A stretch of 32,000 nucleotides of DNA, from assembly GCF_004376175.1 (NCBI RefSeq), contig NZ_SNUY01000024.1, positions 1 to 32,000 of the forward strand, read 5' to 3'. The notes below the pieces were generated by a model that was not told the DNA's origin, did not search any database, and saw only the letters and a list, made by a program, of their open reading frames with translations. The DNA comes from Halalkalibacterium halodurans. GTDB taxonomy: Bacteria > Bacillota > Bacilli > Bacillales > Bacillaceae_D. Shown in pieces: positions 1 to 32,000 of this stretch (position 1 is the first letter of the stretch; each line of letters begins with the position of its first letter). The position numbers were made by a program, and so were the translations under genes.

Positions 1-256
1 TTAATATAATTTCAAAAAAATGTAAACTCACTCTCCGCTCTTAGCCTAATTTAATTTTTTTCTACGCTAGTTCTTCTGTAAAAATCGCTATCAACCAAGC
101 AGAAATTAATTTTGTCCGGACGCTCTTGAAAAAACGAAGTCTCTTCCTTGGGCAGATATCATTCCAGTACATGCGGAGTTTCCAGTCATCGGTCGGTCTG
201 TTAAATCAAAACTATTTAGCGTATCCGATTGCCAAGCCATTGTAAAAAAAGCCGTT

Positions 257-1060
257 GTGGAGAGCATGAAAAAACGATACAAGCGTGGCTGGTTTGATGA
301 AAATGGTCCACTCTATCGAATTGAAGTCGCCCTCCATAAGGATATAGCCACACTAACCATCGACACAAGCGGAACAGGTCTACATAAACGTGGCTACCGC
401 TACCTTCACAGCCAAGCACCGCTAAAGGAGACATTAGCTGCTGCAATGATTATGCTCTCCCATTGGAAGTCAGATCGCCCCTTCGCCGACCCGTTTTGCG
501 GATCAGGCACGATTCCAATTGAAGCGGCAATGATTGGGCAAAACATCGCACCTGGCTTTAACCGAGAATTCGTTTCCGAACAGTGGCATTGGATCGGAAG
601 CGAGCATTGGGATCGAGCACGTGAAGAAGTAGAAGATATGGCGAACTATGACCAGCCACTCGATATCCTTGGTTCAGACATTGACCATCGCATGGTCGAA
701 CTCGCACAAAACAATGCGATGGAAGCGGGATTTGGCGACTTGATTTCCTTCAAGCAAATGCAAGTCACCGACTTTCGACATAAAGAAGAGTACGGCATAT
801 TAATAGGAAATCCTCCGTACGGGGAGCGGATCGGCGAGAGGGAAGAAGTAGAGAAGATGTATCAAAAGATGGGGGAAGTTTTTCGTGAACATTTAGAGAC
901 ATGGTCCATCTACATCCTCACTTCCCATGAGGGGTTTGAAGAACTTTATGGCAAACAAGCGACGAAAAAGCGAAAGCTGTATAACGGGAACATTAAAACA
1001 GATTACTATCAGTTTTTTGGACCGAGACCTCCGCGTCATCCAGAGGGCTCTCAACAATAA
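257..1060 (+). CDS. class I SAM-dependent RNA methyltransferase, THUMP/UPF0020 type (YpsC/RlmL-like); catalytic domain intact, 5' part apparently out of frame
   Basis: SAM-binding motif DPFCGSGTIPIEAA and catalytic NPPYGERIG are present in the ORF-track protein. The same frame stays open upstream to 110 and encodes THUMP-like residues (LEKTKSLPWADIIPVHAEFPVIGRSVKSK), but has no ATG/GTG/TTG before GTG 257. Confidence 0.8.
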   Translation: MESMKKRYKRGWFDENGPLYRIEVALHKDIATLTIDTSGTGLHKRGYRYLHSQAPLKETLAAAMIMLSHWKSDRPFADPFCGSGTIPIEAAMIGQNIAPGFNREFVSEQWHWIGSEHWDRAREEVEDMANYDQPLDILGSDIDHRMVELAQNNAMEAGFGDLISFKQMQVTDFRHKEEYGILIGNPPYGERIGEREEVEKMYQKMGEVFREHLETWSIYILTSHEGFEELYGKQATKKRKLYNGNIKTDYYQFFGPRPPRHPEGSQQ

Positions 1061-1073
1061 GCTGATCAACGTT

Positions 1074-1106
1074 CAACCCTAGTCTTTCAAAGGATAGGGT
1101 TGTTTT
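1074..1106 (+). terminator. rho-independent terminator of the methyltransferase gene; probable target hairpin of the intron
   Basis: Stem caacccta (1074-1081) pairs with tagggttg (1095-1102), with additional inner pairs, followed by TTTT at 1103-1106. It starts 14 nt after the TAA stop. Confidence 0.75.
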
Positions 1107-1107
1107 G

Positions 1108-3000
1108 GTGTGCCCGGCATGTCTAACAGCTAGGTGGTGAAAGTCCACTACAGGCTCGGCAGTGGGAACTGTTAGCGAATGGCAAGGGTGTCTAGGGTGA
1201 CCTAGAATCTGAAGGAAGCCGGACGCAAAATCTTGGGACAACGAACAGAAACTGGATAGAAGGCTGACTGGGGACGGACGAGTTTCCCAAACAAAACGAA
1301 GTCCAACACTGCCCGAATCCCTACAGTAAATCCAGTGTCTACGAGAGGAAAGCGGTTAGACTTACCCGGGGAGATCTTACTGGGGTTTTCGAGATGAAGA
1401 AATTCCATAAGAAAACAACGAGTTCAGCGATGAGCTTGTGAACGGTAAGAAGTCAGCAGAGGTCATAGTAGTCCAATGGATGAAGGACTGAACAATAAGA
1501 ATCTTGGAACTAACGGAGGTGAGAAGTATGCATCGACCACAGAAAACATCAAAAGATGGCTACCTGCTGGAACATAAGGTGGAACCTGAACATAAAGCGG
1601 GAGCGTGCAGTATACTTCACGCTGAACCTAGAAGAAGAGATGGTGAAAGTTCAGAATGGATCAACGAGATTATTGATCGAGATAACCTCAATAGGGCTTA
1701 TAAAAGAGTCAAGAAGAACAAAGGAAAACCTGGGATAGATGGAATGACGGTAGACAAATTGCCCCTATTCTTAGCCAAAGAAAGCAGGTCTCTTGTGCGT
1801 GCCATTAAAAATGGAACGTATCAACCACAACCCGTTAAGCGGGTGGAAATCCCGAAGCCGGATGGTTCCAAAAGAAAGCTAGGAATTCCCACGGTCAAAG
1901 ACCGACTTGTCCAACAAGCGATTCTACAAGTAATTGAAAAATGGATCGACCCCCATTTCTCGGAAAACAGTTTTGGCTTCCGTCCAAATCGAAGTGCTCA
2001 CGACGCAATCGGAAAAGCAAAACGGTACTATGAAGAGGGATATCGATACGCGGTAGACATTGATATGAAGCAGTATTTCGATACAGTCAACCATGAGAAA
2101 CTCATGTACCATGTAGAGGAATTTATTCAGGACCCAAAAGTGCTTAAGCTAATTCGTAAATTCTTGCGAAGTGGCATGATGATTGGTGAAAAATATGAGC
2201 CAAGCGAGGTTGGAACTCCTCAAGGAGGAAATCTCTCACCGCTTCTCAGTAACGTCTATCTTCACCAACTGGACCTAGAACTAGAAAGGCGTGGTCACAA
2301 GTTTATCCGCTACGCAGATGATTGTAACATTTACGTGAAAAGCCAAAGGGCTGGAGAGAGAGTCCTAAAAAGCATGACAAAATTTCTTGAAGAAGAACTA
2401 AAGCTAACGGTGAATAAAGAGAAGAGCGAAGTTGGTAAACCGACGAAACGGAAGTTCTTAGGGTTCTGTATACATCCAACAAGAAATGGAGTACAAGTCC
2501 GTCCGCATAGTAAGGTGAAAAAGAGACTCGAAGAAAAAGTAAGAAAACTGACTTCCCGCAAACGCCCAGGAGAGATCCGTGAGATCATCAAAGAGGTCAA
2601 CCAAGTAACGAGGGGATGGATCAACTATTATGGAGTCGGTCTTGTGAAAACCTATGTTCAAGAAATGGATCGTTGGATACGTCGAAGGATTAGACAAATG
2701 ATCTGGAAAAGGTGGAAGAAGGTTAAAACTCGCTTTAAAAGTCTCATCAAACTAAAAATCCCCAAGCAAAAGGCTTGGGAATGGGCAAACACTCGGAAAG
2801 GCTACTGGCATATTTCAAATAGTTTCATCTTAAATACCGCAATTCCAAATCAACTTCTTGAACGGATTGGTTTACTCAATCTAACCCAACTATATTCCTC
2901 GATACATTCTAAACACACTTAACTTATTGAACCGCCGTATACGGACCCGTACGTACGGTGGTGTGAGAGGTCGGAGGCTAACCGCCTCCTCCTACTCGAT
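1108..3000 (+). mobile_element. group II intron, bacterial class C-like, full length with intron-encoded RT/maturase
   Basis: 5' end GTGTG at 1108-1112. About 420 nt of stop-rich structured sequence precede the RT ORF. Domain V is at 2931-2962: basal helix accgccgtat/gtacggtggt, AC bulge at 2951-2952, CGC triad at 2933-2935. Domain VI is at 2965-2997 with an unpaired A at 2994, 7 nt before a ...GAT 3' end. Boundaries are good to a few nt. Confidence 0.8.
1528..2922 (+). CDS. group II intron reverse transcriptase/maturase (no endonuclease domain)
   Basis: RT blocks are present (GIPTVKDRLVQQA, FGFRPNRSAHDA, YADD in IRYADDCNIYV), as is the maturase X motif RGWINYYG. The protein ends about 60 aa after X with no HNH/En domain. 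SD GGAGGTG lies 7 nt upstream of ATG 1528. The ORF-track TTG 1504 has no RBS. Confidence 0.9.
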   Translation: MHRPQKTSKDGYLLEHKVEPEHKAGACSILHAEPRRRDGESSEWINEIIDRDNLNRAYKRVKKNKGKPGIDGMTVDKLPLFLAKESRSLVRAIKNGTYQPQPVKRVEIPKPDGSKRKLGIPTVKDRLVQQAILQVIEKWIDPHFSENSFGFRPNRSAHDAIGKAKRYYEEGYRYAVDIDMKQYFDTVNHEKLMYHVEEFIQDPKVLKLIRKFLRSGMMIGEKYEPSEVGTPQGGNLSPLLSNVYLHQLDLELERRGHKFIRYADDCNIYVKSQRAGERVLKSMTKFLEEELKLTVNKEKSEVGKPTKRKFLGFCIHPTRNGVQVRPHSKVKKRLEEKVRKLTSRKRPGEIREIIKEVNQVTRGWINYYGVGLVKTYVQEMDRWIRRRIRQMIWKRWKKVKTRFKSLIKLKIPKQKAWEWANTRKGYWHISNSFILNTAIPNQLLERIGLLNLTQLYSSIHSKHT

Positions 3001-3063
3001 TGGAAAAATGAAGGAATTAGAAAGGCAAGGCCAACGAAATAGGGAAATTGTGAGGAGTTAGAC

Positions 3064-3103
3064 ATGAAAGGACACACACCCATTACTGCTAAGGTGTGTG
3101 TCC
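3064..3103 (-). terminator. probable terminator of the symporter gene
   Basis: 11-bp stem ggacacacacc (3070-3080) pairs with ggtgtgtgtcc (3093-3103). On the minus strand it is followed by TTTCAT, a weak U-tract. Confidence 0.5.
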
Positions 3104-3116
3104 ACATGTATGACCG

Positions 3117-4565
3117 TTAATTTTTCTCTTTTACTGGTTTTTCATCCCATGCTTCAATGTTCTTTAGGTCAGGCAGGCTGTTTTTGTAAAAGACAGGATC
3201 GATTCCTTGTTTACGCTGATGCTGATAATCCGTTAGTGCCTGAACGGCAATTTTCGCCAATAATGCAATAGCAATCAAGTTAACGATCGCCATCGCACCC
3301 ATAATCAAATCGGCCATTTCCCAAATAATCTGAAGCTCACTTGTAGCTCCGATTAAAATCATGGTAAGAAATGCGAGGCGAAAGACTGTTAGTAAGGCGC
3401 GGTTTTGAGAAATAAACTGAATGTTCGCTTCACCGTAATAGTAATTCCCGAGCAATGAACTGAAGGCGAAAAAGAAGATCGCAATTGTCACAAATGTCAT
3501 CGACCATTCACCTATATGAACGGTTAGTGCCTCTTGTGTTAACTGAATACCATCCATTTCACCGACTGTATAGACGTCAGTTAACAAGATCAAGAAGGCG
3601 GTCGCACTACAAATAATAAGAGTATCGGTTAGGACGCTGAGAGATTGAACCAATCCTTGTTTTACCGGATGTGAAACGTGAGCGGTTGCGGCTGCGTTTG
3701 GCGCACTTCCCATTCCAGCTTCATTCGAGAATAAACCACGCCGAATTCCATGCATAATCGCTGCCCCGAAGCCCCCGCCCACGACTTCCTGTATTCCGAA
3801 GGCGTTGCCTACAATCAGACCGATGACAGCCGGAACTTGCGTGATATTTAGTAGCACGATGACAAGGGCAATCAATACGTATGCAATGGCGAATGTCGGG
3901 ACGATGACTTCTGCAATGACCGCAATTCTACGTATCCCACCAAAGACAATGAACGCCATCACAAAAGCGATGATCAACCCAATAAAGAAAGGATTTAAAT
4001 CATAAGCACCTACAAAAGCATCTGCAATCGTATGTGTTTGAACAGCGTTAAAAATTAATCCGAAACATAACGTAATTAAGATGGCAAACAAAATACCTGC
4101 CCATCTGGCGTTTAACGCTTTTTCCATGTAATAGGCTGGTCCACCTCGGAAACCATCCTTATCTTTTACTTTATAAATTTGCGCCAGCGTGCTCTCGATG
4201 AAGCCGGTCGCTGCCCCGATTAGAGCAATGATCCACATCCAAAAAATTGCACCGGGCCCACCTAAGGAAATCGCAACTGCTACACCAGCCAAATTACCTG
4301 TTCCGACGCGGGCAGCGGTACTAATGGCGAATGCTTGAAAGGAGGACGTTCCTTTCCTTTCTTTAAACGCCTTTCGATTCATTCCTTCCACGAGGAGGCG
4401 TCCCATCTCTCCGAGCAATCGAAATTGGACAAAGCGTGAAACGAACGTAAAATAAAGACCGAGCCCTAACAGTAAAGCGATTAAGACGTATGTCCAAATG
4501 AACGTGTTTCCGACATCCACCAGCCTGCCAAACCACGTGTCGGCACGAAACCAGTTTTCCACCAA
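3117..4565 (-). CDS. alanine/glycine:cation symporter (AGCS) family transporter
   Basis: 482-aa polytopic membrane protein with the family-typical AARVGTGNLAGVAVAISLGGPGAIFWMW segment. SD AAAGGAG lies upstream. GTG at 4562 is spaced better than TTG at 4565. Confidence 0.9.
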   Translation of the reverse strand: MVENWFRADTWFGRLVDVGNTFIWTYVLIALLLGLGLYFTFVSRFVQFRLLGEMGRLLVEGMNRKAFKERKGTSSFQAFAISTAARVGTGNLAGVAVAISLGGPGAIFWMWIIALIGAATGFIESTLAQIYKVKDKDGFRGGPAYYMEKALNARWAGILFAILITLCFGLIFNAVQTHTIADAFVGAYDLNPFFIGLIIAFVMAFIVFGGIRRIAVIAEVIVPTFAIAYVLIALVIVLLNITQVPAVIGLIVGNAFGIQEVVGGGFGAAIMHGIRRGLFSNEAGMGSAPNAAATAHVSHPVKQGLVQSLSVLTDTLIICSATAFLILLTDVYTVGEMDGIQLTQEALTVHIGEWSMTFVTIAIFFFAFSSLLGNYYYGEANIQFISQNRALLTVFRLAFLTMILIGATSELQIIWEMADLIMGAMAIVNLIAIALLAKIAVQALTDYQHQRKQGIDPVFYKNSLPDLKNIEAWDEKPVKEKN

Positions 4566-4634
4566 ATCACTCCTTTATCGTATTCGTCGCGTGCTATTCT
4601 AACAGAATATTCTTATGAATTCTAGATTCTAAAA

Positions 4635-4662
4635 ATTCTAAAAATAATAAAAGTCTGGACAA
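4635..4662 (-). promoter_or_regulatory. candidate sigma-A promoter of the symporter gene
   Basis: The minus strand reads TTGTCC (4657-4662), a 16-nt spacer, then TAGAAT (4635-4640). It is embedded in an array of ATTCT/AGAAT pentamers. Confidence 0.35.
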
Positions 4663-4688
4663 ATATCCAACAATGGTTATTATTGTTA

Positions 4689-4730
4689 TTGAACAGGTTG
4701 CTTTTATACAAGGTCAAGCAACCTGTTCAA
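4689..4730. repeat. perfect 15-bp inverted repeat with a 12-nt spacer
   Basis: ttgaacaggttgctt (4689-4703) and aagcaacctgttcaa (4716-4730) are exact reverse complements. No U-tract follows on either strand. It lies between divergent genes, 49 nt upstream of ATG 4779. Confidence 0.7.
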
Positions 4731-4778
4731 CTGTTGAATGGTGCATTAAATGACATTATTTACAAAAGGAGGGTGAGT

Positions 4779-5291
4779 ATGCTCGAACGAAGAAATCAAG
4801 TCGCTAAGCTGCTCTTATATTTTTGTTATGTTATCTTAGGTGTGGCTTTCATTGGGGGACTTACTTTAGGCTTAGCGCATGACATCTATTATTCATTTTC
4901 TTTTTTAATTACTTGGGATTATTGGGTAAAAGGAGCTTTATTGGCTGGGCTATTCTTATTTTTCTCCGAATTGATTGAACAAATGCACATCCGTAACTTT
5001 GGAAGCGAGCAGATCAAAAATACCCCTGAAAACCCTTTGACTCCAGAGCCTGGAACGAAAAATGAATCTAGGTTTCCGATAAGTGAACAAGATCGTCAAT
5101 CGGTTTACGAGTTTTATGCAGAGAAAGGGGAAGAGGTAGAAGACATTGTTTCGACACCAGTGAAAGACGTTTGTCTTGTCAAGATTGGCGGAGAACTCCG
5201 ACCTGTCGAAATTGGTGATTTTAAGCCTATAGAACGATCAATCAAGGAGTATCCTGAGCTCCGCCAATGGTATGATCAGCATCAGAAGTAA
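4779..5291 (+). CDS. hypothetical membrane protein (2 predicted TM segments plus an acidic soluble C-terminal domain)
   Basis: SD AAAGGAGGGTG lies 5 nt before ATG 4779, which is M33 of the ORF-track protein. Hydrophobic segments are LLLYFCYVILGVAFIGGLTLGL and GALLAGLFLFFSELI. I recognise no family. Confidence 0.6.
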   Translation: MLERRNQVAKLLLYFCYVILGVAFIGGLTLGLAHDIYYSFSFLITWDYWVKGALLAGLFLFFSELIEQMHIRNFGSEQIKNTPENPLTPEPGTKNESRFPISEQDRQSVYEFYAEKGEEVEDIVSTPVKDVCLVKIGGELRPVEIGDFKPIERSIKEYPELRQWYDQHQK

Positions 5292-6177
5292 CATTCACGT
5301 CTGGTACTCGCACGGTTATTACTTTTCCAACTGTCGTAATGTTAACAGGTGTCTTCATGTAGATTTCTCCATCCATATCGATAGAAAGGACTGGCTCCGT
5401 TTCGATCTGGCACTGATCACAGGTCATCCGATCAATATGATCAGACTCATTTACCATAGCAGGGGAGACGAGTCCCTTCACTAGGTCTTTGATGAAAGGG
5501 AGACCACCCTCCTTCACAATGTAAATCGTCACAAAAGGCTGTTCGATGGCGTTTTCGTCTAATTGGACAGGTAAGGTACCAAGAAACTGACCGTGCATAA
5601 CTAATAAGAGAATGGCTTGCCCAGACATGGAGCCTTTCGTTGATGTAATGGTATAAGAAAAAGGAGATGGCTCACGTAATGATTGGAGAGCAGATAAAAA
5701 ATAGCTAAACCTCCCAAAGGTTTCTTTTAACTCAGGGTTCGTTCCTTCTGATGCAGTTGTGATGATCCCCATTCCGAGGAAATTTGTATAGCAACGGTGA
5801 TTTGCTTGAATGAGCGGCACTCGTTTCCATGTGCCGCTCTCAAGCAAATTTCCCGCTTCCACAAAGGAAAGAGGAATTCTAAGAGAGCGAGCAAAATCGT
5901 TGCACGTCCCAGTTGGTAGGACAACAAGTGGAGGGGGAGAGGGGGATACCGCTAACCCATTTATACATTCATGAACGGTGCCATCTCCCCCCATTACGAT
6001 CATAAGATCAACTTCCCGCTCACGACAAATCGATTCAATGTCACCTTTTTCTTTGCTTGGAATAATCGTCAATTCTCCAATGCTTTGTAGTGCGCGAGGT
6101 ACAACATCTTTTAGGTACTTATCTGTTTTTCCGTTTCCTGCTTTTCCATTATAAAGCAAGAATGCCCGTTGAAACAT
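5242..6177 (-). CDS. diacylglycerol/lipid kinase family protein (YegS/BmrU-like)
   Basis: DAGK catalytic-domain pattern: LLYNGKAGNGK near the N-terminus and MGGDGTVHECINGL. SD AAGGGGGGA precedes ATG 6177. The 3' end overlaps the convergent 4779-5291 gene by 50 nt. Confidence 0.85.
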   Translation of the reverse strand: MFQRAFLLYNGKAGNGKTDKYLKDVVPRALQSIGELTIIPSKEKGDIESICREREVDLMIVMGGDGTVHECINGLAVSPSPPPLVVLPTGTCNDFARSLRIPLSFVEAGNLLESGTWKRVPLIQANHRCYTNFLGMGIITTASEGTNPELKETFGRFSYFLSALQSLREPSPFSYTITSTKGSMSGQAILLLVMHGQFLGTLPVQLDENAIEQPFVTIYIVKEGGLPFIKDLVKGLVSPAMVNESDHIDRMTCDQCQIETEPVLSIDMDGEIYMKTPVNITTVGKVITVRVPDVNVTSDADHTIGGAQDTP

Positions 6178-6414
6178 GTGCAATCCCCCCTTGGACGATC
6201 GTTTTCAGCATACCCTCTCAAGTAGATCCTTACACGTCGTATCTTTAAATCAACCGTAAAACCCCCAATTAGCGGAAGCTTTGCCCGCGGGAAGCGAGTG
6301 GTTTTTGAAGCAATCAACTTTCTATAAAATAAACACCTGTTATTAGCTGTATTTTGTACCAGCCTCTAAAAATACCATGCAAAGCAGGTGAAAAGCTGCC
6401 AGCATGGTTTTGGA

Positions 6415-7650
6415 TTACACGTCTGGGTTTGGTTGAGCAGGCTCAATAATAGGCGTGTTAGGTTTGTTTTGGTCGTGTTTTCTTTGCCAAAAAATTGAAA
6501 CAAATGTGGTTGCTGCAAGAACGATCAGGCAAAGGATGAATGGATAGGTGATTTGCACATCAAACAACACACCAGCTAGAGCTGGTCCAAGTACGTTTCC
6601 AATGCTCATATAGGCATTGTTCATTCCCATCGCAAAGCCTTGTTCATTGCCTGCAAGCTTTGAAATTAAGGTCGTTAACACCGGCCGCAAAATCGAAGTA
6701 GCTAAAAAGATGAACATCGTTACCGCAAAAAACATCCCGTAGCTCGGGGCAAACAGGGAAAGTGAAAAGCCAAAAGAGGCGACACCAAGAAACAACGAGA
6801 GCACGGTACGTTCTCCGAGCCAGCGAACGAATCGTTCGACGACAAAGAGCTGAACGATCACACTAATCGTACCAATGGAAGTTAATAAGATCGCAATTTG
6901 TCCTGGCGTTGCTCCAAATTGATTATCAACAAACAAACCGAGAATGGATTCGTACGCCATTAACCCAAAACTCATAACTAGAGTGATAACGAGTGGGATA
7001 AAATAAGGCTTTTTGACGGATTATATGAGTTGTTTCACGAGCGGACTTTCGCTTACTTGTTCGGCTGTAAGTTCCTTTGCCTCTTCTGTTTGACTTTCCT
7101 TTAATAACATAATCGAGAATAGAACAGCAACCAAAGACAAAATCGCAGAAAGTAGAATCGGCATTTTCAGTCCGAAGTCTGCAAGAAAACCACCAACCCC
7201 TGGGCCAACAACAAATCCTAGAGACATGGCTGCTGATACCAAGCTATTTCCTTTCGCCCGTTCATCGATCGTTGTAATGTCTGCTACGTACGCGAAGATA
7301 GCTGGGATCAAAAGAGCTGCGCCAACACCCCCGACAACGCGAGAAGCGTAGAGCCACCAAATCGAATCAAAAAAATAAAAAACGAACATGGAAAGGGTTA
7401 CCCCGCCAAGTCCGAGAATAATCATATACCTACGCCCATATTGATCAGTCCACTTCCCTGCAACAGGTGACATGACGAGCTGTGCCCCAGCAAAAATGGC
7501 AATCATGAGACCTGCGGCGGTACCGCCTTCTCCAATTGACTCGAGGTAGGCAGGTAGAATCGGAATAATGATTCCGAAGCTGGCGATCGCAATAAACATG
7601 TTGATCATTAACAGAATCATTTTATGACGTTGTTCAGACTTCACGAGCAC
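6415..7650 (-). pseudogene. MFS drug/H+ antiporter-type transporter interrupted by a single in-frame TAA (7021-7023)
   Basis: ORFs 7021-7650 and 6415-6975 share one frame, giving ...PLVKQLI*SVKKPYFIPLVITLVMSFGLMAYE.... MFS motif A is GKWTDQYGRRYM. The joined length is 411 codons with about 12 TM segments. Confidence 0.8.
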
Positions 7651-7698
7651 TCTTCCTCCCTACAGTATGAAATATTTCTAGACACTAAAGACTTACTT

Positions 7699-7727
7699 AT
7701 AATAATTGGAAGGGAGATAAGTGTCAA
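7699..7727 (-). promoter_or_regulatory. sigma-A promoter of the MFS gene
   Basis: The minus strand reads TTGACA (7722-7727), a 17-nt spacer, then TATTAT (7699-7704), about 45 nt upstream of SD GGGAGGAAG. Confidence 0.6.
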
Positions 7728-7795
7728 TCATTTTAACCTAAAAAAAGTAGGAAATTTACAATGATAGATAAGATGATGGAAGACAGGAAAAGGGA

Positions 7796-7837
7796 AGAAA
7801 AAATGGTTACTTTACGTTGCACAAACGTAAAGTAACC
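7796..7837 (-). terminator. rho-independent terminator of the phosphodiesterase gene
   Basis: The minus strand reads ggttactttacgtt-tgtgca-acgtaaagtaacc followed by ATTTTTTC. It starts 9 nt after the stop at 7846. Confidence 0.85.
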
Positions 7838-7845
7838 AAGTATGT

Positions 7846-8595
7846 TTAGTCAAAAGAGCGAAAGGTGGACCAGCCGCTTCGACCTGTTGGTGTGGAAAAT
7901 TCTTGATACTCCTCTTTTGTCATGATTTGAACGGAGGGAAAACGCTCGTTTATATAGGTAATCGTAGCATGACTTCCTGTAACGATGAGTGTTTGTAATT
8001 GCTCAGTGGAAAGAGACTCTAGTATGTTTGCCAACCGCTCTCCGTCTGAAGTAGAGCGACTTTGAATGTGCAGTAATAGCCTTTCTTCAGGAAAGTTGTT
8101 AAGAATTTCTTCCAAGGTGGGGATAAGACCAACACCGTCCCCACGGAATGGATACGTGTTGTCTCCTTCAAGTTGATAGCCGTAGCCGATGTCGAGTTGT
8201 TTTAGCTCCTCTGTCGTATAATCCCAAATGGGACCCGTTCCATTTGTTCGACAATCTAAGTTCCAGTCACGAAATGCGACAAAATTCCCATCACGGGTTT
8301 GCTGCAAGTCCACTTCAACGATCGCGGCACCTGCCTCGTACGCCGCTCGAATGGCAGGGATCGTATTTTCAATCGAAGCCGGTTCTGTATTTGCGAGCTG
8401 TATCTCGGAACATCCATTGATTTCATCAGACGTTAAAACATAATCTGGGTGAGCTCCTCGGTGAGAAAGGAGGAGGGGCTCATGTTTTGTTTCTTTTGCA
8501 AATAATAAATCGGTATGGTTAATGTATAGGACGAACGCAATGGCGATTAAAACAATGCTAACTTTAAAATTAAGGAATGAGCGAAATCGTTTCAA
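7846..8595 (-). CDS. glycerophosphodiester phosphodiesterase (GDPD) family protein with an N-terminal membrane anchor
   Basis: N-terminal TM segment VSIVLIAIAFVLYI. GDPD-like motifs are LSHRGA, ENTIPAIRAA and IVEVDLQQTRDGNFVAF. Confidence 0.8.
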   Translation of the reverse strand: MKRFRSFLNFKVSIVLIAIAFVLYINHTDLLFAKETKHEPLLLSHRGAHPDYVLTSDEINGCSEIQLANTEPASIENTIPAIRAAYEAGAAIVEVDLQQTRDGNFVAFRDWNLDCRTNGTGPIWDYTTEELKQLDIGYGYQLEGDNTYPFRGDGVGLIPTLEEILNNFPEERLLLHIQSRSTSDGERLANILESLSTEQLQTLIVTGSHATITYINERFPSVQIMTKEEYQEFSTPTGRSGWSTFRSFD

Positions 8596-8743
8596 GATAT
8601 CTTCCCTCCCATGTGACCTACTGCCTATCTTACGCTTTTATCATATGCTCCCCTTTGCGCAGACACAATAGTTATGACATAATAATCAAATGATAAACAT
8701 GATCGCAATACAGAGACTGGATCAAAGTAGAGGAGAAAGAAAA

Positions 8744-9436
8744 ATGAGAAGTAATCCGTTTCTTATTGTAGAAAGAGGGGTCCCATACGAACCTGCTACC
8801 GTTTTTACTGTTAAAAAAGAATCGTGGTCCATTGGACGGTTGGGGAAATCGTGGAAGCCAGATATCGCTTTTGATAATGTGTTTATTTCGAGAAAGCACG
8901 CCCTTCTTTACGTTGAGGAGGGCCAAGTGTTTGTAAAGGATTTAGATAGCAAGCATGGTACGTATGTGAACGACCAAAGACTAGCACCCCATGCTCCAGA
9001 GCGATTAAGCCACGGAGATCGACTATCGTTAGCGAAGGATATCGTTGTCCTTACATTTTCAGCAATTGATATGGAGGAAACCTTTGACTTAACACCATTT
9101 TTGCCTGTGAATGAAAAAAAGAGCAAGGAGCCGTATCCGGATCATGTGAAGCTTGACCCGGTGAAGCAAACGTTGCTCGTGTCAGGGGAAGACTATCATT
9201 TTTCGGAAAAAGAATATAAATGCATTGAACTTCTCGTTCAACGATATGGAGAATTTGTCTCAAAGGAGACTTTGCTTCCATACGTTTGGCCAGAGCGAAA
9301 ACGAACGGATGGTGAAGGGGTCGATGTTAGTGCTGAGGAAGTGAACTCTCTTCTTTATCGTGTGCGGAAAAAGGTCGCTCAATCGATTGAAATCGAAACG
9401 ATTCGTGGAAAAGGGTACATTCTAACGACCAAATAA
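8744..9436 (+). CDS. FHA domain + OmpR/PhoB-type winged-helix DNA-binding protein (no receiver domain)
   Basis: N-terminal FHA pattern: SIGR...DIAFDNVFISRKHALLYVEEGQVFVKDLDSKHGTYVND. C-terminal Trans_reg_C pattern: FSEKEYKCIELLVQRYGEFVSKETLLPYVW...LLYRVRKKV...IETIRGKGYIL. SD GGAGAAAG precedes ATG 8744. Confidence 0.85.
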   Translation: MRSNPFLIVERGVPYEPATVFTVKKESWSIGRLGKSWKPDIAFDNVFISRKHALLYVEEGQVFVKDLDSKHGTYVNDQRLAPHAPERLSHGDRLSLAKDIVVLTFSAIDMEETFDLTPFLPVNEKKSKEPYPDHVKLDPVKQTLLVSGEDYHFSEKEYKCIELLVQRYGEFVSKETLLPYVWPERKRTDGEGVDVSAEEVNSLLYRVRKKVAQSIEIETIRGKGYILTTK

Positions 9437-9463
9437 TCGACTGTTATGAAAAGGGGAGGGATT

Positions 9464-9889
9464 ATGCGTATTCAAGGGATTAACCACTTGCTTTTTTCAG
9501 TAAAGTGCTTAGAGCGATCCATTGAGTTTTATAAGAAGGCCCTTGGCGCAAAGCTACTCGTGAAAGGAAGAACAACGGCCTATTTTGATCTTCAAGGAAT
9601 ATGGCTTGCCTTAAATGAGGAGCCGGATATCCCAAGAAATGAAATCCATCAGTCGTACACTCATATTGCTTTCACCGTTGGGGAAGAGGAAATGGAGGAG
9701 GCATATGAACGTCTTGCTGGATTAGGGGTAAATATTTTAAAAGGGCGACCACGGGATCCACGTGATCGCCAGTCCATTTATTTTACCGATCCTGATGGCC
9801 ATAAGTTTGAATTTCATTGTGGAACATTGAACGACCGATTAGACTATTATCGGGAAGCAAAGCCGCATATGACTTTCTTTGATGATTAA
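9464..9889 (+). CDS. fosB: fosfomycin resistance thiol transferase FosB
   Basis: Collinear with my recollection of B. subtilis FosB: [66 protein letters not shown] precedes ATG 9464. Confidence 0.92.
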
Positions 9890-10749
9890 ACGTCGTCCTC
9901 CCGCCGTAAGGGCATCGTGCAGCATCGGAACGAACCACCGGATTTGATAATTTCTGTAATGTCCACTTCTATCACATCAAAGCCGCGCTTGCGCAGTTGC
10001 TCATTAACATTCGTGTTTACAGGCAGACTGATGACGCGCTTATGGCCAATTGATAGCACATTGGTACCGAGCGTGAATTGTTCTTCTTCTGTGACTTCGA
10101 TCAAATCATAGCGAGAAGCGATCAGCTTCTCTTCTTTTCTGTTCATTACACCTGGATAAATGAGGGCCTCGTGGGGAGAAACGATATTAAACACGCAGTC
10201 CAAGTGTAAATATTTTGGATGGAATGGAACGGGGATTACCTCATACTCAGGGAGAAGGCGTTGGATATGCTCAATCGCTGCCATGTTTGTACGGTTACTG
10301 ATGCCAATGTAGATGGAATGGCGATCGATGATGACATCGCCTCCTTCGATCTCATCACTTACTAAGTTGTAATAAGAAATGCCTTTCAGTTCGAGCCACT
10401 CTTTTAACGTGTTCTCTTCCCCTTTACGAACATCGTGCGCCATATCGGCGACGAAGGTCGTTTGCCCAAGGGTGAAGCCAATGTCACGAGTAAACACCTG
10501 TTCAGGGTATTTTTCGTTGACGGGAAGTAGATGAACGTTGACACCGTGTTTTTGCAACACGCGGACAAACTCATGGTGCTGCTCCATTGCAATTTCAATG
10601 TGGATGTCTTCGTTTTTAAATTTTTTTTGCGTTTCGTTAATCATGTTTCGCAGCGTCATATGCTTTGGTTCACAGACAATGACATCTTTTAAAACGCCAT
10701 ATTCTGTTTTGCATTGGGTGAGCGTTGTTGGTCTTTTTAAGAGTCCCAT
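9886..10749 (-). CDS. dimethylarginine dimethylaminohydrolase / amidinotransferase family protein (YkgA-like)
   Basis: C-terminal catalytic-Cys motif [11 protein letters not shown] and guanidino-modifying enzyme architecture. SD AAAGGAGAG precedes ATG 10749. Its stop codon overlaps the fosB stop (TTAA). Confidence 0.8.
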
Positions 10750-10872
10750 TTGTTCTCTCCTTTCTCCGTTTTCCATAGCATACCCGTCTGCCTGTTTTCC
10801 ATGAGCTGTCATGAGTCATAAGGGAGGGCCTTCTAAGCCATACTAATAAAAAAGAGAAAGCAGGGACGTTTG

Positions 10873-11172
10873 ATGTTTAACAATGACACTGGAGGAGGGC
10901 GATTTTTTATCCCTTTCCTCCCAATAGATAATACAGAAGATGTAAAACAAGCTCATGACAGTTATGATTTCTATGTAGGAGAAGAGTATCTTGGCAAATG
11001 TGAGCTGATGACGGCGTCAGAAGAGGCAGACGATGTCTTATCCTTTCTAGAAAAACAAGGACTAAGAGTAGAGGGAAAGCTTGATGGAGATCATTTTATC
11101 GTTCAGCCCATTCACGCAAAGGAGAATGAAAAAGTGAAGCGAGCTGTGGAAGTTTTTTTGCACAATCGATAG
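10873..11172 (+). CDS. hypothetical small acidic protein
   Basis: 99-codon ORF with a weak SD (AGGGA) 6 nt before ATG 10873 and a terminator downstream. I recognise no family. Confidence 0.55.
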   Translation: MFNNDTGGGRFFIPFLPIDNTEDVKQAHDSYDFYVGEEYLGKCELMTASEEADDVLSFLEKQGLRVEGKLDGDHFIVQPIHAKENEKVKRAVEVFLHNR

Positions 11173-11187
11173 GTTTTATCCAGTCAG

Positions 11188-11211
11188 CCCTCTACATCGC
11201 GAGAGGGTTTT
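11188..11211 (+). terminator. rho-independent terminator
   Basis: Stem ccctct / agaggg with an 8-nt loop, followed by TTTT (11208-11211). Confidence 0.6.
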
Positions 11212-11338
11212 GACATGTAGATTAAAGATAGCGACGAGTGAATCGAACAACTTGAGCGTCTTGATCGTTTGAGCGATTCAAAATTGGATCGATTCATATA
11301 GACAAGAGTAATGAGTCATGTCACGAGGAGAGAGTAGG

Positions 11339-12394
11339 ATGGATTTTACCGTACAGTATGTATCCTTTTTTGTTATCCGTATGGACGGACAAGGGGAACA
11401 AGTGACCAAACACTTTACACATTTTCAAACATTAGATCAAGCTGGCTATGAACATAGCACGCTATCGTCCTTTTTAGATGGGGAATTGATGAAAATTTCA
11501 AAACGAAAGGTGGACCGCTTTCCGAAATCGGACAACGTACCAACGAAAATCGGTCGCTTTACCGTTGAACCTGGGCATGGTCTGTCATCGAACCCGAATT
11601 ATAATCAATTTCAGCGCCTTCTGATTGCCAAGAACCCCGAAGCCTTTCAGAAGGAAGGCGAAGCGTTAGTCCGTGGGTATATGGATACGAGTGCGATCCG
11701 AGGAGGGGCGTTCATCGTCATTCGGGCTAAGCTAAACCAATACATGGACAACCCCTTTTTGTTTCTTTTAAAATGCGACTTTGAGCAAAAAGTGGCTCAT
11801 ATTTCTGACGCCTCCACGTTAATCAAGGAAGTTGAAATGGCGATTACAACTAAAAATATGAAATCGATTCAGTATCCGTATATGCCAGAGGAAGGAATGG
11901 TTGAGGAAGGTGAGTTAAAGCTTCATCAAGCGTCACATGCCCGTTACTTTGAAGATTTTTTACCATTTGTCACATATGAAAAGCCAATGCCCGAAATCAT
12001 CAAAGAGCATGTCATCCAGCAGGCCCATTCTCATATTGCCGCCACATATGAAGAGCAAAGCGATGTGCGAATGGCAGAAGAGGAGCGACTTGAAGCATGG
12101 GCGAACACGCCGAAGCGCGAGTTGCAAGAGCAATGGACGCCAGAGCAAGTCATAGAGGCAGCGGCTCCGATTGTCGAACAACAGCCTGAGCTTGAGTTAA
12201 AACTAAAGCTAGACCATTTGCAAGTAAAAGCGATGCTGTCTGATTTTGGTGAATCACTCCACATCGCAAAAACAAACGGGAAATACGTCTTACTCATTGA
12301 AGGGGATTCGTTTCAGTTTGAGAAAGGCTATTCGCCGGTTGAATTTTTAAAGCCAGAGCCATTGGAAGAGGTGCTGAAGAAGATAAGGGGATAA
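11339..12394 (+). CDS. conserved hypothetical protein, ~350 aa (possibly the Bacillus DUF3900 family; weak NdpA-like pattern)
   Basis: SD AGGAGAGAG precedes ATG 11339. It is a long uninterrupted ORF with ordinary composition. The family name is from memory and unverified. Confidence 0.7.
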   Translation: MDFTVQYVSFFVIRMDGQGEQVTKHFTHFQTLDQAGYEHSTLSSFLDGELMKISKRKVDRFPKSDNVPTKIGRFTVEPGHGLSSNPNYNQFQRLLIAKNPEAFQKEGEALVRGYMDTSAIRGGAFIVIRAKLNQYMDNPFLFLLKCDFEQKVAHISDASTLIKEVEMAITTKNMKSIQYPYMPEEGMVEEGELKLHQASHARYFEDFLPFVTYEKPMPEIIKEHVIQQAHSHIAATYEEQSDVRMAEEERLEAWANTPKRELQEQWTPEQVIEAAAPIVEQQPELELKLKLDHLQVKAMLSDFGESLHIAKTNGKYVLLIEGDSFQFEKGYSPVEFLKPEPLEEVLKKIRG

Positions 12395-12458
12395 ACATAT
12401 AAGAAGTGTAAACCTTGGGAAAACTGGTAGCGGTGGCCATCATTGTGAATACGAGCTT

Positions 12459-12502
12459 AGGAGGGAGCTACCTCAATAAATTAACTTTTGAGGTAGCCTC
12501 CT
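12459..12502. terminator. hairpin between convergent genes (candidate bidirectional terminator)
   Basis: 10-bp stem gctacctcaa (12467-12476) pairs with ttgaggtagc (12488-12497), with flanking G:C and G:U pairs. U-tracts are weak. Confidence 0.5.
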
Positions 12503-12910
12503 TTATCGATTTTGCTGTTTATGCTTCCACATCAAGTAACGATAGCGAATGGTGCAGCCGATACAAAAGCCACAAAGGGCAAGTCCTGCTGCAACGACAA
12601 CCATGATCGAAAAGATAAGTCCGAGTATAGAAAAACCTGTAGCAAACGTAAGAATGGCGATCCCGATGCAGATCGTTGCAATCCATTGATTGAAGCGTTG
12701 TTGATCCGCATCTTCTGGCGGATACGTGTCAGCAGGTTTTTTTAACAAAGGCTGAAATGTGATCATGATAAGGTTTTTACGAAACGCTAATGCGATCACA
12801 CCAACGACAAAAGGCAGCCATAATATCCAAGGACTCACAATTACCCCGAGGATGACCGTAATGACGAGAAACAGTTGATTGATCTGAACGAGCGGCTTTG
12901 GGATACTCAA
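12503..12910 (-). CDS. small integral membrane protein, DUF4395-like
   Basis: Four hydrophobic segments and the C-terminal CGFCIGCTIRYRY motif I associate with DUF4395. Confidence 0.65.
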   Translation of the reverse strand: MSIPKPLVQINQLFLVITVILGVIVSPWILWLPFVVGVIALAFRKNLIMITFQPLLKKPADTYPPEDADQQRFNQWIATICIGIAILTFATGFSILGLIFSIMVVVAAGLALCGFCIGCTIRYRYLMWKHKQQNR

Positions 12911-13094
12911 TTTGTACTACTCCCCCCTGAAGGTTTTAGCTTACGAAAAGTATAACAGGAAGACAGGGGTTAGTGAAAGTGTGACGATTGCCGCATGAAA
13001 AATCATATAGTGTTCATTGAAAAAATGTGAAACTTTTTCTTGCCTCAATACGTCTTAAAGGTAAAAGAGAGGAACATGGAAGGGGACATCGACA

Positions 13095-13490
13095 GTGAAA
13101 TGGCTCTTATATGGATTGGCTCTGTTTCTGTTGGCAGGTTGCGGAACTGCTCATTCAGTCGATGGGGATCTCCCTCCTTTTTACCAAGGAAAGGTTGTTC
13201 ATGTAAGTGTAGTAGATGAGAACCAGGGGTTTGTGCTGTTAACTGGGCAAGGATCAGACGAAGGAAATGACTATCAGAACTTCTCATTTACAATCAATGA
13301 GCAAACCAATATTGAAGATGAGGAAGGGAAAGAAACGTCCATTACCGAAATGAACGAAGGGGATCAATTACTTGTTTGGCTCCCGAGTGGGGATGCCTCA
13401 ATCCGTGAAAGCTATCCGCCTCAGGCGAATGCGGGGAAAATCGTGATTGTGGCAGAAAACAATGGCGGGCATGAGGAAAGAAGGCGGTAA
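13095..13490 (+). CDS. lipoprotein of unknown function
   Basis: Signal peptide with lipobox: MKWLLYGLALFLLAGC. SD GGAAGGGGA precedes GTG 13095. Confidence 0.75.
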   Translation: MKWLLYGLALFLLAGCGTAHSVDGDLPPFYQGKVVHVSVVDENQGFVLLTGQGSDEGNDYQNFSFTINEQTNIEDEEGKETSITEMNEGDQLLVWLPSGDASIRESYPPQANAGKIVIVAENNGGHEERRR

Positions 13491-13504
13491 TTCCGCCTTC
13501 TTTC
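13476..13504. terminator. bidirectional terminator hairpin
   Basis: 12-bp stem gaaagaaggcgg / ccgccttctttc with loop taatt. It overlaps the stop of the lipoprotein gene and lies between convergent genes. Confidence 0.6.
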
Positions 13505-13511
13505 TTCATGC

Positions 13512-13874
13512 CTACACTTCCGCTTCTAGAAAATATTTAGCACGACTCGTTTCGACGATTAGTTGATTTCCGTCGGCAGAGATGGTCATCCCATCTTCCA
13601 GTTGAATATCGAAGCGATGATCTGGTAGTGGACCTGTTGCATGTTCGGAGCCTTGAATGGAGCCTTCCCCATGAAGCACAAGTTCATGATTGGCTACATA
13701 ACCGTCTAAATCTCGATTCTCACTATCAATAAAAGTAACGGCCTCTAGCGTCATAGAGACTTGATCCGAATCGGTTATTGATGCCATTCCTGTTGCATAT
13801 TCCTGTTTAGAAATCATCAACTTCTGATCTTTGTGAGCCTCAAGCCAATCGGTTAATTGTTCCCGTGCATCCAT
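13512..13874 (-). CDS. hypothetical acidic protein
   Basis: 120-aa ORF followed by the shared terminator. I recognise no family. Confidence 0.55.
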   Translation of the reverse strand: MDAREQLTDWLEAHKDQKLMISKQEYATGMASITDSDQVSMTLEAVTFIDSENRDLDGYVANHELVLHGEGSIQGSEHATGPLPDHRFDIQLEDGMTISADGNQLIVETSRAKYFLEAEV

Positions 13875-13928
13875 GTGTGGACCCCCTCTTGCTAAATCTC
13901 TTACGTAGTGTACCCAAAGAGGGCAGAG

Positions 13929-14261
13929 CTATGCGATGGGTGAGCCATTAGGGGCCGGTGTATCTGGTTTAAGTAAAATAACATCTCCTTGTTCGGGAAC
14001 ACTGCCGAGAACAAGCACCTCCGACTTAAATCCAGCCACACGTCTTGGTGGAAAGTTGACAACTGCCACTATTTGTTTGCCAATCAGCAGCTCAGGCGTA
14101 TATCGCTCGGTCAGCTGAGCGCTGGATTGCTTGACACCTATATCCTCGCCAAAATCGATCGTTAGCTTGTACGCTGGGACACGAGCCTTTTCTAATGGTT
14201 CGGCCGTTAGAATCGTACCAACACGTAAGTCGATCTTTTGAAAATCTTCGAACGTTGCCAC
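13929..14261 (-). CDS. csaA: tRNA-binding-domain chaperone CsaA
   Basis: Close to my recollection of B. subtilis CsaA: DFQKIDLRVGTI, ARVPAYKL.IDFG..IG.KQSSAQ.T.RY.PE.LIGKQ..AVVNFPPRR.AGFKSEVLVLG. SD AAAGGAG lies 8 nt before GTG 14261. Confidence 0.88.
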   Translation of the reverse strand: MATFEDFQKIDLRVGTILTAEPLEKARVPAYKLTIDFGEDIGVKQSSAQLTERYTPELLIGKQIVAVVNFPPRRVAGFKSEVLVLGSVPEQGDVILLKPDTPAPNGSPIA

Positions 14262-14346
14262 AAAAAGCACTCCTTTCTATTCGTCATCATCGATTGTAAA
14301 CAACGGTTTCATGAAAGGTGATGCTTCAATCAAGAAAAAAAAGCGC

Positions 14347-15045
14347 CTAATGTAAGGTGTTACGATAAGCCGACGGGGTCATCCCTTCCACTTTTGTAAA
14401 CGCGCGGACGAGCCCTGACGGATGGGTATAGCCGACTTCTATACTAATTCTTGCGACAGACCATGTCGTTTCCCCAAGTAGCCGTTTCGCTGCTTTCACT
14501 CGAAGCTTTTGCAAATACTCGCTTGGAGACATCCCAGTGTAGCCTTTAAACCATGATGAATAATAGGCTGGGTGGTAGTGCTCGATGGCTGCTAAAGTCT
14601 CGAGTGATAACGGTTCGGAAAAATGCTGCTTCATATAGTGTATGGAGGCAGGGAGTGTCTTTTTTGCCAACTTGCTCGTTAAATAGTCGACGAGCGGGCG
14701 CAATGATTGGCTGGAAGCAGGCTGATATGCTTCCCCTCGAAACAGATGACAAAGGGCTCCCCACGTTTCATCAAGTGCTACATGCTGCTCTGTCGTAACC
14801 GCATCCCCAAGAAAACGAGCAGGGATATCAACGACTAAAAATTCATTTCTTGCGACAGCCCGAAAGCGGTGGTTAACATGAGGGGGCAAATAAAGCCCGA
14901 AGTTCGCCTCTAATTGAAACGTATCATAAACGGGGGTCTGGATTTCCATTGCCCCATGTAATGCAAACAACATTTGTCCATACGAATGATCATGAGTGTT
15001 GTACTCACGTTCGTACGTTCTCGTTTCGCATTGGATCGCATTCAT
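14347..15045 (-). CDS. AraC family transcriptional regulator (cupin sensor + HTH)
   Basis: N-terminal cupin-like region (HDHSYGQMLFALHG). C-terminal AraC HTH (HYHPAYYSSWFKGYTGMSPSEY, GYTHPSGLVRAFTKVEGMTPSAYR). SD GGAAGGTGG precedes ATG 15045. Confidence 0.85.
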   Translation of the reverse strand: MNAIQCETRTYEREYNTHDHSYGQMLFALHGAMEIQTPVYDTFQLEANFGLYLPPHVNHRFRAVARNEFLVVDIPARFLGDAVTTEQHVALDETWGALCHLFRGEAYQPASSQSLRPLVDYLTSKLAKKTLPASIHYMKQHFSEPLSLETLAAIEHYHPAYYSSWFKGYTGMSPSEYLQKLRVKAAKRLLGETTWSVARISIEVGYTHPSGLVRAFTKVEGMTPSAYRNTLH

Positions 15046-15177
15046 TGGTGAGCCACCTTCCTGTATGTTCCTGTCAGTCAAAAACGGAATCTGAACACGA
15101 AAATAGACGAGCAGGCGAGCCGCCTATAGTTCACATTGTATCGGATAAGGATGAGAAGCTCCAGATGAAAACGTTTT

Positions 15178-16020
15178 TTATTTTAAGGGGAGCAACTGTA
15201 AAAACGCTTCTACTTGTGGAAGGCTAAGGGCTTCTTCTTCATAAAGTACCCATGTTTGCCGCTCAAGCGGTTGGTTATCGAGCTGAAGAGGAAGCTTATG
15301 GAAACATTGATCCGATACATCTTTTATCGCCATCTCCGGTAAGATCGCTGCACCAACTCCCCGGAGCATGAGCTGTTTACATGTTTCAATTTGATCGACA
15401 GAAACATGACCACGGAAAGTGAAGCTAGTAACGCTTCGCATCCATGCTTGAATAAGTGCTTCGAGGGAAGGATCACTTTTCCATTGAATCAGCGGTCGCT
15501 TCTCAATCGGAATGTCCTTGTCAAATACAAGATATAGAGGATCTGCTAGAAGCAAATGGCTCGCTTGCTCAGGCAGTCGATCTCCGCGAAAAATCGCCAC
15601 ATGATAGGAGGAGAACGTTCGGCGAATTTGATCACTTGTCGTTGATATGAGCTCAATGTTTACACGCGGATACGCTTTCGTATACTTCTCTAACAGTGGC
15701 GGAATAAGATAATGGCTGACAACGGAAGAGATGCCGAGCGATAATCGCCCCGAGACAGACCCTTTCATTTGTTCAAGCTCTTCGCGAAGTCGCTCTGTCC
15801 GCCAGAGTGTTTCTTGTGCAAATGTAAGTACCTTTTCTCCAAGAGGTGTAAGCAATAGCTTTTTGTGTGTGCGAATAAAAATTGCCCCGCCCCATAAATC
15901 CTCCATTTGCTTGAGTCGCTGGCTAATCGCTGGCTGTGATAGGTGCAAGGATCTCGCTGCGCCTCGCATCGTCCCCGCCTTGTGAACATGGATCAATAGC
16001 TGACAGTCATCCAGTTTCAT
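15178..16020 (-). CDS. LysR family transcriptional regulator
   Basis: N-terminal HTH: LLIHVHKAGTMRGAARSLHLSQPAISQRLKQME. C-terminal LysR substrate-binding fold pattern. SD AAGGAGTGGG precedes ATG 16020. It is divergent from the MFS_3 gene. Confidence 0.88.
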   Translation of the reverse strand: MKLDDCQLLIHVHKAGTMRGAARSLHLSQPAISQRLKQMEDLWGGAIFIRTHKKLLLTPLGEKVLTFAQETLWRTERLREELEQMKGSVSGRLSLGISSVVSHYLIPPLLEKYTKAYPRVNIELISTTSDQIRRTFSSYHVAIFRGDRLPEQASHLLLADPLYLVFDKDIPIEKRPLIQWKSDPSLEALIQAWMRSVTSFTFRGHVSVDQIETCKQLMLRGVGAAILPEMAIKDVSDQCFHKLPLQLDNQPLERQTWVLYEEEALSLPQVEAFLQLLPLK

Positions 16021-16107
16021 TGCGCCCACTCCTTGATAATTTTTTCAAATCAAAGATGATTAAAAAGATAAGGTATCTTAATCTATTCAATTTGATTATA
16101 GTAAATA

Positions 16108-17091
16108 GTGGAGAATGTGGAAAGGGGGGAGGCCGATGCGCGATCAAGCTTTTGCCATCTACATATGTTTTTTCTCGCTGAAGCTGGGCGTGCCATTCAT
16201 TTCGTGACGGTCACATGGATGATCTATTATGAGACAGAAGACCCACTTGTTCTCGGAAGTCTTGTTGGCTTCTGCTTTTTACCAAGTGTGCTTTTAATGC
16301 CGTGGATCGGTGTCATAGTGGATCGGTGGATACACAAGCACCTTGTTATCATTGCGTTGCTTACGAGTAGTGGGGGAATGGCGGTTTTTTTAGGCGTCAT
16401 TTTGTTGGATCACATGCAGATTGGATGGATCATTGGCTGCCATATGCTTATACAAGTCGCAGGCTCTTTGTTTCGTCCCGCGATTCAAGCTTTTGTTGCG
16501 GAACAATTTCAATTAAAGGAACTACCTGTAATCTATTCCCGCTCATCGGCTTTAGGTATTTTAGGTGGTTTACTTGGTGCTACTGCAGGTGGACTCATGA
16601 CAGGCTACCTTGGCGTTGTCGTTTCGGCCATTGTGCATGGCTGGCTCGATACGACAATAGCTCTAGGCGGGGCTGCTGCCGGAATGGCGGGTGCATGGTG
16701 GTGGAGGCAAGCGAAACATCATGTAGTGACTCATTCCTTTTTCATCATTGTACTCGGCTTGACTATTGTGTTTTTCTCCTCCTCTTTTTACAGTGCAATG
16801 ATTGGCTTGTTTCTCATCGGTGCTGGAACGACATGGGTCAGGGTGCTGCTCCAATCGGTGCAACAGATGGCGACCGATCGTGCGTACCACGGGAGACTCG
16901 CAAGTTTACGTATGCTTCTCAATCAAGGAGCTGTTACGATTAGCGCTCCGGTCTTTGGTTTTGTGGCAGTACAAGCGGGAGTAGAGTTTATTTACGGGAT
17001 TCTCACTGTTCCGGTCGTTTTCTGCATCGTATACGGCTGGGTATTATCAAGGAAACAGAGGTTTAAACGATTGATAGAGGTGGCGGCATAA
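16108..17091 (+). CDS. MFS_3 (EntS/macrolide-efflux-like) transporter, probably frameshifted at its 5' end and shorter than the family norm
   Basis: TM-rich protein with GVIVDRW after TM2. The strong SD AAAGGGGGGAGG serves ATG 16136 in another frame, which runs into the main frame at a T6 run (16168-16173). It has only about 318 codons, against roughly 400 as I recall the family norm. Confidence 0.6.
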   Translation: MENVERGEADARSSFCHLHMFFLAEAGRAIHFVTVTWMIYYETEDPLVLGSLVGFCFLPSVLLMPWIGVIVDRWIHKHLVIIALLTSSGGMAVFLGVILLDHMQIGWIIGCHMLIQVAGSLFRPAIQAFVAEQFQLKELPVIYSRSSALGILGGLLGATAGGLMTGYLGVVVSAIVHGWLDTTIALGGAAAGMAGAWWWRQAKHHVVTHSFFIIVLGLTIVFFSSSFYSAMIGLFLIGAGTTWVRVLLQSVQQMATDRAYHGRLASLRMLLNQGAVTISAPVFGFVAVQAGVEFIYGILTVPVVFCIVYGWVLSRKQRFKRLIEVAA

Positions 17092-17204
17092 TTGTTCAGA
17101 AATGATTCCATATGGATGATATTTATGGTATTGTTATCCAATGAGAGACTTACCATCTAGTCACTACGTTGGATGCTCGGTATAAAGAAAAGGAGAGAAG
17201 AACG

Positions 17205-18428
17205 TTGTATCAGGAAATAAAAGGTGTCAGAGTATGGGGAGATCCAATAGAGAACGCTGTTGATCAAGCAGTAACATGCGCTCAGCATGGGGATGTAGAA
17301 CAAGTACTGTTGATGGCTGATCATCATAAGGGCTATAGTCAGCCGGTCGGTGGTGTCGTTGTGTATCGAAATCAAATCTCACCTTCAGGGGTAGGATATG
17401 ACATTGCATGTGGCAACAAGGCTGTAAAAACAAATGTGAAATATGTGGATATAAAAGATCAGCTATCTAAGATTATGGATGAATTGGCTCAATCGATTTC
17501 TTTTGGGGTTGGCAGAAGCAATCGCGAGAAGGTAGAGCATGATCTTTTCGATGATCCTGATTGGAGCGTTTATCAAGAAATAGGAAAGCAGGAGCATGAC
17601 AATTTAAAGGCGTTGGCGAAAAAACAGCTAGGTACGGTAGGAAGTGGCAATCATTTCGTTGACCTTTTTGTCGAGGAAGCTACAGGCGACGTTTGGGTGG
17701 CGAACCATTTTGGCAGTAGAGGATTTGGACACAAAACGGCGAGCGGCTTCATGAATTTGGCCAAAGGAGTAAAGTTTTCTGATAAAGTCAAAGGCGAACG
17801 GATGGAAGATGCCCCTACACTCTTAGACTTAGATTCTGAAATTGGCGACATGTACTACAGGGCGATGCAACTTGCAGGTAAATATGCATATGCTGGCCGA
17901 GATTACGTGATTCAAAAAGTGTTAGACATCTTGCAGGCAGAAGCTGTTTTTTCTGTGCACAACCATCATAACTTTGCGTGGAAGGAAACGCACAATGGCG
18001 AAGAATATGTCATCGTTCGTAAAGGGGCAACCCCATCTGCACCAAACCAGTGGGGCTTTATCGGTGGAAGCATGGGTGACATTTCCGTGATCGTTCGCGG
18101 CGTGGACAGTGAGGAAAATCGAGACGCTTTTTATAGTACGGTTCACGGAGCTGGTCGCATCATGAGCCGGACAGAGGCGGCTGGAAAAATGAACTGGAAA
18201 ACTCGGACGAGATGTGGTGGGAAAATCACACCGGATCAGATGAAGCAAGCGATTAAAGAATATGGTGTTGAATTACGCGGCGGTGGTACGGATGAAAGCC
18301 CATTTGTTTATAAAAAATTAGCAGACGTTTTAGAAGCGCACAAACAGACGTTAAGCATTGAACATGTGTTGAAGCCAATTGGCGTCTGCATGGCAGGCGA
18401 AGGGGAATTTGATCCTTATAAAGATTAG
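17205..18428 (+). CDS. rtcB: RNA 3'-phosphate ligase RtcB
   Basis: RtcB metal and GMP-site motifs: DHHKGYSQPVGGV, GYDIACGN, GSGNHF, HNHHNF. SD AAAGGAGAG lies 6 nt before TTG 17205. The ORF-track TTG 17169 lacks an RBS. Confidence 0.88.
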   Translation: MYQEIKGVRVWGDPIENAVDQAVTCAQHGDVEQVLLMADHHKGYSQPVGGVVVYRNQISPSGVGYDIACGNKAVKTNVKYVDIKDQLSKIMDELAQSISFGVGRSNREKVEHDLFDDPDWSVYQEIGKQEHDNLKALAKKQLGTVGSGNHFVDLFVEEATGDVWVANHFGSRGFGHKTASGFMNLAKGVKFSDKVKGERMEDAPTLLDLDSEIGDMYYRAMQLAGKYAYAGRDYVIQKVLDILQAEAVFSVHNHHNFAWKETHNGEEYVIVRKGATPSAPNQWGFIGGSMGDISVIVRGVDSEENRDAFYSTVHGAGRIMSRTEAAGKMNWKTRTRCGGKITPDQMKQAIKEYGVELRGGGTDESPFVYKKLADVLEAHKQTLSIEHVLKPIGVCMAGEGEFDPYKD

Positions 18429-18556
18429 AGAGGCTGCTTTATTGTAGCCTCTCTATGTTATGTACAATACGTAATGAACGCATAACGTATATTTAGTGAA
18501 GGGGGAGATTGGAAAAGCGGACTACTTGCGGTTACGTGAAAATTCCTCTACAATAC

Positions 18557-18577
18557 AAAGCGTAATTATTACGATTT
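18557..18577 (+). promoter_or_regulatory. Zur box (near-consensus)
   Basis: aaagcgtaattattacgattt compared with the B. subtilis Zur consensus AAATCGTAATNATTACGATTT, quoted from memory. There is one mismatch. The palindrome core is cgtaat-t-attacg. Confidence 0.75.
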
Positions 18578-18629
18578 AATTTGGGATTTCGGATGTTACT
18601 TACGTGGCTTATTAACGGAGGTGGCATCC

Positions 18630-18656
18630 ATGGCTGAACCGTTTCTTCGTTTTTGA
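18630..18656 (+). other. 8-codon mini-ORF (MAEPFLRF*) with a strong SD
   Basis: GGAGGTG lies 6 nt upstream of ATG 18630. It sits between the two Zur-like boxes. Coding status is unknown. Confidence 0.25.
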
Positions 18657-18694
18657 TTAAAAATGGGGAAGATGATAAATTGTTTCTGCAATTC

Positions 18695-18715
18695 AAATCG
18701 TAATGATAACTTTTA
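18695..18715 (+). promoter_or_regulatory. second, degenerate Zur-like box proximal to the COG0523 gene
   Basis: aaatcgtaatgataactttta has a perfect left half (AAATCGTAAT) and a degraded right half. It lies 33 nt upstream of ATG 18748. Confidence 0.5.
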
Positions 18716-18747
18716 TCAATTATTTAGACGTGGGAAAGGAGCATAAA

Positions 18748-19935
18748 ATGAACATAGAAAAAGTACCTGTAACGGTGTTAAGCGGTTATTTAGGAGCAGG
18801 AAAAACAACGGTGTTAAATCATGTGCTGGCCAATAAAGAGGGGATGAAGGTGGCGGTCATCGTCAATGACATGAGCGAAGTTAATATTGATGCCACTCTT
18901 GTCAAACAAGGAGGGTTTACTCGAACCGATGAGAAGCTTGTGGAATTACAAAACGGCTGTATTTGCTGCACACTCCGAGAAGATTTAATTATTGAAGTGG
19001 AAAAGCTTGCGCGGCTCGGGAATATTGATTACATCCTAATCGAATCCACTGGAATCTCTGAACCGATTCCGGTTGCACAAACGTTCACTTATCTTGATGA
19101 AGAACTGGGAATACATTTAGGGGACCGTTGTACACTCGATACGATGGTGACTGTCGTTGATGCCAACCGCTTTTGGGAGGATTATGAGTCAGGGGAGAGT
19201 CTTCTGGATCGGAAGCAAACGGATGATGAGGCGGATACACGGGAAGTTGTCGATTTACTTATTGACCAAATTGAATTCGCCAACGTCATTCTCTTGAATA
19301 AAGTAGATCTTGTCGAGGAAGATGACGTACGGGAACTGACTGCTGTTTTACGTAAATTAAATCCAGAGGCTGAGATTTTGCCAGTTTCCCACGGTCGTGT
19401 AGACTTGAACCGCATATTGCATACAGGTCTGTTTGATTTTGATAAGGCAAGCCAAGGTGCTGGCTGGATTAAGGAATTAAATGAGGAGCACACCCCCGAA
19501 ACAGAAGAATATGGAATTTCATCGTTTGTGTATAAACGGCAGCGGCCGTTTCATCCTGAACGATGGATGGAATGGTTGGAGAATTGGCCGCAAGAGGTAG
19601 TGCGTGCGAAAGGCTTCTTTTGGCTAGCGACGCGCAACGAAATGGCAGGGCTTATTTCTCAGGCCGGGACTTCGATTGTCATTCAAGGAGCTGGACTCTG
19701 GGTCGCAGCTTATGATAAAGAAGAGCAACAACAAGTGTTGGCTGAAGAACCAGAGTTAGCTGCGCGCTGGCACCGCAAGTACGGGGATCGAATGAATGAG
19801 CTTGTCTTTATTGGACTTGATATGGATCAAAAGGAAATCGAGAAAAGTCTTGACACCTGTTTATTAACAGACGAAGAGTTGGGACAAGACTGGTCTGCCT
19901 TACCAGATCCTCTGCCATCGTTTACTGAACAGTAA
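18748..19935 (+). CDS. zagA: COG0523 (CobW/HypB/UreG-type) zinc metallochaperone GTPase, YciC/ZagA-like
   Basis: Walker A GYLGAGKTT, metal-binding motif GCICCTLR, and a CobW C-terminal domain. SD GAAAGGAG precedes ATG 18748. Zur boxes lie upstream. Confidence 0.88.
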   Translation: MNIEKVPVTVLSGYLGAGKTTVLNHVLANKEGMKVAVIVNDMSEVNIDATLVKQGGFTRTDEKLVELQNGCICCTLREDLIIEVEKLARLGNIDYILIESTGISEPIPVAQTFTYLDEELGIHLGDRCTLDTMVTVVDANRFWEDYESGESLLDRKQTDDEADTREVVDLLIDQIEFANVILLNKVDLVEEDDVRELTAVLRKLNPEAEILPVSHGRVDLNRILHTGLFDFDKASQGAGWIKELNEEHTPETEEYGISSFVYKRQRPFHPERWMEWLENWPQEVVRAKGFFWLATRNEMAGLISQAGTSIVIQGAGLWVAAYDKEEQQQVLAEEPELAARWHRKYGDRMNELVFIGLDMDQKEIEKSLDTCLLTDEELGQDWSALPDPLPSFTEQ

Positions 19936-20005
19936 TCTAAGTTGACACTCCCTTCTACTATTCTCCTCCTTTTCTATATATAATGGATGAAGGAGGAGAG
20001 GCATT

Positions 20006-21169
20006 ATGTTTGGGTCAATCGGAGCATTCATTTCTCAAATCTATGAAACTGTTAAATTAGAAACCTTTCGCTTTGTCGATTGGCCATCGATTTCCTTTGA
20101 TCAGCAAAGAGTGGAACGATTAAAGCGACAAGTGGATGAGTACTCTTATCAATCCGTTGCGTTGTTTCCGACAGTGAAAACGATCATTGAGCAGATCAAG
20201 CAAAAAACGGAGAAAGCAAACGAGAACAATCGATCACGAACGAATGCGTATTTAACGTTTTTCAGCCGTCATCCAGAAGTCCATTGGGCATTGCTTGCCC
20301 ACATTGTATCTCGTAATTATGGTTGGCGAATGACAGATCTTCAAGGGAGCTTGTTACATCCGTTTCTATCGTTCGAGCAGAAGGAAGCTTTTTATCTTTT
20401 TTTCGAGCAAGCCAATTCGGTCATCTTTCAGGATGCCTATCCTCAGCTGCTGCTATTTGAAGAAAGTCTTAAGCATGGAAAACCGCTGTTTCATCTACTT
20501 CCATCACTGGGGGTCTCCCGTTTTATGATCCCATTCTGGGAAGATTTTTTTCAAACCGAAGATTCTAAAATTGTCACGACAGCCTTACTCATAAATGAAC
20601 AATATCGCCTCGAATCAACAATGGCGAACTACCGGCAACGTATCACATCGGCACTTGCCGATTCTCCATATATCATCGAACAGTTTTTATCCCGACCGTT
20701 CATTCTCGTTCCTTTTGCGACGAAAAAAGTGCCACGAACAGTTGTTGGAATGAGGATGAATGAGTGGACAGAGGTAGCCGAACGGATTCAACAGAACAGA
20801 ACACTTTATGCTCTCATCTTTGGCTTGCCAAGGCATCGCGAGTCATATGAATGGTTTGCGAAATCCTTTAAACCTTCAGGATCTCGCGAAGACATGTGGC
20901 CACACTTGTTTTCTAGTGATAAGCGAGCGGTACTACAGCAGGGGCATCGCTCGCTTGTTAAGGGAAAGCCTTTTCTACATAGTCCTACGTTGTCTCAAGC
21001 GTGGGGTGAGCGAAAGAAGGCAGTCCGAGACTCTGAAAGCGATTGGTATAAAAAAGAAGCGTTTTTGCATTTTGGCGAGGTGACTCCGCCCGATACGTTT
21101 GTACAAACAGAGAAATTTGCTACCTTCATCGATCTCTTATTTCTAATTTCTCGTATTGGTAGCGATTGA
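20006..21169 (+). CDS. conserved hypothetical protein (DUF2515/YppC-like, name from memory)
   Basis: SD GAAGGAGGAG precedes ATG 20006. It is a 387-aa uninterrupted ORF that I recognise only as a Bacillus-conserved family. Confidence 0.7.
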   Translation: MFGSIGAFISQIYETVKLETFRFVDWPSISFDQQRVERLKRQVDEYSYQSVALFPTVKTIIEQIKQKTEKANENNRSRTNAYLTFFSRHPEVHWALLAHIVSRNYGWRMTDLQGSLLHPFLSFEQKEAFYLFFEQANSVIFQDAYPQLLLFEESLKHGKPLFHLLPSLGVSRFMIPFWEDFFQTEDSKIVTTALLINEQYRLESTMANYRQRITSALADSPYIIEQFLSRPFILVPFATKKVPRTVVGMRMNEWTEVAERIQQNRTLYALIFGLPRHRESYEWFAKSFKPSGSREDMWPHLFSSDKRAVLQQGHRSLVKGKPFLHSPTLSQAWGERKKAVRDSESDWYKKEAFLHFGEVTPPDTFVQTEKFATFIDLLFLISRIGSD

Positions 21170-21283
21170 TTATGCTTTCCAGACAGAAAAGTTTGTGAGC
21201 ATGAGATTTTGTTCACAATATCTAGTGCAGGTTTGCTATGATATAGGCTGGAGTACATGATCAAGGATCTAAAGGAGAGAAAG

Positions 21284-23215
21284 ATGAACCGTTCACTACC
21301 GTTTCCACTGTCAAAGCAGCAACAGTTCTTTGACCAGCTAGGGGATTATATTGGCGATGTTTTTTATGAAATGTTACCAGAGAAAGGCTATGAATTGCGC
21401 GATGAGCAAATTTTTATGGCGTTTCAACTCGAGCAAGCGTTTAAAAAGAGAGCCGTTATGTTTGCCGAAGCAGGGGTCGGCACTGGTAAAACGTTTGTTT
21501 ATCTACTTTATGCAATCTGTTATGCACGTTATACAGGTAAGCCTGCGATTATTTCCTGTGCCGACGAAACGTTGATTGAACAGCTTGTGAAAGAAGAAGG
21601 AGATATTCGTAAATTAGAGCAAGCTCTTGGATTTGAGGTGGATGTTCGTCTGGCGAAAGCGCGAGAGCAATACGTTTGCATGCGCAAGCTAGACCCACTT
21701 GTCCAGCAATTCGGTGACGATGAGGATGTGACCCAAGTTCACGAGGAAATTCCATCGTTTGTGTTTAATGATTCACCCTCAATGCAGCAGTTTCGTCGTT
21801 ATGGAGACCGAAAAGACTATCCGTGGGTGTCCAATGAAAAATGGGAACGAATGGCATGGGACCCTCTACAGCCATGCACGACCTGTGAATGGAGACATCG
21901 CTGTGGTCAGACGCTCCATCGCGATTATTACCGGAAAGCGACCGACCTGATCATCTGCTCCCATGATTTTTACATGGAGCATGTGTGGACGAAGGAATCA
22001 CGAAAGCGGGAGGGACAGCTTCCTCTTTTACCAGAGGCGAGCTGTGTTGTTTTTGATGAAGGGCATTTGCTTGAGTTTGCAGCGCAAAAAGCCTTAACGT
22101 ATCGTTTTCACTTAGCCACATTGCAAAACGTATTGACGAGTTTTATGGACCAGGATGTAAGAGAGAAGACCCTTTATGTTATCGAGGATGTTTTAGCCCT
22201 TCATGACGAATGGTTTCACATCCTTCAGACGACAGCGGTGCCAGTTGAGGGCTCCAACCGCAAGGAGGTACCGTTCGGTCCGGAAATGCTTGAGCAAGCA
22301 AAAGCGTTATACGGTAAAGTTCAGCAACTGCTTGAAGAGCTTGTCTTTGATTCCGAAATGTATGTTGTTGAAGAATATCATATGAAGATGATCGAGGAGC
22401 ATTTAGAGTTCCTTAGCTACGGTTTATCGATCTTATTGAAAGAAGGAGACGGGATCTTTTGGCTTGAGGAGACAGAAGGGGAAACAACGTTTGTCATTAT
22501 GCCACGACTTGTGGAAGATGTTCTTCGTCAAGAGGTTTTTTCGCTTAACATCCCGTTTATTTTTTCGTCTGCGACCTTATCGCAACGCGGAGATTTCAGC
22601 TATCTTGCCAGCGCATTAGGGATTGAAGACCCGCTCACTTTTTCTGTCGACTCCCCGTTCGATTACGAAAGGCAAATGCAAGTGAAAGGGCACATTACGG
22701 ACGAAGAGATGAAAAAGTGGGAGGTCATTGGACAAGCACTACGCGAAAATGGTGGCAGTAGCTTGATTCTCTTCACATCACAGGAAGAGATGAATCGCTT
22801 TCGCCGGTGGGCAGAAAGCAGTGAATGGTCATTTTCGATTCTTTATGAAGGGGACAGAGAAATTAGCGAGCTTGTGAAACAATTTCAAAAGGAAACGGAT
22901 ACGGTGCTTTGTTCTTATCACTTGTGGGAAGGTCTAGATGTTCCTGGAGAGGCGCTCACGCAAGTGGTGATTGCATCCTTGCCTTTCCCGCCAAAGGATC
23001 CTGTTTTTGAAGCGAAACGTAAGCATGCCAGTGATCCAGAAGTTGAAGTGGATCTTCCGTATATGCTCCTACGGTTACGCCAAGGGATCGGCCGTTTGAT
23101 TCGTAGCCATCATGATCATGGAAAGGTGCACTTATGGATGAGCACAAACGAGAAGCAGGCATACAGTGAGTCAGTAGCTGAAGTGGTACCCATTCCGATC
23201 GATTGGAAAGAGTGA
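21284..23215 (+). CDS. DinG/XPD-like Fe-S ATP-dependent DNA helicase (YpvA-like)
   Basis: Walker A AGVGTGKT and DEGH box (VVFDEGHLL). Four Cys in the XPD-type arrangement (YVCMRK ... PCTTCEWRHRCG). C-terminal helicase motifs (LWEGLDVPG, GIGRLIR). SD AAAGGAGAG precedes ATG 21284. Confidence 0.85.
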   Translation: MNRSLPFPLSKQQQFFDQLGDYIGDVFYEMLPEKGYELRDEQIFMAFQLEQAFKKRAVMFAEAGVGTGKTFVYLLYAICYARYTGKPAIISCADETLIEQLVKEEGDIRKLEQALGFEVDVRLAKAREQYVCMRKLDPLVQQFGDDEDVTQVHEEIPSFVFNDSPSMQQFRRYGDRKDYPWVSNEKWERMAWDPLQPCTTCEWRHRCGQTLHRDYYRKATDLIICSHDFYMEHVWTKESRKREGQLPLLPEASCVVFDEGHLLEFAAQKALTYRFHLATLQNVLTSFMDQDVREKTLYVIEDVLALHDEWFHILQTTAVPVEGSNRKEVPFGPEMLEQAKALYGKVQQLLEELVFDSEMYVVEEYHMKMIEEHLEFLSYGLSILLKEGDGIFWLEETEGETTFVIMPRLVEDVLRQEVFSLNIPFIFSSATLSQRGDFSYLASALGIEDPLTFSVDSPFDYERQMQVKGHITDEEMKKWEVIGQALRENGGSSLILFTSQEEMNRFRRWAESSEWSFSILYEGDREISELVKQFQKETDTVLCSYHLWEGLDVPGEALTQVVIASLPFPPKDPVFEAKRKHASDPEVEVDLPYMLLRLRQGIGRLIRSHHDHGKVHLWMSTNEKQAYSESVAEVVPIPIDWKE

Positions 23216-23238
23216 CGAACGAGTCGTCGCTCTTTTTT
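23209..23238 (+). terminator. rho-independent terminator of the helicase gene
   Basis: Stem agagtgacga / tcgtcgctct (one G:U pair) with loop acgag, followed by TTTTTT (23333 is not meant; the run is 23233-23238). Confidence 0.8.
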
Positions 23239-23318
23239 CAATAAGAAAAAACCGTTAGGAGTTTCTGTCATTTACTTAAAAGAACCAATCATGGAAATCT
23301 ATGATAGGTAAAATATGC

Positions 23319-23368
23319 GTTGATTCATATTTTACAATTATTTATAATAAACTCTGTAAGCGTTTTCT
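23319..23368 (+). promoter_or_regulatory. candidate sigma-A promoter with a CcpA cre site for cstA
   Basis: TTGATT (23319-23324), an 18-nt spacer, then TATAAT (23343-23348). TGTAAGCGTTTTCT (23355-23368) fits cre WTGNAANCGNWNNCW except at the first W. Confidence 0.5.
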
Positions 23369-23410
23369 ATTCTTTATATTAAGAATAGTCTAAAATCAAT
23401 CGGTTTTCTG

Positions 23411-25171
23411 GTGAAAGGGGCTGTTGACGTGTACGGAGTATTACTTGCAGCTTTAGGCATGCTCGTGTTTGCGTTAGGGTATCGGTATTATTCAAAGTTT
23501 ATCGCCGAACGAATTTATCGCCTTGACCCTAATTTTGTAACGCCTGCCCATCAATTTAAGGATGGAAAAGACTTTGTCCCAACCAACAAGTTTGTTCTGT
23601 GGGGACATCATTTTACCTCAGTTGCTGGTGCCGCACCGATCGTAGGGCCAGCAATTGCGATTTATTGGGGCTGGCTACCAGCAATTCTCTGGGTCACCCT
23701 TGGGACGGTGTTTGCAGCAGGTGTTCATGACTTTGGGGCACTTGTTTTATCGGTTCGAAACAAAGGTCAATCGGTCGGAACGTTAGCCGATAAGCTCATC
23801 GGTCGTCAGGCCAAGCTGTTATTTTTATTTATTATTTTGATCCTTGTTCTTATGGTTAACGCTGTGTTTGCCTGGGTCATTTCCAACTTGTTTATCTCAA
23901 ATCCTTCAGCGGTACTGTCCGTTTTTATTCAAATTCCATTAGCAGTGTGGATTGGCTACCATGTATACAAACGACAAGGAGGAATGCTCATCCCGTCCCT
24001 TGTGGCGCTGGCGGTGATGTACGTGTCAGCCATTGTGGCAAGCCGAGTACCTGCTTTACAAATTGACCTTGTCCGCTATTTTGGTGGGGAGGAAAACATC
24101 GTAGCTTTTGGTCTTGATGGGGTCGCTATGTCGTTCTTCGTCTGGATTATCGTCCTTATGATCTACGTCTACATCGCCTCCACATTGCCGGTTTGGAAGC
24201 TGTTACAGCCACGGGATTACATTAACTCCCATCAGCTCGTCGTCGGTTTGCTTATTTTATACTTAGGTTTGCTGTTTTCTAACCCAAAGGTTACAGCACC
24301 TGCTGTCAACGGTTCACCTGATACGTCATGGTTCCCGTTGCTGTTTATTACCATTGCGTGTGGTGCGATCTCCGGGTTCCACGGTCTCGTTTCTTCTGGG
24401 ACGACATCGAAACAGCTGAATAAGGAAACAGACGCGAGGTTTGTTGGGTATTTAGGAGCAATTGGTGAGGGGCTACTCGCTCTCATCGTAATCGTCGCAG
24501 TTGCTACGTTCTTTGCATCGCCTCAAGCATTCTCCGAGGTGTACTCAAGCTTTGGTGCAGCAAATCAAGGCGGGCTAGGAAACTTCGTTCAAGCCGCAGG
24601 TCAGCTTGCGACAGGTCTCCTCATTCCGCAAGATATGGCGGCGACGATCGTGGCTGTGATCATCGTCAGCTTTGCCGCGACCACACTGGATACCTCTGTC
24701 CGCTTAATGCGATACATTATTGCTGAACTCGGTCAAGAATATAAGGTGCCAGCGTTATCTAAAACTCATGTGGCCACTTCAATTGCCGTTGTGTCAAGTG
24801 CGGCGCTCGTTCTTTTACCAGAAGGACCAAATGGATTTGGTTCAGGAGGTTACTTGCTTTGGCCACTATTTGGAACGTCAAATCAGCTTCTTGCAGGGAT
24901 TACCTTGCTGCTAATAACGATTTGGCTGAAACGTCAAGGGCGTAACTATTTACCGACTTTGATCCCGATGGTTTTCGTTTTGTTTATGACGCTGTATGCT
25001 ATGTTACAACAAGTCCTCTTTCAATGGTCACCATTTGGTGGTACGGGGACGAACATTCTCTTATTTACGCTAGGTTCAATTATTCTCGTATTTGCGTTCT
25101 GGATTGTCATTGTCGCCATCTCTGAAATTATGAAATCCAAGCCAAGGGATGATTCAAGAAAAAGTGCGTAA
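23411..25171 (+). CDS. cstA: carbon starvation protein CstA family transporter (peptide/pyruvate uptake family)
   Basis: 586-aa polytopic protein with CstA-typical N-terminal segments: YRYYSKFIAERI, WGHHFTSVAGAAPIVGPA, VHDFGAL. GTG 23429 is an alternative start, 8 nt after AAAGGGG. Confidence 0.9.
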   Translation: MKGAVDVYGVLLAALGMLVFALGYRYYSKFIAERIYRLDPNFVTPAHQFKDGKDFVPTNKFVLWGHHFTSVAGAAPIVGPAIAIYWGWLPAILWVTLGTVFAAGVHDFGALVLSVRNKGQSVGTLADKLIGRQAKLLFLFIILILVLMVNAVFAWVISNLFISNPSAVLSVFIQIPLAVWIGYHVYKRQGGMLIPSLVALAVMYVSAIVASRVPALQIDLVRYFGGEENIVAFGLDGVAMSFFVWIIVLMIYVYIASTLPVWKLLQPRDYINSHQLVVGLLILYLGLLFSNPKVTAPAVNGSPDTSWFPLLFITIACGAISGFHGLVSSGTTSKQLNKETDARFVGYLGAIGEGLLALIVIVAVATFFASPQAFSEVYSSFGAANQGGLGNFVQAAGQLATGLLIPQDMAATIVAVIIVSFAATTLDTSVRLMRYIIAELGQEYKVPALSKTHVATSIAVVSSAALVLLPEGPNGFGSGGYLLWPLFGTSNQLLAGITLLLITIWLKRQGRNYLPTLIPMVFVLFMTLYAMLQQVLFQWSPFGGTGTNILLFTLGSIILVFAFWIVIVAISEIMKSKPRDDSRKSA

Positions 25172-25183
25172 AGAACGAAAAGG

Positions 25184-25208
25184 AAGGGGTTAGTCTCACT
25201 AATCCCTT
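25184..25208 (+). other. stem-loop between cstA and the downstream small gene (possible partial terminator or processing site)
   Basis: 11-bp stem aaggggttagt / actaatccctt (one G:U pair) with a 3-nt loop. A poor U-tract (TCATTC) follows. Confidence 0.4.
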
Positions 25209-25243
25209 TCATTCATGTAGATGTAAAGGAAGGAGGGGAACCA

Positions 25244-25507
25244 ATGGAGCAAAAGCTATCGTTAAAACGATTGTTCGAACTTTATGATGAAATGTTACGT
25301 GTTCCCCATCGAGCAGAAATTCATCGGGAGCTCCAAGATGAGGATGATTTGTTTTTGCTTCTCGTCTATTCAGAGATGCTAGGCGTGCCAAATCCAGCCT
25401 TTTATTATACGCTTGAACTTTACCCGTACATCATTGAAACGTTTCACGAATGGCATTTGCGGATGGGGATGGATAAGTCACCATTGCAAGGGATTCGTTG
25501 TTGCTAA
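25244..25507 (+). CDS. small conserved protein ending in Cys-Cys-stop (resembles the family NCBI labels cory-CC-star protein; name from memory)
   Basis: Strong SD AAGGAAGGAGGGG precedes ATG 25244. The 87-aa product is predicted helical and acidic and ends ...PLQGIRCC*. It lies 18 nt upstream of the ArsA-like gene. Confidence 0.75.
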   Translation: MEQKLSLKRLFELYDEMLRVPHRAEIHRELQDEDDLFLLLVYSEMLGVPNPAFYYTLELYPYIIETFHEWHLRMGMDKSPLQGIRCC

Positions 25508-25525
25508 CTTAACGGAGAAGGATGG

Positions 25526-26473
25526 GTGCAAATGTCACATTTGTATACAAAGCACATTTATTTCATCGGTGGAAAGGGAGGCGTGGGTAAGTCAACGTCT
25601 GCTGCATCATTTGCTTGGCGTTGCGCTGAACGTGGAGAGAAAACGCTTCTCATTTCCACCGATCCAGCGCACAATTTAGGAGATCTATTTCATACAGAAA
25701 TCGGCGCAAAGCATAAAAAAATAACGGATAATCTGTTTGCGACCGAAATTGATCCAGAGCAAGAAACAAGGAGATACATTCAATCGGTTAAGGATAATTT
25801 AAGGGGCATGGTGAAATCGACGATGCTGGACGAAGTAAATCGGCAGATCGATGCCGCCGCCGCGACACCCGGTGCAGATGAAGCAGCGATGTTTAATGCG
25901 ATTTCATCCATTGTATTAGACGAACAAGGAACGTACGACAAGCTCGTTTTTGATACAGCGCCGACTGGACACACGATCCGTCTATTGACTCTTCCGGAAA
26001 TGATGGGCGTCTGGATCGATGGGATGGTGAAAAAACGGAAAAAAATAAACGAAAACTATTCCAATTTGTTAAACGATGGGGAACCAGTAGATGATCCGAT
26101 CTACGATACTCTGCAGCAGCGGAAAGAGCGATTTGCTGCCGTTCGAAACGTATTACTCGATCCGAAAAAGACGGGGTTCATGTTTGTTTTAATACCAGAG
26201 CGGCTGCCGATATTGGAAACGGAAAAAGCTGTCAAGCTCCTAGCAAAACACGATTTACATGTGGAGACATTAATCATTAATAAAATTTTGCCAGATGTAG
26301 CAGATGGCCAATTTTTAGAAAAAAGAAGACAAATAGAACAGCGATACTTGCAGCAAATTCACAACACTTTTCGCAAGCAAACGTTACTGCGCGTTCCGTT
26401 GTTTCCAGAAGACATCGGTTCAATTGAAGCGCTCTACCATTTTGCTCGTTATTTAGAACCGACAGCCTCATAA
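25526..26473 (+). CDS. ArsA/Get3 (TRC40) family ATPase, single-domain
   Basis: Deviant Walker A GGKGGVGKST, family signature TDPAHNLGD, and switch II FDTAPTGHTIRLL. 315 aa. SD GGAGAAGGA lies upstream. Start is GTG 25526 or ATG 25532. Confidence 0.88.
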   Translation: MQMSHLYTKHIYFIGGKGGVGKSTSAASFAWRCAERGEKTLLISTDPAHNLGDLFHTEIGAKHKKITDNLFATEIDPEQETRRYIQSVKDNLRGMVKSTMLDEVNRQIDAAAATPGADEAAMFNAISSIVLDEQGTYDKLVFDTAPTGHTIRLLTLPEMMGVWIDGMVKKRKKINENYSNLLNDGEPVDDPIYDTLQQRKERFAAVRNVLLDPKKTGFMFVLIPERLPILETEKAVKLLAKHDLHVETLIINKILPDVADGQFLEKRRQIEQRYLQQIHNTFRKQTLLRVPLFPEDIGSIEALYHFARYLEPTAS

Positions 26474-26479
26474 AATTTT

Positions 26480-27055
26480 TTGAAACTTCTTACGGTGTCT
26501 AACGTGACCGAATCAAGCTTGGACGCCGGCATCGTGGATCGGGTGTTTATGAGAGTCGCCGATGGATTTTTAGCGTTTCCTGATACGATTGTAGCCATTG
26601 TCTTAAGTGGTTTGCTTGGGCCTGGCATCGGCAATCTCGTCCTTGCGATCGTCATGGTGAAATGGGTCAGTTATGCCCGTCTTGTACGAAGTACGGTCCT
26701 GACTGAGGTGGAAAAAGACTATGTTGCGATCGCACGGATAAACGGTTTATCGTCAAGCAAAATTATGCGTAAACACTTATTTCCTCATATCGTTGGACAT
26801 GTATTAGTAATGGCTACTTTGGACCTTGGAAAAATCATTTTGCTGATCTCAGCTTTGTCTTACATCGGGCTTGGCGCCCAACCGCCGACTCCTGAGTGGG
26901 GGGCGATGCTCAATGATTCTCGTCCTTATTTTCAGTCGATGCCGCAACTAATGATCTATCCTGGTCTCGCGATCGTCATTGTTGTGTTGCTTACCAATAT
27001 GCTGGGGGATTACTTACGAGATTATTTTGATGTGAAGAAGGAGGTGGGACAATGA
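26480..27055 (+). pseudogene. 5'-truncated ABC permease (DppC/OppC/NikC type)
   Basis: The BPD_transp_1 core is present from ...IVDRVFMRVADGFLAFPDTIVAIVL to the C-terminus. About 90-100 N-terminal residues, including TM1-2, are missing. There is no SD before TTG 26480, and the frame starts 7 nt after the ArsA-like stop. Confidence 0.75.
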
Positions 27056-27852
27056 TTTTATCTGTTGAGCAAGTGACAATTAGAAGTAAAGAAAACATCA
27101 TCGTCGATCAAGTCTCCCTCCAAATTCGAGCTGGACAGTGGTTTGCTCTCGTCGGCCAAAGTGGGAGTGGGAAAAGTTTGTTGTCCCAAGCCATTGGACA
27201 AATGTTAGCCCCTAATTTGCAAGTGGAGGGAAAGATCTCATTCAAAGGACGAGACTTGTTTACTTTATCACGAAAAGAGATGCGAACCCTTCGTGGATCT
27301 AAGATCTCTTACATTTTCCAAGACTATCAAGGCTCTTTTACACCATTTCGTACAATTGCCCAACATTTTGAAGAATACCAAAAAAACCATACAACCCGTT
27401 CGGCTAAGGAACGAAAAGGCGAAGCCATGCGTGCCCTTCAATCGGTCGGTCTTGAGGAAATGCTCTATCATCGATATCCGTTTCAGCTAAGTGGCGGCCA
27501 GCTTCAACGGGTTTCGATTGCGCTCGCTCTCTTGCTTTCACCTGATTTACTAATTGCGGATGAGGCGACAACCGCTCTTGATAGTGTTTCTGGCCATCGG
27601 ATCTTGGAACTGCTTGCGAGACGACAAAGAGAAACAGGCTGTGCCATTCTTTTTATAACCCATGATTGGCGCCATGTGAGACGTTATGCGGACCACATTG
27701 CTGTTATGAAAGAAGGGACAATAGTAGAATCAGGTAGGAAACATCGTGTACTTGATCATCCGAAAGATGATTATACAAAGCAACTGATCCAAGCAGCGCC
27801 TACGCTAGGACATGGATTGCCCTCAGGTTTGCCGGAGGTGGGGGAGGGGTGA
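27052..27852 (+). CDS. ABC transporter ATP-binding protein (OppD/DppD type)
   Basis: Walker A GQSGSGKS, signature LSGGQLQR, Walker B/D-loop LLIADEATTALD. ATGA overlap with the permease remnant. Confidence 0.88.
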   Translation: MILSVEQVTIRSKENIIVDQVSLQIRAGQWFALVGQSGSGKSLLSQAIGQMLAPNLQVEGKISFKGRDLFTLSRKEMRTLRGSKISYIFQDYQGSFTPFRTIAQHFEEYQKNHTTRSAKERKGEAMRALQSVGLEEMLYHRYPFQLSGGQLQRVSIALALLLSPDLLIADEATTALDSVSGHRILELLARRQRETGCAILFITHDWRHVRRYADHIAVMKEGTIVESGRKHRVLDHPKDDYTKQLIQAAPTLGHGLPSGLPEVGEG

Positions 27853-28610
27853 CGTTACTATCTGTCGACCATTTAGTGAAATCATACGGGACAGGAAAAG
27901 TAGCCATTTCCGATGTTTCCTTTGATGTAAATAAAGGGGAATGTCTCGGCCTTGTTGGGGAGAGTGGTTGCGGAAAAAGCACTCTTGCCCGTTGTTTACT
28001 ACGAATCGAATCGATTGATCGTGGTTCGATTACGTTTAAACATCAATCAATTGAGCGCCTTAAAGAGCGGCGATTACGCCCGTTTCGCAAAGATCTACAG
28101 GCTGTATTTCAAAACCCAACGGCGGCCTTGAATCCGAAGCTTAAAGTGAAAGATTCCCTCCTTGACCCATACGACCAATACAAACAGGGGCTCAAGCTTC
28201 GTCATTTTAGCTACACGTCAAAAAACGCTTTTGTTAGACAGCTCCTAGAGGCGGTAGAACTTCCAAGCTCTTTAGCAGAGCGTTATCCTCATGAGCTGAG
28301 CGGGGGACAACGTCAGCGGGTTACGATCGCTCGAGCGATAAGTATAGAGCCAGCCCTGATCATTTTAGATGAACTTACAGCGAGCCTTGATGTGATTTCA
28401 CAAGGGGCGATTCTCCGCTTGCTCTCAGACCTGCGGAACACGCTAAATGTAGCGTACTTGTTTATTTCCCATGACCTTGCCGCTGTGGAACAAATGAGTC
28501 AACGAATCATCGTAATGAAAGATGGCACGTTTGTCGATGAATTTCAGAGTGACCACTTATTTTCAGAAGGACGTCATCCGTATACGAAGGAATTGATCTC
28601 CATTTTTTAA
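27849..28610 (+). CDS. ABC transporter ATP-binding protein (OppF/DppF type)
   Basis: Walker A GESGCGKS, signature LSGGQRQR, Walker B IILDE with an atypical D-loop LTASLD. C-terminal HPYTKELI. GTGA overlap with the upstream ATPase gene. Confidence 0.88.
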   Translation: MTLLSVDHLVKSYGTGKVAISDVSFDVNKGECLGLVGESGCGKSTLARCLLRIESIDRGSITFKHQSIERLKERRLRPFRKDLQAVFQNPTAALNPKLKVKDSLLDPYDQYKQGLKLRHFSYTSKNAFVRQLLEAVELPSSLAERYPHELSGGQRQRVTIARAISIEPALIILDELTASLDVISQGAILRLLSDLRNTLNVAYLFISHDLAAVEQMSQRIIVMKDGTFVDEFQSDHLFSEGRHPYTKELISIF

Positions 28611-28708
28611 TCAATCATTCAAATGAGGAGCCAGCTTTAACCATAAGTCAAACGGATGGAAAAGGACTTATGACCTGAAAACACGAATAGCAGTGGGCAT
28701 TTATCCCA

Positions 28709-28745
28709 ACGACCACCTACTTAAGCAGGTGGTCGTTTCATTTTT
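28709..28745 (+). terminator. rho-independent terminator of the ABC remnant operon
   Basis: 10-bp stem acgaccacct / aggtggtcgt with loop acttaagc, followed by TTCATTTTT. Confidence 0.8.
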
Positions 28746-28812
28746 GGGTAGCTTTCATGGACAAGTTTTCAGTATAATACGTAAGAAGAGATTTTCGAAA
28801 AGGGGATAGTGT

Positions 28813-29805
28813 ATGCAACAATCCCGACAACGATTGTGGATGTTAGTGGCAACTTTAATTGTTGTAGCCATCATCTTAATGATTCTTTGCTATCAATCAG
28901 TAAAAATTGTGTTAAGTCCAGATACTGAACCAACTGACCGAGTCATCATGAGTATTTTTACGTCAGATAAACTGGTGGATCAGAGTTGGGGCAGCTTAGC
29001 CTATTTGGCTCAGCTCCATGTGGAGAAGAAGTTTCCGGTCGATATTGAACTTTATAGTGAAGTCGATACAATAGAGAAAATGGAAGAATCCTTGCATGCC
29101 TCCATAGATCGAAAAACGGAACTGATTATTGGGCACGGGCGAGAGTTTTCTGACTTTTTTACAAAAGTTGCACCAAGCTATCCAACTGTTCGATTTGTTA
29201 CGATTCATGGAAGCGCAACTTATGAGAATCAAACGGTCTATACGTTTGAAAAGGGGAAAATTGAACTGATTGCAGCCCTTGCCGCTACGATGAAATCGAA
29301 AACGAGAAAAGTGGCACTCATCGATGCTTATGATGGACGAGAAGATGAGCCTTATTTTGAACGAGGCCTTGAAAAATATGCTAATGATATCGAGTTTTTT
29401 TATTACGTTGTAAACAGCCGCCATGATGGAAAGCAGGCGAAAGCAGTGATGGATAAATTAATAAAAGAAGGAGTTGACGTCGTCTATTCCCGTGGCAACG
29501 CGTTCAACCGAGACGTGATTCATTACGCGAAACAACATGACATCTATGTCATCGGCTTTCTTGATGACCAGTCGTACCTTGGTGAGGAGCACGTGCTGAC
29601 AAGTGTATTGAACGATGTTACTCAGGCCTATGTTAAAATTATAGAAGATTATTTTAACGAGGAAGAGCCTTTTCCAAATGGGATCGTTATCCTCTCGGGA
29701 AAAGACGGTGTTTTTCGCTTGGCGCCTTTCGGGAAGATGTTTACAGAGGAAGAAAAAAAACGTTTACAGGAAGAGTTGGATCGCTACTATCGTGGTGAAT
29801 TATAG
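28813..29805 (+). CDS. BMP-family (basic membrane protein / Med-like) membrane-anchored binding protein
   Basis: N-terminal TM segment LWMLVATLIVVAIILMIL with no canonical lipobox. BMP/PnrA-like periplasmic binding fold pattern (DQSWGSLAY..., GHGREFSDFF, VALIDAYDG). SD AAAGGGGA precedes ATG 28813. Confidence 0.75.
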   Translation: MQQSRQRLWMLVATLIVVAIILMILCYQSVKIVLSPDTEPTDRVIMSIFTSDKLVDQSWGSLAYLAQLHVEKKFPVDIELYSEVDTIEKMEESLHASIDRKTELIIGHGREFSDFFTKVAPSYPTVRFVTIHGSATYENQTVYTFEKGKIELIAALAATMKSKTRKVALIDAYDGREDEPYFERGLEKYANDIEFFYYVVNSRHDGKQAKAVMDKLIKEGVDVVYSRGNAFNRDVIHYAKQHDIYVIGFLDDQSYLGEEHVLTSVLNDVTQAYVKIIEDYFNEEEPFPNGIVILSGKDGVFRLAPFGKMFTEEEKKRLQEELDRYYRGEL

Positions 29806-29831
29806 ATACATTACAGGCTTGGGGATATTTT

Positions 29832-31634
29832 ATGAGAAATTGGTTCCAGTCTTTGTCATTTCGTAATCGGATTTTAGTTGTGCTATTGCTCATCACGTTA
29901 TTGATGAGCAGCTTTTCGCTTGTATTAATAGCTTCGATTAGTGAAGTGAATGATGTAAGCAAAAAAATATCAAATGAAGGTGTTCCAGAATTGGCGTGGC
30001 TTACGAGCTGGCAAGAGGAGCTCGCCGTTAAAACTTTTTTGGTGGAATCGTACTTAAACGAGGAATGGTGTTGTGATCTTGTCGAGGAATATCAATCCAT
30101 TCATTCAGATCAGGATGGCAACATCCCAGAGGCTTGGACCAGGCTTCCTTCTTCATTAGAAGAGATTAAAATGAGTATGGAGCGGCTCGATTTTGAGATG
30201 ATTAACAACGTTCAAGGGCTGCTTGACTTTGGAGATGAGGAAGGAGCCCGTTCCTATTTACAAACTCAATTTTTGCCGCGAATCGAAGAAGTCGAACTAG
30301 AATTAAGTGAAGCGAGAAGTAACGTTCTTTCGACATTAAATGATCATTCTTCTAGCTTAACGACGATCATTCATCAATCGCTATGGCTTCTGTTTATCGT
30401 GACGGTGATGGTCATCGGATTCTCCATTGTTGCTGCCTATCGCATTAGTGGAAAATTAACAAATCCTCTTGAACGAATGGTCGACCAAGTGGATGCGATT
30501 TCGAAAGGTCAATATGGACTCTATCTTACATCAACTCCTCAGTTTGAGATGCAGCAAATGACGGTGGCCATAAATGAAATGTCCAAGCGATTAAAATCGT
30601 CGTTCGATACATTATTTAACGAAAAAAAATACCGTGAGCAAATTTTAAATTCGTTGCCAATCGGAATTATTACATTCGATCATCAAAGCAATGAACTCTC
30701 ATTGAATACGGCTGCAAGACTTTGGGTGCAAGCATCTGAGTCTGATATTCTCTTGCGACAGGTTGAAGAAAATCAGGCGTTTTGGCAACTGTTTTGGTCG
30801 AATAGTATGTGTCAAAACGTGAAGGTGTCGTTCTCGAATTCAGAGGGGACTCATCAAGTGCTCGTCTCGAAAACAGAATTGTTTAATGATCAACAGATCG
30901 TCATTGGACAAATCTTTTATTTTATTGATATTACAGAAGTGGAAGAAATGGCTAAGCGCATGCACCAATCGGAGAAGCTTGCACTTGTAGGTGAAATGGC
31001 TGCTGGAGCTGCCCATGAAATTCGGAATCCACTTGCCGTGATCCACGGGTTTATTAGCTTAATGAAACAGACGATGCCTGATTCAAATGAAAACAAAAGC
31101 TATATGCCACTGCTATTGCAAGAAATTGATCGGATCAATGGTATCATTGACGAGATGCTTTTATTAGCAAAGCCAGGGGCACCAATCTTAAAGCGTGGAG
31201 ATATAAAAGAAATGGCGGAGGAGTTAATTCCGCTGATTCGCCATTCATATGGACACGATGATCTCAAGATCGAAATGAAATTAGATTCAGCTGTGGTCAT
31301 GATGGATCGGAAGCAAATGAAACAAGTGTTACACAATTTAATTAAAAACAGCATTGATGCGGTGGGGGGCACAGGGACGGTTACTCTTTATTCGAAAGTG
31401 GATGAGAGTGGTTGGTATCACCTCTTTATCCGTGATACGGGAAAAGGGATTCCTTCACACTTACAAGAGACGATCTTTGAACCGTTCTCAAGTTCAAAAG
31501 AAAGTGGCACCGGACTAGGCCTTACGATTGTTCAGCGAATCATTGAAAATCATCACGGATCGATCCAGTTGGTGGACTCCTCAGAAAATGGTACGACCTT
31601 TCAAATCTCGTTGCCGTTGGCGGATGATGCTTAA
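29832..31634 (+). CDS. orphan sensor histidine kinase (2 TM, extracytoplasmic domain, HAMP, PAS-like, HisKA, HATPase_c), KinA-E/KinD-like H-box
   Basis: TM1 ILVVLLLITLLMSSFSLVLIASI and TM2 LWLLFIVTVMVIGFSIVAAY. HAMP follows TM2. H-box EKLALVGEMAAGAAHEIRNPL. N, G1 and G2 boxes (HNLIKNSIDA, RDTGKGI, GTGLGLTIV). It lies 26 nt after the BMP gene. No response regulator is nearby. Confidence 0.88.
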   Translation: MRNWFQSLSFRNRILVVLLLITLLMSSFSLVLIASISEVNDVSKKISNEGVPELAWLTSWQEELAVKTFLVESYLNEEWCCDLVEEYQSIHSDQDGNIPEAWTRLPSSLEEIKMSMERLDFEMINNVQGLLDFGDEEGARSYLQTQFLPRIEEVELELSEARSNVLSTLNDHSSSLTTIIHQSLWLLFIVTVMVIGFSIVAAYRISGKLTNPLERMVDQVDAISKGQYGLYLTSTPQFEMQQMTVAINEMSKRLKSSFDTLFNEKKYREQILNSLPIGIITFDHQSNELSLNTAARLWVQASESDILLRQVEENQAFWQLFWSNSMCQNVKVSFSNSEGTHQVLVSKTELFNDQQIVIGQIFYFIDITEVEEMAKRMHQSEKLALVGEMAAGAAHEIRNPLAVIHGFISLMKQTMPDSNENKSYMPLLLQEIDRINGIIDEMLLLAKPGAPILKRGDIKEMAEELIPLIRHSYGHDDLKIEMKLDSAVVMMDRKQMKQVLHNLIKNSIDAVGGTGTVTLYSKVDESGWYHLFIRDTGKGIPSHLQETIFEPFSSSKESGTGLGLTIVQRIIENHHGSIQLVDSSENGTTFQISLPLADDA

Positions 31635-31692
31635 GCTGAATGAAAGACGGCTTCAGAAAAACATGAACAGAAAAGATTGTCACACGATACAA

Positions 31693-31729
31693 CGAAGAGG
31701 GAGTGGTCATTCCCTCTTCGTTTACTTTG
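31693..31729 (+). terminator. rho-independent terminator of the kinase gene
   Basis: 10-bp stem cgaagaggga / tccctcttcg with loop gtggtcat, followed by TTTACTTTG. Confidence 0.8.
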
Positions 31730-31875
31730 TCTAAGTTTGAGTCATAGGGATAATGGTCTCTTTTATGGCATTGAACTAGTTATCACTACAATCACAAATA
31801 AATGAATTTCCTCCTTACCCAATCTTTTTTCCTTCCCCATTTCATAGACTCAAGCGTACTCGGGTTATCCTCCAA

Positions 31876-31916
31876 ATAAAAAAGTAGCACAAACCATCAC
31901 GTTGGTATGTACTACT
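31876..31916 (-). terminator. rho-independent terminator of the partial minus-strand gene
   Basis: The minus strand reads agtagtaca-(16 nt)-tgtgctact (9 bp, one G:U pair) followed by TTTTTTAT. Confidence 0.65.
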
Positions 31917-31933
31917 CAATGTTTATATGCTAC

Positions 31934-32000
31934 TTAACGCCCGATAAACATTTGCGTCCAGTAATGACCGTAAGAGCCTCCACGTGCATAACCGACACCG
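31934..32000 (-). CDS. 3' end of a gene running off the window; the C-terminus resembles CAP/SCP (YkwD-like) domain proteins
   Basis: Reverse translation gives ...GVGYARGGSYGHYWTQMFIGR*. The YWTQ.F ending is what I recall for bacterial CAP-domain proteins. Only 22 codons are visible. Confidence 0.45.
   Translation of the reverse strand, partial: GVGYARGGSYGHYWTQMFIGR

Follow-up and report, generated by a model that had tools for sequence, protein, structure and literature searches.

An intact group IIC intron behind a methyltransferase gene hairpin in Halalkalibacterium halodurans

An intact class C (IIC) group II intron of 1893 nt very probably occupies positions 1108-3000 of the window, the 32,000-nt stretch of H. 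halodurans DNA that was analyzed. Group II introns of this kind are mobile RNAs that splice themselves and encode a reverse transcriptase. Judged from its sequence, the present one appears to have retrotransposed behind the hairpin of a methyltransferase gene, a reading given a probability of about 0.95. Its boundaries were established by comparison with five empty-site loci in other H. halodurans assemblies (L086 and L090-L093), in each of which the site equals the window minus 1108-3000. The empty site reads gggttgttttg/tggaaaaatg, with no target duplication and an unambiguous insertion point. The ligated junction foreseen in a preliminary description of this DNA, gttttg/tggaaaaatg, is thus the sequence of the unoccupied site.

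Extent and domains of the ribozyme

The ends at 1108 and 3000, exact according to the empty-site loci, are shared by other copies of the element: in about 80 related loci homology starts at GTGYG and ends in CGAT. The T at 3001 follows almost every copy and was considered as the final intron nucleotide, an assignment rejected on its presence in the empty site. An exact 30-nt junction search of a genome contig collection returned no match; this reflects the collection or its representative genome and not biology, the junction being present in the five H. halodurans loci. The intron and the parts of its RNA are as follows.

1108-3000, + strand: complete group IIC intron (five empty-site loci, Rfam matches, copies 100% identical in L001 and 99.7% in L087)
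1108-1112, + strand: 5' GUGUG, which fits the group II consensus GUGYG (sequence; GTGYG start in all related copies)
1113-1370, + strand: Domain I (DI), closing helix 1113-1117/1366-1370 (RF02001 over 1191-1360; minimum free energy fold of the ORF-less intron)
1207-1217, + strand: IIC-specific epsilon' bulge, 11 unpaired nucleotides AUCUGAAGGAA with the conserved AGGAA at 1213 (RF02001 alignment; defined in PMC1702495)
1371-1490, + strand: Domains II and III with the J2/3 linker (RF01998 over 1416-1488; minimum free energy helices)
1493-2929, + strand: Domain IV (DIV), with the ORF in its loop and the stem CAAUAAG 1493-1499/CUUAUUG 2923-2929 (7-bp complement; covariation)
1528-2922, + strand: intron-encoded protein (IEP) of 464 aa with reverse transcriptase (RT), maturase (X/thumb) and DNA-binding domains and no endonuclease (En) domain (Pfam, TIGR04416, alignment to GsI-IIC RT)
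2931-2962, + strand: Domain V (DV), 10-bp basal helix, CGC triad 2933-2935, AC bulge 2951-2952 and 3-bp distal helix (RF00029, fold, covariation)
2964-2998, + strand: Domain VI (DVI), bulged branch-point A2994; the intron ends in GAU at 2998-3000 (fold; distal helix covaries across copies)

Both halves of the ribozyme are matched by Rfam covariance models, the check that the preliminary description had proposed. DI-DIII are matched by RF02001 (137.6 bits, E = 1e-28) and RF01998 (68.2 bits) and DV/DVI by RF00029 (45.8 bits), all above their gathering scores and well past what chance would give. Folded without its ORF, the intron shows the closing helices and the EBS1 hairpin in its minimum free energy structure. 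Because the unconstrained fold mispairs the DIV region, as it does the 5' GUGUG, the DIV stem was set by complementarity and covariation; in relatives it covaries at the same position, for example as CATGAAA/TTTCATG and CAATCAA/TTGATTG.

Domain V has the basal helix, AC bulge and CGC triad first attributed to it, as both RF00029 and folding show. C2933, G2934 and C2935 align with the consensus AGC of RF00029, and 31 related copies all share the triad. The distal helix has 3 bp (2941-2943/2948-2950), and 4 nt of the RF00029 consensus are missing, giving the shorter stem of class IIC. In Domain VI the bulged A2994 lies at position −7 from the GAU end, again as first described, while the extent of the domain is refined to begin with a U2964-G2998 pair. 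Across the 31 related copies the pairing of DV and DVI is retained in 98.2% of cells, and 10 pairs are compensatory; slid controls reach 37-48%. All the elements of a six-domain group II ribozyme are therefore in place, including the 5' GUGYG, the 3' AY and the bulged A of DVI.

Class assignment and the intron-encoded protein

The hallmarks of IIC introns set out in PMC1702495 comprise a CGC triad, a distal stem of DV that lacks 2 bp of the IIA and IIB length, an 11-nt AGGAA bulge in the epsilon' region, a 4-bp EBS1-IBS1 pairing, an EBS3-IBS3 pairing that reads the 3' exon in the IIB manner, no evident EBS2, an IEP devoid of the En domain, and a terminator-like stem-loop upstream. All of them were found in the intron at 1108-3000, in its RNA, its protein and its site. 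The RNA outside the ORF amounts to 498 nt (420 nt 5' of the ORF and 78 nt 3' of it), the abbreviated ribozyme size of this class. The 420 nt at 1108-1527, previously described as lacking a credible ORF, indeed contain no + strand ORF of at least 40 aa except the TTG-extended start of the RT ORF.

The IEP, identical to WP_134229450.1 of H. halodurans, has an intact YADD active site. The Pfam search assigned it RVT_1 and GIIM and no other domain such as HNH, and it scores 424 bits against TIGR04416. The nearest solved relatives are three group IIC RTs, namely GsI-IIC (6AR1, E = 2e-122), the E. rectale RT (7UIM, 4e-114) and 5HHJ/5HHL, whereas the IIA RT LtrA (9e-46) and the IIB RT T.el4h (2e-41) match far more weakly. 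In bits, the IIC RTs score 295-413 and the IIA/IIB RTs 146-160, a nearest-neighbor comparison among solved structures, in which classes D, E and F have no RT. The class C assignment of the preliminary description is upheld by the RNA hallmarks, the En-less RT and these relatives, the RT being placed by nearest neighbor.

That same basis leaves some room for another En-less lineage (class D, E or F, with a IIB-like ribozyme), since classes D-F offer no solved structure for comparison, or for the attC-targeting subgroup of IIC. Either is exceedingly improbable. The CGC triad, the short DV distal stem, the AGGAA bulge, the 4-bp EBS1 and the lack of an EBS2-like complement of at least 6 nt are those of a IIC and not a IIB ribozyme. 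Membership in the attC subgroup was rejected on the insertion site. The flanks are conserved chromosomal genes for a methyltransferase and an alanine:sodium symporter, not integron cassettes, and the intron stands in sense orientation behind a hairpin with a T-run in a 163-bp spacer.

A comparison with the closest solved protein, the GsI-IIC RT of G. stearothermophilus (6AR1), shows the same layout of RT, thumb and DNA-binding domains without En. The alignment (residues 46-463 against 5-421) reaches the end of the protein and concerns the protein only. The present IEP differs by about 45 extra residues at its N terminus, an extension that is conserved (MxRPQxTSKDGY...CS...RRDG).

Insertion site and target recognition

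The intron lies 47 nt downstream of the stop codon (1058-1060) of the methyltransferase gene and 5 nt after a predicted terminator. In intron-less strains the site is the spacer between the convergent methyltransferase and alanine:sodium symporter genes. It thus interrupts no gene, as had been claimed. An exact-protein look-up of the symporter gave no match. The features of the site and the intron elements that pair with it are listed here.

126-1060, + strand: 3' part (codons ~75-385) of a THUMP/RlmL-type class I SAM-dependent RNA methyltransferase gene, orthologue of BH1771 (Pfam THUMP and UPF0020)
[quoted passage not shown]
1103-1107, + strand: U-run and G; its last four nucleotides, also the last four of the exon, are IBS1, UUUG 1104-1107 (perfect EBS1 complement; covariation over 60 copies)
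1288-1291, + strand: EBS1 CAAA, in the 8-nt terminal loop 1286-1293 of DId (pairs with 1104-1107)
1329, + strand: EBS3, an A in the GUAAAU bulge of the DId coordination loop (pairs with U3001; covariation)
3001, + strand: IBS3, the first 3' exon nucleotide, U/T (present in the empty site; covaries with 1329)

The methyltransferase is 99% identical to that of H. halodurans P0121 and clusters with BH1771. The identity of the gene upstream of the hairpin therefore stands as first given, although only a 3' fragment of it is inside the window. The gene is cut at 125/126 by unrelated sequence. Window positions 126-1107 match 6224-7205 of L086, and positions 1-125 match nothing in that locus; these 125 nt have no second copy within the window or the fetched loci and no match in plasmids.

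The hairpin and T-run after the methyltransferase gene were borne out by folding. An outer stem of CAACCCUA (1074-1081) and UAGGGUUG (1095-1102) encloses an inner 4-bp stem (1083-1086/1091-1094), and UUUU (1103-1106) and G1107 follow. The fold has an energy of −15.5 kcal/mol (z = −2.4), and none of 200 shuffled sequences was as stable. A simple consensus terminator scan did not call it, owing to the 1-nt bulge and the short T-run of four U's. Those two observations are what a mere inverted repeat would also give, one that fits the shape of the DNA target without working as a terminator and that would leave the intron within the methyltransferase mRNA; PMC1702495 places some IIC introns after 'other inverted repeats'. 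Such a hairpin is rather unlikely here. It begins 14 nt past the stop codon, the neighboring gene is convergent, UUUUGUGG comes next in the empty site, and that strand of the spacer has no other strong hairpin. Moreover, related copies lie overwhelmingly behind hairpins with T-runs.

This preference was seen when the related copies were surveyed, a question that the preliminary description had raised for further copies in the genome. A strong hairpin lies within 45 nt upstream of 60 of the 63 related insertion sites (95%), compared with 20% of control windows (Mann-Whitney p = 7e-35), and the T-runs behind these hairpins average 5.2 T in the last 8 nt. Terminator targeting by IIC introns is documented (PMC1702495, PMC4424553, PMC10190682).

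Three determinants of the target were mapped by comparing the copies: the hairpin on the 5' side, the EBS1-IBS1 pairing of 4 bp and the single EBS3-IBS3 pair. For the second, in which G1107 supplies the last nucleotide of both exon and IBS1, 3.53 of 4 pairs form over 60 copies, compared with 2.14 +/- 0.10 after permutation, a count that none of 10,000 permutations attained. C1287, next to EBS1, is invariant in 61 copies and corresponds to the delta position of the E. rectale intron.

The column for EBS3 was found under the guidance of the E. rectale structure paper. At 1329, 22 copies have A and IBS3 = T, four have G and IBS3 = C, and a single copy combines G with T (Fisher p = 2.8e-4); the four G-C switches look independent. 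Column 1316, a near-invariant A that changes in the one copy with IBS3 = C then considered, was the other candidate; it proved ambiguous, and 1329 gave the clean covariation. The nucleotide after the intron is T in most related copies with a mapped 3' end, with G or C in a few exceptions.

A search of DI for an EBS2 complementary to the exon, a weak test, yielded only 5-nt chance complements and none of at least 6 nt. The hairpin, at exon positions −6 to −34, fills the place of IBS2. The preliminary description had the hairpin recognized rather than a long exon-binding site. The hairpin is used, but in addition to a short EBS1 (4 bp) and EBS3 (1 bp) and not in place of pairing.

Mobility, relatives and significance

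The methyltransferase site is polymorphic for presence and absence of the intron between H. halodurans strains. It is occupied at four loci (L001, L002, L088, L089), with introns 99.9-100% identical (100% in L001). In L087 a 99.7% identical copy lies behind the spoVS terminator with the same IBS1 (TTTG) and IBS3 (T), and the methyltransferase site of that strain is empty, which indicates that the intron has recently been mobile. H. krulwichiae carries two 95.5% identical copies behind other hairpins.

By analogy with B.h.I1 and the E. rectale IIC ribonucleoprotein, transcripts that read through the methyltransferase terminator would supply the intron RNA at a low level. This RNA would then fold, and the IEP, translated from DIV, would bind it. 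Splicing would rejoin the exons as gttttg/tggaaaa. The lariat-IEP particle may recognize a DNA stem-loop by shape and the adjacent short single-stranded stretch by EBS1 and EBS3, reverse splice into that strand, and have its cDNA primed by the nascent strand at the replication fork, with no endonuclease. GC skew is positive over the window, so that the intron sense strand is leading-strand sequence; this fits insertion into the lagging-strand template, a weak argument because genes and terminators of Firmicutes are co-oriented with replication anyway. A position behind a terminator and outside any gene would do the host little harm.

Transcription through read-through only, as first proposed, would be consistent with a promoter scan that found no match above chance. 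In this strain the source of read-through is uncertain, given the disruption of the methyltransferase gene at 125/126. A silent promoter scan and a position behind both a terminator and a disrupted gene are also what one would expect of a dead relic, a IIC intron by descent of which this copy neither splices nor moves. That reading is quite improbable: the ORF with its YADD and every conserved ribozyme element are intact, and copies 99.7-100% identical across strains and two terminators, at a polymorphic site, speak for very recent movement of an intact intron.

The known IIC intron of the same species is B.h.I1 of H. halodurans C-125 (PMC1702495). It starts with GUGUGCC, ends in CCUACUCGAU, and has the CGC triad, an EBS1 of 3-4 bp, EBS3, no EBS2, an En-less IEP and a position a few nucleotides past a terminator stem-loop. 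Identity with B.h.I1 was nevertheless rejected. Its published ends differ from those of the present intron by 9 mismatches in 25 positions (5') and 5 in 23 (3'), and each of its three internal primers would need at least 9 substitutions to match. B.h.I1 follows rrn operons, and its ORF measures about 1.3 kb, in contrast to 1.395 kb here with the N-terminal extension of the IEP. The C-125-type allele of the methyltransferase locus is unoccupied. Compared at the sequence level, the element represents a second lineage of IIC introns in the species. The fuller proposal, that this distinct lineage is currently mobile and that the IEP extension might add an RNA-binding or DNA-hairpin-recognition function, is offered tentatively and probably goes too far.

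The E. rectale IIC intron and its MarathonRT (7UIM/7UIN; PMC10190682) provide the structural counterpart. The RTs align over their full length, and the RNP-DNA structure shows the recognition scheme found here, with a stem-loop, a spacer, a 4-nt IBS1 paired with the DId terminal loop and an IBS3 T paired with an A of the coordination loop, A231, the same element as A1329 (PMC10190682). The E. rectale intron differs in its host, in an EBS1 of AAAG instead of CAAA and in the lack of an N-terminal extension on MarathonRT; the present intron is known from sequence.

Class C introns behind terminators are textbook knowledge and were first characterized in H. halodurans. The crystallized ribozyme of Oceanobacillus iheyensis, also IIC, is presumably nearly identical to the present family in its 5' GUGUGCCCGGCAUG, AAUCUGAAGGAAGC motif, EBS1 hairpin GAGUUUGCAUAACAAAAC and DV GAACCGCCGUAUACCGAACGGUACGUACGGUGGUGUG. 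The element is an ordinary IIC intron of a well-known kind and carries little weight as a discovery. For annotation, 1108-3000 should be labeled a group IIC intron and not an RT gene alone. The 60-80 copies give clean covariation maps of EBS1-IBS1 and EBS3-IBS3 for the sub-lineage, and presence and absence at two terminators with identical flanks make a natural, exactly delimited set of donor, empty and occupied sites for IIC retrotransposition in its native host.

Anatomy and class of the intron

The group IIC intron at 1108-3000 lies behind a BH1771-type RNA methyltransferase gene, the 3' part of which spans 126-1060 on the plus strand. The features of the intron and its flanks are as follows.

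1058-1060, plus strand: methyltransferase stop codon (sequence)
1074-1102, plus strand: interrupted 12-bp stem-loop, CAACCCUA/UAGGGUUG with inner UCUU/AGGA
1103-1106, plus strand: UUUU directly 3' of the stem-loop, followed by G1107 (sequence)
1108-1112, plus strand: 5' GTGTG (sequence)
1286-1293, plus strand: terminal loop of the DId hairpin, CCCAAACA
1528-2922, plus strand: 464-aa ORF of the intron-encoded RT/maturase (IEP), ATG at 1528 with GGAGG ahead of the start (ORF scan)
2931-2962, plus strand: DV, basal (10-bp) and distal (3-bp) helices plus an AC bulge, 2951-2952 (fold)
2964-2998, plus strand: DVI, with bulged A2994 (fold)
3117-4565, minus strand: alanine:sodium symporter gene

The preliminary description had read much of this anatomy from the sequence alone, and its elements are present: the terminator-like hairpin and UUUU after the methyltransferase gene, GTGTG one nucleotide past the T-run, DVI with its bulged A2994, and DV with its basal helix, AC bulge and CGC triad (2933-2935), the last found by both folding and Rfam. 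Nor is there a credible reading frame ahead of the RT/maturase, as no plus-strand ORF of at least 40 aa lies between 1108 and the RT ORF. The stem-loop at 1074-1102 folds as RNA at −15.5 kcal/mol (z = −2.4, equalled by 0 of 200 shuffles), and the final 70 nt of the intron fold as DV plus DVI at −36 kcal/mol (z = −3.8). The covariance-model scan proposed earlier matches three Rfam families, all above curated thresholds: group-II-D1D4-3 at 1191-1360 (137.6 bits, E = 1e-28), group-II-D1D4-1 at 1416-1488 (68.2 bits) and Intron_gpII, covering DV-DVI, at 2930-3000 (45.8 bits). Across 31 distinct related copies 98.2% of cells preserve the DV/DVI pairing, and 10 pairs show compensatory changes; when the structure is slid by 1-3 columns as a control, only 37-48% of cells pair. 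The DIV closing stem, a perfect 7-bp complement between 1493-1499 and 2923-2929, resumes right after the stop codon, and in relatives the stem at this position covaries. This stem brackets the ORF, which therefore lies wholly within the DIV loop. Pfam finds RVT_1 and a group II maturase domain in the IEP and nothing else, and NCBIfam TIGR04416, 'group II intron reverse transcriptase/maturase', scores 424 bits (cut-off 300); databases already give the protein this label.

Toor, Robart et al. listed the features that set IIC introns apart (PMC1702495), and every one of them is found here. The non-ORF RNA is small, at 498 nt. The distal stem of DV is 2 bp shorter, forming a 3-bp helix with a 4-nt deletion relative to the Rfam consensus, while CGC replaces the AGC triad and is invariant in 31 of 31 relatives. 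The epsilon' region has its 11-nt bulge at 1207-1217, AUCUGAAGGAA, which includes AGGAA. The short (3-4 bp) EBS1-IBS1 pairing and the IIB-like EBS3 of the list are likewise present, as described below. Furthermore, the terminator stem-loop occupies the IBS2 position in the 5' exon, and the only EBS2-like complements to the exon in DI are 5-nt chance matches. Class C IEPs lack an En domain (PMC4424553), and Pfam finds none in this IEP, in line with the preliminary description. The closest solved structures, which place the IEP by nearest neighbour rather than by phylogeny, are all IIC enzymes: GsI-IIC RT 6AR1 (E = 2e-122), the Eubacterium rectale maturase 7UIM (E = 4e-114) and 5HHJ/5HHL (E about 1e-87), with IIA LtrA (9e-46) and IIB T.el4h RT (2e-41) far behind. 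The feature list and these neighbours support the class C reading, with the element as an unremarkable example of a familiar class.

IEP residues 1-45 (1528-1665) form an N-terminal extension of about 45 aa conserved among relatives, with the consensus MQRPQxTSKDGY...CS...RRDG and five invariant residues in 13 sequences. GsI-IIC RT and MarathonRT, in contrast, lack it and start at about IEP residue 41-46.

Exact insertion and polymorphism

The Halalkalibacterium halodurans protein WP_134229450.1 has the same sequence as the IEP, and occupation of the intron's site varies within the species. In GCA_034259345.1 (locus L086) the methyltransferase gene and the convergent symporter gene are 163 bp apart; 126-1107 aligns with L086 6224-7205 and 3001-8953 with 7206-13158, so that the two blocks are adjacent there. 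The C-125-type allele, represented by four loci (L090-L093) standing for 21 contigs, has the same ...gggttgttttg/tggaaaaatg... (slash, junction). Because the empty sites adjoin at 1107/3001, the insertion is exactly 1108-3000, or 1893 nt. Its position is unambiguous since G1107 differs from T3000 and G1108 from T3001, and no target-site duplication is present. The ligated junction predicted beforehand, gttttg/tggaaaaatg, is the sequence of the natural empty site. Occupied methyltransferase sites, with introns 99.9-100% identical, occur in GCA_036219485.1 and three read-set assemblies.

The flanking genes show further variation. The methyltransferase is 99% identical to an H. halodurans protein that clusters with BH1771 of C-125; the gene is intact (385 aa) in other strains and cut at codon ~75 in the window. 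The AT-rich stretch at 1-125 does not match the 5' part of the gene (junction ...AATTTTGTCCGGACGCTC/TTGAAAAAACG), and neither the rest of the window nor the fetched loci nor plasmids contain a second copy of it. It may plausibly be the end of an IS or other repeat at the contig edge. Downstream, a perfect 11-bp inverted repeat at 3070-3103 (GGACACACACC...GGTGTGTGTCC), 14 nt past the symporter stop codon, is probably the terminator of that gene; the intron sits at the other, plus-strand hairpin of the shared spacer. Comparison locus L001 is identical to the window over 126-3103 (methyltransferase fragment and intron) and diverges by ~1.2% over 3104-5900, where indels of 8 nt (3339) and 24 nt (4873) also occur; this sharp change at the 3' exon could be a recombination boundary. 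In L001 no symporter gene is called; it is perhaps frameshifted there. Finally, two minus-strand ORFs (6415-6975 and 7021-7650) stand in place of the single 409-aa MFS transporter gene of L086 (10620-11849, matching 6415-7650), which may be disrupted in the window strain.

Target determinants here and in related copies

Three determinants define the target. The first is the hairpin, which precedes further copies as the preliminary description had anticipated: at 60 of 63 distinct insertion sites, the preceding 45 nt reach a folding energy of −10 kcal/mol or lower. The median is −19.4, against −6.1 in 895 control windows from the same loci, 20% of which reach −10 (Mann-Whitney p = 7e-35). The final 8 exon nucleotides before related introns contain 5.2 T on average.

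The second determinant is EBS1, CAAA at 1288-1291, the exact complement of UUUG at 1104-1107, the last four exon nucleotides. The 60 distinct copy/site pairs compared use 25 different tetranucleotides, and in them a mean of 3.53 of the 4 positions form a pair; random re-pairing gives 2.14 ± 0.10, and the observed value was reached in 0 of 10,000 permutations. The third is the first 3' exon nucleotide, IBS3, a T in nearly all copies. Its partner, EBS3, is A1329, the second A of a conserved GUAAAU bulge, which is replaced by G in six copies; in the five of these with a readable 3' end, the first exon nucleotide is C in four and T, allowing a G-U pair, in one (Fisher p = 2.8e-4 for covariation). 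The EBS1/EBS3 arrangement is the same as in the E. rectale IIC RNP, where cryo-EM with a DNA target shows a 4-nt EBS1 in the DId terminal loop pairing with IBS1, coordination-loop A231 pairing with the T after the insertion site, and the DNA stem-loop held by shape against protein and DI (PMC10190682). Thus the earlier view, in which recognition falls on the hairpin 'rather than' on a long exon-binding site, holds in spirit, but short EBS1 and EBS3 pairings, now mapped, are still used.

Copies lie at other sites too. In the strain that lacks the intron at the methyltransferase gene, a 99.7% identical one lies 48 nt past spoVS (L087), behind a hairpin and TTTTTTTTG, with IBS1 TTTG and IBS3 T as in the window. 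H. krulwichiae has two copies, 95.5% identical, one following the hairpin of a cold-shock gene and the other that of a cupin gene, and a scan of one genome per species gave 80 loci with RTs 45-81% identical. When boundaries were mapped with the flanks kept in the query, homology most often began at the initial G of GTGYG and otherwise a few T's earlier, because the targets have a T-run in common; it ended at ...CGAT plus one T. The flanks were unrelated on both sides by visual inspection, and other copies share the ends placed at 1108 and 3000.

Some relatives occur in unusual contexts. Lone contigs of intron length (~1.9 kb) are common among draft genomes and read-set assemblies (1.83-1.92 kb in L005, L007, L018, L019, L022, L027, L036, L046, L051, L053, L072 and L079) and are typical of a multi-copy repeat that has collapsed in assembly. 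Related IIC introns also lie head to tail (L011 ~1904; L058 ~1943; L068 1409-4546), a new intron starting where another finishes with ...CUCGAU, as though DVI and the 3' end acted as the hairpin target. L068, an Acidobacteriota MAG, holds an array of two alternating intron types, and some of its junctions read GAT/TGTGCC, with the first G missing.

Proposed mobility and relation to B.h.I1

By analogy with B.h.I1, the published IIC intron of strain C-125, and the E. rectale RNP (PMC1702495, PMC4424553, PMC10190682), the intron would be transcribed by read-through of the upstream terminator and spliced with the aid of the IEP. Upstream of or at the intron start no promoter-like match rises above chance; the scan gave 3 matches against 3.3 expected, each of them inside the intron. 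The methyltransferase gene is cut by the 1-125 stretch, so the promoter for such read-through is uncertain in this strain. On the same two models, the RNP would reverse-splice into a single-stranded DNA hairpin with IBS1/IBS3, and cDNA synthesis would be primed by the nascent strand at the replication fork, since the IEP has no En domain. GC skew stays positive throughout the window, making the intron sense strand the leading-strand sequence. This orientation fits insertion into the lagging-strand template, weakly so because terminators have the same bias.

Identity with B.h.I1 itself was considered and rejected: the ends differ from the published ones (PMC1702495) at 9 of 25 positions (5') and 5 of 23 (3'), and three internal primers from that study have no counterpart in the window intron. 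The methyltransferase locus of the C-125 type is unoccupied. The intron is not B.h.I1, and thus represents a second lineage of IIC introns within H. halodurans.

What the first reader, a model, noticed from the sequence alone, without database searches (positions are those of the whole stretch)
23411..26473. CstA transporter, Cys-Cys-stop mini-protein and Get3/ArsA-like ATPase: a module with no assigned function
Three same-strand genes sit close together with gaps of 72 and 18 nt. (a) A 586-aa CstA-family transporter. (b) An 87-aa, helix-rich acidic protein with a very strong SD whose last residues are ...GIRCC*. (c) A 315-aa single-domain ATPase carrying the ArsA/Get3 signatures GKGGVGKST, DPAHN and DTAPTGHT. 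The usual ArsA partners (arsB, arsD, arsR, arsC) are all absent. A hairpin without a good U-tract (25184-25208) separates cstA from the two small genes, which would allow differential expression. Established knowledge supplies three points. ArsA-family ATPases either bind metalloids through cysteines or, as Get3, capture C-terminal segments of client proteins. CstA-type transporters are often accompanied by a small partner protein of unknown role. I also recall that NCBI labels small CC-terminated proteins next to ArsA-like genes as cory-CC-star protein, with no function attached. My inference is that the CC-tail protein is the client or cofactor of the ATPase, through a metal or metalloid-thiolate or a modified C-terminus. 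The pair may then assemble, gate or regulate the CstA transporter under carbon starvation.
Basis: partly seen in the sequence, partly recalled or inferred. Interest (0 to 1): 0.8.

Follow-up and report, generated by a model that had tools for sequence, protein, structure and literature searches.

The report
Known CstA transporter–microprotein–ATPase gene trio
A carbon-starvation transporter gene, a tiny protein ending in two cysteines and a Get3/ArsA-type ATPase form a real three-gene unit found from bacteria to archaea; it was already described by comparative genomics in 2010 (including in this species), and I found no experimental test of what the ATPase or the two cysteines do.

Summary
cstA, an 87-aa ORF ending GIRCC* and a single-domain ArsA/Get3-like ATPase lie on one strand with gaps of 72 and 18 nt. 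The organism is Halalkalibacterium (Bacillus) halodurans. The small protein scores above NCBI's cut-off for 'cory-CC-star protein' (NF041419); Pfam calls it DUF7990 (PF25952). Relatives were confirmed at 591 places in species-representative genomes. In every one of 87 loci with enough flank, the three genes co-occur on one strand, with CstA either upstream or downstream of the pair. No fourth gene is conserved. The module is not new. Castillo & Saier (2010) described cstA-cstX-arsA-homologue operons, listed the B. halodurans C-125 ATPase, and proposed that the ATPase energises CstA with CstX as linker. New here: tandem two-domain DUF7990 proteins are followed by two ATPase domains, which argues for 1:1 pairing. 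The ATPase has no conserved cysteine and lacks the Get3 CXXC. H68, H71, C86 and C87 are invariant across phyla in the CC-star subfamily. Haloarchaeal DUF7990 lacks CC yet keeps ATPase and CstA. The unrelated CstA partners YbdD/YjiX also end in CC without any ArsA-like ATPase. So the tail is not established as the ATPase's handle. The mechanism remains untested.

The parts
23320..23348 (+). sigma-70-like promoter candidate upstream of cstA (TTGATT-17-TATAAT)
   Evidence: Best consensus match in the region, 10 of 12 positions. It is a consensus match only. The count of such sites in the region is not above shuffles.
23355..23368 (+). cre-like (CcpA operator-like) palindrome TGTAAGCGTTTTCT just downstream of the -10 box
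   Evidence: It is the only match to TGWAANCGNTNWCA (at most 1 mismatch) in the 32-kb window. By count it is not above chance (3 expected). The position is suggestive of catabolite repression. This is inference.
23411..25171 (+). cstA: CstA-family permease (586 aa as ORF; probable true start GTG 23429, 580 aa)
   Evidence: PF02554 at 531 bits. It scores only 245 bits against the 1188 cut-off of the E. coli CstA equivalog, so the substrate is not assigned. There are 120 columns at 95% or more identity over 76 module-linked CstA proteins, including GHHF, GVHD and ACGAISGFH.
25182..25210 (+). 13-bp stem-loop between cstA and cstX, without a U-tract
   Evidence: the 86-nt segment folds at -21.2 kcal/mol with z = -1.9. 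This is marginal. Its role as attenuator, stabiliser or processing site is not tested.
25230..25238 (+). Shine-Dalgarno sequence AAGGAGGGG of the small ORF
   Evidence: Read directly from the sequence. It ends 5 nt before ATG 25244 (core GGAGG 25232-25236, 7 nt before it).
25244..25507 (+). cstX / cory-CC-star protein (DUF7990, 87 aa): predicted helical hairpin plus flexible tail ending H68-x-x-H71...R85-C86-C87-stop
   Evidence: NF041419 at 128 bits against a cut-off of 80. The precomputed Pfam family is PF25952, DUF7990. All 240 listed subfamily members end in CC. 23 columns are at 95% or more identity over 80 sequences from loci of at least 4 bacterial phyla. AlphaFold2 with 127 sequences gives helices 7-46 and 51-73 and a tail at 74-87, with pLDDT 78 and pTM 0.40.
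25526..26473 (+). single-domain ArsA/Get3-class (SIMIBI, deviant Walker A) ATPase, 315 aa as ORF (probable start ATG 25532, 313 aa)
   Evidence: TIGR00345 at 310 bits and PF02374 at 291 bits. The closest solved structure is archaeal Get3 3zq6, 232 bits. GGKGGVGK, DPAH, D-T-x-P-x-G-x-T and N252 are conserved (at least 95% of 85 partners; N252 in all 85). It has one Cys (C33). The Get3 CXXC position reads DGQFL.
26502..26526 (.). 3' boundary of the module: junction of a strain-specific deletion of about 3.16 kb
   Evidence: Sister contigs L103 and L104 (99.7% identical) carry SBP_bac_5, permease and permease genes here. The window resumes inside the second permease.

Best explanation
This is a three-component CstA-type transport system. 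It consists of the CstA permease, the microprotein CstX (DUF7990, 'cory-CC-star') and a homodimeric Get3/ArsA-class ATPase.

Proposed mechanism, with steps marked as shown or inferred:
1. The three genes are one functional unit. This is shown by conservation.
2. One CstX helical hairpin binds one ATPase protomer. This is inferred from co-duplication.
3. The flexible C-terminal tail, carrying the invariant H68/H71/C86/C87 set, works at CstA or at a metal or redox centre. This is inferred.
4. ATP-driven closing and opening of the ATPase dimer is passed through CstX to the permease. It thereby drives or gates uptake of a carbon-starvation substrate (pyruvate or peptides in characterised relatives). 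This is inferred by analogy to ArsA-ArsB and is the hypothesis of Castillo & Saier 2010.

It is not an arsenic pump and not a classical tail-anchor targeting factor.
For: Linkage:
- In the best 80 loci (by record title 36 Gemmatimonadota, 38 Gammaproteobacteria, 5 Bacillota, 1 Acidobacteriota), every locus with enough flank has CstA, CstX and the ATPase on one strand.
- Two gene orders occur: CstA-CstX-ATPase and CstX-ATPase-CstA.
- Haloarchaeal and other non-CC loci keep the same trio.
- ORF clustering of 87 loci finds only these three families conserved, in 84-87 loci each.

Pairing of CstX with the ATPase:
- Three independent loci with a tandem two-domain DUF7990 protein are followed by two ArsA-like domains.
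- The two domains are fused into one 690-aa protein in L084 and are two adjacent genes in L087 and L088.
- L085 has two DUF7990 genes flanking one ATPase gene.

Competent ATPase:
- The Walker A motif with the signature Lys, switch I DPAH, DTAPTGHT and N252 are conserved (at least 95% of 85 partners; N252 in all 85).

Not ArsA and not Get3:
- 38 of 85 partners have no cysteine at all, and no alignment column reaches 20% Cys.
- The CXXC position reads (A)DGxFL.
- No ars-family Pfam hit among the other ORFs scanned in the window.

Precedents for a small partner being needed by CstA:
- E. coli ybdD deletion reduces CstA-dependent pyruvate uptake as much as cstA deletion does (Hwang 2018, PMC5847655).
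- Independent published proposal: Castillo & Saier 2010 (PMC2963123) reported co-evolution of the CstA, CstX and ArsA-homologue trees.
Against: - No experiment on any member was found in the searchable literature.
- E. coli CstA and BtsT are annotated in RefSeq as pyruvate transporter and pyruvate/proton symporter, and no ArsA-like gene lies next to them in the regions examined. ATP coupling is therefore not intrinsic to the family.
- From general knowledge, SIMIBI ATPases act more often as targeting factors, assembly factors, metallochaperones or switches than as transport energisers.
- The CstX model has low pTM (0.40) and no structural neighbour. The binding mode is therefore guesswork.
- The CC tail is dispensable in whole clades. 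Any mechanism built on it cannot be general.
Confidence: 0.45

Rival explanations
1. Regulatory switch rather than energiser. The HxxH...CC site of CstX senses a metal ion or the thiol redox state. Together with the nucleotide state of the ATPase dimer it opens or closes CstA. Transport itself remains ion-coupled.
For: - H68, H71, C86 and C87 are the only fully invariant residues in a 33-sequence diverse alignment.
- They co-vary as a set: 74 HxWH+CC against about 149 sequences with neither.
- DUF466 partners of CstA end in CC, and as Cys-Sec in Campylobacter (Haft 2022 preprint). Sec usually marks redox chemistry; that last point is general knowledge.
- CstA relatives are annotated as proton symporters without an ATPase.
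Against: - The covariation is largely one clade against others, so it is not phylogenetically independent.
- Seven sequences have CC without the His pair.
- Non-CC clades keep the ATPase.
- No metal or redox data exist.
Confidence: 0.2
2. Biogenesis factor. The Get3-like ATPase chaperones or inserts CstX and/or helps assemble the CstA complex, as Get3 does for tail-anchored proteins. It plays no part in the transport cycle.
For: - The closest solved structures are archaeal Get3 proteins: 3zq6 at 232 bits and 3ug6 at 202 bits.
- CstX has an amphipathic or hydrophobic stretch, LFLLLVYSEMLGV, that could occupy a hydrophobic groove.
Against: - CstX has no TM segment. Its maximum KD19 is 1.19 and its pI is 5.1.
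- The Get3 CXXC zinc motif is absent.
- Strict 1:1 co-duplication fits a stable partner better than a transient client.
Confidence: 0.1
3. Metal-handling system. CstX is a small metal carrier and the ATPase acts as a nucleotide-dependent metallochaperone, as CooC, HypB and COG0523 proteins do. It serves CstA or a substrate that CstA moves.
For: - There is a parallel trio in Enterobacterales: btsT, then yjiX (ending RCC), then yjiA, a COG0523 GTPase with a CXCC metal motif (Haas 2009, PMC2770081).
- A COG0523 gene lies beside DUF7990 in haloarchaeal loci and 3.5 kb upstream in the window.
- CstX has a His2Cys2-type ligand set.
Against: - COG0523 is absent from the other 85 of the 87 loci.
- Most DUF466 loci examined have no NTPase.
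- The His pair is not invariant in DUF466.
- No link between CstA and metals was found in the papers read here.
Confidence: 0.1
4. A divergent arsenite or antimonite resistance ATPase that uses the CC tail of the small protein as an ArsD-like metalloid donor.
For: - The DTAPTGHT motif is shared with ArsA.
- ArsD uses vicinal Cys pairs; this is general knowledge.
Against: - No ars-family hit was found among the window ORFs scanned or as a conserved neighbour in 87 loci.
- The ArsA metalloid cysteines are absent (Castillo & Saier).
- ArsA equivalog scores are far below cut-off.
Confidence: 0.02

Closest known systems
cstA-cstX-arsA-homologue operons (Castillo & Saier 2010, Int J Microbiol, PMC2963123)
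   Same: It is the same three genes: a CstA permease, a CstX of about 90 aa, and a single-domain ArsA homologue of about 300-330 aa, with no arsR or arsB. The paper lists Bha1 of Bacillus halodurans C-125 (313 aa, cluster 17). The window is an instance of this operon type.
   Different: Nothing differs in kind. The paper did not mention the Cys-Cys terminus, the HxxH pair or YbdD/YjiX, and it called CstX a single-TMS protein. Hydropathy here does not support a TM segment.
ArsA-ArsB (with ArsD) arsenite pump
   Same: An ATPase of the same family is associated with a secondary-type permease. A small protein with vicinal cysteines (ArsD) feeds the ATPase. The DTAPTGHT motif is shared.
   Different: The ATPase here is single-domain rather than an A1-A2 fusion. 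It has no metalloid-binding cysteines. No ars genes are nearby. The permease is CstA, which is unrelated to ArsB or Acr3. CstX is unrelated to ArsD.
CstA/BtsT with YbdD/YjiX (DUF466, PF04328; NCBI name 'CstA-like transporter-associated (seleno)protein')
   Same: A microprotein is encoded directly after a CstA-family permease and ends in Cys-Cys-COOH, often Arg-Cys-Cys as in the window. YbdD is needed for CstA-dependent pyruvate uptake.
   Different: No detectable homology exists. Only the last 8 residues align, with hhalign probabilities of 1-7%, and there is no PF04328 hit. DUF466 loci have no ArsA-like ATPase. The two microprotein types never co-occur in the 87 loci. In Enterobacterales a COG0523 GTPase (yjiA) follows yjiX instead.
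Get3/TRC40 with its Get1/Get2 (WRB/CAML) receptor
   Same: The ATPase is closest in sequence to archaeal Get3 structures. The predicted helical hairpin of CstX recalls the Get1 coiled-coil hairpin that docks on Get3. That resemblance is from general knowledge and is not a test.
   Different: There is no CXXC zinc site. There is no tail-anchored client. CstX is soluble and acidic. Foldseek finds no similarity to any solved structure, Get1 included.

Membership tests
cory-CC-star protein (NCBIfam NF041419) / DUF7990 (Pfam PF25952) | HMM score above the curated cut-off | tested here: met
   128.3 bits against a cut-off of 80, E = 8e-38, covering residues 9-87. All homologues carry the precomputed PF25952.
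cory-CC-star protein (NCBIfam NF041419) / DUF7990 (Pfam PF25952) | C-terminus Cys-Cys followed by stop | tested here: met
   The window protein ends GIRCC*. 120 of 120 and 120 of 120 listed relatives end in CC.
cstA-cstX-arsA-homologue operon (Castillo & Saier 2010) | CstA permease, ~90-aa CstX and single-domain ~300-330-aa ArsA homologue in one gene cluster | tested here: met
   for the window. for 80 loci. for archaeal and other loci. The paper lists a 313-aa B. halodurans C-125 ATPase.
cstA-cstX-arsA-homologue operon (Castillo & Saier 2010) | No arsenic-resistance genes (arsR, arsB, acr3, arsC, arsD) in the cluster | tested here: met
   Pfam scans of 29 of the 30 other window ORFs of at least 110 aa. 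Only three conserved families in 87 loci.
ArsA arsenical pump-driving ATPase | Two homologous halves A1-A2 in one ~580-aa chain; equivalog HMM score | tested here: not met
   315 aa with one domain. TIGR04291 scores 160 bits against 650, and NF041417 scores 170.5 against 800.
ArsA arsenical pump-driving ATPase | Metalloid-binding cysteines (E. coli C113, C172, C422) | tested here: not met
   The window protein has one Cys (C33). 38 of 85 partners have none, and no column reaches 20% Cys. The paper reports the same for single-domain homologues.
ArsA arsenical pump-driving ATPase | DTAPTGHT signal-transduction motif and deviant Walker A | tested here: met
Get3/TRC40 tail-anchored protein targeting factor | CXXC motif forming the zinc site at the dimer interface | tested here: not met
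   The aligned position reads DGQFL against CEFC in 3zq6. It reads (A)DGxFL in 85 partners.
Get3/TRC40 tail-anchored protein targeting factor | Client with a single C-terminal transmembrane segment | tested here: not met
   CstX has a maximum 19-residue hydropathy of 1.19 and the tail MGMDKSPLQGIRCC is polar.
Get3/TRC40 tail-anchored protein targeting factor | Hydrophobic client groove in the closed dimer; Get1/Get2-type membrane receptor | not testable with these tools
   No complex prediction was available and no model coordinates were returned.
YbdD/YjiX family (DUF466, PF04328) | Match to the family profile | tested here: not met
   No PF04328 hit even at E = 10. hhalign aligns only the last 8 residues, with probabilities of 7% and 1%.
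YbdD/YjiX family (DUF466, PF04328) | Encoded next to a CstA-family permease and ending in Cys-Cys (or Cys-Sec) | tested here: met
   for the window. for DUF466. The function may therefore be analogous, but the protein is not a family member.

The most novel reading that the evidence does not exclude
The invariant H68-x-x-H71 ... C86-C87-COOH set of CstX forms a metal or redox centre. Two CstX tails per ATPase dimer would supply in trans the bridging ligands that other SIMIBI NTPases carry in cis. Examples from general knowledge are the Get3 Zn-CXXC, the CooC Ni-CXC and the NifH/Nbp35 Fe-S cysteines; the COG0523 CXCC motif is cited. Dimer closure, and through it CstA activity, would then depend on metal or thiol status. 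The same logic would explain the CC or Cys-Sec tails of YbdD/YjiX and the yjiX-yjiA pairing. CC-tail microproteins would then be a general class of metal- or redox-coupled transporter subunits.
Probability: 0.12. Interest if true: 0.75.

Novelty: already known. Interest (0 to 1): 0.4.

Why it matters
If the ATPase really drives or gates CstA, this would be a second, arsenic-independent case of a Get3/ArsA-class ATPase coupled to a secondary-type permease. It would also assign a job to many bacterial and archaeal 'Get3-like' genes that are annotated only by similarity.

The Cys-Cys-COOH end shared by two unrelated CstA partner families is an unexplained convergent feature. One of those families, YbdD, is already known to be required for pyruvate uptake. 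It can be tested directly with point mutants.

Many organism names among the hits are those of halophilic or alkaliphilic genera (Halalkalibacterium, Salinicoccus, Idiomarina, Halomonas, Halobacteria). This is an unquantified impression from names and may be sampling bias. It would fit a benefit of ATP coupling where the proton-motive force is poor.

Tried and rejected
- Remote homology between cory-CC-star and YbdD/YjiX was tested and rejected. Profile-sequence and profile-profile hhalign align only the 8-residue tail, and there is no PF04328 hit.
- Structure-based annotation of CstX failed. The first AF2 model was poor (pLDDT 65). The second, with 127 sequences, reached pLDDT 78 but pTM 0.40. 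Foldseek against the PDB gave no significant match for either model.
- A conserved link to COG0523/CobW was checked because such a gene lies upstream in the window and next to haloarchaeal loci. It is absent from the other 85 of the 87 loci, so it is not a general component.
- A fourth conserved gene (CstY-like, DUF8052) was sought. It occurs only in a few non-CC loci and not in the window.
- A Cys in CstA that might pair with the CC tail was sought. Column 463 is Cys in 63 of 76 module CstAs and in two DUF466-type CstAs, but it lies in a hydrophobic, presumably membrane-spanning stretch and is Ser in the window's lineage. No inference was drawn.
- The first wide alignment (A2) was too divergent for the genome scan, so the narrower A3 was used.
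- The arsenic-pump reading was rejected.
- The tail-anchored-client reading was rejected.
- Literature searches for 'cory-CC-star', DUF7990, PF25952 and CstA+Get3 found nothing beyond Castillo & Saier 2010.

Full report
**1. Observation**

The window carries three same-strand ORFs exactly as described.
- 23411-25171: 586 aa.
- 25244-25507: 87 aa, ending ...PLQGIRCC*.
- 25526-26473: 315 aa.

The gaps are 72 and 18 nt. The first ORF is a CstA-family permease (PF02554, 531 bits). It scores only 245 bits against the 1188-bit cut-off of the E. coli pyruvate transporter equivalog, so its substrate is not assigned.

The small ORF scores 128.3 bits against NCBIfam NF041419 'cory-CC-star protein', whose cut-off is 80. 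Its precomputed Pfam family is PF25952, shown as DUF7990.

The third ORF is a TRC40/GET3/ArsA-family ATPase (TIGR00345, 310 bits; PF02374, 291 bits). It falls far below both ArsA equivalog cut-offs.

An identical small protein is on record from Halalkalibacterium halodurans.

Likely start-codon corrections are GTG 23429 for cstA and ATG 25532 for the ATPase.

The inter-genic hairpin (25182-25210) exists but is only marginally better than shuffled sequence.

Pfam scans of 29 of the 30 other ORFs of at least 110 aa show no ars-family hit.

**2. The small ORF is a real, constrained protein**

Thirty-six Bacillales homologues are 67-85% identical to it, with 30 invariant columns.

A profile search of 1.84 billion representative proteins finds only 152 clusters, so the family is small. 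A profile of diverse members finds 2105 proteins clustered at 90% identity.

All 120 best hits to the window protein and all 120 best hits to the diverse profile end in Cys-Cys. The residue before the pair varies: R, S, H, K, P or G.

Over 80 sequences from loci of at least four bacterial phyla, 23 columns are at least 95% identical. They include H68, W70, H71, R73, C86 and C87. In a 33-sequence diverse alignment the only fully invariant residues are the two His and the two Cys.

**3. The three genes are one unit**

By their record titles, the 80 best loci comprise 36 Gemmatimonadota, 38 Gammaproteobacteria, 5 Bacillota and 1 Acidobacteriota. tblastn with the window's CstA and ATPase finds both genes on the same strand in every locus that has enough flanking sequence. 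The five exceptions all end at a contig edge.

Two gene orders occur.
- CstA-CstX-ATPase, in Gammaproteobacteria, Bacillota, the one Acidobacteriota locus and a few Gemmatimonadota.
- CstX-ATPase-CstA, in most Gemmatimonadota.

CstX-then-ATPase is the constant core, and linkage survives rearrangement.

Clustering all ORFs of 87 loci yields only these three families as conserved neighbours, each in 84-87 loci.

**4. Prior art**

Castillo & Saier (2010, PMC2963123) described 26 bacterial and archaeal clusters with cstA, a ~90-aa gene they named cstX and a single-domain ArsA homologue. They listed a 313-aa ATPase of Bacillus halodurans C-125. They showed congruent trees, noted the absence of the ArsA cysteines and of arsR, and proposed that the ATPase energises CstA with CstX as linker.

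The window is therefore an instance of a published operon type. They did not mention the Cys-Cys end. They also called CstX a single-TMS protein, which hydropathy does not support (maximum 19-residue value 1.19, pI 5.1).

I found no experimental paper on the system.

**5. What the ATPase is and is not**

Its closest solved relatives are archaeal Get3 proteins: 3zq6 at 232 bits and 3ug6 at 202 bits. E. coli ArsA scores 185 bits.

The catalytic motifs are conserved (at least 95%) in 85 module-linked ATPases: GGKGGVGK, DPAH, D-T-x-P-x-G-x-T and N252.

The features that define the two characterised functions are absent.
- 38 of the 85 ATPases have no cysteine at all, and no alignment column reaches 20% Cys.
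- The Get3 zinc CXXC position reads (A)DGxFL throughout.

It is thus a competent dimerising SIMIBI ATPase with a different partner logic.

**6. Evidence that CstX pairs 1:1 with the ATPase**

A profile of the distant, non-CC branch retrieves 6638 proteins carrying PF25952. The top hits are tandem two-domain DUF7990 proteins.

In the three loci that could be read, each is followed by two ArsA-like domains.
- In L084 the two domains are fused into one 690-aa protein.
- In L087 and L088 they are two adjacent paralogous genes.

Another locus has two DUF7990 genes flanking one ATPase gene.

Matching duplication of both partners is hard to explain unless one DUF7990 domain binds one ATPase domain.

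AlphaFold2 with 127 sequences predicts a helical hairpin (helices 7-46 and 51-73, with the turn at the invariant G47-x-P-x-P51) and an extended tail at 74-87. pLDDT is 78 but pTM is only 0.40. That pattern is typical of a subunit that folds on a partner. Foldseek finds no similar solved structure.

**7. What the Cys-Cys tail is linked to**

Three observations separate the tail from the ATPase.

(a) Haloarchaeal DUF7990 proteins end QYHF or QYHFH. They have Glu at both His positions (FExWERRMW). Their loci are nevertheless DUF7990-ATPase-CstA. The tandem forms also lack CC.

(b) E. coli YbdD and YjiX, and relatives from Burkholderia, Paracoccus, Xanthomonas, Pseudomonas, Neisseria and Bacillus thuringiensis, are encoded right after CstA-family permeases and end in CC. 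One Acinetobacter sequence ends CPC. They are not detectably homologous to DUF7990. hhalign aligns only the last eight residues, with probabilities of 1-7%, and there is no PF04328 hit. Their loci have no ArsA-like gene. Haft's preprint notes the RCC ends and a Lys-Cys-Sec variant in Campylobacter. Hwang et al. showed that ybdD deletion phenocopies cstA deletion for pyruvate uptake.

(c) DUF466 genes are absent from all 87 DUF7990 loci. The two microproteins are therefore alternatives.

The simplest reading is that the DUF7990 hairpin is the ATPase-directed part. The CC end would be a CstA-directed or chemistry-directed part that evolved twice.

Within DUF7990 the His pair and the CC pair co-occur.
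- 74 sequences have HxWH plus CC.
- About 149 have neither.
- 7 have CC without the His pair.
- 10 have the His pair without CC, and the three examples printed are truncated or frameshifted.

This hints at one His2Cys2 site. The comparison is essentially between clades, however, so it is not independent evidence. In DUF466 the His pair is common but not invariant.

**8. A parallel trio**

In E. coli and Rahnella the order is btsT (a CstA paralogue), then yjiX (DUF466, ending RCC), then yjiA. The Rahnella GTPase was confirmed here as a CobW/COG0523 protein. [quoted passage not shown]

So a CstA-type permease, a CC-tail microprotein and a SIMIBI-class NTPase come together at least twice, with unrelated microproteins and different NTPase families.

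A COG0523 gene also lies 3.5 kb upstream in the window and beside haloarchaeal DUF7990 genes. It is absent from the other 85 of the 87 loci. I treat this as a lead and not as a component.

**9. Mechanism**

Best supported (confidence 0.45) is the Castillo-Saier type model, refined as follows.
- The ATPase is a homodimer.
- Each protomer holds one CstX hairpin.
- Nucleotide-driven closure of the dimer is transmitted through CstX to CstA, driving or gating uptake.
- The tail acts at the permease or at a metal or redox centre.

Shown: the linkage, the co-duplication, the intact ATPase motifs, and the absence of the ArsA and Get3 signature sites. Inferred: every physical contact and the direction of coupling.

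Rivals:
- a metal or redox switch (0.2);
- a Get3-like biogenesis role (0.1);
- a metallochaperone system (0.1);
- arsenic resistance (0.02).

**10. Verdict**

The kind of system is already known from comparative genomics and from curated family models, and the window is an ordinary member. What remains open, and testable, is the mechanism and the meaning of the convergent Cys-Cys end.

**11. Other things seen**

- Directly after the ATPase gene the window has lost about 3.16 kb relative to 99.7%-identical sister contigs. The loss removes a substrate-binding protein gene, one permease gene and the 5' part of a second permease gene of an ABC transporter. ORF 26480-27055 is the remnant.
- A cre-like palindrome follows the putative -10 box of cstA.
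- A group II intron lies at 1191-3000.
- An MFS gene is split into two ORFs.
- Many CC-star proteins are misnamed 'DNA helicase' in public databases.

Noticed in passing
window 26480-27055, junction at 26502-26526: The ORF right after the ATPase gene is the C-terminal remnant of an ABC permease. Sister H. halodurans contigs (L103, L104; 99.7% identical) carry SBP_bac_5, permease and permease genes here. The window has a deletion of about 3.16 kb that removes the binding protein, the first permease and the 5' part of the second.
   Followed up: yes
window 23355-23368: A cre-like palindrome, TGTAAGCGTTTTCT, lies 6 nt after the putative -10 box of the cstA promoter. It is the only such match in the window, but by count it is not above chance. 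It would fit catabolite repression of a carbon-starvation operon.
   Followed up: partly
window 18703-19935; L082/L083 3516-4877; L089 275-321; L097 3718-4689: COG0523/CobW-family GTPase genes recur near CstA-microprotein loci. One lies 3.5 kb upstream in the window. One is divergently adjacent to DUF7990 in haloarchaea. yjiA lies directly after yjiX in E. coli and Rahnella. None is present in the other 85 of the 87 DUF7990 loci.
   Followed up: partly
L084 5001-7622; L087 5001-7730; L088 579-3195: Tandem two-domain DUF7990 proteins are followed by two ArsA-like domains, fused in L084 and as two genes in L087 and L088. All three loci also share a divergently transcribed protein of about 200 aa with a hydrophobic N-terminus.
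   Followed up: partly
L082 8358-9014; L085 1385-1894: A DUF8052 protein (169-218 aa) is encoded next to CstA in non-CC loci (haloarchaea and an unidentified bacterium). It may be the 'CstY' of Castillo & Saier. It is absent from the window and from the CC-star loci.
   Followed up: partly
L043 4339-8941: One Natronospirillum locus has CstA paralogues on both sides of the CstX-ATPase pair.
   Followed up: no
L070 5243-5970: In Oceanobacillus indicireducens about 730 nt without a conserved ORF separate cstA from the CC-star gene, against 72 nt in the window. Bacillus loci L068 and L078 also show gaps of about 450 nt.
   Followed up: no
window 1191-3000: A group II intron is present. Rfam domains match at 1191-1360, 1416-1488 and 2930-3000, and a reverse transcriptase/maturase ORF lies at 1504-2922.
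   Followed up: no
window 6415-7650 (- strand): An MFS transporter is split into two adjacent ORFs (6415-6975 and 7021-7650). It is probably a frameshifted or interrupted gene.
   Followed up: no
protein records P0002, P0003, P0389, P0409, P0448 and others: Many cory-CC-star proteins of about 90 aa are named 'DNA helicase' in UniRef or NCBI records. The name is not credible for a helical-hairpin microprotein and is probably a propagated annotation error.
   Followed up: no
window CstA residue 463 (about 24797-24799): One column in a hydrophobic, presumably membrane-spanning stretch of CstA is Cys in 63 of 76 module-linked CstAs and in the E. coli and B. thuringiensis CstAs. It is Ser in the window and in the other Bacillaceae, and Y, G or T in non-CC loci. 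No meaning is assigned.
   Followed up: partly
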